The notes below the pieces were generated by a model, which had not been told where the DNA came from, did no database searches, and saw nothing but the letters and a program-made list of their open reading frames with translations. Positions 1 through 64,000 of a DNA stretch of 64,000 bases are shown here, one piece after another. The stretch is from Chiloscyllium plagiosum (lineage: Eukaryota), in assembly GCF_004010195.1 (NCBI RefSeq), contig NC_057719.1:4116897-4180896 (forward strand). Direction: 5' to 3'. Made by a program: the position numbers and the translations under genes. How positions within the stretch are numbered: the stretch's first letter is position 1; the number at the start of each line of letters is the position of its first letter.

Positions 1-512
1 GGGGAATCTACATCAATATGTTTGTTCCACAACAAGCAAAACAAATATCTTTTGCAAAATACCTTGCAGAAACTGTAACAACACTACATTGGACAAACAG
101 GCAGAAAACTAGCCACAAAAAGGCACGACCCACTCTTACTAGTATCTTTACGTAAGATGAGGAAGGACACCACTTCAACTAGGAGAAACCAAACAGACAC
201 GCAGAAGAATACCTAGAAGCATGGCATTCCAACCTGAACTCTCATCAACAAACGCCTTGACTTGGATCCCATTTACAGCCCCCTGAGAAAAAGAACAGGA
301 AATGAAATCACCACAGGAAATGGTGTCACCAATCCAAGGAAACCCAAAAACACAAATAGAAAGTGGACCGTACCACCAGTGCTTCATCTGAAGGCTCATT
401 GATAATGTTACCTATTATGATGCAGAAACGTCTGAAACTGAACCTTCCAGCTCAGTGAGCAAACTTACAGCCAAAGCCTCAATCTGAACTACAAATATTC
501 TCAAAACTCGCA
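1..512 (+). mobile_element. Degenerate Penelope-like element 3' fragment (GIY-YIG endonuclease remnant plus decayed hammerhead)
   Basis: From 82: HYIGQTGRKLAT..KRHD; ~207: EYLEAWHS; same motifs as the 18155 copy. Relic core ttgataa..gaaacgtc at ~399-433. Confidence 0.75.
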
Positions 513-2914
513 AATAGCTTGAAATAAAAATAAAATTGGTGGTGAGTAGTGCGGGGTTTGTGCTTGTTCCCTCGCTTCTGCATCCCTGCATCTTGACTCA
601 GATGCTGATAGGAGTTGCCTGTATTATTCTTGGAGCAAAGAAGCATGAGAGCAAATTTAATGGAGGTGTTTAAAAACTAAGATGTGTTGCATTGCACAGA
701 GAAACCTGTGCTGACAGGTTGGCCCTGAGCCAGCAAAACAAAAGATCATTTGCAAATAAAAATGTTTTTTTTTCAATGCATTATGAATTAAAATAGTGTT
801 TAAAAGGGTGATGGAAGTCAGGTCAGCAATACCTTTCAAAAGGACTAATTAGATGGCTATGATGATTGAGCTAATACTCTTTAAAATAACTAATGTTGGT
901 ATGATGGGCTGAATAGTCTCCTTCCATGCTGCATCCTTTTGTTTACAAACTATATCTCTATTGCAGAGATTAAAGTAGAAAAATTCAATTTATTTTTCAG
1001 TACTAAAAATAATGTTCACACATGCAGTATTTAGTTATAAGGGGATGGCAGTGTACCACGGGCTAATTTTTCCAGTAGCGGCAGTGTCCTGTGTATTGTG
1101 AAATAATACCTTTTGAAACCAAACCTCAATAACTATGGTTGTCTTGTGTGAAATATACAAATCTCTGGGATAATAGCTTTGTAACACTCAACACACACTG
1201 TTTTAATAGGTATGCTTTATTTAAGAATAACAAAACTATTACTTTCTGGCAGTCCAAATTTGAACAACCTTTAGATTACTTCATTTGGTGTACTGGCTCA
1301 TATTTGAAATTTGGGATACTGTAGTTTTGCCTGGGAAATCACTTGTGATAGATTATGCATAAAAACATTGAGATCATTGTGATGAAGTGGTAGGGAAGGA
1401 CCAGAGGTGTGGGATAACATTTCTGGACTGGTTGATTGGAAAACTCCAAACAGTGGCCTGTTGTGGTGGTGCAGTAGTAGTGTCCATACTGAGCCAAGAA
1501 ACTTGGATTCAAGTCTCACCTGTTCCAGAAGTAGGTCATAAAGCTGAGCAGGCCAATTAGAAAATATATACTATGTGAAAAGATCAGAATACTCCATTAT
1601 CTTGGAAGATATGTGTACACTAATTGTTTCCAGCTACTTGTACTCCAACTTGAGCAACTGGGGTTAGTCATTCCACACTGGATAAGAGTTGAAGCTGAGA
1701 TATCTTAGACAGTAGAAAGAGACGGGAAGTACAAGGCACTTCAGGCGAATGCTCTTTGCAAACAAAGTTGGAGGGCAGGGGGAAACAGATATTAAGGTCC
1801 CATGGTCTGACTTTTAGGAGCTAAGGAGGAAGTTAAAACTTGAGGCTTTGAAGTTAGTAATCTCCCTTGATGCCATGCACTAGAGAACCCCACCGCCTTC
1901 AGTACCCCCTCCAGATCATGCATCACGATAGCACTGTTCCTTTTTTGTCACTGGCCAAAATTCTCCATTCTTAAGAGCACCAAGAGTGTTCCTGTAGTTC
2001 ATGTAAGTCGCTCATCGCTACCATTTGTAAGGCAGTTTGGGATGAGCAATGCATACAACCCTTGAAGCAAAGAACCCTTGAAGTCCCATAAGTAAATTTT
2101 TAAAAAAGGAAGACTACGTTACTGTGTTGCTTGTGTAGCAAGACACTGATCTCAAAAGGAAATGGGATGCATGCTTGAGGGGGGAGCAAACTCATCTAGC
2201 TTGTCAGGGTGCAGTAACTTTATAGCTATAAATATTTTGTGTAACATTCTATGCGAGACATTTACATGGGCATTAATGTCAATCTGTAATTTAGTACTAC
2301 AGCAAATGTTTTACTTGTTGGCACCTATGGGACGAGGAGTGTATCGGTTGATCAAAAGGGCCACATGCTCAGTGTAAAAATGCACACTAATAGAAGCATA
2401 ATGCAGAGGGTATACACATCACTATTATAGTTTGTTAAAGCATGAGTAATAACTTAAATAAAACTTAACTGCTGAGATCCTTCTCATCCTCCACTAACTC
2501 CTCTGAGATCACAATAATACAATAATCTTCTGGTATTTCAGATATATAGTCTTTGCCAGTTTATCAGTAGCACTGGTTTGTTAGATGCGAGTTAAAACAA
2601 AATTTGCTGTATTTTAATATCTGTTTTAAGGCACTCTAAGTTGATGCACAAGTGGCATTGTACAATATATCTTAATCCTCTCTGTGAAGGAGAACCTTCA
2701 TTTAACTAATTTTAACAATTTTCTACTTTGCTCCATCTCCTATACTGGTGCCAGTTGAGTACATTGGAGGTCCATGTGGTAGAACTTGGAATACCAAATG
2801 AATTAAGAGATTTAGGTATAGTGTAGAAGATTGGATATTAGCTTATTGAATGGTGAAACAGGTTCAAAGAGTCAAATTCTAGCAATACATGGTTGTGTAG
2901 AAAGTTTCCATTAT

Positions 2915-3131
2915 GAAAGTAAGATACTGCAGATGCTAGGAATCTGAAACGAACATACAAAATGCTGGAGAAACTCAGCAGGTCGGATAGCATTATTGGA
3001 GAGAGAAATTAGTTAAAGTTTGAAGTCTGATAAGACATTGTAAGTTGTACTAAATTCCAAACATTAACTCAGCATCTGTGAAGAGAGCAATAATCAGACC
3101 TGCTGAGTTTCTCCAGCATTTTTGTTTTTTC
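2915..3131. mobile_element. Fold-back PLE-derived short insertion (family C)
   Basis: Inverted arms aaatgctggagaaactcagcaggtc / gacctgctgagtttctccagcattt; 13-bp TSD aagtttccattat at 2902-2914 and 3132-3144. Confidence 0.75.
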
Positions 3132-3473
3132 AAGTTTCCATTATAAATGGAATTGTTGAATTTTGCTTTTTGAGACAAATTACATTCTCGCCTCATGTCC
3201 ATTCAGGAACTTTGCCTAAGCATATTTTATATAGAACTCCTGTAATCAGCAACAGCAGCCAACCTTTCGCCATTTGCTCTGTCTTGGAGGCTGCTTCACT
3301 CAGTAACCTGAGATAATCTTGTTAAAAGGGTTGTAGTACTGAACTTAATTTTTGTTATTTCCTTTTGATTATTTCCAGTTTGTGTAGGATGATGATGATC
3401 CCGAGGATTAAATAGAATAAAAGTGTCTTGTATAAGATTCCTAATATACATACAACTTGTGTTTTTCTGAAAG

Positions 3474-3606
3474 ATACTGTGCCAGGTTACCAAGCGACCC
3501 ATTCACACACTTGGCCCCAAAATGTAAAACGCAGGAACTCTCGGATTGTACTTTTCAGTCAACTCTCTACCTTCCAATTAACTCACCTCTTCGTGTCCCA
3601 GTAACT
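3474..3606 (+). CDS. DICER1: DICER1 coding exon (approx. human exon 12), DUF283 dsRBD-like domain
   Basis: tctgaaag|A TAC TGT...: (R)[44 protein letters not shown]|gtgagt; 133 nt; matches vertebrate Dicer [17 protein letters not shown]. Confidence 0.97.
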
Positions 3607-4449
3607 GTGAGTAAGCATTTCATTTTTGATATTAATATTTTTATCTCTCTCCTACATATGTTCATGTTTTCAAGAATTCATTTTCTATCCATTTCTAAAT
3701 GTGACTTGGATCAGATTGACAATCCAGGTATTTCTCAAAACTGGCTTATGCTGGTTTTATAAAGAAGTAGCAGTCCTCCACCATCTCCTTTCTGAAAGGT
3801 GTAGGGCTTCATTCTCGTGGTGTTGTAGAGAATAGGATATAATTTTGGGACTTGTTCATCACCTTCAGACATCCCAAACACAACCTCATGACTCAACAGA
3901 GAATGCAGGAAATTCGTTAAGAAAAGACAAATTCCCATGTGTCTTTCCTCTTGAGATGTTGATCTGGTGTTTAGTTTCAGCATTTTGTTTTCATTACAAT
4001 GAGAGCAGCTTGCGTTTATTCTGCCTTTCACATCTGTGATGTAGGAAATGTTGCAAAATACCAGAGTCGTAAGATAAAAGTTTAGACAATAGTGATATGT
4101 ATTGAGGGATAAAGATTGTCTAGAACATCTGGCAGAATAACTCTGCTTTTCAAATGTGTTATGCCCAATTAAGAAGGTATGCAGACCATTAGATTAGTAT
4201 TTCACCCAAAGAATGATACCTGTGAAAGTGCAGCACTGCTCGAGTCTCTGGAATGGAACATGAACCCACGAACATCTGATTCAGAGATGAGGAATACCAC
4301 TGCTACTTAAATATTTGTATTCTTTTGACTCTTGCAACCCACAGCATATTGATGAAATTGCACCCGTTAATTCAGATTGCCCAAGATAATGTATTACTTT
4401 AGGTCTTAGCTACAAATCTGTTGAGGGTTTTTTTTTGTTTTATACCTAG

Positions 4450-4525
4450 GGTCCTCCAATGCCTTGTACAAGATTGGCTGAGAAAGCAGCAGCCCTTCTT
4501 TGTTGTGAAAGACTGCACAAAATAG
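4450..4525 (+). CDS. DICER1: DICER1 coding exon (approx. exon 13), DUF283
   Basis: cctag|GPPMPCTRLAEKAAALLCCERLHKI(G)|gtaagg; 76 nt; phase fits both neighbours. Confidence 0.96.
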
Positions 4526-4584
4526 GTAAGGGATGAACAAATGCATGTTCTTTAGTCTTCCATCCCCTAAAGATTGTGGTATGA

Positions 4585-4791
<207 letters not shown>

Positions 4792-6054
4792 TAAAAGCAC
4801 ATGCATTTGAGCAGGCAATGTTGTCCTAAGGCTGTACTGCTCTTCAGCTTGTCATTGGAAGGCAGCCACAACATGGCGGGTGATTAATTTTCTAAAGAAA
4901 TGGTAGAAATGTTTAGCAACAGATGCCTTGACTTCTTCTGCCAGATGGAATGCAAAATGCCACCTGAAGCCTGTGACGTGTGAGAAGACCGCCACCTGCA
5001 AGTTATCTTTCAAGCTCTGTACCACCTTCACTTGGAAGTTATCATCATCCCTCCAGCACTACTGGATTAAAAACTTGGAATTTCATCCCTAACAGCCTTG
5101 TTGGTGTACCTACATTAAATGGGCTGTAGCAGTTCAAGAAGCAAGCTCACCACCAACAGCAACTTGGGATAAGCAATAAATGCTGGCCCAGTCAGGGAAG
5201 CCCACGTCCCCTGAATTTTGAGAGAAGAATGACCTACATTGCAGCCTAACTGGCATTGCCTTTATGCCACGCAACCTCTTGGAGGTCCTGTGCACACCAA
5301 TCGGCATACCGACTCATTGGCACGTGGACCTGATGTCTGCACAGCAGAAAACACAAATTAGGAAGGAGTGTACCTCCACCGTTGCCGTTTTGGAACCACG
5401 TACCTGCGGGTACTCTAGGAATCCAGATTCAGTGCTCATTATAAACTTTGTCTTTTTGCTTTATAAAGATTTTCATTCTCCTGGCTTAGTGCTCCCACAG
5501 GAATAATGAGGAGCAGACTATTTTGGATATTGAACCTGGCCACCACTTATGTCCACTGTTTCTCTGATTACTACTACCCTCCAATGTATATTTTAGTTAT
5601 GAAAGTCAGACTGTACGCATTATGATTTAACAAAATCAGTGTCCCTACCTGACATAGATCGCAGGTCTTTGCATCTTGTGATGAATAAAGTTTCTTTAAG
5701 AATCCATGCTGAAGGCTTAGTGGTCACACAAGGCACAACCTTAGGAATAAATTACAACTTTCTAAACATGGCTGCACAGTACCAGCTATGTAGGCAGGGT
5801 AGATGTTTAAATCAAATGTTAAATTTCCACATTTCATATTGGAGACTTAAAATGAACATCGGTGTTCTGGAACTTCCTGATAGCATTGAGGATACATTTA
5901 CCTCTACCATCCCCTGTTAAGTGTCGACAAACTGTTATCTTTGTAGCAGAAATTAGAACAGTTATTACTATAAATTATGAATCTGTGTTATGTGACTTTA
6001 AATAGCTTGGTCTGTTCCTCCTCCCACCTCTTATACAACTATCTGTTTGCATAG

Positions 6055-6258
<204 letters not shown>

Positions 6259-6506
6259 TAGCAGTTTGGTTGTGTTATAGGCAGATGGTAAATCATTTTG
6301 GTTTTCTTTGTCGATAATAATCCATTTTTCTCAGGTTAACTAACTACTCTGACATATGTTGGTCATGAAAATACGCAGATGTCATTTAGAGGCACAAAGG
6401 TTCTGATATTAAGATCGGGTTTTTGTGGGTTACTCCTTCCTTTAACACTCCATAATTATGTTGGTGTGATTAGAAATTCTGCAACATGGCAGCCTGATTT
6501 ATTCTA

Positions 6507-6646
6507 GGTTAAAAATCACACAACAGGTTATAGTCCAACAGGTTTAATTGGAAGCACACTAGCTTTCGGAGCGACGCTTCTTCATCAGGTGATTGTGTGA
6601 TTTTTAACTTTGTACACCCCAGTCCAACACCGGCACCTCCGAATCA
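6507..6646. mobile_element. Fold-back PLE-derived short insertion (family D) with hammerhead
   Basis: Arms gttaaaaatcacacaa / ttgtgtgatttttaac; 12-bp TSD tgatttattcta at 6495-6506 and 6647-6658. Confidence 0.8.
6557..6591 (-). ncRNA. Minimal type I hammerhead ribozyme motif
   Basis: Reverse complement CAC-CUGAUGA-A-GAAGC gtc GCUCC-GAAA-GC-UA-GUG: intact core, helix I CAC/GUG, helix II with one mismatch, palindromic AGCU helix III. Confidence 0.75.
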
Positions 6647-7707
6647 TGATTTATTCTATTTAGCTTTATCGAATGCTGGATAATCGAGGTTTCCCTGTAA
6701 TGATGTGATCATCCAAATTTGATAGATTGAGAAGGACAAGGAGGGATAATTATCTTTCGCATTGTCATATAGGACATTGTGATTTTGGTAAAAGATATTT
6801 CAATGCTGAGGCAGCAGTGGAAACTCAATTGGAAGGATTCTGACACGGAGTGACAGGCTCAGATTTGGGAAGTGATAGGAAATTCAAGGACCTTGGGAGG
6901 AAAGAGAGATTGAAGGTGGGGCAATAATTTGCAAGGACAGAGAGGTTAGGTATTTGACCAAGTACACTCTAAGGAAGGAGACAGAAGTCAAATTGAAACA
7001 GAACCCCAAAATGGAGGATTTTGGGAATTGGGAGTAAACACCCAAATTGTCTGCTACAGCAAATGCATTATGTTTCAATCAGATCATAATGAAGCATTTC
7101 ACAACAATTACTCCCAAATCAAACATATTATAAACTATCTACACTGGAACAGAATAAGCTAATTTGACTTTTTTAAAAGAACTTTATTGTATTTAATAAA
7201 AAGCACTAAATTTGTCTCGGAAACTTCTTTTGCAATTAATTCTTTCTTCCAACAAGAAATGTGAGCAAATGTTTGCAGAACTGCCCTGCCTGTAAACCAA
7301 TGAAAAATCAAAATGTCAAAGTTTTCATCCTTACTTTCAAATTCCTGCAGAACTTTATCTCTGTAGCATGTAAACTTTGATCTCTATGCTCTTTCATTTT
7401 GTAGGCATCCTTTATTTTGTTTGTTTTAACATTCATGTCTTCATCTCTGAAGTTCCTTAACATCCCTTCTCCTTTAAGGCATACCTTAAATGTCGACTGT
7501 CCCTAATTTGGCTAAGTGTCAAAGGTATTTCATCACACTGTTGTGAAGTGCCTCTTAATGTTTGATTAGGTAAAGATATTTGAAAGTTGCAATTGAGGTA
7601 TCTACACTACGTTCCTCCCAGATTTGAAATACAATTTGGCACCCATGATTTGTGCAGCTCACTTCCAAATTTGGCAGTACTTCTCCATTGGCAAGTACCT
7701 TTTCAAA

Positions 7708-7900
7708 CGCAGAGAATGGCAAGGACATGGAATGCCCTACCTGCTGATGTAGTCAACTCAGCCACATTAGGGAGATTTAAACAATCCGTGGATAAGCACA
7801 TGGATGATTTTGGAATAGTGTAGGGAGACGAGCTGAGACTAGTGCACAGGTCAGTGCAACGTCAAGGGCCAAAGGCTGTGCTGTATTGTTCTATGTTCTA
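7708..7900 (+). mobile_element. CR1-type LINE 3' end fragment
   Basis: QRMARTWNALPADVVNSATLGRFKQSVDKHM C-terminus and ttctatgttcta tail; same family as the 25138 copy. Confidence 0.8.
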
Positions 7901-8036
7901 AACAGGTTTATGAAGGAAAAATAACCCTGCAGTTTGAATATCTGTGTAAGCATCATGAGATATGCATAAGTAATTCACACTAATCATGCAGGATATTATG
8001 ATTTTAACCCAACAAAACTGATTTTCCCCTCGGCAG

Positions 8037-8250
8037 ATTCCTCATTTTCCAGTATATACTCGCTCTGGTGAGGTTACCATATCTATTGAACTACGTAAAT
8101 CAGACTTCACATTGAGTACAAAGCAGCTGGAGCTGATCACTAGGCTACATCAGTATATCTTCTCTCACATTCTTCGTCTGGAGAAACCTGCACTAGAATT
8201 CAAGCCTACAGAAGCTGATGCAGCCTACTGTGTTCTACCTCTTGATAAAG
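8037..8250 (+). CDS. DICER1: DICER1 coding exon (approx. exon 16), platform domain
   Basis: ggcag|[71 protein letters not shown](V)|gtaaac; 214 nt. Confidence 0.97.
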
Positions 8251-9067
8251 GTAAACTGTTAGTAATATTCGTGGCTTATAGAAACGTGAGTTTCTGACAT
8301 GTAGTGTTGCACAATTAGACTATGTGTGCTTCTGTCTTTCCATAGCTAGTTTTCGTAGTACGCATTGCCGGCAGATCAGCAGAGGCTGTGGCTAGAGAGG
8401 TACCATTCCACATCAAGCATGGATGAATGGGAAAGTCTCTACAGGCTGTGGTAGACATTTGACCTAACAGGCTATATTATGGATAAGTTTTCTGTGATTG
8501 AGTGAAAAGTGAAGCTGGAGTTTCTCAGACAGGGGCATTAGCAACTGCCACAAGACTCCTTCACTGGCTTAATAGAGCTTAATGTTGGACCTGTGCATAT
8601 AAAACTCTTGTTGCATGGGAATATTTTTAAATAGGGTTTCAGTCGAATGTAATTCAGGGCTGGGAAGTTCTCATTCAACGTCTGAAACGCTGGTCTGGGA
8701 ATCATAAGGCACTGAATTAAATACCACACAAAGAAGTTGTTGCACAACAAGAGTTGATAGATTGCAAGACAGTCATAAAGCTGGCCATAGCTGGAGCGCC
8801 ATTGACCACCTTTCTGACAGGTGTAGATTGTCAAAAACGCCAAAACTGGTGTGCCAGGGTCAATTTGCTCAGATGCAGGCTATACAAATGTGTGGTCTGA
8901 AAGTATAACCCTAACTACTCACTAAGTTGTAAGCACCAAAAAAGTGTTAGACATGTTTTAGCACTAGGTTCTCTCTACTAGATTCCACTTTGTATTCATG
9001 AATATGTTAGTTGAACAGTCTTAATTATTGCTAAATAAACAAATTTATAAAATATTTCCTTTCATAG

Positions 9068-9221
9068 TTGATGGTTCCAGCCACTTGGATATCGACTTCA
9101 CCTTTATGGAAGATATAGAAAGGTCAGAAGCACGCACGGGCATTCCCAACACACAATATACTAAAGAGAAACCCTTCATGTTTAATCTGGAAGATTACCA
9201 GGATGCAGTTATCATTCCAAG
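9068..9221 (+). CDS. DICER1: DICER1 coding exon (approx. exon 17), platform/PAZ start
   Basis: catag|(V)[50 protein letters not shown](R)|gtagga; 154 nt. Confidence 0.97.
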
Positions 9222-9667
9222 GTAGGAAAACAGTTCCTTTGCTTTAATCCATCATTATTTACTCCGTGTACTTGTGCTTTCCTTTATTTTTAACATTAAC
9301 ATTTTAACATAGTTGTTGGCAGGCAGATGGCTTTTGTCACCCACAGTTGCACAAACCGATCAGCTATTTGTTGGTGGCAGAATCTGGCGCCGACTTGTCT
9401 GCATTCAGCTTCCCCCACTAGTTGAACAAAGCAACAGTGTAAATGTCACTTGCAATGGGTTTCTGGTCACTTGTAAAAGTACGGCAATCCCTTCCACAAT
9501 CACATTTTTCTCATTTCAGTCCACAATCAAAAATACAGAAACATGAAATGATTCACTTCCATGTTCCAACCTGTCACTGCAAATTAATTCCCATGTATCA
9601 TTTGGTTGAAGGGAAAAAAATCTTGTTGTGCATCTGCTAATTTGGCAGTAGATAAACAAGATTTTCT

Positions 9668-9990
9668 TTTCATTCATTCACGGGACGAAGGCATCGATTG
9701 CTATACCAGCATTTATTGCCCATCCCTAATTGCCCAGAGGGCAGGTAAGAGTCAACCACATTGCTGTGGGTCTGGAGTCACATGTAGGCTAGACCAGGTA
9801 AGGATCGTAGTTTCCTTCCGTATCCAGGTGGTTCTTCAGGCAATCGACACAGGTTTTGTGGCCATCGTAAGACTCCTAATCCCAGATTTTTATTGAGTTC
9901 AAATTCCACTATCTGTCATGGCAGTTTCATACCCAGGTACCCAGAACATTATCTGGGTTTCTGGATTAACAGTAGCGATAATACCGGTAG
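9668..9990 (-). mobile_element. tRNA-derived SINE sharing its 3' tail with CR1-group LINE family 2
   Basis: Reverse-complement tail gggatgggcaataaatgctgg...tgaatgaa matches the LINE end at ~31035-31100; decayed tRNA-like head near 9920-9990; related copies near 21596-22240, 24100-24260 and 24680-24920. Confidence 0.65.
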
Positions 9991-9993
9991 GCA

Positions 9994-10119
9994 CTGATGA
10001 AGGGCATTTGCCCGAAACATCGATTTTGCTGCTCGTCGGATGCTGCCTGAATTGCAGTGCTCCTCCAGCACCATTGATCCAGAATCTGGTTTCCAGCATC
10101 TGCAGTCATTGTTTTTACT
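9994..10119 (+). mobile_element. PLE 3'-end short insertion (family B) starting at a hammerhead core
   Basis: CTGATGA-A-GGGC attt GCCC-GAAA-CATC, then ...tccagcatctgcagtc; helix III CG mutated to CA. Confidence 0.75.
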
Positions 10120-10625
10120 CCATAGATTACCTGCTGCCTGGTTGTTTTGATTTATGAAGGTAGCTTAACGACACACAGACTTTACAATCTTGCTTTTGTT
10201 AGTAAGTACATGAGAAGTTAATATTCTGAATGACTTCAGCGCGTCTTCCAAAAGCAGTACCATATTAATTTTGGCACAGACCTGTGGTGTCAAATTGTAT
10301 TCCCAATGCCTAGGATGCTAGGTGATGGGGTTTTAATAACTAGGAGTTCCCTTACTAGTCAGTCAGTGTTCAATAACTTTACAATTTGAATGACTGGCTA
10401 GCTTATTAAAAGTCAGCAACATGGATATCATCTTCTCATTAAGCAACATTGGCTCATTTTGTTGACCTCACTACCTACTACCTTCTTTATTCTGTGAAAC
10501 TGAGTGTAATATGTTGAATTTGTTCCTGAATTTTTAAAATCTATTTGCATTTTTATTACTTCACCGTTGGTAATACTGCCTTCAGTTTCACGTATCCCTC
10601 GCCCCCACGCTTGTGTGCTTTGTGT

Positions 10626-11240
10626 GTTGATATCATGGCTTTAAGATGTGTATTTTGTCCTTTTGTTTTTAGGAAGAGAGGTTTTAAGCCATAGGTGCCA
10701 AGCTATCTCGTCCAAGTCAATAGACAGCTTGAGATTTTGTTTTTTTTGTTAAAAGGTGGGACAATAGAAGCAGGATGAATGTGTAGAGTCAGGCTCCCAC
10801 AGAGCTAGCATTTTAGTTTAGCTTTCAGTAGTTGAGGGGTTTTGAAACTGGTTATGAAAGCTGCTACATCTTCACTCTTCACTACAGCTACAAGCTTGAG
10901 TTCTCTCTGCTGCCAGAATCACATGTGAGACAATCTGTTTTACTGAATTTGTCTTTGCTAAAGGTGTGTTAATGGGATGTTACTACATAAGAGCATTTAC
11001 TGTTTAGTCATTAAATAATCTGTTCTATTAAGTTTTCTAATAGAAAGTTATACCAATTCTTCTGTTTTTTATATCTAAACTAGGATAAGGGTAATGTGTG
11101 TTTTGCTTAACCTGGAGTGGTGTAACCAGTCAAATTACATCTGGAACATAGCACTGTATGCTTGCTTTTAAATAAGATAAAAGTTAGGGTGTAGGCTATC
11201 TCCTTGATATATTTGAAAAGAATTTGGTCTCGTCCATAAT
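10626..11240. mobile_element. Possible solo LTR
   Basis: ~615-bp non-coding block interrupting an older L2-like tail; starts tgttgatatcatgg and ends gtccataata (TG...CA-like but decayed). Confidence 0.4.
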
Positions 11241-12061
11241 AAATCTCTCTGATCCTTTAAGGTGACCATTATAACCTACCTTTTTGACCAGGCCTTAGGT
11301 CAGCTGTCATAATATCCCTTGTGTCTTGATCTCGTACTTGTTTTTATAACACTCCTGTGAAGCTCTTTGGGATATCTTACTGTCTCAAATATGTGTTGGG
11401 ATGTGAGCTTAATACTAAATCTCAAAGAAAATTCTATTGGCATACAGGCAGAAACAACAATCACCTAATTTAGAATGTGAAGTCTTTATTAAACAATAAT
11501 GATTAATACTTAGCATTCCTTCAGTGGAGTGTGGCAGAATGCGCAATCTCATTCTCTCTTGCGCTTGCTCGCACTCTTTCTTTGACATTCCTAATAACAT
11601 TCCTAATAGGTGGCTCCCAGCAAGTGTTCTCTACCAAAATCTTAGTAATGTACCTTTTCTTGAGGGTATTTTCCTAACATTTTCTGTGCCAACAGAACTA
11701 ATAGCTCCTAATTAATATTTATCTTTTAATCAATATAGTTTTCCTGATCTCTTTCCCTTTTTTATTCATTTGTGGATTCTGGCATCGCTGGCTGGTCAGC
11801 ATTGATAGCCCTTTCCTGTTTGCCCTTGGGAAGGTGGTTGTGAGCTGCCTTCTTGAATTGCAGTGCACTTGCTGTGGGTTGACCCACAGTGCCAGTAAGG
11901 AGGAAATTCCAGGATTTTGATCCATTGACTGTGAAGGAACAGTTTAAATTCCCAAGTCAGGGTGGTGAGTGGCTTGGCGGGAAACTTGCAGGGGGTGGTG
12001 TTCCCAAGTAAGTTCTGCCTTTGTCCTTCTAGATGGAAGTGGTCGTGGGTTTGGAGGGTGC

Positions 12062-12321
12062 TTAGATTAGATTTACTTAGTGTGGAAACAGGCCCTTCAG
12101 CTCAACAAGTCCACACTGACCCTCTGAAGAGCAGCCCACCCTACATTCCCCTACATTTACCCCTTCATCTAACACTACGGGCAATTTAGCATGGCCAATT
12201 CACCTAACCTGCACATCTTTGGACTGTGGGAGGAAGACTCCACACAGGCAGTTGCCCGAGGTGGGAATTGAACCCGGGTCTCTGGGGCTGTGAGGCAGCA
12301 GTGATAGCCACTGTGCCGCCC
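12062..12321 (-). mobile_element. HE1-like V-SINE
   Basis: Reverse complement of gggcggcacagtgg...gggttcaattccc (tRNA A/B boxes), V-domain cacagtccaaagatgtgcaggttagg, (tctaa)n tail. Confidence 0.85.
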
Positions 12322-12659
12322 CACTTTTTCTATTAAAACGATAACAGCAAGGTGCTGTCTAAGGATCTTTGAAATTCTGCACTGCATCTTTTAGATATAC
12401 TGAGCACCAGTGGTAGAAGGATTGAATGTTTGTACATGTGGTGCCAGTCATCTGGATGGTGTCAAGTTTCTAGAGTTTTGTTGGAGCTGCACCCATCCAG
12501 GCAAATGGGGAGTGTTCCATCACACTCCTGGCTTGTGCCTTGTCGTTAATGGATAGAATTTGGTGTGTGAGGAAGTAAGTCACTTGCCGTAGTATCTGTA
12601 GTCTCTGAACTGTCTTGTAGCCACTGTGTTTTATGTGGTAAGTCCAGTTGAGTTTCTGG

Positions 12660-12780
12660 AAGAAAGTGAGGACTGCAGATGCTGGAGATCAGAGCTGAAA
12701 ATGTGTTGCTGGAAAAGCGCAGCCGGTCAGGCAGCATCCAAGGAGCAGGAGAATCGACGTTTTGGGCATAAGCCCTTCCT
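12660..12780 (-). mobile_element. PLE 3'-end short insertion (family B)
   Basis: 15-bp TSD cagttgagtttctgg at 12645-12659 and 12781-12795; reverse complement starts (ctg)aggaagggcttatgcccaaaacgtc, a hammerhead with G12>A. Confidence 0.85.
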
Positions 12781-13864
12781 CAGTTGAGTTTCTGGTCAAT
12801 GGTAACCCAAGAATGCTGACAATGGGGGATTCAGTGATGGTAATATCGTTGAATGTCAAGGGGCGGTGGTTAGAGTGTCTCTTATTAGTGATGGTCGTTG
12901 TCTGGCATCTGTGTGGTGCAAATGTTACTTGCCACTTGTTGGCTCAAGCCTGAATATTGTCCAGATCTTTGTTTATTTGAGTACGGACTGCTTCAGCATC
13001 TGAGGAGTTGCGAATGGTGCTGAATACTGTACAATCATCGGCGAACGTCCCCATTTCCGACCTTATGACAGAGAGAAAGTCATTGATGAAGCAGCTGAAG
13101 GTTGTTGTGCCTAGGACACTACCCTGAGGGGCACCTGCAGAGATGTCCTGGAGCTAAGATGACCCAACCACAACCATCGTCCTTTATGGCAGGTATGACT
13201 AACCAGTGGAGTGTTTGCCCTGATACACACTGGTTCCAGTTTTGCCAGGGCTCCTTAATGCTGTATTTGGTCAAATGCGGCCTTGATGACAAGAGTTGTC
13301 ACTCTCGCCTCACCTCTGGAATTCAGCTCTTTTGTCCATGTTTAAACCAAGGCTGGAATGAGGTCAGGAGTTGAGTGGCCCTGCTGGAACCCAAACTGGG
13401 TGTCACTGAGCAGGTGCTGCTTGATAGCACTGTTGATGACTCCTCCCATCACTTTTTACTGATGATTAAGTAGATTGGGTGGAATTTGGGCGGGTTGGAT
13501 TTGTCCTGCTTCTTGTGTACAGGACATATCTAGGCAATTTTCCACATTGTCGGGTAGATGCCAGTGTTGTAACTGGAAGAACTTGGCTAGGGGAACGGCA
13601 AGTTCTGGAGCGCACGTCTTCAGTACTATTGCCAAGATGTGATCAGGGCCCGTTGTCTTCGCAGTATCCAGTGCTTCCAGCTGTTTCTTGATATCATGTG
13701 GAGTGAATCGAATTGGCTGGAGACTGGTATCTGTGACGCTGGGGATCACTGGAGGAGCTTGAGATGGATCATCCACTCAACACTCCTGGCTGAAGACTCT
13801 TGCGAATGCATCAACCTTACCTTTCCCACAACAATCTGTTGCTTGGACAACTTCCCTTGAGCCA

Positions 13865-15300
13865 TAGTCATACAACATTGAAAAGACTTGGCCATGCTGA
13901 CCAGACATCTCAATCTGACCTATTTTGCAGCATTTGGCCAATATCCCTCTAAATCTTTCCTATTCGTTTTCCCATCCAGATGCCTTTTTAAATATTATAC
14001 ATGTACCTGCCTCTACCACTTTCTGTGACAGTTTGTTCCATGCACGCACTACCCTCTGCAGGTAAAGGTACCCCAGAGGTCCTTTTTAAATCTTTCCTCT
14101 TTCACCTTAAACTTATGTTCTCTAGTTTTGGACTGCTCCACTTAGAAAAAGACCATGGCTATTGACCCTGTCCATGCCCCTCATAATTTTGTAAACCTAT
14201 ATAAGATCACCCCTTAGCTCCAAGGAAAGTAGCCCCAGCCTATTCAATCTCTCCCTACAACTCTCAAACCCTGCAGTCCCAGCAACATCCTTAAGTCTTT
14301 TCTGCACCCTCTCAATTTTAACAACACCCTCCCTATAGAAGGGTGACCAGAATTGAACACAGTATTCTAAAAGAGGCTTCACCAATGTCCTGTGCAGCTG
14401 CAACATGACATCCCAACTCTCATGCACTGACCAATAAAGGCAAGCATGTCAAATTCCTTATTCATCCCCCTGTCCACCTATGACTCCATTTTCAAGGAAC
14501 AATGCACCTGCACGCCTGGGTCTCTTTGTTCAGCAATATTCCCCAGAAGTCTATCATTAACCAGATAAGTCCTGCTATGGCTTGCCTTACCAAATAGTAA
14601 CACCTTGCATTTATCTAAATTAAATTCCGTCTGCCATTCCTTGGCCCATCTGATCAAGGACACGTACCCTGAGGAAAAACTACTTCACTGTCCACCACAC
14701 CATCCTATTTTGGTGCCATCTGCAAACGTTCTAACCATATCTCTTATATTAGCATCCAAATCATCTATCTGAACGATGAAAACCAGTGGATTCCTGTGGC
14801 ACACTGCAGGCCAGTGAAAAGCAACCCCCTACCACTACCCTCTGTTTCCTATCTTCAAGCTAATTTTGTATCCAATTGATTAGCTCCACCAGGATTGAAC
14901 CTTAGTAACCAGTTTACCATCCGGAACCTTGACAAATGCTTTGCTAAAGGTCTCACAGACAGCGTCTACTACTCTGCCTTCGTCAGTCATCTTTGCCATC
15001 TCTTCAAAAGGCTCAGTCAAGTTAGTGAGAGCCTATTTCCCATGCACAAAGCCATGTTGACATGCCTTTCCAAATGCATGTAAATCCTGTCTCTCAGAAT
15101 CCCCTCTGACAATTTACCTGCCACTGACATAAGGCTCACCAGTCTCTCGTTCCATGGCTTTTCCTTACAACCTTGCTTAAAAAATGGCATCACGTTAGCC
15201 ACCCTCCAGTCTTCTGGCACTTACCTGTGGCTGTCGTTGATACAGATACTTCTGCCAGGGGCCTAGCAACCTCTTCCCTTTGGGAAATACCTGGTCAGAG
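13865..15300 (-). mobile_element. CR1/HER1-type LINE, degenerate RT and 3' end
   Basis: ORF pieces PEDWRVANVMPFFKQG, WQTEFNLDKCKVLLFG, LVKPLLEYCVQFWSP. Confidence 0.9.
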
Positions 15301-17161
15301 CCAATAAGCTATGCATCTTTTCCAGTTGCTTCAATTGTAATTATCTAAAGTGTAATTTGTATTTAAACAGGGTGCCCTAGAGCAGAGGGTGCGTGACCCT
15401 TTTCTGATCTTTATTTCTTAATGCTGCATTACAGTATGCCACCAAGAGACAGTCATACAGCACAGAAGCAGACCCTCCTAGACCAACCAGTCCATGCCGA
15501 ACATAATCCCAAACTAAATTAGCCCCATTTGCCTGCTTGTGGCCCATATTCCTTCAAACCTTTCCTATTTGTGTACTTATCCAAGTGTCTTTTAAACCTT
15601 GTACCCATATCCATCGCTTTCTCAGGAATTCATTTCATATACGTGCCACCTTCTGTGTAAAACTGTTTGCCCCTCATGTCTTTAAATCTCTCTCCTCTCA
15701 CCTTAAAAATGTACCCCTGTAGCTTTGAAAGCCCGCATGCTAGGGAAAAGGCACCTACCATTAATCCTATTTATACCTTATGATTTTAAAAACCTCTAAG
15801 GTCACCTCTCAACTTCCTACACTCCAGTGAGAAAAGTCACAGCTATGTAGACTTTCTTTATAACTCAAACCTTCCATACCCGGCAACATGCTAGTAAGTC
15901 TTTGCTGAACCCTGTCCAGCTTAATAATATCCTTCCTATAACTGTTTGATCAGGACTGGACGCAGTACTCCAGAAGCGTTCTCACAATGTCCTGCACAAC
16001 CTCAAAGTGAATTCCCAATTCCTATACTCCAAAGGACTGAGCAATGAAGGCAAGTGTGCTCAATGTCTTTTTAACTATCCTGACTATATGTGATGCAAAC
16101 AGTCTGAATTATGTACATGAAACTGTTGTACAACCCTACCTAATGCCCTATCATTACTTGTAAAAGTCCTATCCCTGTTTGTTGTACCAAAATATGTTTA
16201 TCCAAATTGAATGCCACCTGCTATTTTTCAACCCATTGGCCCATTTGACCAAGATCCCTTTGTAACCTTAGAAAATTACTTTCACTGTCTTCTGTAGCAC
16301 CAATTTTGATATCCTGTACGAACTTACCAATCATGCCTTCTATATTCTTATCCAAATTATTTATGTAAGTGACAAACAAAAATGGACCTAAAACCATCCC
16401 TGTGTCACATTGCTAATGATAGGCCCCCAGTCTGAAAAGCAACCCTCCCATCACTACTGGCAGGCCCACCCTGAATCTTGTGTGACCTAAATTTACTAAT
16501 TATTCTACCATGTGGAACTTTGTCAAAGGCTTTACTAAAGTCCATGTAAACAGCAACAACTGTTCTGCCCTCATCAATTCTTGTTAACTTCCTCAAAAAA
16601 CTCAATCAAGTGAAATATTATTTCCTTTACGTAAAGTCATGCTGATTATCCCTAATCAACTTTGTTCCTCTAAGTGTCTATAAATCCTATCTATAAAATC
16701 ACCTCCAATAATATACCCACAACCGATGTTCGACTCTCAGGTCTGTAGTTCCCTGGTTTTCCTTACAATGCTTCTTAAACAAAGGCACAACTTTAGCCAC
16801 CCTCCAGTCATCACACCACCTCACCCACAGTGTTAGATGATGCAAATATTTTTGCAAGGGACCTGACAATTTCCTCCCTTACTTCCCACAATGTTCTGGG
16901 ATACATTAGATCAGGTCTAGGAGATTTATCCACCTTTATATTCTCAAAAGACCTCCAGGGCTTCCTCTTCTGTAATGTGAACTATTCTTATTGATATTTA
17001 TATCTCTGCATTCTCTAGCTTCCATTTCTCTCTCCACAGTAAAAACTGGAATGAAATATTCATTTTAGTATTTTCCAGGTCCTGGAGTTCAACACAAAGA
17101 CACCCTCCTTGATCTTTAAGGGGCCCTGTCCTCTTCAAGTTACCCTCTTACTCTTAATATA

Positions 17162-17485
17162 CAGGTACACCATCCTTTATCTGAAATCCGAAAAGCTCAG
17201 AAATCTGAAGTTTATCTTGTCAAGCTTATATCTCCATAATTTTGTTTGGCGTGCAAACAGTGAACCCACTCAACCCACGTGACTCAGATGTAACATGGCG
17301 GCATGGCCCAGCACTGGTAGGCCTCAATTCTGTCTCCGGGCTCGTACTACTCACAGGTGCATTTGCTGTTTGGTAAGATTTTTAAAATTTCACTGTTAAA
17401 CTGTCACTTATTCCAAAATCTGAACAACTCTGAATTCCGAAAACCAGCTGGCTCTGAGGGTTTTGGATAAAAGATTTTGTACTTG
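17162..17485. mobile_element. Tc1/mariner-type (Tigger-like) MITE
   Basis: TIRs caggtacaccatcctttatc / gataaaagattttgtacttg, flanked by TA; removing it restores the CR1 sequence ctcttaatata|cttgtagaat. Confidence 0.75.
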
Positions 17486-18154
17486 TACTTGTAGAATCTC
17501 TTTCTACTATCTTTCATCTTATCTGCCGATGTCATATCCTCTCTCTTTTCCTGATTTCTTTCTTAAGAATGGTCTGTACTCTCTATATTGATGTTAGAGA
17601 TTTATTTGAATCAAATTGCTGATATCTGAATTAAGATTTTTTTTTAAACTGTTGACTAGAACATCAGTATCTTTGGTGATCCATTATTCCTTAATCTTAT
17701 CAGCCTTACCCTTCACTCGAACAGAAACATAATGCCTCTGAATTCTTGTTATTGCATTCTTGACAGCCTCCCACTTGTCAGATGTCCTTTTTACTGCAAA
17801 CAGTCCAATCAACTTCTGAAAGATCATGTCTCATGCCTATTAAAATTTGCCTTGCTCCAATTAATAACTTTAACTTTTATGGAAGGCTTATCCTTTTCCA
17901 TACCATTTTGAAGCTAATAGAATTATGATTGCTAGACCCAAAGTGTTCCCTACTTTTACTTCAGTTACCTGCCCTACCTTATTGCCCAAAAGGAGGTCAA
18001 GTTTTGCGCCTTCTGTATTAGGATCATCCACATACTGATAAGTTTGAACATATTTGACAAATACTTCACCATCCAAACCTTTTAACACTACTGTAGCCCC
18101 AGTCAATGTTTGGAAAATTAATATCCCCATCATTACCAACTTATTATGCTTGCT

Positions 18155-18577
18155 GTTGTGGTTCTGTTCGCCGAGCTGGGAACTTGTCTTGCAAACGTTT
18201 CGTCCCCTGTCTAGGTGACATCCTCAGTGCTTGGGAGCCTCCTGTGAAGCTCTTCTGTGATGTTTCCTCCGGCATTTATAGTGGCCTGTCTCTGCCGCTT
18301 CCGGTTGTCAGTTCCAGCTGTCCGCTGTAGTGGCCGGTATATTGGGTCCAGGTCGATGTGTTTGTTAGAATCTGTGGATGAGTGCCATGCCTCTAGGAAT
18401 TCCCTGGCTGTTCTCTGTTTGGCTTGCCCTATAATGGTAGTGTTGTCCCAGTCGAATTCATGTTGCTTGTCATCTGCGTGTGTGGCTACTAAGGATAGCT
18501 GGTCGTGTCGTTTCGTGGCTAGTTGGTGTTCATGGATACGGATCGTTAGCTGTCTTCCTGTTTGTCCTATATAGTGT
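18155..18577 (-). mobile_element. 5'-truncated Penelope-like element (family A): GIY-YIG C-terminus plus hammerhead-containing 3' end
   Basis: Reverse complement encodes HYIGQTGRQLTIRIHEHQLATKRHDQLSLVATHADDKQHEFDWDNTTIIGQAKQRTAREFLEAWHS; 14-bp TSD ttattatgcttgct at 18141-18154 and 18578-18591. Confidence 0.9.
18191..18230 (-). ncRNA. Minimal type I hammerhead ribozyme motif
   Basis: Reverse complement GCA-CUGAGGA-U-GUCACCU agac AGGGGAC-GAAA-CG-UU-UGC. Confidence 0.75.
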
Positions 18578-18965
18578 TTATTATGCTTGCTTATATCTGA
18601 GATCTCCCTATATATTTGTTTCTCAATTTCCCTTTGACTATTGGGGGAGCCTATAGTACAGCCCCAGCAAGGTGATCAATCTTTTCGCATTTCTAATTTC
18701 ATATATTTTCACTTTTTTGAACGACATGCAGTCTATGGGGGTGTGGATACGCCCATAGGAAGTCAGTTCGGTGATTTTGACGCAATGTCAATGAAGGAAT
18801 GGCAATGTAGATCCAAGTCAGGATGATGTGTGGTTGGAGGCAATTTATGGGTGGTGGTGTTCTCGTGTTTCTGCTGCCCTTGACCACCTAGGCAGTGGTG
18901 GTTATGAGTTTGGAAGGTGCTGTTGAAAAGGCCTTGGAGAGTTGTTTCTCATTCAGAAAACTTGA

Positions 18966-19184
<219 letters not shown>

Positions 19185-19552
19185 TAAGAATATCACGCTA
19201 AGTCACTTGGTATTTCTTTCTGAAATTGTGTAGAGACATTATGCTTGTGTGTCTTAAAGAGCCCTTTGGAGCCACCCAGTGGCTGTATAATGGTATGCTC
19301 AATTGGATTTTTAAAAACTTAAACACCCCTTCTTTCGTCCTGAAGTTGCAGATACATTCGAAGAGACAGGCAGGTCTGTTATGCTAACAGTAGTCACTAG
19401 TGTGTGAGCCCATACCGCTAGTCTCTGCACACGAATTAATTGGACTTCCTCCACCTTTTTCCCCACATTCCTGACAATTTTTTGTTTATCTGGTTCTGCA
19501 CAAACTCTGCTATTGTCTCCGTTAGCACTTAGACAGTATATTCTAAATCCTA

Positions 19553-19664
19553 GCAGAAAGTGAGGACTGTAGATGCTGGGGATCAGAGCTTAAAAATGTG
19601 TTGCTGGAAAAGCGCAGCAAGTCAGGCAGCATCAAAGGAGAAGGAGAATCGACATTTCGGGCAT
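19553..19664 (-). mobile_element. PLE 3'-end short insertion (family B)
   Basis: gaaagtgaggactgtagatgctgg...gaatcgacatttcgggcat; probable TSD aatccta at 19546-19552 and 19665-19671. Confidence 0.8.
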
Positions 19665-20573
19665 AATCCTAACCAGTTTATGCGTTGGCAAAGCTCATTT
19701 GAGTTCTGAGGTGTACCTGGCACCAAGAATTGCTGTAGGCATCTGTGATTTGCTAAACTTAAGTGCCTGACTTCAGTGGCAGTGGTTGAAATGATTGGGA
19801 GAGAATCCTCCTTGGCTGAGTCTGAAGAGAATGCTACAATACAGAAAAGGAGAGCACTCAGCCCATCAAGTCTGTGCCAATCTTTTGCAAGATTGTCAAA
19901 TAATCTCATTCTACTGTGCTTTCATTTTCATCTTGGAACCTTTGCAGTTATTTATTCAGTTTTCTTTTGAAAGTTACATTTGAATCTGCTTCCATCACAC
20001 ACTCGGACAGTGTGTTCCGGGTCTCTAAATGGTACAGAACGTTCAACTTATTTAGTGACTTTGTTTTGGAACCCTTTTTCTGATGTGAGCTTTAGAAAGG
20101 GGCTCCTCCTGTGGCACAGTGGGATGTAACCAACACAGTACAGAAATGCCTTAGATCGAGAAGTGCTGGAGTAACCAATCTAATTGTAGTTGGGGCTACC
20201 ATTAGTCAGTGCGAAAAGTTTGAATGGGGAGGGAAATATTCCAGGCTACCTACTGTATTGCTGTCAAGCACCTTCTGCTTGTCTGTCCATGTGAACGTTT
20301 CATAAGCACTACACTTTCTACAGTAGTAGATATTGAATTGCTAAAGTTACAAAGCTAGCTTTTCCTGGTGTCTCCCTTTTGAGGCATAAGCAAGATCAGT
20401 AACTCTGATTACAAGGATTTGTTTGCAATGAACTCCATCAAAGTACTACTGTTCTGTTGAGGGGAGGGGGAAATGATTAGCCGAAGCTACTGGAATTGTT
20501 TTGAGTCTCCAAATAGTTCATTAGAATGGGAGATGTTGAGGTTTGGAGCAGTCCATTTACCCATCTCGATATG

Positions 20574-20889
20574 CAGGTCAGGATTTCTTTAGCTGAAAAC
20601 TTCAGAACCAGCTACATTTCAGATAAAGGATATTTGTGGCTTCTTGATAGAAGTTCATTCGGGCCTTTTGGAATAAGAGCTTCACTTGGCCCAAATGAAT
20701 ATGTAGACACAGCTGAGTCCGGGCCTCTGGGTCCAAATACTTTTAGGTCCACTTGGGCCAAACTAAGTATTTTTCCAAAGGGCCTGAACTTAGCATGTCT
20801 ATAAGTCTGTCTGGGTGGTCTTCAAAAAGCCCTTCAGTTTTTTAGATCTTTTTGGTTTTCAGGCATTCAGGTAAAGGATACCTGATATG
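20574..20889. mobile_element. Degenerate MITE-like element
   Basis: Imperfect TIRs caggtcaggatttctttagctgaa / ttcaggtaaaggatacctgatatg. Confidence 0.45.
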
Positions 20890-21716
20890 TACCTGCATTA
20901 GAGGCAGTATAGTCAAAGTTCACTAGACTGGTACCTGGGGTGTGTAGTGAATAAATTGAGTGAAGAATGAGTTGCTCGATAAAACATAGAAGCTTCTGAA
21001 GAAACTTGATAGGATAGACACAGACAGGTTGTTAGAGCTGGCTGGGAAATCTAGAACGCTTGGGTCAGGTGGGGTAGTGCCATGAGGGGCTTAATCTGCA
21101 TAAAGAGTCAATCATTTTGATGAGAAATGTGTTCACTCAAAAGGTTATATATCTTCAGAATTTTTTAATCCAAAGGTGGGTTGCTCCTCCATTTTTAACT
21201 GCATTTAAGGCAAGAATATACAGAATTTGATCTCTTTGGGAATGAAGAGATATGGTGACTGAGAAAGTTGAAGCCCATGATTAGTCATGATTGTATTGAA
21301 GGATGGCATATGCTCAACAGGCTGAATGGTCTACAAATCTGTCGCTTGTGGCAAGTGACAGAATTTTTAAATAGAGGATATCTTGGCCTTTTTTTCATTC
21401 TAAGATGGGCTTAAATGTCGCAACCACCACAAGACAATGTTTCTTCATTTATTCTAGGATTGCCTGCCCAATTTTGATGCTATTATTTGTTGCATTGTGC
21501 AAAGTATGATATATACAGTATCTGCACATATTCAGTGAGTGTCTCAACTAGCACAATTGTTTCTTGTTAACTTTGGATTTTTTGAGGTTTTTTTAATTCA
21601 CTCATGGGATGTAAGCATTGCTGGCTGAGCCAGCATTTAATGTCCACCCTTTGTTGCCCTTGGACATCACTGAATAGCTTGCTGTGGTTCTGTTTGCCGA
21701 GCTGGAAGTTTTTGTT

Positions 21717-21756
21717 GCAAACGTTTCGTTCCCTGGCTAGGCGACATCATCAGTGC
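21717..21756 (-). ncRNA. Minimal hammerhead ribozyme motif (left arm)
   Basis: Reverse complement GCA-CUGAUGA-U-GUCGCCU agcc AGGGAAC-GAAA-CG-UU-UGC. Confidence 0.7.
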
Positions 21757-22004
21757 TTGGGAGCCTCCTGCGAAGCGCTTCTTTGATGTTTCCTCCGGTG
21801 TTTATAGTGGTCTGTCCCTGCCGCTTCCGGTTGTCAGTTTCAGCTGTCTGCTGTAGTGGTTGGTATATTGGGTCCAGTTAAGGCTGGGCACAATATACCA
21901 ACCACTACAGAGGACAGCTGAAACTGACAACCGGAAGCGGCAGGGACAGACCACTATAAACACCGGAGGAAACATCAAAGAAGCGCTTCGCAGGAGGCTC
22001 CCAA

Positions 22005-22044
22005 GCACTGATGATGTCGCCTAGCCAGGGGACGAAACGTTTGC
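22005..22044 (+). ncRNA. Minimal hammerhead ribozyme motif, sense to DICER1 (right arm)
   Basis: GCA-CUGAUGA(22008-22014)-U-GUCGCCU agcc AGGGGAC-GAAA(22034-22037)-CG-UU-UGC. Confidence 0.78.
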
Positions 22045-22623
22045 AACAAAAACTTCCAGCTCGACGAACAGAACCACAGCAACGAGCACCCGAGCTACAA
22101 ATCTTCGCACAAACTTTGAACTGAATAGCTTGTTAGGTCATTCCAGAGGCAGTTAAGGTTCACCACTTTTCTGTTGGTCTGACGTTAGTCCAGTCAAGGT
22201 AAGGATGGCAGTTTCTTTCCTTAACATACATTAATGGATTAGTGAGAGAGAATGGACTTACTTGAGATAGTCAACATGGATTTGTACAGGGGAGATCTTG
22301 TGTCTCAAATTTAATTGAGATATTGAGGAAGTGAAGCAGATGATTGAGGATAGGACAGTGGATGTTTCCTCTGTGGACTTCAGTAAAGTATTTCACAAGA
22401 ACATCAACTGTGGATTCATGGCCATCCTGAGACTTTTAATTCCAGATTATTTTGATATTGAATTCAAATTCCACCATCTGCTGTGGTGGGATCTGAACCC
22501 AGCTCCCCAAAGCAAACCATTACTTAGGTTTCTGGACTAACAATCCAGTGCTTGTGATATGTTAATCCAGAAGATTAAGTCACATGTGACTTGCAGTGAG
22601 TTGGTAGGTTGGATACAAAATTG

Positions 22624-22776
22624 AAAAATGTGTTGCTGGAAAAGCGCAGCAGGTCAGGCAGCATCCAAGGATTAGGAGAATTGACGTTTCGGGCTTATGC
22701 AGCCTGACCTGCTGTGCTTTTCCAGCAACACATTTTTCAGCTCTGATCTCCAGCATCTGCAGTCCTCACTTTCTCC
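22624..22776. mobile_element. Fold-back PLE short insertion (family B)
   Basis: ~43-bp inverted arms; 14-bp TSD tggatacaaaattg at 22610-22623 and 22777-22790. Confidence 0.85.
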
Positions 22777-23335
22777 TGGATACAAAATTGGCTTGGTCAT
22801 AGACAGAAGATTGTTGTGGAGGGGTGTTTTCTGACTAGAAGTCTGTGACCAATGGTGTTCCACAAGGATCAATGTGATACCTCTGTTTTGTAATGTTTAT
22901 AAATGATTGGATGAAAATATTGGTGGTCTGATTGGTAATTTTGCAGTCAACATGAAAATTGGTGGAGCTGTGGATAATGAGGAAGGTTGTCAAAGTGTAC
23001 AAGAGGACATAGATCAGTTGGAAAGTTAGGCAGAGAGATGGCAGAATGGAGCTTAATCTGGTCAAATGTGAGGTATTGCATTTAGGAGTAAACAATAAAT
23101 GACCAGACCCTTGGGGCAACACAGTGTTGTGAGAGTGGCAACACTAAGTGATAAAGAAGACATATGGCGTGCTTACCTTAATCAGTGGGGATCTTGATTT
23201 TAAAAATGGCGACTCTTGTTGCAGCTGTATAAGACTTTATTTAGGTAACATTTGGAGTATGTGTGTAGTTCTGGCTATAGGAACAATGTGGAGGCTTTAG
23301 AGAGTGTGCAAAAGAGGTTTATCAGGATTGGAGTG

Positions 23336-23666
23336 TGATGTGGAGGTGTTGGTGTTAGTACTGGGGTGGGCAAGGTCAGAAGTCACACTACATCAGATTT
23401 TAGTCCAACTGGTTTATTTGACATCTTAAAACTTTCAGCACTGCTTCTTTGTCAGGTGAAGTGAAGCAAAGCACACAGGCTTCTAATTTATCGGCGGAGA
23501 GATCAAAAGATCAAACAAATGCTGAGAGTGGAGTGTCGACAGGCTGAATAGTAAGTCTCTGTAGGTGATCAAAAGTGTCAGATGGTGTGAGTAAAGTGTT
23601 AACAGCTGAACAGCTAGTGAAGGAATGGTCAATAATCTGATTGAGGCAGAAGGACAATTACAAAAA
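23336..23666 (-). mobile_element. PLE 3'-end insertion (family D, older)
   Basis: Homologous to the 6507 and 62660 copies (tagtccaac..gtttatttg); 11/12 TSD aggatt(g/a)gagtg at 23324-23335 and 23667-23678. Confidence 0.7.
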
Positions 23667-24335
23667 AGGATTAGAGTGCATAAAGAGGGGTTGGGCAAAC
23701 TTGCATTGTTTTCACTTGAATGGTGGAGGCTGAGGGATAGAAGTATATAAAATGGAGAGATATGGGTAAGGTGGATAGTTTTTTTTCTCCTCGAGTGGAA
23801 ATGTCAAATACTACAGGCATAGCTTTTAAGGTGGGGGGAGTTTAAAGGAGATCTGAAGGTTTTTTTACACAGACGGTAGTAAGTGTTTGGAAGACTTTGC
23901 AAGGGAGGAAGCAGAAGGGTAGAAGCAGATAAGATAGCAACATTTAAGAAGCATTTGGACAGACACCTGAACAGTCAGGGAATAGAGGCAGGTGGGCCAT
24001 GTACAGGAGGATGGGATTAGTTTAGAATGGCATCATAGTCAGTGCAGCCATGATGGCCAAAGGGTCTGGTCTTGTGCTCTACTGTGCTATGTTCTAGATG
24101 AGTTTTTACTAGAATTAACAATGTGGTCATCATTAGACTTTTAACTCCAGAACATTTATTGAATTCAAATTCTACCTTGTGGAATTTCAATACTGGTCCC
24201 CAGAACATGACTAGCAATCCAGAGATGCTGGTAAAGAGGCAATACCACTTGGCCACTTATAAATATAACAACAAATTTTAATATATTCAACTATTTTGTA
24301 GCTTGCAGATTAGCAACCTGAATTTCTAAATGTAA

Positions 24336-24509
<174 letters not shown>

Positions 24510-25137
24510 TAGGTTGGAGTGAGATTGTTTAATGAGATCGCTGTGGATCAGGTTAGATGCTACCAGTGAATTTGGATTCTAAACTGATGGTTGTGGTTGG
24601 GGAAAAGACTGAAATGTAGTTGAATTAGATCGGGCTCACTTTCAATGGTAAACCATTTAAACGGAATCTCTTTCTTTCTTTCCCTGGATGAGGATATTAC
24701 TGGCTAGGCTAGCGGTAATTGCCCAGAGGGCAGTTGAGAGTCAGCCGCATTGGTGGTCTGGAGTCGTATGTAGTCCAGACCAGATAAGGTCGGCAGTTTC
24801 TTCCCCTAAAGGGCATTAGCGAACTAGATGCGTTTTTACTGATAATTGACAATGGATTCTGGGTCATCATTATACTCTTAATTCCAGATTTTTTTCTTTG
24901 TCAAATTGAATTCCATTTCTACCATCTGTCCTGGATTTGAATAGCAAAAATATAATGAGCCATGTAGGCCATATACTTCCATTTGTCCGAATCCACAGAG
25001 TTGTTACTGAACAACACTATGGGTGCTCTTGCGCCACATGGACTGTGGCATTTCAAAATGATAGATCGCCACCTTCCTAAGTTTAGGAATGAGCAGTAAA
25101 TAATGGCTTTGCCAGTCATGTCCACATACTATGAATT

Positions 25138-28100
25138 CGAACAATACAGAGCAAAACAAGCCCTTTGGCCCTCAATGTTGCGCCAACCTGTGAACTATTC
25201 TTAGCTCATCCCCTGACACTATCCCATCATCATCCATGTGCTTATCCAAGGATTGTTTAAATCTCCCTCATGTGGCTACGTTAACTACATTGGAAGGTAG
25301 GACATTCCACGCCCTTACCACTCTCTGAGCATAAGGAACCTGCCTCTGATATCTGTCTTAAATCTATCACCCCTCGATTTGTAGTTGTGCCCCTCGTTCA
25401 AGCTGACATCAGCATCCTAGGAAAAAGACTTGCACTGTCTACTCTATCTAATCCTCTAATCATCTTGTATGTCTCTATCAAATCCCCTCTTAGCTGCCTT
25501 CTTTCCAATGAGAACAGACCCAAGTGTCTCAGCCTTTCCTCATAAGACCTTCCCTCCATTCCAGGCAACATCCTCGTTAATCTCCTCTGCATCTTTTCCA
25601 GTGCTTCCACATCCTTCCCGAAATATGGCGACCAGAACAGTACACAATATTCCAAGTGTGGCCGTACTAGCATTTTGTATAGTTGCCGCATGATATTGTG
25701 GCTCCGGAACTCAATCCCTCTACCAATGAAATCTGACACACCGTATGCCTTATTAACAGCACTATCAACCTGGGTGGCAACTTTCAGGGATCTATGTACA
25801 TGGACTCCAAGTTCCCTCTGCATATCCACACTGCCAAGAATCTTTCCATTGACCGAGTACTCTGTCTTTCTTTATTCTTCCCAAAGTGCATCACCTCACA
25901 TTTAGCTGCATTGAACTCCATTTGACACCCCTCAGCCCAATTCTGCAGTTTATCCAAGGCCCCCCTGCAACTTATAACATTCTTCCAAACTGTCCAGTAC
26001 TCCACTGACTTTAGTGTCCTCTGCAAATTTACTAATCCATCCACTTATGCCTGCGTCTAAGTCATTTATAAAAATGACAAACAGCAGTGGTCCCAAAACA
26101 GATCCTTGTGGCACACCACTAGTAACCGGACTCCAGGCTGAATATTTTCCATCAACCACCACTCGCTGCCTTCTTTCAGAAAGCCGGTTTCTAATCCAAA
26201 CTGCTACATCACCCTCAATCCCATTTTCTAATCCAAACTGCTACATCACCCTCAATCCCATGCCTCTGCATTTTCTCCAACAGCCTACGTGTGGAACCTT
26301 ATCAAAGGCCTTACTGAAGTCCATGCATACCACGTCGACTGCCCTACCCTCATCTACGTGCTTGACCACCTTCTCAAAAAACTCAGTAAAGTTTGTGAGA
26401 CGTGACTTACCCTTGACAAAACCATGTTGACTATCTGAAATCGTTTGTTGCTTGCTAGATGATTATAAATCTTATCTGTTATAATCCTTTCCAAAACCTT
26501 ACCTACAACAGAAGTGAAGCTCACTGGTCTATAATTACCTGGGTCATCTCTGCTGCCCTTCTTGAACAAGGGCACAACATTTTCAATCTTCTAGTCCTCT
26601 GGTACTAAACCTGTAGACAATGACGACTCAAAATTCCAAGCCAAAGTTTCTGCTATCTCCTCCCTAGCTTCCCAGAGAATCCTCGGGTAAATCCCATCTG
26701 GCCCAGGGGACTTGTCTAATTTCACTCCTTCTAGAATTGTTAACACCTGTTCGTAACTAACCTCGATCCTTTCCAGTCTAATATCTCGTACCTCATTCTT
26801 CTCCTCTAGAATAGTCTCCTTTTTCTGAGTGAAAACCGATGAGAAATGTTCATTTAGCACCTCCCCACAGGGTCCACACTCGACTTTCCACTTCTGTCTT
26901 TGACTGACCCTATTTCTACCCTCATCATCCTTTTATTCCTCGCATACCTATAGAAAGCTTTAGGGTTCTCCTTTATTCTATTTGCTAAAGAGTGCTCATG
27001 TGCTCTCTTTGCTCTTAACTCTGTCTTTAAATCCTTCCGAGCTGATCTGGAACTCTCCATCACCTCCCCTGAACCATCTTGCCTCATCAACACGTTAGCC
27101 GCCTCCTTCTGCTTAACAAGAGATACAATTTCTGTAGTAAACCACAGTTCCCTTACCTTATCACTTCCTCCCTGCCTGACAGGGACATACCTATCAAGGA
27201 CACACCAGCTCCACATTTCCATTGTCTGCATCTCCTGCATTTTGCTACCCCATTCTATGCATCCTAATTCTTGCCTAATCGCATTATAATTGCCTTTGCC
27301 CCATCAATAACTCTTGACCTGTGGCATGTACCTATCCTTTTCCATCGCTACACTAAAAGTAATTGAGCTATGGTCACTCTCTCCAAAGTGCTCATCTACA
27401 ACTAAAACAAACACCTGGCCTGGTTCATTACCAAGCACCAGACCCACTGTGGCCTCCCCTCTTGTCGGCCCTTCAATATACTGTGTCAGGAAACCCTCCT
27501 GTACATATTGGACAAAAACTGATCCATACGATGTACTAGAGTTATAGCATTTCCAGTCAATGTTGGGGAAGTTAAAGTACCCCATAATGACCACCCTGTT
27601 CCTTTCACTCCTACCCAGAATAATTTTGCCAATCCCCTCTCCCACCTCCCTGGAACTCTGCGGAGGCCTATATTTGAAAAATAACTCCAAGCAGTATGAT
27701 CTCTCCTCCTCCGTTTCTAACCTCAGCCCATACTACCTCAGTAGACAAGTCCTCGTCAAAAGTTCTTTCAGCCACCATTGTACTATCCTTGACTAACAAG
27801 GCCACATCACCCCCTCTTTTACCACCTTGTCCGTTCTTAATGAAAGATCTAAACCCTGGAATTTACAACATCCATTCCTCACCCTGCTCTATCTATGTCT
27901 CCGAAATGGCCACAACATCAAAGTCCCAGGTACCTATCCGTGCTGCAAGCTCACCTACCTTATTTCAGATACTTCTGGCATTGAAGAAGACACAGCTTGC
28001 TGTCTGCAGCACATTCCTGTGACAGTGAAATCCTGTCCCTGTCCTCCCTACTGTCATCCTCCTGTGCACTGCAACTACACCTCCAGGTTCCCATCCCTCT

Positions 28101-29410
28101 GCTGAGCAAATTTAAACCCACCCGAATAGCACCAGCAAATTTCCCACCCCGGATGTTAGTACCCCTCTGGTTCAAGTAAAGACTGTCCTGTTTGTACAGG
28201 TCCCACCTTTCCTAGAATGAGCCCCAATTATCCAAGTACCTGAAACCCTCCCTCCCTGCACCATCCATGCAGCCACGTGTTCAGATGATATCTCTCTCTA
28301 TTCCTTGCCTCTCAGCATCTACTCTAGATTCCCGAAATCCTACTTTACATCCCTATCCCTCTTTCGACCTACGTCGTTGGTACCTACATGGACAACAACT
28401 TGACGCTGGTCACCCCCTCCCTTCAGGTCCCCAAAGATATGATCCGAGACATCACAGACCCTGGCACCTGGGAGGCAACACACCAACCATGAGTCTTGTC
28501 TGTTCCCAAGAAGCCTTCTATCTGACCCTATTGAGTTCTATTGAGTTCCCAATGACTAACACTCTCCTCCTTTCTCTCCTTCCCTTCTGTGCAGCAGGGA
28601 CAGGCTCTGTGCCAGAGACCTGGGCCCCACTGCATACCCGTGCTAAGTTTCTCTTTTCCCCCCACCCCGACAGTATGCAAAACTGTATGCATGTTTTTCA
28701 GGGGAACGACCATAGGGGATCCCTCCACTGACCTGTCTTTTTTCCCCCCCCTCGAACAATCATCCAACTTTCTTCATGCCAAGGAGTAACTACTTCCCTG
28801 TAACTCTTATCTATCACAGCCTCTGCCTCCCAAATGATCCAAAGTTCATCCAGCACCCGCTCCAGTTCCCTAACACGGTCTTGGAGGAGCAAGAGTTGGG
28901 TGCACTTCCTGAAGATGGACTTGGATGGGACGCTAATGGTGTCCCTCACCTCAAACATCATGCAGGAGGAACATTCCTCTCCCTGCACTGCCATCCCTGC
29001 TAGTTCCCTAGTCACAAAGTGAAAAAGAAAAGATGCTTACCTGATGTGTCCCTGTTCTTTAAGGTTAGAGGATGTGGTTGGGTGGGAGGCCCGACAAAGG
29101 TAGGGTCTCGGGTTTAGAAAACACTGACTTATATAGCTGGACCGAAATAAAAAGTAGTAGTCCCTCCTTACCCAGAAACCTCTGCTCTCTGATTTCAAAT
29201 ATAAAAGCTCAAATCGGTGACTCGCCACTTCCAGTAGGCCACTGGTCCAAACTCCCACTTTTCGAGTTGCTACTGCCGCTGAAAAACAAAAATGGAGGAC
29301 CCCTGCACTCAAGATAAGTTTTTAAAGGTTCAAATCAGTCACTGCTCCCGGCAGGCCCCTTGTCCAAGCTCCCGCTCTTAGAGTTGCTGCTGCCGCTGAA
29401 AAACAGAAAT
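25138..29410 (-). mobile_element. Near full-length CR1-type LINE (ORF1 + EN + RT), frameshifted
   Basis: ORF1 CSSCMMFEVRD..KCTQLLLLQDRVRELE; EN YRPPQS..GYFNFPNIDW; RT PVTSGVPQGSVLGPLLFVIFINDL..KFAEDTK; LVRPHLEYCVLFWSP; tail at ~25138. Confidence 0.92.
26188..26261. repeat. Perfect 37-bp tandem duplication within the CR1 RT
   Basis: tttctaatccaaactgctacatcaccctcaatcccat at 26188-26224 and 26225-26261. Confidence 0.9.
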
Positions 29411-29999
29411 TGCAAGAGTTATGTAAACCCTGACTTGTTTGTCTAGATTTATTTCTTGTTGCTTTCAACGTCACTGTCCATATCTGAAAATGGATCAGAG
29501 TTGATTATCCCAGTGAGTTAGGTGTTAGCCATGAATTGTGACATTTTACTACTTGGAAAGAGGCAATCAGTGCATCAAGCCAATGCCAGCTCTTAAAGCT
29601 GTTATTCACTTGTTTATTTTCATGCCTTTTTAGTTATTATAATTTTTACCTCTTGCCTCAAGTCTAGCATGGGTTGTGATTCTACCACTGTTTCCAGTAG
29701 GGTATTCCATATCCTAACAACCTTTGACATTTTGAAAATAAACCAAACATGATTTTAATGATTTGTTTTATATTTATCTTGTTTGCTTACTAACTTCTCA
29801 AACAAGCGGGTGTAATTTTCTTTATATATTTGTAATCTTTGATCATTTTTGATCTCCTAACCTTAAATGCAGCATCAGTGTCCCTTGTCTTCATGCAAAT
29901 AAGCCTTTCATCCTTACTGAGGTGGCTGGCTGCTTTTTAAAGTTTAGAGTGCCATGGATATAAAAATGGGAAGGTGTGATAAATAAGATAGCAAAAACC

Positions 30000-31101
30000 A
30001 GGAAAAGTGGGATCATTAGCAATTGGGGTCAAACTCTCCGGTGGTTGGAGTCATACCTGAAATATTGGAAGATGGTCATAGTTGTTGGAAGTCAGTCATC
30101 TCAGCTCCAGGACATCTCTGCAGGGGTTTCTTAGTGCCCTACGCTCAACCATCTTTGGGTGTTTCATCAAAGACCTTCCCTCCATCGTAAGGTCAGAAGT
30201 GGGGATGTTCACCGTTGATTGCACGATGTTCAGTACCATTCATGACGACTCAGACACTGAAGCAGTCCATGTTCAAATGCAACAAGATTTGGACAAGATC
30301 CAGGCTTGGGCTAACAAGCAGCAAATAACATTTGCACCACACAAATGCTAGACTATGACCATCACCAATAAGAGAGAATCTAATCACTACTCATTGACTT
30401 TCAGTGATGTAGCCATCACTGAATTCCCCACAATGAATACCCTGGGTGTTATCATTGACAAGAAACACAGCTGGACTCCCCATATAAACACTGGCTACAA
30501 GAGCAAGTCAGAGGCTAGGAACACTGCGGTGAGTATCTCACCTTCTGACTCCCAAAAGCCTGTCCACCACCTAAAACGTTCAAGTCAGGAGTGTAATGGA
30601 GTAAACCCCACTTGCCTGGATAAGTGCAGCCCCAACATTTCTCAAGAAGCTTGACATCATCCAAGACAGAGCAATCTGCTTGATTGGCACTGCATCCAGA
30701 AGAATCTACTCCCTCTACCACCAACACTCTAGCAGCAATGTGCACTATTTACAAGATGCATGACAGCAATTCACCAAAGAGCCTCAGACAGCATCTTCTA
30801 AACCCATGACCACTTCCATCTAGAAGGACATGGGTAGCAGACATATGGGAGCACCACCACCTTTCAAGTTCCCCTCCAAGCCATCCACCATCCTGACTTG
30901 GGAATACTGTTCCTGCACTGTTGCTGGGTCAAAATCCTGGAACTCCCTCCCTAAGGGCATTGTGGGTCAACCCACAGCAGGTGGACTGCAGTGGTTCAAG
31001 AAGGCATCTCACCCACACCTTCAAGGGCAAGCAGGGATGGGCGATAAATGCTGGCCCAGCCAGTGACGCCCATGTCCCACAAAATGAATGAATAAAAAAA
31101 A
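30000..31101 (+). mobile_element. CR1-group LINE family 2, 3' portion
   Basis: IFGCFIKDLPSIVRSEVGMFTVDCTMF...QQDLDKIQAWANK; tail gataaatgctggcccagccag...tgaatgaataaaaaaa. Confidence 0.85.
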
Positions 31102-32029
31102 TGCATAAATGTCTTTTATATTCACAATTGTTCATTAGAATTGGAAAGGAGGAAACATTGGAGTTTTCCTCTCACATATAGCTGCAAAAACTAAATGAAT
31201 CCAACTTCAAAACAGGCACTATCCATTTTAAAGCTTACGTGAGTACTTGGGTCTAAATTGTGGCTGTTTTCTCGATCTAGCCTCTCCCTTGCAATTGTTT
31301 GACCTAGCCTCAAAGGAAAAGTTGTATATTGTAGGTATTGGATGTCGTTCAACAGATAACGCTTCTGCCAAAGCCAGAAGATATTGCCTCCAAATCCCAT
31401 TCAAGACATTTAAACACCAAAAACTAGGCTTGCAGAGGCTGCAGCTTTCTGGGCAAAGAATTAAACCCAGGTCTCATTGCGCCCCTCAGGTGGATGTGAA
31501 AGGTTCATGGCACTATTCTGAAAAATCTATTTGCTGAATGTGTAATACACTCCTCCTCATCTGCTGATTTGCTACCTGTAGGTTCACATACTTGTGAAGG
31601 TGGTCCCAGGCACCATCTTTTGTTCTCATTGACTGGTCCAGTCTGAATGAGCAATCCTTCACAGTACATAAGGGTTACATTGAAGCAGTATCCGTGTTTT
31701 TTGTTGTTTTCTGTGGGAAGTCTGCCCCATGTCCCATGGATTTGAAGATTTGTTGTAGAAGAACAGGAAATAATTCTTCTGAGTGCACCCAACAGCTACC
31801 GGGGCAAATAAATTCAACATCAAAAAAATTGGGAAGTGCCACAAGAGGATTTTTAAAAGGGGTATTCTAAAGTTTAACCCGCAATTCTTAGAAACTTTTT
31901 TTTTAATTTTAAGGATGTCTGAGAAATATGAAGTTTATGTATGCCTGCTTTGTTCTAGAGTGGATATTTTAGTGCTGCAGTTGTAATAGTTTTTGTTAGT
32001 ACAACACTACTATGTGCTAAATGACAACT

Positions 32030-32445
32030 GGAAAGAGCTGCAGGTGCTGTAAATCAGAAACAAAACTAGAAATTGCTGGAAAACCTCACCAGGTCTGGCA
32101 GCATCTGTGGAGGGAAATCACAGTTAACATTTTTGGTCAAGTGATCCTGTCTCAGAACTAATGGTAGCTAGGAAAATGTCAACTTAGATGCAGAAGATAG
32201 GATTGGGGGAGGAGGTAAGGATTAAATGACAGATGAAGCTGGGGCCCAAAGAGAAAATAACAGTTGGATAAACAAAAGAATGGATAGCAATCTGGCTAGG
32301 AGGGTGAATAGCTATTAATGGGGACTATTAGTGGCAAAACTGACATTTTCCTAGTTACCAACACTTGACCTGAAACATTAACTCTGATTTCTCATCAGAG
32401 ATGCTGTCAGACCTGAGCCTTTCCAGCAATTTCTGCTTTTGTTAC
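32030..32445. mobile_element. Fold-back PLE-derived insertion (family C, older)
   Basis: Inverted arms gaaattgctggaaa..caggtctggcagcatct / agatgctgtcagacctg..tttccagcaatttc, and tagctaggaaaatgtca / tgacattttcctagtta. Confidence 0.7.
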
Positions 32446-32727
32446 TACTTAGTGCTTATAACATTTGTTCTTCAGCATGTTGACAAATAAATACAAAGTA
32501 ATGTATGGGTGTTTGAAATCTGAAATAAAAGCAAAAAACACTCATCAGGAGGCATGCAGAGATAAATGGCCATTGTTTCACGTTTTCATCTTGCGTGTAT
32601 TCTGAGTGCATTCAGAAGAATTGAGATTTGTTTTCCCCATGTTGTTTTGTAATAAATCTGTCATTAGTTCTGCTGGAGTTTTTGTTTGTTTGAAATTTTA
32701 CTCATTCAGCTCTATTTCTCTCAAAAG

Positions 32728-32903
32728 ATTCTTGTCCCAGAACTCTGTGCTATTCATCCAATCCCAGCTTCCTTATGGAGAAAGGCAGTCTGCCTTCCCA
32801 GTATTCTCTATCGACTGCACTGTTTGTTAACAGCGGAGGAGCTGAGAGCCCAAACAGCAAAGGAAGCCGGCGTGGGAATTGAAGCTCTCCCTTCAAACTT
32901 CAG
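32728..32903 (+). CDS. DICER1: DICER1 coding exon (approx. exon 20), PAZ end/connector helix
   Basis: caaaag|[58 protein letters not shown](R)|gtatgt; 176 nt. Confidence 0.97.
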
Positions 32904-35900
32904 GTATGTACGTTTATTAAAACAAGAAATTTTTGCAGTTCTCTGGAACCTCAAGTTCAGGATATCCCAAAAAACATCTCACGCCCTGTAAAATATTTTT
33001 AAGGCGTTGTCGTTTTTATAATTAGAAAATCCACAAATTGCTTGGTGTGTGAAAGACAATACAGTGATAATGGCTAAATCTGTATTGGCGATATTGAATG
33101 ATGCATTAACACTGGGATAACATTTGTGCAATACTTTGAAATAATGCCCTGGGAGTTTTCTTGTTGCATCCACCCTTAGAAAACAGACAACTCTCAGACA
33201 GATTTAATCTCTGATCCCAAAGGAGGCTCCTCTGACAATTTTTTGCATACCCCCTCTACTGCACTGGAATGCAAACGTTGATTTTTGTTCAAAGGTCTGG
33301 AGCGGGCATTGAACCCAAAAAATATTCATTCTAATGCAGTTTCAATATTGCAGTAACCATTTTGATTTTGGCAATGACCATATTTGCAGATGCAAGAACA
33401 TTTGACTGTGGAATAGAACATAGAACAATACAGCACAGAACAGGCCCTTCGGCCCACGATGTTGTGCCGAACATTTGTCGTTTGACCAATTTAGATCTAA
33501 CTCTGATCCCACCAGCAACTGAATGGCATTGGATCTTGCATTATTCTCTTTTCCAAAGCTTAAAGGGAGTTGGAACTTGCATGTGTTGGGGGATTTTCCA
33601 TCACAAGCTTGCCATCTGAAAATGGAAGCAACCTATGAGTTTCTGACTCTTGTCCTCAAATATATGCATTTTTCTTCTTTGCTTCCTCACACTCAATATT
33701 TTGTGTAGTTATCCCTGTCCCCCTCATGCTATTGGTCTATCTTTCTTTGAATTTTTCCCCTCAATGAAAGAGTTTTGCCACCTATTTTTTCTTTAAAGCC
33801 AGACTTCAATAAATAATTCCATTTTGTCACTTCTGATGTTTAGAAATTGCCTGTATGGTTATGTGGAGTGCACTGTAGTGTTTCTGGAAAATAAAATGAT
33901 TGCTGTTGGTTTCAGGGGACCATTTACTGATGGAAAATGAAGAGACCAGTCATCTGGGGATACTAAGACTGTCAACCTATGCATATACTCTCTGGTTTAA
34001 CAACTGAAATATTTTTTTATAACTCAAGATGCTCTAATTTTTGATTGATGTTATGGGGTTGGCACCCTGCCGCTATCCTGTGAGCCTTCTCTTGTATGAT
34101 GTCTCTGGTGTTCCCCCTCTCTCTTTGTCTGCCTTTCAGTATTCTGTCTGGGAGATATGAGAGAACATGGCTTCAATCACTGGCTTGTAACTCCATGCTG
34201 ATTCCCAAAATCGATGTTGTCAGCACTGAGATGTACATTATAACTTCCCACAAATTGTTGCCAATCCTAGCCTTGCCTTTGTGGGAACCTGTCTTTTTCT
34301 TTCCTGAAAGGAAGGAAATGAATGGATACTCTGAACTGTCAAGGGTGTTGAAGCCCGAGCTGATGTGGGAAGTGAAGATAAAGAAATTAATTCAGGGTAA
34401 CTCTGTAGCTTCACTTGCATCTCAATCAGTGTGTAAATATCTGGTGATCTGCCAGTATAACCACAACCTACAACTAACATTTTAGTTTTCAAAAGTTCTA
34501 GGAAGACTTTTGATTTCACTTCCTCTGCCACATTCCACAACATTTTCTGTTTTTGAACTCCTGGTCCTGACATTGTTTTCAAAAAACACATGGTGAAATA
34601 AGGTGAAACCAGATGTGAAGGAGAGAAAAAGGGAACTGGTGGACAAATGGCATATGGTGGTGGTGGTTACAACCTAGTTGAAAGCATACAGATGTAGCAA
34701 GCAATTGGCAAAATTTCTGTTTATTTTCCTTTTTATTACAAGGAGATTGATTTGGAGAAGAAAGTAAAATGTTTCACTGCATTTATATATTTGGGGGGAC
34801 TACACGTTGGGTGCTAATAGCAATTTTTTTAATTCCTGCTATCGGGGTATAATCTTCTAAGGAGGCAAAATTCTATATTCTCCATGCAATGTAACAGATT
34901 GAGAAGTGATATCATTAAAATACATACTGGCTAGGGAATCTACAATAATTTCAAATTTAAGACTGAGTTGAGAAGGAATTTTACTGATGGTTGCAGGGCT
35001 TGGAATTCTCTGTCAAAGGCTGTGGATGCTTAGTCATTGAAAATATTCAGAGCAATGATTGAAAGATTTTCATGTATTTAGTGATAGGTGGAAAGAATAA
35101 GAAAGTGGATTTGGGCTAGAAGGTCTTACCACAGTGTAAGCTCAAAGGGCAGAATGGCTCACCCCAACCGGTTTCTAATATTCTTGTCCTTTTGGCCAGG
35201 AAATTGAATATGAGTGATATCAATAGGAATAAATTGAAAAGTGAATATTTATTGTAAAATAGTAAACTCTATTTTAAAGTAAAATGAAAAAGATAGCATG
35301 GCATTTTTAAATTTCTTTACCTTGTAAATTTACTCATTTTAGTTTCTAATCAGTCTATAAAGTTGGGCATGTCCAAATGTATATTTAAGATCTGTAGGGA
35401 TTTCCATTTAGAAGTTCCTGAAACAACAATGCTGTTCTTTTGAAAACCTAGGAATCTTAACTTACAGCATTTGGAAGTATCAGATCACATTGTAGTAAGT
35501 GTATTTGGACCAAGCATCACTGCATTTGACATAGGAGATGAAGTTCAAATCAGGAATGCTGGTAACAGTCCAGGGTAAACACCAGCAACGCAACAGTTTT
35601 TACAGTGATTATTGTATTATACAAAATAGCAACTCTCTTGGGAAGGAATTTACAGGGCTCTAATCTAATAGAGGGGGTTCAGACTTCCTAAAACCGTGAA
35701 GGCAACTATTAAGTGGTTTATAACGTCATCTGAACCCTGAGATTCGATTACCACCTTGAACTTAGTCCTTAGTGTCTGATTGTGTAATGTTCAAGGTATG
35801 CTTTTAAAGTTTAAAAATGCTAACTTCTGTTGGTGACTTTGTCTCATTTGAGGGGATTTCATCCATGTGACCTTGTGCCGTTTTTTTTGAGAGTAACTTG

Positions 35901-36701
35901 CAGTAAGCTTCAGGGAGGGTCTATACATAGCATGTGTACAGCTTGGCTTGAGGCTGTTAACATTATGTCATCACAGACTGAAGATTGTATTACAGCAAAA
36001 TCCTGACTACTTATATAAATGTTTGCTCACTTAAGTGATTGGTTGGACTGAAGTATCCCTGCAGGTTTCAGCAATTGCTGTGCCAGTCATCTGAAGGCTG
36101 AGAGTTCACTGAACTTTGTTGTGAAGGCTGCAGCTATTATCAAGTGTTCTCCATCACATACTGCGAGTGATAAACAAAAAGATTTGTTTTCTTTGTATTT
36201 GAAGTGTGCTGTATAATTGCTGATGTCTAAACTGTAGTCTAAGAGCCTGATAACCCTGGAGGCAAATCAGTTACTATCACTGTGTCCCGCAACCCCTGTT
36301 CACTGGAATATTCAATTTCATTTTTGTAAACTTGCAGATTTTTGCAATGGACTGTTGCTTCATTGATGGATAAGTCTGACAGTAGGACATCATGACCAGT
36401 TGGTATCGACAGCTTGATATGGGCTTATATAATTAGGTGTATGGCCCTAAATGTGGCCAAGCAAACTTAATGACTTGGAATCAGGAGGCGAATGAAAAAA
36501 AAATGGTATACTTCTATGGAGCTGGTTTTGTAAAGTGGGCAGAGCAGCATTAGTTCAAGAGCTGAGGTAGACTGCCTGACTCTAGCAACACACAACAAAT
36601 TCATTAACTGCACAATGCCATGGTGAAGATTGCAAAGCTGAGTTGCATTCTTTTCTTTATCCTATAAATCTTTCTGAGAATGAGGATCTTGAAATGAGCT
36701 T

Positions 36702-37011
36702 GGGCGGCACAGTGGTTAGCACTGCTGCCTCACAACGCCAGAGACCCGGGTTCAATTCCCGCCTCAGGCGACTGTATGGAGTTTGCACATTCTCCCCGTG
36801 TGTCTGTGTGGGTTTCCTCTGGGTGCTCCGGTTTCCTCCCACAGTCCAAAGATGTGCAGGTTAGGTGAATTGGCCATGCTAAATTGCCCGTAGAGTTAGG
36901 TGAAGGAGTAAATGTAGGGGAATGGGTCTGGGTGGGTTGCGCTTCGGCGGGTCAGTGTGGACTTGTTGGACCGAAGGGCCTGTTTTCACACTGTAAGTAA
37001 TCTAATCTAAT
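36702..37011 (+). mobile_element. HE1-like V-SINE, near intact
   Basis: gggcggcacagtggttagcactgctgcctcac..gggttcaattcccg head, V-domain, CR1-like tail and taatctaatctaa end. Confidence 0.9.
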
Positions 37012-37280
37012 TTAAAAATTGATGAAATGAGTCTCCAAGCTTAACTAATAGCGTGCCACAGGGATCAGTGCAGGGACCATGCTATGACTTGGATGACAGA
37101 AGTGAGTGTACTATTGCTAAGTTTACAGATGACACAAAAATAGGTGAGAAAGCAAGTAGTGAGGCTGGCAGGGTGTGCAGATGGGTATAGACAGGTTTAT
37201 GTGATTGGGCTAAAATATGGCAGATGGAATGTGATGTCGGGATGAATAAAGAAACTGAATTTTGGATCAGGGATTTGGGA

Positions 37281-37593
37281 ATCATAGAATCCCTATAGTG
37301 TGGAAAGAGACTATTTACCCCCATCAAGTCTGCACTGACCTTCCAAAGAACGTTCCACCCAGACCCGACTCTTCCCCTGCATTTACTATGGCTAATCCAT
37401 CTACCCTACACATCCCTGGACACTAAGACAGTTTAGTATGTCCAGTCCACTTAAACTGCATATCTTTGGACTGTGGGAAGAAATCAGAGCACCCAATGAA
37501 ACCTCATGCAGACACTGGGAGAACGTCACCCAAGGCTGGAATCGAACCTGAGTCCCTGGCACTGAGGCATCAGTGCTAACCACTGAGCCACCC
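37281..37593 (-). mobile_element. HE1-like V-SINE (older)
   Basis: tctttggactgtggga (V-domain, reverse) and cagtgctaaccactgagccacc (head, reverse). Confidence 0.8.
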
Positions 37594-37877
37594 TTGTGCG
37601 TGAATCAAAAAAAATGTTGACTTTGAGGTTCAGTGGATAATAGATCTTTGTTACAAAGGGATTGGAGTACAAAATTTATGGATGTTTTGCTAAAATTATA
37701 CAAGGCACTAGTCTGAATTTAATTGGAATACTGTGAACAGTTTTGGTCCCCTTTATCTAAGGAAAGAAACTGCAGAATGATTCTGTGAAACCCTTTCCCC
37801 CTTTTAGGGTGTGATGCTGTCTAATTTATACACTAGTTAAAAAACAGCAAGTAATAGCCATCTAATCTCAAATTATG

Positions 37878-39090
37878 GAGTTGAGGAAGTAACAAAGAAG
37901 ATTGATGAGGGCAGAGCAGTAGATATGATCTATATGGACTTCAGTAAGGCATTCGACAAGGTTGCCCATGGGACACTGATTAGCAGGGTTAGATCTCATG
38001 GAATAAAGGGAGTACTAGCCATTTGGATATAGAACTGGCTCAAAGGTAGAAGACAGAGGGTGATGGCGGTGGAGGGTTGTTTTTCAGACTGGAGGCCTGT
38101 GACCAGTGGAGTGCCATAAGGATTGGTGCTGGGTCCTCTACTTTTTGTCATTTACATAAATAATTTGGATGTGATCATAAGAGGTACAGTTAGTAAGCTT
38201 GCAGATGACACCAAAATTGGAGGTGTAGTGGACAGCGAAGAGGGTTTCCTCAGATTACAACAGGATCTGGACCACATGGGTCAATGGGCTGAGAAGTGGC
38301 AGATGGAGTTTAATTCAGATAAATGCGAGGTGCTGCATTTTGGGAAAGCAAATCTTAGCAGGACTTATACACTTAATGGTAAGGTTCTAGGGAGTGTTGC
38401 TGAACAAAGAGACCTTGTAGTGCAGGTTGTTAGTTCCTTGAAAGTGGAGTCGCAGGTAGATAGGATAGTGAAGAAGGCGTTTAGTATGTTTTCTTTTATT
38501 GGTCAGAGTATTGAGTACAGGAGTTGGGAGGTCATGTTGCGACTGTACAGGACATTGGTTAGGCCACTGTTGGAATATTGCATGCAATTCTGGTCTCCTT
38601 CCTATCGGAAAGGTGTTGTGAAACTTGAAAGGGTTCAGAAAAGATGTTGCCAGGGTTGGAGGATTTGAGCTATAGGGAGAGGCTGAACAGGCTGGGGCTG
38701 TTTTCCATGGAGCGTCGGAGGCTGAGGGGTGACCTTATGGAGACTTACAAAATTGAGGGGCATGGATAGGATAAATAGACAAAGTCTTTTCCCTGGGATC
38801 TGGGAATCCAGAACTAGAGGGCATAGGTTTAGGGTGAGAGAGGAAAGATTTTAAAAGAGACCTAAGGGGCAACTTTTTCACGCAGAGGGTGGTGCGCGTA
38901 TGGAATGAGTTGCCAGAGGATGTGGTGGAGGCTGATACAATTGTGACATTTAAGAGGCATTTGGATGGGTATATGAATAGGTAGGGTTTGGAGGGATATG
39001 GGCAGGTGGGACTAGATTGGGTTGGGATATCTGGTCGGCGTGGACAGGTTGGACCGAAGGGTCTGTTTCCATGCTATACATCTCTATGAC
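37878..39090 (+). mobile_element. CR1/HER1-type LINE, 5'-truncated, relatively young
   Basis: ORF 38123-38668 VLGPLLFVIYINNLD..SKLADDTKIGG..WQMEFNSDKCEVLHFG; tail ctatacatctctatgac. Confidence 0.92.
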
Positions 39091-39668
39091 TACTGTAACC
39101 AGGAATTAGGTATTCTCATTTGTAGATCCTTACTGAGAAATCTGACTGTCTTATCAGGGCTTTTTTTCAGGACACCACTGAGATTGAAAAGTATAGATGG
39201 CATCAAACATAGGGGAAAGACCACCATTTCTCCAACTTTTGTTCCCGAGTTAGAATATAAAAGTAGTGTTAGTATGATAAGCTTTGCTTTCAGTAGGATA
39301 GTGGTAAGAAATGGCATAGCGAATCATCATACACTTGAGCAACTCAGAGGTCATGAATTAAAATTCAGTCCAATAAATATAGTTATTTAGAGTAAATAGG
39401 ATTTCAACTGGTTCATCAATGTTCTTCTCATAAAGGAACATACTGTCCCTCTCCTCCCTGGCTACATATGACTCCAAACCTCAACCAGTATAGTTGACTT
39501 GTAATGGTCTATGAATCCTTGATATAAGTTTAACAATTTTGCTCCTAAATTTATAAATATGCTTCAGAATTTCCCTTTGGGAAAGTTACTTTTATTTTTA
39601 ATAACATATGCCGATGTTTTCTCCAGAATTTGTTTTGTTTCGTAAACTTATGATCTCTGTTGTGTTAG

Positions 39669-40464
39669 GTATCCCAACCTAGATTTTGGGTGGAAAAAAT
39701 CTATAGACAGCAAAGCTTACATCTTGACAACCAGCTCCTGTACAGATGAAAATGAGACTTACTGTATGCACAGCACAACTGTAGCCCCTGAAGATGCTGC
39801 ACATCGAGGTGCTATCAATGAGCCCCCCTTCATGGAGAACCTTCTTCAACCGTCTCTGAACAGCAAAACATCTACCAAGAGTCTGTCACCCAAAAAGTTC
39901 TTCAGTGCTGACAAAGTCACCAAGAGCACAATACCAGTAAATGGCATAGTTTGTACCGAAAATCTAACCAATGGAAATGCTGAACTGCTAAACAAGGGTT
40001 GCATTTGCCATCAAAATCAACTTAACTCCTGCAGGCATGACTTACTCATACAACCAGCTACCTCAGTTCCCGTGCGTAGTACACACCACAGAGAGAACCA
40101 GCCCAAGCCCCAAGTTGAATGTAATCTACAAAGTAATAACCTAGACGGAATTACTAACAAATCTACCTCAGATTGTTGCTCAAAAGAGGCAGTTTCCTGC
40201 AATTCCTCAGAGCCTCTGGCAATTCCGCAATGGATTTTGGATTCGGGCAGTTGCCCCCCTGGCATATATACAACCGAAACCCTCGGCCCCAACCCCGGTC
40301 TGATTCTCCAGGCTTTGACGTTGTCAAATGCTAGCGACGGGTTCAATTTGGAGCGCCTGGAGATGCTTGGTGATTCATTCCTAAAACATGCTATCACAAC
40401 GTATCTGTTTTGTACGTACCCTGATGCCCACGAAGGGCGGCTATCTTACATGAGGAGTAAGAAG
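39669..40464 (+). CDS. DICER1: DICER1 coding exon (approx. exon 21), linker and RNase IIIa N-terminal part
   Basis: gttag|(R)YPNLDFGWKKSIDSK...GPNPGLILQALTLSNASDGFNLERLEMLGDSFLKHAITTYLFCTYPDAHEGRLSYMRSKK|gtgagt; 796 nt; contains the RNase III signature ERLEMLGDS. Confidence 0.97.
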
Positions 40465-41060
40465 GTGAGTGTTAAATCTGTAACTGTTAGGTCGTGTGGG
40501 TTGAAAAGCTTTGTGTTATAATTTTAACTTCTTACCTTTTCAATATTTGTCTTCTCCTTTTTGTTATCTTTCTAATACAAGCACCTGAAAGTTCAAGGAT
40601 GTTTGAATGTGTAAGTAGTGTTATAAACAGGTACTTCACATCATTGAGAATTAAAATCCAGTGTCCGTGCACTTTAGATAAAACTGTTTTGCTTTAAACT
40701 TGCTTATTTCTCGCATTCAACATCATCTCTGCGAAAAAGAATGAAATAACATTATATGTGGCCCCCTGTTAACTGTTAGAAAATAGTAACTCTACAAGAG
40801 ATTGACATTTTTAATTAATTACAGGCAATCCCTCTCAATTTGCCTGTTTGCACTGCTTTGTAAAACTATAAGCTCATATTAAAGCCTATAGTGTATAGAA
40901 TCTGGAAAGTTGATTTTGGAGGCAGGAATAAGTTGCTTTTTGTCTTAATTCCGCTCGGTTGTCTGTTTCTTAATCAGACTTTGAATGGTGCACTGTCCTT
41001 TTGATATACCATCTCGGCACGTATTCTTTGATTATACTGACATGGTAAATTTTGATGACT

Positions 41061-41277
41061 AGGAGAAAGTGAGGACTGCACATGTTGGAGATCAGAATCG
41101 AGAGTGTGGCACTGGAAAAGCACAGCAGGTCAGGCAGCATTCATGGAGCAGGAGAATCGACATTTCACATAATCCCTTCATCGGGAATAGTGAAGGGCTA
41201 ATGCCTGAAACGTCGATTCTCCTGCTTCTCGGATGCTGCCTGACCTGTGCTTTTCCAGCACCGCAGTCTCGACTCTG
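41061..41277. mobile_element. Fold-back PLE short insertion (family B) with head-to-head hammerhead relics
   Basis: Arms ggaaaagcacagcaggtcaggcagcat..gagaatcgac / gtcgattctc..atgctgcctgacctgtgcttttcc; 12/13 TSD aat(t/g)ttgatgact at 41048-41060 and 41278-41290. Confidence 0.8.
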
Positions 41278-41429
41278 AATGTTGATGACTGTTCTACATG
41301 AAGGGTATTACAAGCAAATTGTATCTTGTCTTTGTGAACATTTTGGATTAAGAGTCAGTGGCATTCAGTCAAAGAAATCTTCCTTTTAATCCTTTTTTCT
41401 CTGGGACCGAAACAACTGTTTTTAACATT

Positions 41430-44340
41430 TTACTGTTTGGAAAGAGACCCTTCAGTCCATTGTGTCCATGTCAGTTATCATGTACCTAACTCATAGTCTT
41501 GTATGCTATGATATTTGAAATGTTCGTCTAAGTGCTACTTAAACGTTCCTACCTCTAGCACCCTTTCAGGCAGAGAATTCAGGTAATGCTCCCTCTACTT
41601 GACAATATTCTTCCTCAAAACCATTTTAAATCTTTAGCTGAAATTGGTATCCCATGTTATTGTCTCTTCTACTAAGGAGAAAATAAATCTTATCTATACA
41701 CCTCATAATTTATGCACCTCAATCAGGAGCCCCCCTCCACCTTCTCTGCTTTAAGAAAAACATGTGAAGTTCCCTCTGCGCTTCCTTCCACCCCTCCTGA
41801 CGAAGGAACACTGCTTGAGATTTCACATAAACCTATTGGACTATAACCTGGTGTCACATGACTTCTGACTTGAGGAAAGCAACCTCAGCCTATCTAGTGT
41901 CTCTTCATAGCTGAATCAGGCATTGGTGGTGACAATCACTCAACAGATTTGATTGTCCACCTGGGAAGCTGTCACTGGTCATGGGTCTGTGCTTGACTGA
42001 TGAGCCCAGTTCTGGAGCAACTTCTTCGACTGCTCACTTTGCAAGTGTTTTTCGAAGGTGGAATTGGTCCTTGCATGCATTCCTTTCTTTTCTTTTCTGT
42101 TCTCTTGTTGCTATGTGTCTCAAAGAATTGTGATCCTTCATGTTGGACTTATCTCCAAGTCAGTTTCTTTTGAATGAGGATCTCCCATATGTTGATATCC
42201 ATGAAGAAACGCATTATAGAAGTCTCAAAACACTTTTTTTTTTGTCCACCACTCGTTTGAGCTGAGTGAAGATGGTTTACTTTGGTAGTCAGAACTCGAG
42301 CATCCTGAGCCTGTGGCTAGCCCAGCGGATGGGTTTTGAATGGTGCTTTTGGCTGCTTCAAGGATGCTGCACTTAGTATGCCTGTCCTCCCAGCTAATAC
42401 AAAGAATCTGTCTGAAGCAGCACTGAAGTGGTGAGTACACATAGACCAGGTTTTGGAGCAATGTAGAAGAGTCGGAAGGCTGACTGCCTTATGCACAAGG
42501 TTCTTGATATCAGCAATAATGTCACAGTCACCAAAGACACTCATCTTTAGCCATCTGAGGATGGTACCTACAGACCAGTGTGGAGATTTAATATCGCATC
42601 CAATGTCAGCCTTCGATAAAAGGTAGCTTGTCAGGTAGGAGGAATGTTCCACATTTGGGAGGATTTCTCAGTTGATCTTAATGGAGGGATGAGCCAGAAT
42701 TCGACCTGGAATAGGTTGGTAAAGGATTTGCATTTTCTTGAGGCTGAGATCAGTTTTTTGGTATGTTTTGGAATTAAGTGAGGCTGGAAGATGCTCTTCT
42801 GAGAAAGCAGAGATGATATTGTCATCCGCATGCTGAAATTCCACAAGTGAGGTCAGTGTTTTCTTCTTGGCTGACCAAAGGTTTTGACTCCTTCAATTGG
42901 GAAGTACTATGAAAGATCCTGCCAAAGGATGTCCAGTGAAATTCACCAAAGTCTTCTGTCTCCTCTGTGATAAGATGTTGGTGATGGTCCTCACCAATGG
43001 AAATATTAAAGAATCCTCTTGAGGTCAAGCAGTGTTTTGTCATCACCTCCATCCTTTTCTCTATCTTCATTGCCGCCATTCTTCTTGTCGGGAACAAGCT
43101 TTCCAGTGGTGTGGGCATTGTCTATAGGATGGTTGGAAAACATTTCAACCTCAACCAATTGAAATCCAGCCAAGCAACATCCTGGTGGATTCTCCCACAC
43201 CCCAGTTTAAAATCACATCTTTCCTGTAATGTAGCGATCAGAACTGCACACAGTACCCCAGCTGTGGCCAAACCATTGTTTTGTACAGCTCCATAATAAC
43301 TGCCTTGTTCTTGTGTTCGATGGCTCAACTAACAAAAGCAAGTATCCCAATGGATCCTAACCACCCTATCTACCATAACTCCTGCCTTCAAGGATTTATG
43401 AATATTAATACCAAGGTCCCGCTGATCCTCAGTACTTGTTAAGGTCCGACCATTCATTGTGTATTCCCTAGTCTTGTCAGTCCTTGCAAAATGCATCACT
43501 TCTCATATTTTAGGATTAAGTTAGTTACTTTTCTGCACATCTGACAGCCTGTCTATATCATCCAGTAGTCCAAAGTTTTGTTCCTCACTATTTACCATAC
43601 TAATTTTTGTCATTTGCGATCTTATTAATCATACCTCTTAAGATTTCCAATCAAAAAAACAATCTTTGACCATCCTCTGCCTCCTGCCACCAAGCCAATT
43701 TTAGATCAAATTTACTAAATTTCCCATGTGAGACCTTGACAAAGGCCTTTCTGAATTGAGTGTAGAAGTTGCACCACCCTTTATCAACATGCCTCACTGT
43801 TGTCTCAAACAAAAAGCTTAAATTAGATCTATTAGTCATTATCTTTCCTGACAAAGCTAAGCTGACTATCCTTCCTTCCTTGTCTCTGCAAGTGTAGATT
43901 AATTCTGTCCTTTAAAGTTTTGTTCCATAGTTTCTCCACCACTGGTGTTAGATTCACTGGTCTGTGGTTTTCTTACTTGACCCAATCATTCTTCTTGAAC
44001 TGTGGTACTAAATTATCTCCAGTCCTCTGGCACCTCTTCTGTGGCCAAAGTAATTTGAAAATTAACGCCAAGAGCCTCTGTAATCCCCTTCCTTACATTC
44101 CACAACAATTTGGGGTGCATCTCATCAGGGTCTTGAGATTTATCAAATATTAAGCCTGTTAAAACCACTCATTTCCTCCCTTTTTGATGCTATTTCGTTC
44201 ACCTCTCTGATTTCATTACCTATATTATCCTTCTCTGTAGTGTGTAAAGATGTAAAGTATTTATTTAAAACCTCAACTTTTGTCTTCTGACTCGCAGATC
44301 CCGACTTTGGACCCCAGTTGGGCCCTACTCTCTCTGCTTG
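41430..44340 (-). mobile_element. Old CR1-type LINE interrupted by an RTE
   Basis: FRKAFVKVSHG (43651 ORF); host sequence continues across the RTE (catagctgaa|..ccagccaagcaacatcctgg). Confidence 0.7.
41920..43160. mobile_element. RTE-clade LINE fragment with 5' inversion
   Basis: Minus strand VHKAVSLPTLLHCSKTW..CISWEDRHT; plus strand VKQCFVITSILFSIFIAAIL..GIVYRMVGKHFNL. Confidence 0.7.
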
Positions 44341-47300
44341 GTTATTCTCAACAGTGATGAAAGTTGCAAAGTTCTTACTATGGTGTCACTTTGAAACATG
44401 AATCATTATAACATTTTGGAGTTTTGAACACTTTCTTAATCTTGTAGGAGCACAAAAATGGCAACTTTAAATGAGGACTTTTTAGGGAGTGCAGAAGTGC
44501 AGCGTTTGTACAGAGAAGAGATGGAAAGAATAAAAAGACCATGCTGTTGGTGGGCACACATACTGTGTTCACCAGGTTAAGATGCGTGACCAATATTAAT
44601 TGCTGGCATTGTTAATGTTGACAGCTACCCTTCACTTTTTTGCTTTGTTCCAGTATACACGGACTTAATAAAATGTGGTGGAAGATGGAAATCCAACTGA
44701 AATAATCCAACTTGTAAAAAGTTTCAATGATCCAACAGAGAATTTGTTTTGAACTTTCCTCCTCCAACAACTTCTTTGAATCTGTTCAATTTCCTGAATT
44801 TGCACAGTCACATTTTATTCAGTACTAACTGAGAATGCTGTTCTTTCAAGTATACACTTTTCATTTAGTTGCATCAGATATGAGATGTTGGGAATGAAGT
44901 ATGTTAGCCCTCTTAGTCCTGGCTTATGGTGCTGTAGGATGAGAAGATACTGCCTCTTTATTCAATGTTATTCCAGTAGATGGCCCTCACTTATGAGATG
45001 AATCAGCTACACCATTCTTAAAAGCTTGGATCCTGAACTTGCAGCTGTTTCCTTGAACAAATGTTGAAATGTTGAATTCCAGCTAATGTGTCTAATTTTT
45101 AAGACTTATTTTAAATTAAAGCAGGTTATCGGCCTTTTAAGAAATAAATAGCCCTGTTGAAATGACAGGTACTGCTTAATTGTCACAAGCCAGAATCTGG
45201 GCGTGTGAAATTAGTTGTCAGGTTTCAACATTGCCTGTCATCGTCTTCCTGCAAAAGCCTTTTTACACTCATACAAACATTGCTAGCAACAATTAACCCT
45301 GTCTGTCGTTTTAAATTGATAGACCCTAATAGAAGGGGAGATGGAGAGGATAAAAAAAGGCTTTTGAAGCATATTCAGCCACACGACAGGAAAATGTATG
45401 GAAATCAGATTTGGAGAATGCTGGAAAAATCCCATCTGTTCTAAACTGTCAAAAAAAATCAAATGTCATAACAGTAATTATTATTTTATATGTGAAATGC
45501 AATACTTTTAAAAGTCTCGTCACTTGTATTTTTTTGTTTGAGTTACTGGATGATTACAGAGTCTGCCCTCATCAATCCGGTGGAGTCTTCTAGGTGTCAC
45601 CATAATGACAGATTGTTAGAAGCATATTTATACATTATACTGTAATACACTGGAATAATGTTACGAAGCCCGTGTTCTGACAGAATAATTTCAGATTGGA
45701 GAGAATATTGCAGTGTTAATTATTTCAGAGTGTGGAACCGTAAAGAATAAAATGGATGATTTAGCAGGAAATGTGTTCTAAATTATATTGTTGTAATTGC
45801 AGCTGTTTCCTTAATAAATCAATTTTAAAGAAAATAGAGAGGGAGGCACCTGGAAAACATTACTAGTTTCTGACTAAATAGCCACCTCTGGCTCTAAATG
45901 TGGCTAGTGCGTGCTGCTGTTAATTGATGCACTGTACAGAATTGATGTAGCCACTCTGATACAAAGTCAAATAAAAGAGCAAAAGGCTACATTCGGGCGC
46001 ACTTCTGGTCCATAAAGATCTGCAAGGAAAGGACAGGTCAATTGGTCTAGGTAACCAATGGACCTGTAGCCTAATCCAGCATTTTCTCTTTTCTTGATTT
46101 TCAAAATTTACAGTTTTTATTATGATATTGTATGATTTTTACCATATCATAGCTCTTATAGTGAGAAATCCGTGAGCATAACTTGAAGTTGTCCACTATG
46201 TCAATTAAAAATTCTATCGGCCAAGAATCTGTGCAGTCGACCTTGAACTGATTTGTTGATTTACTTCAAACCCTGTTTTTGTGAGTCTTTATTTTTAAAG
46301 CTGTAGAGGGTATTTCTTGGTGCATCATGTTCTAACTTGAGTATTTCAGGTTACACAAGGTTAAGTGCTGGGCAGCTTTTTTTGTTGGAGTTTTGGCCAT
46401 TGTGTCACTGACATTTCTGTCTCCTTTGCTGCTCAATCTGAATATTTTTAATACTTGCTATTCTTGTGTTCTTTGGGAATTGAGGGATAAGCAGGTTTGA
46501 ACAATAGGAAAGCTAATGTTCCCGGTTTATGAGATTGGCGAGGAGCTTCGTACACTGGCTGTGCTCTTTGGCTGTTCGAACCTTAAGGTCTGAGTTGTCC
46601 AAGAATTCCTCAAGTCGAACCTTATTCTTCACTAGACTGTCCTCATATAAAGACACTTTAATAGTCCGAGAGGTGGTTTTATCCCTCCTAATATCTCTCC
46701 CTTTTAGCTTGATATTTTTCTGCATTGTATGTATTCTATAAATGCAAGCTATTAATGTGAAATCATAACTGTTTACAATCTTATATTTATATTATTCCCT
46801 TGGAGACATCTGTGACAAAGACTTTGTGCCCTATTAAAATGGTGTATGACTGTTTTACAATCCATGAGACATTATGCAAACCTTCAGATACAGTCATTCT
46901 ACTTTATTTAAGCATTGTTTGATTCTATTTAATGAGACTTTGTGAAATTTATATTTTAACATTTGATATACACATAAAAGTGACTCCGCTTTAAAGGGTT
47001 TAATATCAGTGTTTACTTAAATTAGGAACCTTCTTCCCATTTCAAACGTCAAGAGTTTTTAATACTTCATCTTTTTCCTCCTCTCTTGCCCAGCTTGTTC
47101 TCCTTGCTTATGATCCTATTCAGGATTGTTGACATGTTTTAAAAAACAATCTCTATACCCTGCAATCAACCAACAGAAATATGCCAAAGGTGTGGCAGCA
47201 TCTGGGGAGACAGAATCAAAGTTAACATTTCAGTTCTGATTTTACTCTTTTTGATTTGAAACTCTGTTTCTATCTCCCAGACGTTGCCAAATCTGCTTGG

Positions 47301-48074
47301 TTTCTCCAGCACTCTGGTACTCTGCTTTTCGTCATGCCGAAGATTTCCTGGTTGTTAATAAAAAGTGAACTTTTATTGTCTTTAAAGAGAAGCTAAACAA
47401 ACCAAATGTTATTAATTGAAGAGTAAAGCTTATGCATGTGTTGTAAACTCACATCTACTCACCCCAGTAATCACCATCGCAAAGTTTGAGAGGAGATGGT
47501 GGTAATATCACTGGACCAGTAATATTCTTTCAAATAACAAAGTAAGCGATTCAGTTCAAGCTCAATTAGTGATGGCTAGTAAATGCTGGTTTTGCCAGTG
47601 ATGCACATGTCCCATGAAAGAATTTTTAAAAGGTTAAGTTTCCTTATCTTATGAAATCTTGAAGCTTCATTCGCATTCTCTGGAACTAACCCTAAAGTTA
47701 TGCCATAGCTCACTAGAGTTTACTTTAATTTTCCTTAATGTTCCAGCTGTTCGTCTGTGATAGATTCCAATGTGGTTTTTTTTGGTTTGACTGTGTGACC
47801 TAAGCTGACCTCATGAGTGCAATTGCTTCATCTGTGGTACAGGTTATTGTCAGATATCCAACTGCCTTCCAAGCTAACTGCTGACTGATTTCTATCACAA
47901 GGCTCTGAGGGCCACTGTAGATTCTTCCATTAGATCCAGCTAAAGTAAATCTTCCAGCTGTTTTTTTAAATCACAAGATCCAAACTGACAGCCCCTTGTG
48001 CATTCCATTTGGTAATTTCTCTGCTTGAAATGCAGGCCTAAATTACATTGTCTTCCTCTTGGCTCTCAATCCAA

Positions 48075-48826
48075 TGAAATGCATTTTCATCAAAGCAAAC
48101 CTCTAACTGTTTCTGTCTATTCCCAAATCAAATTGCCCTGTTGTCAGTCAGAGAGACCTAGGGGTGAAGGTACATAGTTCCTTGAAAGTGACGTCCTAGG
48201 TAGACAGTAGTGAAGAAACTGTTTGGCATGCTTGCCTTCATCGGTCAGAACGAGTTGGGCTGTCATATTAAAGCTGTACAAGGCAAGTTGGTAAGGCCAC
48301 GTTTGGAGTACTGCGTAAACTTCTGGTTGCCCTGTTACATGAAGGATGTTATTAAAGAGGATGGAGTGAAAAATAGATGTAAAAGAATGTGACATAAACT
48401 GAAGGGTATGAGTTTAAGAAGAGGCTAGATAGGCTGAGACTGTTTTCCCTGGAGTGGCAAAGGCTCGGGTGACCTTAAAGCTTTGTAAAATCATGAGCAT
48501 AGATAAGGTTAATGGCCCGGGTCTTGTCCCCAGGCTAGGGGAGTCCAAAATTAGATGGCATAGTTTTAAGGGGAATGGAAAGATTTACAAGGGCCCTGAA
48601 GGGCAATGTTTTCATACAGAGCGTGGTGGTATATATTGAACAACCTGTCAGAGGAAATGTGAGAGACAAGTAGAATTATGAAATTTAAAATACATTTGGA
48701 CATGTACATTAATAGGAAACATTTAGGAGCATATGGGCCAAATGCAGGAAAATGGGACGAGTTCAATTTAGGAAACCTGGTTGGCATGGATGAGTTGGGC
48801 TGAAGGGCCTGTTTCCATGACTCTGT
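48075..48826 (+). mobile_element. CR1-type LINE 3' fragment
   Basis: KKLFGMLAFIGQ..LVRPRLEYCVNFWLP; tail gggctgaagggcctgtttccatgactct. Confidence 0.85.
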
Positions 48827-48840
48827 AAATGAACCTTTTG

Positions 48841-49817
48841 GTGAAAGTGAGGACTTGCAGATTAGAGTCGAGAGATGCTGGAAAAGCACAGTAGGTCAGG
48901 CAGCATCAGAGTAGGAAGGAGAATTGACGTGTCAGCCAAAAGCCCTTCATCAAGAATGGGGCTGGGGGAAAGGTTGCTGAGAGTGCGATAGGTGGGGTTA
49001 ACTGTGATAGATCAGAGAGGAGGGTGGAGTGGATAGGTGGGAAGGAAGATGGACAGATCATGAGGGCAGTGCTGAGTTGGAAGGTTGGAACTGGGATAAG
49101 GTGGGGAGGAGGGGAAATTAGGAAACTGATGAAATCCACATTGATGCCATGGGGCAGGAGGATCCTGAGATAGAAGATGTGTTCTTCCTCCAGGTGTCAG
49201 GTGGTTAGGGAGTAGTGATGGACACAGCCCAGGACCTGCGTGTCCTTGGCGGAGTGGGAGGGGGAGTTGAAGTGTTCGGCCACGGCGTGGTAAGGTTGGT
49301 TGGTGCGAGTGTCCCGGTGATGTTCCCTGTGAGTAGGCATCCTGTCTCCCCCTATGTAGAGGATACCGCATTGGGAGCAACCGAAACAGTAAAGTGTGGA
49401 AGTGCAGATGAAATCTTGGATATGGAAGGCTCCCTTTGGGCCTTGGATGGAGGTAAGAGGGAGGGTGATGTGGGTGAAGGTTTTGCAATTCCTGCTGTGG
49501 CAGGGGAAGGTGAGAGAGAGACAAGAGTCGCAGAGGGGAAAGTGGATAGGGGTGGGGAGGGAAATATATCTCTAATGGTGGAGTCCATTTATCAGTGGCG
49601 GAAATGGCGGAGGAAGATGCAGTGTATATGGAGGTTGATGGGATGGAAGGTAAGAACCAAGGGGGTTCTGTCCTTGTTGCAGTTGGAGGGGTGGGTTCAA
49701 GGGCAGAGGTGCAGGAAGTGGATGAGATGCACTGGAGGGCATCATCAATCATGTGAAATGGGAAATTGCAGCCTTTAAAGAAGGAGGCCATCTGGTGTGT
49801 TCTGTGGTGGAACTGGA
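48841..49817 (-). mobile_element. Penelope-like element fragment (GIY-YIG remnant), likely parent of family B
   Basis: Reverse complement CSQCGILYIGETG..EH..AVAEHFNSPSHS..EE..GINVDFISF; 3' end 48841-48955 matches family B, including a decayed hammerhead ttgatgaagggcttttggctgacacgtc. Confidence 0.85.
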
Positions 49818-50189
49818 GACCTTTGACCAAGTCTCTACTCAGAATCGATATCTTACACCCACTCTCTTATCAGGTCCACACACCCATTTCTCAAGCAGAA
49901 ATTCAAATGGAATCCATTTCACATCTAACTTTTCCCTTACTTCTGGAAAGTCATAACGTATGTTTCTAATGGAGTCTTATGACATTTTTTCCCCCAGAAT
50001 TACTACATTTTTAATGGAGATAACAATAGACATCCTGACTCTATTTAAAAAGTCCATAAATCTATTATTCAAGTTTGTTACACTATTCAACTCTGTCTTT
50101 GAAAGATAAACAAGCTTATGAGCTTGTTTGAATTGCATTTAAATCAGGGTTGTTTATCACTTTCTCAATCTTTTACTGCATTTAAAATG

Positions 50190-50990
50190 TTAATTCATTG
50201 GATTATAAATTATATCCAACAATGATAAAGCATTTTAACAAAAATCAATACAATATGACCAGCACAACACTAATCCTCCTGAGTCACTTACACAATTACA
50301 GTGGCTTGCAGCAGGGATATATGCTGGCCCCAGTCATATTTCCCACCATCTTTGTCTACTGCAGTATCATACTAGAAGAAGACCTTGAGGAAGGTTACAT
50401 ATGCTTTCAAATTGTTGGAAGTCTTTTTGACCTCACAAAGACACAAGAAACCTAATGCATGAACTACATTTTAGTTCTGATAATTGCACCATTCTGGTTC
50501 ACAGTCAGTCAGACTTGCCCGTTTAATGTGTTTTTCTGAAGCAGCCCAACTCTTTGAGTTAAGAATCAATTTAAAGAAAACTGAAGTTTTGCATCAGTCT
50601 GGAGCTGCAAAATATATACTGCCCAGCATTGTCATCAAGGGAATCAAGCTGGAATTCGTCAAGCAGCTTACCTATTGGGGAGTGTCATCTACTTCAATGC
50701 CAACATGGACAAGAAATTTGAAATTAGGCTTTCAAAATCAAACAGCACAGTTTGCAGATTCTACAAACTAATGTGAAGTAACTACCGCTTCAGAGCTCGA
50801 GATGTACAAAGCATTAGAGCTCACCTTTTTTTTTTGTACGACACCAAATCATAGTTCCTGCACCATTGTCCTGTACATTTTTTAGACCACTTCTATCAGT
50901 ACTGTCTCTGCAGCATCCTCAAGATCAGCTCACAAGACTACATCACAAACATTGAAGTGCTAGGAGCTGGCTATTGGTGAGCAGAATGGA
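50190..50990 (+). mobile_element. Old RTE-clade LINE fragment
   Basis: SGLQQGYMLAPVIF..GSLFDL; FSEAAQLFELRINLKKTEVLHQ. Confidence 0.65.
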
Positions 50991-51870
50991 GGGACAAGTA
51001 CTCTTGTTACGGACTAGACTAATTCCCCTCAAAATATGTCAAGGAGACAGACGACGCTCATAACTTTTTAGGTTATTTAAAGGCAAGTGCAAGGCACTGT
51101 GTTCCAGGTGTGATTTGTTTGGTCTACCGCTAGCCTTTAAGCAAAACACATTTTAACTGTATTGTAAGAATTAAGTGCAAACAACAAAAAAAGCATAGCC
51201 ATATTGAAAAATGTAATAAAACAATATATCATTTATCTACTAATCAACTGTTCCAATGTAGTTGCATCCTATGACTCCTTTGGCAGAGCTATCTTCTCCA
51301 GGGCAGGAGAAAGGAACACTTAAAGAAACCATCTAGCAGCAGAGAGAGAGCTTAAGCTTTTTGCAACAGTAGAAAGAGAGCTGTATCTATCACCTTCAAC
51401 AGCCAATTCTAAACCTCTACTGACAACAAAACTGAAAACCTGAGTTTGTGAGAGTCTGATTGCACCCACTCCTAAGTTCGTCATCTGTGAAGAAATGCTG
51501 AGAAGAAAATGTACCGTATGAATTTGATATGCACAATTTTTTATCACCTCATGCTGAAACTTATATTTTAAAAGATTAATTTATCTTAGGTTATAGTTAC
51601 ATTTTCAGTGCTGATTACCAGTTTCTAACTTGCCTACAGAAGGGGGAAGAGTTGGCCTAGTATTCCAGAGACCCAGATGATTTGTTGACACCTGGGTTTG
51701 AAGCCAGATTGTGCAATTTGAATTCAATTAAAACCTGGAGTTAAAAGTATACTGATAATCCTGATAATCATGAAAACTGATTCATGACCCACAGCAAGAC
51801 ACTCAACCACTCTAGCAATCGTTAGAAAGGAACAAAATGAATGAACCAGATGGCATGCAATCATGAAGTA

Positions 51871-51991
51871 AAGGGCTTTTGCCCGAAACATCAATTTTCC
51901 TGCTCCTCGAATACTGCCTGACCTGCTGTGCTTTTCCAGCATCACTCTAATCTAGACTCTGATTTCAAGCATCAGCAGTCCTCACTTTTGC
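51871..51991 (+). mobile_element. PLE 3'-end short insertion (family B)
   Basis: Starts aagggcttttgcccgaaacatc (hammerhead helix II); 9-bp TSD catgaagta at 51862-51870 and 51992-52000. Confidence 0.8.
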
Positions 51992-52199
51992 CATGAAGTA
52001 GAAGGAGCCTGCTCCATTATTCAATAAGATCATGGTAGATCTGACTTTAACTTCAACGGTATATTCCTGCATATACCCAATACTCACTCTTGGGGGGGGA
52101 AAGCTTATCTCTATCTACCCTGTCTATACCCTTAATTATTTTGTAGACCTCAATCAAATCATCTCTCGATCTCCTTTTTTCTAATAAAGGCTTTTGAAC

Positions 52200-54810
52200 T
52201 TACTGTGCTCCTTGCCAGACTCTTCCAGCACAGCTACCATAATGGCATCTACCCTACAATGTGGAAAATTCCCAAGTATGTCGTGCGCAAAAGTAAGGTC
52301 AAATCTAACCTGGCCGATTACCACCCCATCAGTCTACTCTTGATCATCAGCAGAGTGATGGAAGATGCTATCAATACTAGTATCAAGCAACACTTGTTCA
52401 GCATTAACCTACTCATTGACACAGAGTTCAAGTGTATTGCAGTCATAATCCAAACCTGGACAAAGGAACTGAATTCCAGATGTGAAGTGCAAGTAACTGC
52501 CCTTGACATTGAGGCTACATTTGATAGTGTGTGGCATTAAGGAGCTCTAACAAAGCTGGAGTCATTGGGAATAAATGGCATACTGTCCAGTGCTAGAGTT
52601 GTATTGAGCAAAAAGGAAGACATCTCTGCAGGACTTCCTTAGGGTAGTGTCCGAGGTCTAACCGTCTTCCACTGCTGCTTCACGAGGTCAAAAGTGGCAA
52701 TGTGCAGTCATCAGAAAACCATTTTTACCACCATATTGAAACAGCCCATGTCAAAATGCATAAAGACGTGGACAAAACCCAGCTTTGACCTGACAAGTGG
52801 CAGTATATTCATGCCATGGAAGTACTGGGCAATGACCATCTGCATCAACAACTGAGAGTCTACCATTGTTCCTTGACATTCATTGGAATAAACTTAACCA
52901 AATCTCCTGCTATTCCTAGGGGTTGCTATTGACTAGAAACTGAATTGAACTAGCCATACAAATACAGTGGTTTCAATAACCGAGCAAAAGCTATGGATAT
53001 TGCAGCAAATAACCACCCTCCTGTCCACCATCAACAAAGCACACATCAGTGTGGTGGGCTACTCCCCACTTGTCTGGATGAGAGCAGTTCTAGCAACACT
53101 CAAGAAACTTGACACCATCTAGGACAAAGCAGCCTATTTGATTGGCACCACATCCACAAACATTCACTCCATCTCCCATCAACACTCAGCTGCAGTGTGT
53201 GCCATCTGCACTGCAAACATTCTCCAAGGTTCCTTAGCACCCATCAAATTCACAGCCATTTCCATCTAGAAGGTCAAGGGTAGCCGATAAGTAGATGGGT
53301 GCAACTCCAACAGCATTGAGGAGGCAAGGAGGCTACAGAAGGATTTGGACAAGTTAGGAAAGTGGGTGAAGAAATGGTAGATGGAGTACAACGTGAGGAA
53401 GTGTGAGGTTATGCACTTTGGGAGGAAGATTAGAGGCATGGACTATTTTCTAAATGGGGAAAAAAATTCAGAAATCTGAAGTGCCCTAAAGAGACTTGGG
53501 AGTTCTTGTCCAAAATTCTCCCAAGGTAAACTTGCAGGTTAAATCAGTAGTTAGGAAGGCAAATGCAATAATGATATTTGTTTTGAGGGAACTTTAAATG
53601 TATAAGCAGGGATGTACTTTGGAGACTCTGTAAGGCTCTGGTTAGACCACATTTGAGTACTGTGTGCAGTTTTGGGTGCCATATCTCAGGCAGGATGTAC
53701 TGACCTTGGACCGTGTTCAGACGAGGTTCACGAGAATCGTCCCAGGAATGAAAAGCTTAACATATGAGGAACGTTTGAGGACTCTGGGTCAGTACTCTAT
53801 GGAGTTCAGAAGGTTGAGGGGAGGTATCTAATTGAAACATACAGAATGATGAATTACCTGGTCAGAGTAGATGTTGGGAAGATGTTTCCATTGGTAGGAG
53901 AGATTAGGACCTGAGACACAGCCTTAGAGTAAAGGAAGACCTTTTAAACAGAGATAAGGAGAAACTTCAGCCAAAGAGTGGTGAAGCTATGGAATTCATT
54001 GCCATAGGGGATACTGCTGCCTCACAGCTCCGGGGACCCAGGTTCAATTCCAACCTCTGGCGACTGTCTGTGTGGAATTTGCACATTCTCCCTGTGTTTG
54101 CGTGGGTTTCCTACGGATACTCTGGTTTCCTTCCACAATCCAAAGATGTGCAGGTTACGTAAATTGGCTGTGCTAAATTGCCCATAGTATTCAGGGATGT
54201 GCATTAGTCAGGGGTAAACATTGGGTAGGGGAATGGATCTGGATGGGTTACTCTTCGTTGGGTTGGTGTGGAATTGTTGGGCCGAAGGACCTGTTTCCGC
54301 ACTGTAGGAATTCTGTGAGAAACGAAAGAAGCTGTGGAGGCCACGTCATTGAGTATATTTAAGACTGAGGTGGATCGGTTCTTCAGTATCAAGGGTTATG
54401 GGGAGAAGGCAGGTGAATGGGATTGAGAAACTTATCAGCCATAATCAAATGGCAGAGTGGAGTGGATGAATTGGATGGCCTAGTTTCTGTTCCTGTGTCT
54501 ATGGTCTAATACTCAAGAAGCTCAACACCATCCAAGGCAAAGTATCCCTTTTGACTGGAACCACATTCACAAGAATCCACTCCCCCTACCACCAACACAG
54601 TGACCCAGTGTATACTATGTACTAGATGCACTGCAGAAACTCACCAAGGTTCCTTAGACACTACATCCCAAACCAGTGATCACTTTTACCTAGAAGGACA
54701 GGGCAACACATATCTGGGAAGACCACCATCTGCAAGTTCCCCTCCAAGACACTCACCATCCTGACTCCCAAGCGTATTGCCTTTCCTTCAATCTTGCTGG
54801 GTTGAAACTC
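52200..54810 (+). mobile_element. CR1-group LINE family 2 with a nested CR1 family 1 copy (~53290-54508)
   Basis: LARLFQHSYHNGIYPTMWK..ALDIEATFDSVWH; nested gagtacaacgtgaggaagtgtgaggttatgcactttgg. Confidence 0.8.
54012..54318 (+). mobile_element. HE1-like V-SINE nested in CR1
   Basis: ctgctgcctcacagctcc..ggttcaattcc; caatccaaagatgtgcagg. Confidence 0.85.
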
Positions 54811-55933
54811 ATTACTGCAGAGGGCTGTGTAAGCTGATTCTTTGAATGTCTTTAAGGCAGAGATAGGTTCTTGATTAGTGAGGGGATCAAGGGTTATGTG
54901 GAGAAAGAAGAAGGGGGTTGAGAAACAAATTAGCCATGATCAAATAGTGGAGCAGATTTGATGTACCAATGGCCTATTTCTGTTCCTTTAGGAATATCTA
55001 CCCTCCTCATTTGTTTGACTTTGCAGCATCACAGTTCTACTTTTTCCAATTTACAATTGATCCAAACTTCTAATTTTTATTGAATCCAATTCATGAACGC
55101 GTTTACAGATTAACGCAACTACTGTATGTTATTGAAGGAAGTCTTCCTGTAAGCTTTTCCCTCTGTGCCCTCAGATCTCTAATCGACAACATGATCACTC
55201 TTTCTCACATTCTTTGTATTTGTCCCTACTGAACTTGGAATGTTTACTTAGATTGCCGATTAGTGAAAAACAGTTGTGAAACATCAAGGGACTCTAATTC
55301 ACCTTTAGGGTATGTAACATGGAAGCAAATTAAACTGATGTATCAGTCAGTCACCTGACATCAGAATTTTGGAAATCACTCCAGAATGTCTCGAGTTACT
55401 GTTCTGAGTTGTAAAGAGCAATAAGATAGCTATCCAACAATTTCACAGATTATAGCAATATCATAACGCCATTTGATACTGTTTCAGCGCTGGTAAGTAA
55501 GTATCGTCCTAAGTATGACACAAAACAAAACTGAAAGGCCAGACAAAGCTCAAATCTCCCTTCAGAGGGCTGCTCTGAAAATATGTATAATTTTTCCAAA
55601 ATCAAGTTTGTGACCCTTGGCTTTTAATTTGGTAGAGTTGCTTAAAGCTGGTATTTAGAAACAACTTTAAGCACTGAGATAGTATACAAATCCTACTAAA
55701 CTGTTTGCAGCAGATTATTGGAAAATTCTTATGGAATTGACTTTTGAGTCATGGATACAATTTTTAATTAAGTCTTAATTATAGCTATATAATGAACAGT
55801 ATTTCTGTGTCTTCAAGATCCATTAGTTGGAAGATCTCGTATTTCTGTTTGTAGCAGAGATGGTTTCTTGCTGGGTTTTCTTTTGCTCTGATTGAAGATC
55901 TATCAATATCTATCAATTTATTTCATTTATTAG

Positions 55934-56089
55934 GTCAGCAACTGTAATCTCTATCGTCTTGGAAAGAAGAAAGGACTTCCTAGTCGGATGGTTGTCTCAA
56001 TATTTGACCCACCAGTGAATTGGCTTCCTCCTGGCTACGTGGTAAATCAAGACAGATGCATTATGGACAAGAGTGAAGTGAAGGACATG
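55934..56089 (+). CDS. DICER1: DICER1 coding exon (approx. exon 22), RNase IIIa
   Basis: attag|[52 protein letters not shown]|gtatgt; 156 nt. Confidence 0.97.
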
Positions 56090-56799
56090 GTATGTGTAAG
56101 GGAGAGATGGGTAAGGTTTCTTTACAAATGAAAGGACAAATGCTGGAATAGAGGGCTCCCAGTTTCCTTCGTTGAATTTAAAATTACATTTTCCATACCA
56201 ACTTTGTAAAACCTGGCTGAAATTGCTGCACCAGTGCCTGAATTTACCATGGACAATAAATATTCTGTTGCTGAGCAACATGTTGGCAGTGTCTGCATCT
56301 GCAAATTCCAGAGCTTGCTTTTGATTGCTAGTAGCTTTTGGGATGTTTTGTCTTCAAACTGTGTAAGTGTGGAAGGTATTAGTTCTCAAGCATACTGTGT
56401 CGAGAAGAATGATTGATTGTGCATGCAGTTTGTTTCCAGTGCAGGTTTCTGTGCTGCGCAAGCATGGAATAAACTAAATACTTTGTTTCTCTTTAACTTT
56501 TCCTACAATATGTGAGGTACAGTCTGGGTTATTTCTGAGACTACTTGATTTCAACTCCTGGCATAGGATAGGAGATTAAGGTCAAAGGACAAGTCCATTG
56601 ATTAGATAGTCAAGCCTTCATCTAATCACTATTAGCAAGGAAAAATGTTGAGTCCTCCAGTGAAATCGGTAGAGATATCAATAAAAGAAAGGAATATATT
56701 ATTTAATTTTGACTTTTTTTTTTAAAGTTTCTAGCTGTATAGGTTAAAGAAAAGTCAACAATGAGCAGTGTCAGTCATTTGAGAGAGATTTTGTAACTT

Positions 56800-58180
56800 C
56801 CAAATGTATGATTCATTAAGGAAGTAAGTTTATAAGAAAGACAAACTATTCATTGATAACTAAAGAAGTTATGGATTGTGTCAAATTGAAAGAAAAGATG
56901 CACAGTGCTGCAAATATTAGAAGTAGGTCTGAGATGGAGATGGGAAAATTTTAGAAACGAGCAAAGGATAATTTTTAAAACAAAATGAAATAGGGAGAAA
57001 TTAGAATATGATAGTAAATCATAAGAGATAGAAAGACAATAAGAACTTATACAATTATATTAAAAGTAGCTAAAGTGAATGTTGGTCCCTTAGAAAATAT
57101 GGAGAATTGATATTGGAAAACTAGGAAATAGCAGAAACTTTAAGCAGGTATCTTGATCTGTCTTCAGGATAATAAGCACCAAAAGCATCTCAATAAAGAG
57201 AAATCATGGGGCAAAAAGAAGGAATGAACTTATTACTATCACTGTCACTTAGGTATATCAATGATGAACAAAGCATTGGCTGGCTTACAGAAAACAGCAT
57301 GAGAAAAGTTATTTCCGGGTTGGCAAACTGAAATTAGAGATTAGTGCTGGTGCTTAAACTCTCTCTGACCTGTGCTGATGATTTGGATGAAGGGGCCAAC
57401 TGTATTGAAGTCATCTTTGCTAATGATGGAAAGGAAGGCAAGTTATGAGGATGACAAAAATACATGTTAAGTGAGTGGGCTGTAATTTGGCAAATGGAGT
57501 ATTATGTGGGTAATGAGATGGTCCACTTTGGAGGAATAGAAAATCAGAATATTATTTCAATTGATATGAGAATTGCAAAGTGTGTCAATGCAGAGGATTT
57601 GGCTTCATCGTGCCTGTATTACAAAACATTAGCATGCAAGTGCAGCAAATAATTTGTAAGGCACGTTAAATGTAGAGCTTTTTGCAAAACTGATGAAATA
57701 TAAAAGTAGGGGAGTCTTGATGCAGATATACATAAAAATGGTGAGACTGCAACTGGGTACAGTTTTGGACCATTTAAGGATCTGATAAATTGGAAGCAGA
57801 CCACATAAAATTCACTAGGTCGATTTCTAGGATACTCATGTTGCCTTTTTGATTTAGGCCAATATTCATTGCAGCTTAGACGAATGAAAGGTGATCTTCT
57901 TAAAATATATTCTGAAGAGACTTAACAATGTAGGTGCTGAGAGAATGCTTCCCTTTTATTGGAGGAATCTAGAGCTGGAGTATAGTTTCAGAGTGAGAGG
58001 TCTCCCATTTAAGACACTGAGGAGGAATTTCTGCTTCTTGATGAGTTGTAATCTTTGTAATTCTCTTCCCCGGCGAGCAGTGGAGATTAGGTCATCAGTG
58101 GAATGGATGTGGGAATAGGCAGGAAAGTAGAGTTGAGGTCTAAATTCAATTCATGGAGCGTACTGTTCCTATTTCTTATG
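56800..58180 (+). mobile_element. Old CR1-type LINE remnant
   Basis: LSEWAVIWQMEYYV..MVHFGG; FRVRGLPFKTLRRNF. Confidence 0.65.
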
Positions 58181-59043
58181 TTTTTGAAGAATGGTGATAA
58201 CAAACAGTGAATATAATATCTACCTTTTGAACTAGTAATGAATGGCTTCTTGGATATTTTGTGCTAATTCACTGTCTTCTCCCACTCAGAACTAAGCTGC
58301 CAATCTTCTACTCCACCCTCATCAACTTAATTTATGTAATCCCCTTAATGTAGCAAAATGTCCCAAAGTACTGGATATCTTTAGGAATTCTCCATTCTCT
58401 ACAATGCATGATCTCCAATGCAGTTTAAGGATTCACTCATGTCTGTGCCATTATAACTCATCTGAAATCCACAGTTGCCTTATTATTTACCACTTGCCCA
58501 ACAACTCTCTAATTTGTCCCTATCTAGCGGAATAAATTGAAATCCTTGATTTACAAAGCTTCTCACAACTTCATTCCACTGCAGTCACATACTCACTTAC
58601 TGTTGCTGTTGCTCTGCACTCCACCCATCTACTGGTAACAGCCTTCATCAACCTTGGAAGTATCACACTCCATCTTGAAAATCCCTTCCTCTTTTACATT
58701 TGTCATCTCTTAAACACCTGAAAATCTCTTCAACTGTTTTTGTTCACTTCTTAATTCCAACTTTCACTTTTTCTTCATGTGTGAAATGTTTGGTTACTTT
58801 ACTTCTTTAATGAGTTACGTGAATATAAATTACTGAGTCTGCAACCTTTTTGTGTTACTCCAATTTCATGGAATATGCAGAAAATATTTCCGATTAAACA
58901 GATTTTATTATTTATTTGTATATCTGAGGTCAGTCACTTTAGGAACCAGTTTACTGCACACCCTGACTCCTGCTATAGAATAAACAACTGTTGACATTGT
59001 GTCCTTATGTTATAGAACAGTAGTTAAATTAGGAATACATCTC

Positions 59044-59061
59044 GTGTGTGTGTGTGTGTGT
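59044..59061. repeat. (GT)9 microsatellite
   Basis: gtgtgtgtgtgtgtgtgt. Confidence 0.9.
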
Positions 59062-59269
59062 CTAGTTTATGAAAGAATTGAATGATTACCTCCAGGTGAA
59101 GGCATTTGCAATACTGTTGAGAAAAGGCAAGGGAATGGGACTTGCCAAGTAGCTGTCAGAATGGGCCATCAGTGAATTGACCAGCTAAATGATCTGTTTG
59201 GGTGTTGTATTTATTTCATCTCTGTCCTGAGATTGATCCTAACAGACTTGGTCCCAACAGCATGTTGGT

Positions 59270-59690
59270 GATAGAGTCATACAGCATGGAAACAGGCTGT
59301 TCAGTTCAACCAGTCGGTGCCGAACATAATCCCAAAGTAAACCTGCCTGCTCCTGGCCCACATCCCTCCAAACCTTTCCTTCATGTATCTATCCAAATGT
59401 GTTTTAAACGTTGTAATTGTACCAGCATCCAACACTTCCTCAGGAAGTTTATTCCACACGTGAACCACCTTCTGTGTAAAACAAAAAAATTGCCTCATGT
59501 CTTTTTAAAATTTCTCTCCTCTCGCCTTAAAAGTGTACCCTCTTGTCTTGAAATCCCCCATCCTAAGGAAAAGACAATGAGCATTAACTGTATCCATACC
59601 TCATTATTTTATAAATTTCCATCAGATCGCCCCTCAATCTCCTACATTCCAATGGGAAAAATGTCCCAGCCTATCAAGTTTTTCTTGATC
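59270..59690 (-). mobile_element. CR1-type LINE 3' fragment
   Basis: FTQKVVHVWNKLPEEVLDAGTITTFKTHLDRYM; tail agagtcatacagcatggaaac. Confidence 0.85.
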
Positions 59691-60077
59691 TTGAGGTATA
59701 ACCCACGTATAGAATATGAATGTGGTGGGGTAGTGAACAAATGCAGACAAAAGGGCAGGGGATTTAGATTTGAGTGGTTTTATTTCTTCCTTCTCTCACC
59801 CAGACCCCCCCCCCCCCAATTGGGCCTTGGTTGCCTGTGTGGCTTCAGGGATATTTGTATCATTAATAAGTCAATTATTGACATGCTGTTGGGAATCCTG
59901 TTCCATCTGCCAACTTTTTGGTATCAGGAGAGTGACATGGATCTCTCCCATGATTAAGTGGACCCAGTCATCAAGATTCTTGTAATGATTGCATGCAATT
60001 CCAGGCTGCACGAAATCAAAACTTGGGGCATTATGAAGAGACGATGCACAATGTCTAATCTTGAAATTTTCTTTTAG

Positions 60078-60984
60078 ACAGAAACCGATCAAGTGGCTAA
60101 TGGTGATTGTTATTTGGATGATGATGAGGAGGAGGAGGAAGAGGAGGACGATGACCCTGATTTCCGTGAAGATTTGATGTGGAGGGCACAGAAGGAGGAA
60201 GCAGAATATGATGATGACTTCTCCGAGTATGATCAGGAGCACATTAAATTCATCGACAATATGCTTATGGGTTCTGGGGCTTTTGGAAAAAAGATCTCTC
60301 TTCCTGCTTTCCCACCCAATGATGCAAGCTACGAGTGGAAACCTCCCAAAAAATCTGCATCAGGAAATGGTCATTCCTCCTCCGATTGTGATGAATTTGA
60401 CTACAGCTCCTGGGATGCTATGTGCTACCTTGACCCGAGTAAGGCTACAGATGAAGATGATTTTGTTGTGGGATTCTGGAACCCATCTGAAGAGAATGGC
60501 GGTGTTGATACTGGCAAGCAGTCCATCTCTTATGACTTGCACACTGAGCAGTGCATAGCGGATAAGAGCATTGCTGATTGTGTAGAGGCTTTGTTGGGCT
60601 GCTACCTAACTAGCTGTGGTGAAAGAGCTGCCCAGCTGTTTCTCTGCTCGTTGGGTTTGAAAGTCCTCCCAGCAGAAGAAAAGCTTGTAAACAAAAAGAT
60701 CCTACCTGAGGAACAGAGCGCCTTTGATCTAAACTCTCAGACAGGCACTGAAACTCCTCCTCTTTCATCCACTTTGAAATCCCCTTCTTGCAAAGACCTA
60801 GAGTATGGACATCTTCAGATTCCTCCTAGATGTATGTTCGATCACCCAGATGCTGATAGGACCCTGGGCCATTTAATATCAGGCTATGAAAACTTTGAGA
60901 AGAAAATAAACTATAGATTCAAGAACAAGGCGTATCTTTTACAGGCATTTACCCATGCCTCCTACCACTACAATACAATCACAG
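60078..60984 (+). CDS. DICER1: DICER1 coding exon (approx. exon 23), RNase IIIa C-terminal part and RNase IIIb start
   Basis: ttttag|[10 protein letters not shown]...[21 protein letters not shown]...[30 protein letters not shown](D)|gtaaag; 907 nt. Confidence 0.96.
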
Positions 60985-61599
60985 GTAAAGCCCTGCCAAT
61001 TCCTGTAGGCCACAATAAATGCTTAATGTAGTCAGCTGGTCTGCCAGTATTTGTAGAGAAAGAGAGTACATTTCAGGGTCTTACTTTGTCACAGGAGACT
61101 GTCAGAAGGACTGTGAAATAGGGTTGGAATTAGTGGTGGTTTGCTGTGGGATTTGTGATCTGAGAGTTTTATCATCTTTGGTTATGGTGGGCATAAGAAA
61201 ATCAATGGAGTACCTGGGTCATTGGCAATAGAGATTGTGTTGTAGGTGACTGAATTTTTTAGAGTCAGAAGAAAGGTATTGCTAAAATTAGATGATTAGG
61301 ACTAAACAGCATAGTTTAGTAACAGATTTAGTAACTAAGCAGCATAAACAGTTTTGAGAATGACATTTAAAGGGAATATACAGCTAATGTGGCCATTATG
61401 ATGGGTAGCATGTGTAAATTGAAGATCATCTTGGGTTGAGGTAACCATTTCATTTGAGTTCATGCAAATTGTAATTTGGTCTGAACAAACACCTGAAGAA
61501 TTGGCTATTAGAATCCGTGAGGTGCATGATTTATTTTGTTTTAAGGCTGTTTGAATGGTAGAATGCCTTGGTTTATCCAACCAACCTGCATGTACAAAT

Positions 61600-62510
61600 G
61601 TCCTGCAAGGAAGGAGTTCCTTAGCATATTGTCTTAGTCTCAGTTATCTTCAACTACTTCTTCATTAATGACCGTCCATCCTCCGTAAGGATAGAAGTGG
61701 GGATGTTCATTGATGATTGCATATTCGCCATTCACAACTCCTCAGATACTATAATCCATGTCAAAAATCCAGGTTTGGGGTAACAAGTGGTAACGTTTGC
61801 ACTTTGACCACCGTCCCTTGGCATTTAGTGGCATTACCATCACTCAGTCCCCCACTGTCAACATCCTCGGGATTACCATTTACCAGAAGATGATCTAGGG
61901 TAGCTATGTAAATACAGTGGTTACAAGAGCAGGTCAGAAGTGAGGAATGATATAGCAAGTAACACACCACCTGACTCCCTAAAGCCTGTCCATCATCTAC
62001 AAGGGCAGGTAAGGAATGTGATGGAATACTCCCCATTTGCCTGAATGAGTGCAGTTCCAACAACACTTGAGAAGCTTGACACCATCTAGGACAAGGCAGC
62101 CCCCTTGATTGTTTGTGGCTGTGCTGCCATTCATTCACTCCACAACCAATCCTCAGTAGCAGCAGTGTGTACTATATACAAAATGCCCTGCAGAATTTCA
62201 CCAAAGATCTTCAGATAGCACCACCACCATCTAGAACAACAAAGGCAGCAGATACAGGAGAACAGCACCACCTGTAAGTTCACCTCCAAGACAATGACCA
62301 CCCTCTCTTGAATATATATTGCTGTTCCTTCAGCGTCATTGGGTTGAAAACCTAGAATTCCCTCCCTGATGGCATTTTGTATTTAACTAAAGCACACGGA
62401 CTGCAGCAGTTCAAGAAGGCAGCTGACCACTATCCCCTCGAGGCAACTAGTGATAAATAATAAGTGCTGGCCCAGCCAGCAATGTCCATGTCCGATGTGT
62501 ATTAAATAAA
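61600..62510 (+). mobile_element. CR1-group LINE family 2, 3' portion
   Basis: gaagtggggatgttcattgatgattgc as in the 30000 copy; tail aagtgctggcccagccagc..aaataaaa. Confidence 0.8.
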
Positions 62511-62659
62511 AAGAATCCTTCTTCCTACCCTGCCATGCCTCCATGAGACTCCAAACCCCCACAAGTGTGGTTGACTCTTAACTGGAATATCTCTGGAAGC
62601 CATTTCGTGCTGGATTGAAAAATGTAAAACTGACTCCATGCCCATTTCTGAAGATGTGG

Positions 62660-63570
62660 AATTGCTCATGTTGGATTGGTTGAACAAAGTCCAAAATCAC
62701 ATGACACCAGGTTATAGTCCAACAAGTTTATTTGATAGCTCTTGGAGCATAGCCTCTTTCAGTTGAAGTGAGAGTGAAGCACACAGAATACAGAATTTAT
62801 AGGCAGGGAGATCAAAAGATCATGCAAATGGTGAGAGTAAAGTGTCAACAGCTGAATAACAAGTGAAGGGATAACGTTTATTCCGATTAAATGAGGCTGA
62901 GAGATAATTACATAAATTGAGAATAACATGATGCTGGAAACGAGCCAGATGACTGGAATGTGACATGGAACAAAAACAGGAGAAGCCCAGCAGGGGTTGC
63001 TGGGGGTGCTCAGCGGGTCTGGTGATATCTGTGGAAAAAAAAAATCAGTTAACATTTCAGGACCTTTCCTCTGGTTTTTCTTCACAGATGCTGCCGGACC
63101 TCCTGGGCTTTTCCAGCAGCTTCTGATTTTGTTCCATGTTATTCCAGTCTTTGGGTGTGTCTCCAGCACCACCTTCCTTTTTACTTTTTTGTAATTGTCT
63201 CTCTGCCTCATTTAATTGGATTAAAGGTCATCCGTTAGCTTGTTATTCAGCTATTGACACTTCACTTTCACTGTCTAGCACTTTTGGTCCAGAGACTTAT
63301 TATTCGACACTCCATTCACACCAGTTGTATGATTTCTTTTGATCTCTGACCTTGATCTCTCTGCTCATGTATTCTGTATGCTGCTTTCTCACTTCACCTG
63401 ACAAAGGGGCCACACTCCAAAAGCTTGTGATTTCAAATAGACTTGTTGGATTATAGAGTCATGAGATGTACAGCACGGAAACAAATCAACCCATCCATGC
63501 CGACCAGATATCCCAACCCAATCTAGTCCCACCTGCCAGCAACCTGGTGTCATGTAATTTCTGACCATGT
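62660..63570. mobile_element. Large fold-back PLE (family D) with a nested family C fold-back and a CR1 tail
   Basis: Arms catgacaccaggttatagtccaacaag..aacagctgaataacaag..aaatgaggc versus gcctcattt..cttgttattcagct..cttgttggattatag..acctggtgtcatg. Confidence 0.75.
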
Positions 63571-64000
63571 CTGAAGAACAACAATTGAAATCAGCAGGCA
63601 GGTGTCTTGTTCATGGAAGTGAGTTCTGAAACTGCAGAAGGTCAATTGTATGAGAATAGTTGGAGAGAATTTGGACTCGTGGCTCAAGTCATTGCTAAGT
63701 TACTGAAAGTTTATTACCCCACCGTGTGTTAATGACATTACAGAGAAATATTTGTTGACTTGTGTCTGCAGAAAACCTATTGGACAAATAGCCACTTTTT
63801 AATTGAGGGTGAAGAAGGAAGCACTTAAGATTTTAACTGTCATTGTGTGTGAATTTTAAAATTGGCATTTTAGTTCCAATTTTGTACATCAGGAAAGTAG
63901 CAGGAAACTTTTCCTACAATAGAAATCCAAGCAAGATCCAATGGACTTTTCTCAAACAACTTATGAATGACTATTTTAGAATAATTTTTTAAAACTTTTT

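Follow-up and report, generated by a model that had tools for sequence, protein, structure and literature searches.

The Dicer gene of Chiloscyllium plagiosum carries, deep in one of its introns, a near-perfect hairpin derived from a Penelope-like element (PLE), with a hammerhead motif in each arm. Its position raises the question of whether this RNA acts on its host gene. A preliminary description of the sequence proposed that it alternates between a ribozyme and a long double-stranded RNA (dsRNA), and that the latter might supply small RNAs against the PLE family or feed back on the DICER1 transcript; it might equally be one scar of insertion among many. We examined the hairpin in the window, the whole 64,000-nucleotide stretch of DNA analysed, and compared it with other copies of the element in the genome and with the orthologous site in a related species (organism B). 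A literature search on links among DICER1, sharks, Penelope and hammerheads, with most subscription papers and supplements outside its scope, returned nothing on this locus.

Anatomy of the insertion

DICER1 lies on the + strand, as shown by Pfam matches to the Dicer_platform (E 8e-34), PAZ (E 6e-13) and Ribonuclease_3 (E 2e-10) domains; these came from three of the five stretches submitted, the PLE fragment and one long DICER1 exon being without a match. The boundaries of the host intron were taken from GT/AG sites and continuity of the reading frame in the DNA, and put 2.5 kb between the donor and the insertion and 2.3 kb between the insertion and the acceptor, inside the DICER1 pre-mRNA as originally described. 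The features of the intron and the insertion are as follows.

19184 to 24397, + strand: DICER1 intron that received the insertion, 5.2 kb, separating the PAZ-coding exon from the coding exon after it
21669 to 21681, + strand: 5' copy of the target-site duplication (TSD), 13 nt, its last 3 nt common to the left arm end; single copy at the empty site of organism B
21679 to 21877, - strand: left arm, an inverted, 5'-truncated PLE 3' end (end of the GIY-YIG open reading frame (ORF), pseudo-LTR (pLTR) and hammerhead), without tail
21717 to 21756, - strand: hammerhead motif with weakened helix II, absent as a ribozyme from the DICER1 transcript
21878 to 21883, no strand: inter-arm junction, 6 nt
21884 to 22082, + strand: right arm, a sense, 5'-truncated PLE 3' end, whose ORF terminates ...RRLPSTDDVA* at 22024
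22005 to 22044, + strand: minimal type I hammerhead, from core motif and family comparison, with a predicted cleavage site
22083 to 22119, + strand: PLE 'tail', 37 nt, one-sided, belonging to the beginning of the element ORF and reaching the outer reverse transcription start (terms of PMC11167929 and PMC8557442)
22120 to 22132, + strand: 3' copy of the TSD, from the direct repeat and the empty-site comparison

The arms form an inverted repeat of 199 nt at 96% identity, and their 192-bp core (21679-21870 and 21891-22082) contains exactly five differences, in agreement with the earlier count by eye of about five. In the RNA three of these become G-U wobbles and two are true mismatches (C21697-A22064 and G21850-A21911), giving helix segments of 18, 152 and 20 bp, of which the 152-bp stretch is unbroken. 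Further mismatches lie at the junction end, at 21888 and 21890. Each arm reaches position 997 of a natural copy of the element (L032), and this common truncation point leaves an almost loop-less palindrome, a stub of about 450 nt without coding capacity whose left arm is antisense in the DICER1 pre-mRNA. The perfect 13-nt direct repeat of the preliminary description is present; since the last 3 nt of its 5' copy overlap the left arm, however, the true duplication is 10-13 nt with microhomology. The description of arms, TSD and Penelope-derived hairpin thus stands, with the addition of the 37-nt tail, which it had omitted.

A Penelope/Poseidon element family

The right arm has at least 41 matches at 93-99% across the 3.56-Gb genome (best 40 of 582 candidates scored), and a first look with the C-terminal ORF fragment of the family gave 100,241 candidates, a figure that is not a copy number. 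The insertion arms continue an ORF with reverse transcriptase (RT) and GIY-YIG domains that can be followed in longer copies. Two of these matched RVT_1, L037 above the cut-off (E 8.5e-12) and L039 just below it (E 8.3e-7). Pfam gave the GIY-YIG endonuclease fragment no score in either the insertion or the family copies; the motif VVYKIPC..C..HYIGQT was read directly in family copies, and translations of the longer ones place GIY-YIG after the RT, with CCHH present and the CX2-5CxxC Zn-finger linker absent. By the definitions in PMC8557442, CCHH without this linker sets Penelope/Poseidon apart from Neptune and Nematis, and the combination of RT, C-terminal GIY-YIG and CCHH without linker assigns the family to the Penelope/Poseidon clade on its sequence motifs rather than by a tree. 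The Penelope origin noted earlier is borne out by RT, GIY-YIG with CCHH, pLTR hammerhead, tail and TSD, all present in the family or the insertion.

The pLTR hammerhead overlaps the ORF start: the natural copy L063, whose ORF is interrupted by stops and frameshifts, can be followed from the ATG of the hammerhead, across the tail, to the N-terminal domain and the DKG motif. This arrangement indicates that 22014 corresponds to the element start codon; counted from there, the left arm stops at about +69 and the tail at about +106. The family closely resembles the described Penelope/Poseidon insertion units (PMC8557442; PAc of Anolis, PMC11167929), which likewise have an inverted 5'-truncated copy beside a sense copy, a one-sided tail of 30-40 bp, a hammerhead overlapping the ORF start with its cut site 26-28 nt downstream, and an RT with C-terminal GIY-YIG lacking the Zn-finger linker. 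The parallel extends to details of the anole Poseidon (PMC11167929), in which the ORF starts at hammerhead stem II, the cut site lies 26 nt downstream and the tail falls between two reverse transcription starts. Unlike those units, the DICER1 copy is a non-coding 450-nt stub whose arms are truncated at the same position. Among the listed arms we also observed at least three subfamilies at diagnostic columns, the DICER1 insertion falling in the one that includes its closest copies.

Fold-backs are a common footprint of the family

An inverted truncated copy with a one-sided tail of 30-40 bp is described as typical of endonuclease-bearing PLEs (PMC8557442). To set the DICER1 insertion beside its relatives we took the 29 other top genomic copies, chosen by similarity to the right arm, with flanks of 1.5 kb. 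Fifteen of the 29 have a head-to-head arm within 1.5 kb, the same inverted pseudo-LTR layout that had been recognised in the DICER1 insertion, and 14 have no inverted arm within the flank; in L018 (the same copy as L031) an inverted arm is present beyond it. The arm is complete in 13 copies; in 12 of these its end falls on one shared base (element position 1194/1195), and 12 have a TSD candidate of 9-13 nt, the flank of the thirteenth consisting of N.

How often such structures occur was estimated from 80 arbitrary 10-kb stretches (766,945 non-N bases, 767 kb). These contain 14 arm matches of at least 60 nt. Six of the stretches also hold inverted repeats, seven in all, whose arms measure 100 nt or more and agree at 90% or more. 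Four of the seven, in three stretches, are family members, corresponding to three same-family fold-back insertions, a rate of 3.9 per Mb that rests on three events (95% interval 0.8-11) and extrapolates to about 14,000 fold-backs in the genome (95% interval 2,900-41,000). The probability of at least one same-family fold-back in 64 kb is 0.22 (0.05-0.52), and that of any long inverted repeat 0.39; the window contains a single long fold-back of this kind. The DICER1 fold-back is among the more perfect: of the seven sampled inverted repeats, two have arms that reach 150 nt with an identity of 94% or higher. With a chance of about 0.2 per 64 kb, the presence of a fold-back in DICER1 does not call for a particular cause. 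The suggested link to DICER1 as such finds no support, given the frequency of fold-backs in the family (15 of 29 top copies, about 4 per Mb) and the absence of the insertion from the related species.

Several further features of the fold-backs were observed. By eye, the TSDs of L001-L030 often start with A or AC, which matches the element sequence just past the tail, and often finish in T, TG or TTG, where they overlap the end of the inner arm, so that their ends present 1-3 nt of primer-template microhomology on both sides. In L013, L022, L023 and L010 a third, internal piece of the ORF lies between the arms, which suggests template jumps during cDNA synthesis. A second, smaller fold-back lies about 500 nt downstream in the window (22624-22776), with a tail and a 14-nt TSD (22610-22623 and 22777-22790), and belongs to a different, apparently more abundant hammerhead-bearing repeat family. 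The organism B contig enters this fold-back, which is therefore older than the species split. A sense hammerhead-like core of that other family, with an altered helix III palindrome, is found at 9994-10018 (+ strand).

A lineage-specific insertion

In two runs of organism B, 21668 is followed immediately by 22120 within one contig that has a single TSD copy, identifying one lineage-specific insertion and supporting the earlier reading of a single young event. In same-species runs, X1 spans the right junction, and the flank contigs of X5 end before both junctions. The flanks differ between organism B and the window at 46 of 1134 nt (about 4%), and private changes within the arms amount to 5 of 384 nt (1.3%): 21695, 21730 and 21849 in the left arm, two of the three at CpG, and 21911 and 22064 in the right. 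None is compensatory. The empty site, together with an arm divergence below that of the flanks, indicates that the insertion probably post-dates the species split, and it has likely been drifting since, with the proviso that gene conversion between the arms could blur this dating. Conservation at the orthologous site, as would mark a domesticated RNA, is not found, organism B lacking the insertion.

We considered whether the arms were copied from different templates, given that A21911 occurs in 13 and A22064 in 16 of the 29 top copies. This idea was rejected, as these copies had been picked by right-arm similarity, and it is also contradicted by the other 83 listed arms, of which none carries both letters. 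Across 20 arm pairs (L116, L043, L057 and L031 being drawn from other searches), the two arms of a pair agree in their subfamily letters more closely than arms paired by shuffling (0.105 versus 0.177; 0 of 2000 shuffles), and the paired arms of the listed copies belong to the same subfamily.

Hammerhead motifs and predicted RNA folding

The sense hammerhead has a 3-bp helix I (22005-22007 with 22042-22044), core nucleotides at 22008-22014 followed by an extra U at 22015 after A9, helix II at 22016-22033, GAAA at 22034-22037 and a loop-less, palindromic helix III; its full core spans 22008-22041. The GUU ends at 22041, 3' of which cleavage is predicted, confirming on the + strand the motif reported as sense to DICER1, and the minimal type I form with palindromic helix III is likewise seen in this copy. 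Its core letters are the family's commonest at nearly all positions, and an intact core is expected from the youth of the insertion (P 0.63). Of the claim that each arm holds a complete hammerhead, the half concerning the sense core holds; on the minus strand the change at 21730, where the other copies have G at the equivalent position in 29 of 29, breaks the helix II pair 10.3-11.3 and leaves helix II alone at -2.3 versus -6.9 kcal/mol. An Rfam scan of the whole window gave no match at the gathering score; the identification as hammerheads is therefore based on the core motif and on published work on PLEs. Luense et al. 2017 is reportedly the hammerhead dimer paper.

The sense copy agrees with the metazoan PLE minimal hammerheads of PMC4209133 in its type I form, long helix II, extra base after A9, G10.1-C11.1 and palindromic 15.2-16.2 without loop III, and pairs on opposite strands 100-700 bp apart were already noted there. 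Unlike them, it has a 3-bp helix I with a distal stem, and in this transcript its own antisense arm is predicted to mask it. In PMC4209133 cleavage of single minimal hammerheads was below detection and that of dimers was low; the anole Poseidon hammerhead cleaved only with the element protein, and RNA-seq showed no ends at its site (PMC11167929). Within the window a single same-sense minimal hammerhead is intact; DICER1 itself extends beyond this scanned stretch.

Folding of the hairpin predicts one long duplex with a minimum free energy (MFE) of -412.9 kcal/mol, whereas shuffled sequences average -142.8 (z -42; 0 of 100 shuffles comparable). Although the hammerhead fold lies within 2.4 kcal/mol of the MFE when 21990-22060 is folded alone, forcing it in context costs 78 kcal/mol relative to the duplex, and each of the eight core positions examined pairs with the left arm at a probability of 0.997 or above (unpaired probability below 0.003). 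At all nine transcript lengths the right arm is almost fully paired, with 154 of 155 nt paired when the core has just emerged; the antisense left arm lies upstream and is transcribed first, so that the right arm would zip onto it during transcription. The two mutually exclusive folds proposed earlier are thereby reduced, in these predictions, to the duplex, and the active hammerhead fold appears inaccessible in the DICER1 transcript.

An older antisense copy of the same PLE family (18147-18570, minus strand, 88%), with a GIY-YIG remnant and a hammerhead, sits in the intron before the PAZ exon, and with the sense arm it flanks that exon in a geometry that can favour back-splicing or skipping. 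The predicted pairing of the sense arm is -393 kcal/mol with the local left arm versus -348 with this copy, and the local arm is far closer.

Discussion

We consider it highly probable that the DICER1 fold-back is a lineage-specific, doubly 5'-truncated Penelope/Poseidon insertion, likely neutral, whose RNA is predicted to form one long duplex that hides the hammerhead. It is a new instance of a published kind of PLE insertion; its likely neutrality follows from the base rate of fold-backs, its position in the intron and its absence in one related species. The anatomy of the insertion and the in vitro behaviour of the anole Poseidon protein suggest how it may have arisen. The endonuclease would nick the two strands 10-13 nt apart, and each nick would supply a 3' end as primer. 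On the top strand, reverse transcription would begin at the inner site (about +69) and yield the left arm, which lacks the tail; on the bottom strand it would begin at the outer site (about +106) and yield the right arm, which has it. Each cDNA would end after about 200-240 nt, and the two would be joined head to head. In the anole system two reverse transcription starts bound the tail, extension occurs on both strands, and ribozyme cleavage was not seen without protein (PMC11167929). In the DICER1 pre-mRNA the antisense arm would be made first and the emerging sense arm would zip onto it, such that the hammerhead is predicted never to fold; the duplex would then be removed by splicing and degraded with the intron. 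Intronic inverted repeats of the inverted-Alu type are edited by ADAR. Like them, the hairpin would place a long intramolecular dsRNA of mobile-element origin within a host intron, and A-to-I editing of the duplex is plausible, indeed probable by this analogy; unlike them, its arms abut and come from one insertion event, and here editing is only predicted.

Other readings assign the RNA a function. The hairpin might be one of thousands of PLE fold-backs jointly feeding a pool of endogenous siRNA, or of ADAR-tolerised dsRNA, against the family, the DICER1 site being incidental. The unbroken 152-bp helix and the estimated 14,000 similar fold-backs would suit such a pool, to which the DICER1 locus would contribute a negligible share. 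Deep-intronic RNA, however, is nuclear and short-lived. Penelope siRNAs in transgenic D. melanogaster fall exactly on the inverted regions (PMC3681739), so the duplex need not be inert, whereas in mouse fibroblasts and ES cells long dsRNA is turned into siRNA with low efficiency (PMC6391682), an observation in mouse that may not hold in this fish; on balance we regard this reading as unlikely. Far more doubtful is a co-opted autoregulation, in which Microprocessor or Dicer would cut the hairpin in DICER1's own pre-mRNA and so tune DICER1 output. The hairpin does lie in the sense transcript, and a plant precedent has been proposed in the intronic precursors ath-miR838 and ppt-miR1047 of DCL1 (PMC3565333, which gives both spellings miR828 and miR838). 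Those hairpins and the amniote RECK and C10orf118 hammerheads (PMC10761166) resemble the present case as structured RNAs in introns of host genes, but the former are short miRNA precursors, whereas the DICER1 copy is a young repeat absent in a close relative, and the latter have confirmed cleavage and are described as ultraconserved, whereas any processing of the DICER1 copy would be hypothetical. Against autoregulation stand also the absence of the insertion in a species only about 4% diverged, its chance occurrence of about 0.2 per 64 kb, the lack of compensatory change between the arms and the 2.3-2.5 kb to both splice sites. A pri-miRNA stem has roughly 35 bp, from which the 192-bp stem is far removed.

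We give just as little credence to a nascent form of this idea, in which the fresh fold-back makes the DICER1 pre-mRNA a Microprocessor or Dicer substrate, cleavage of the 152-bp duplex yielding siRNAs against the youngest retroelement subfamily of the genome and reducing DICER1 output; if true, vertebrates would have a parallel to DCL1 autoregulation that is only just arising, as one species has the insertion and its relative lacks it. Hardly any weight, finally, falls to a ribozyme switch, in which the intron RNA would sometimes fold as an active hammerhead and cut the pre-mRNA 3' of 22041. Its consensus-like core and the near-optimal fold of the isolated segment would permit this, but the core is expected to be intact from youth, is predicted to be paired in context at a difference of 78 kcal/mol, and needs a same-sense partner, for which the inverted copy is unsuitable and of which the window holds no other intact example. 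Published monomers were inactive (PMC4209133), and the anole ribozyme needs the element protein, RNA-seq having shown no ends at its site (PMC11167929).

As it stands, the lineage-specific insertion is of little consequence: by estimate, this genome has ten thousand or more scars of the kind, and the locus would be special only if processing with an effect on DICER1 were shown. It does provide a clean example of the two-primer footprint predicted by the in vitro work on the anole Poseidon, with a tail-less and a tailed arm and an empty site for comparison. As a class, PLE fold-backs may be a large potential source of near-perfect intronic dsRNA.
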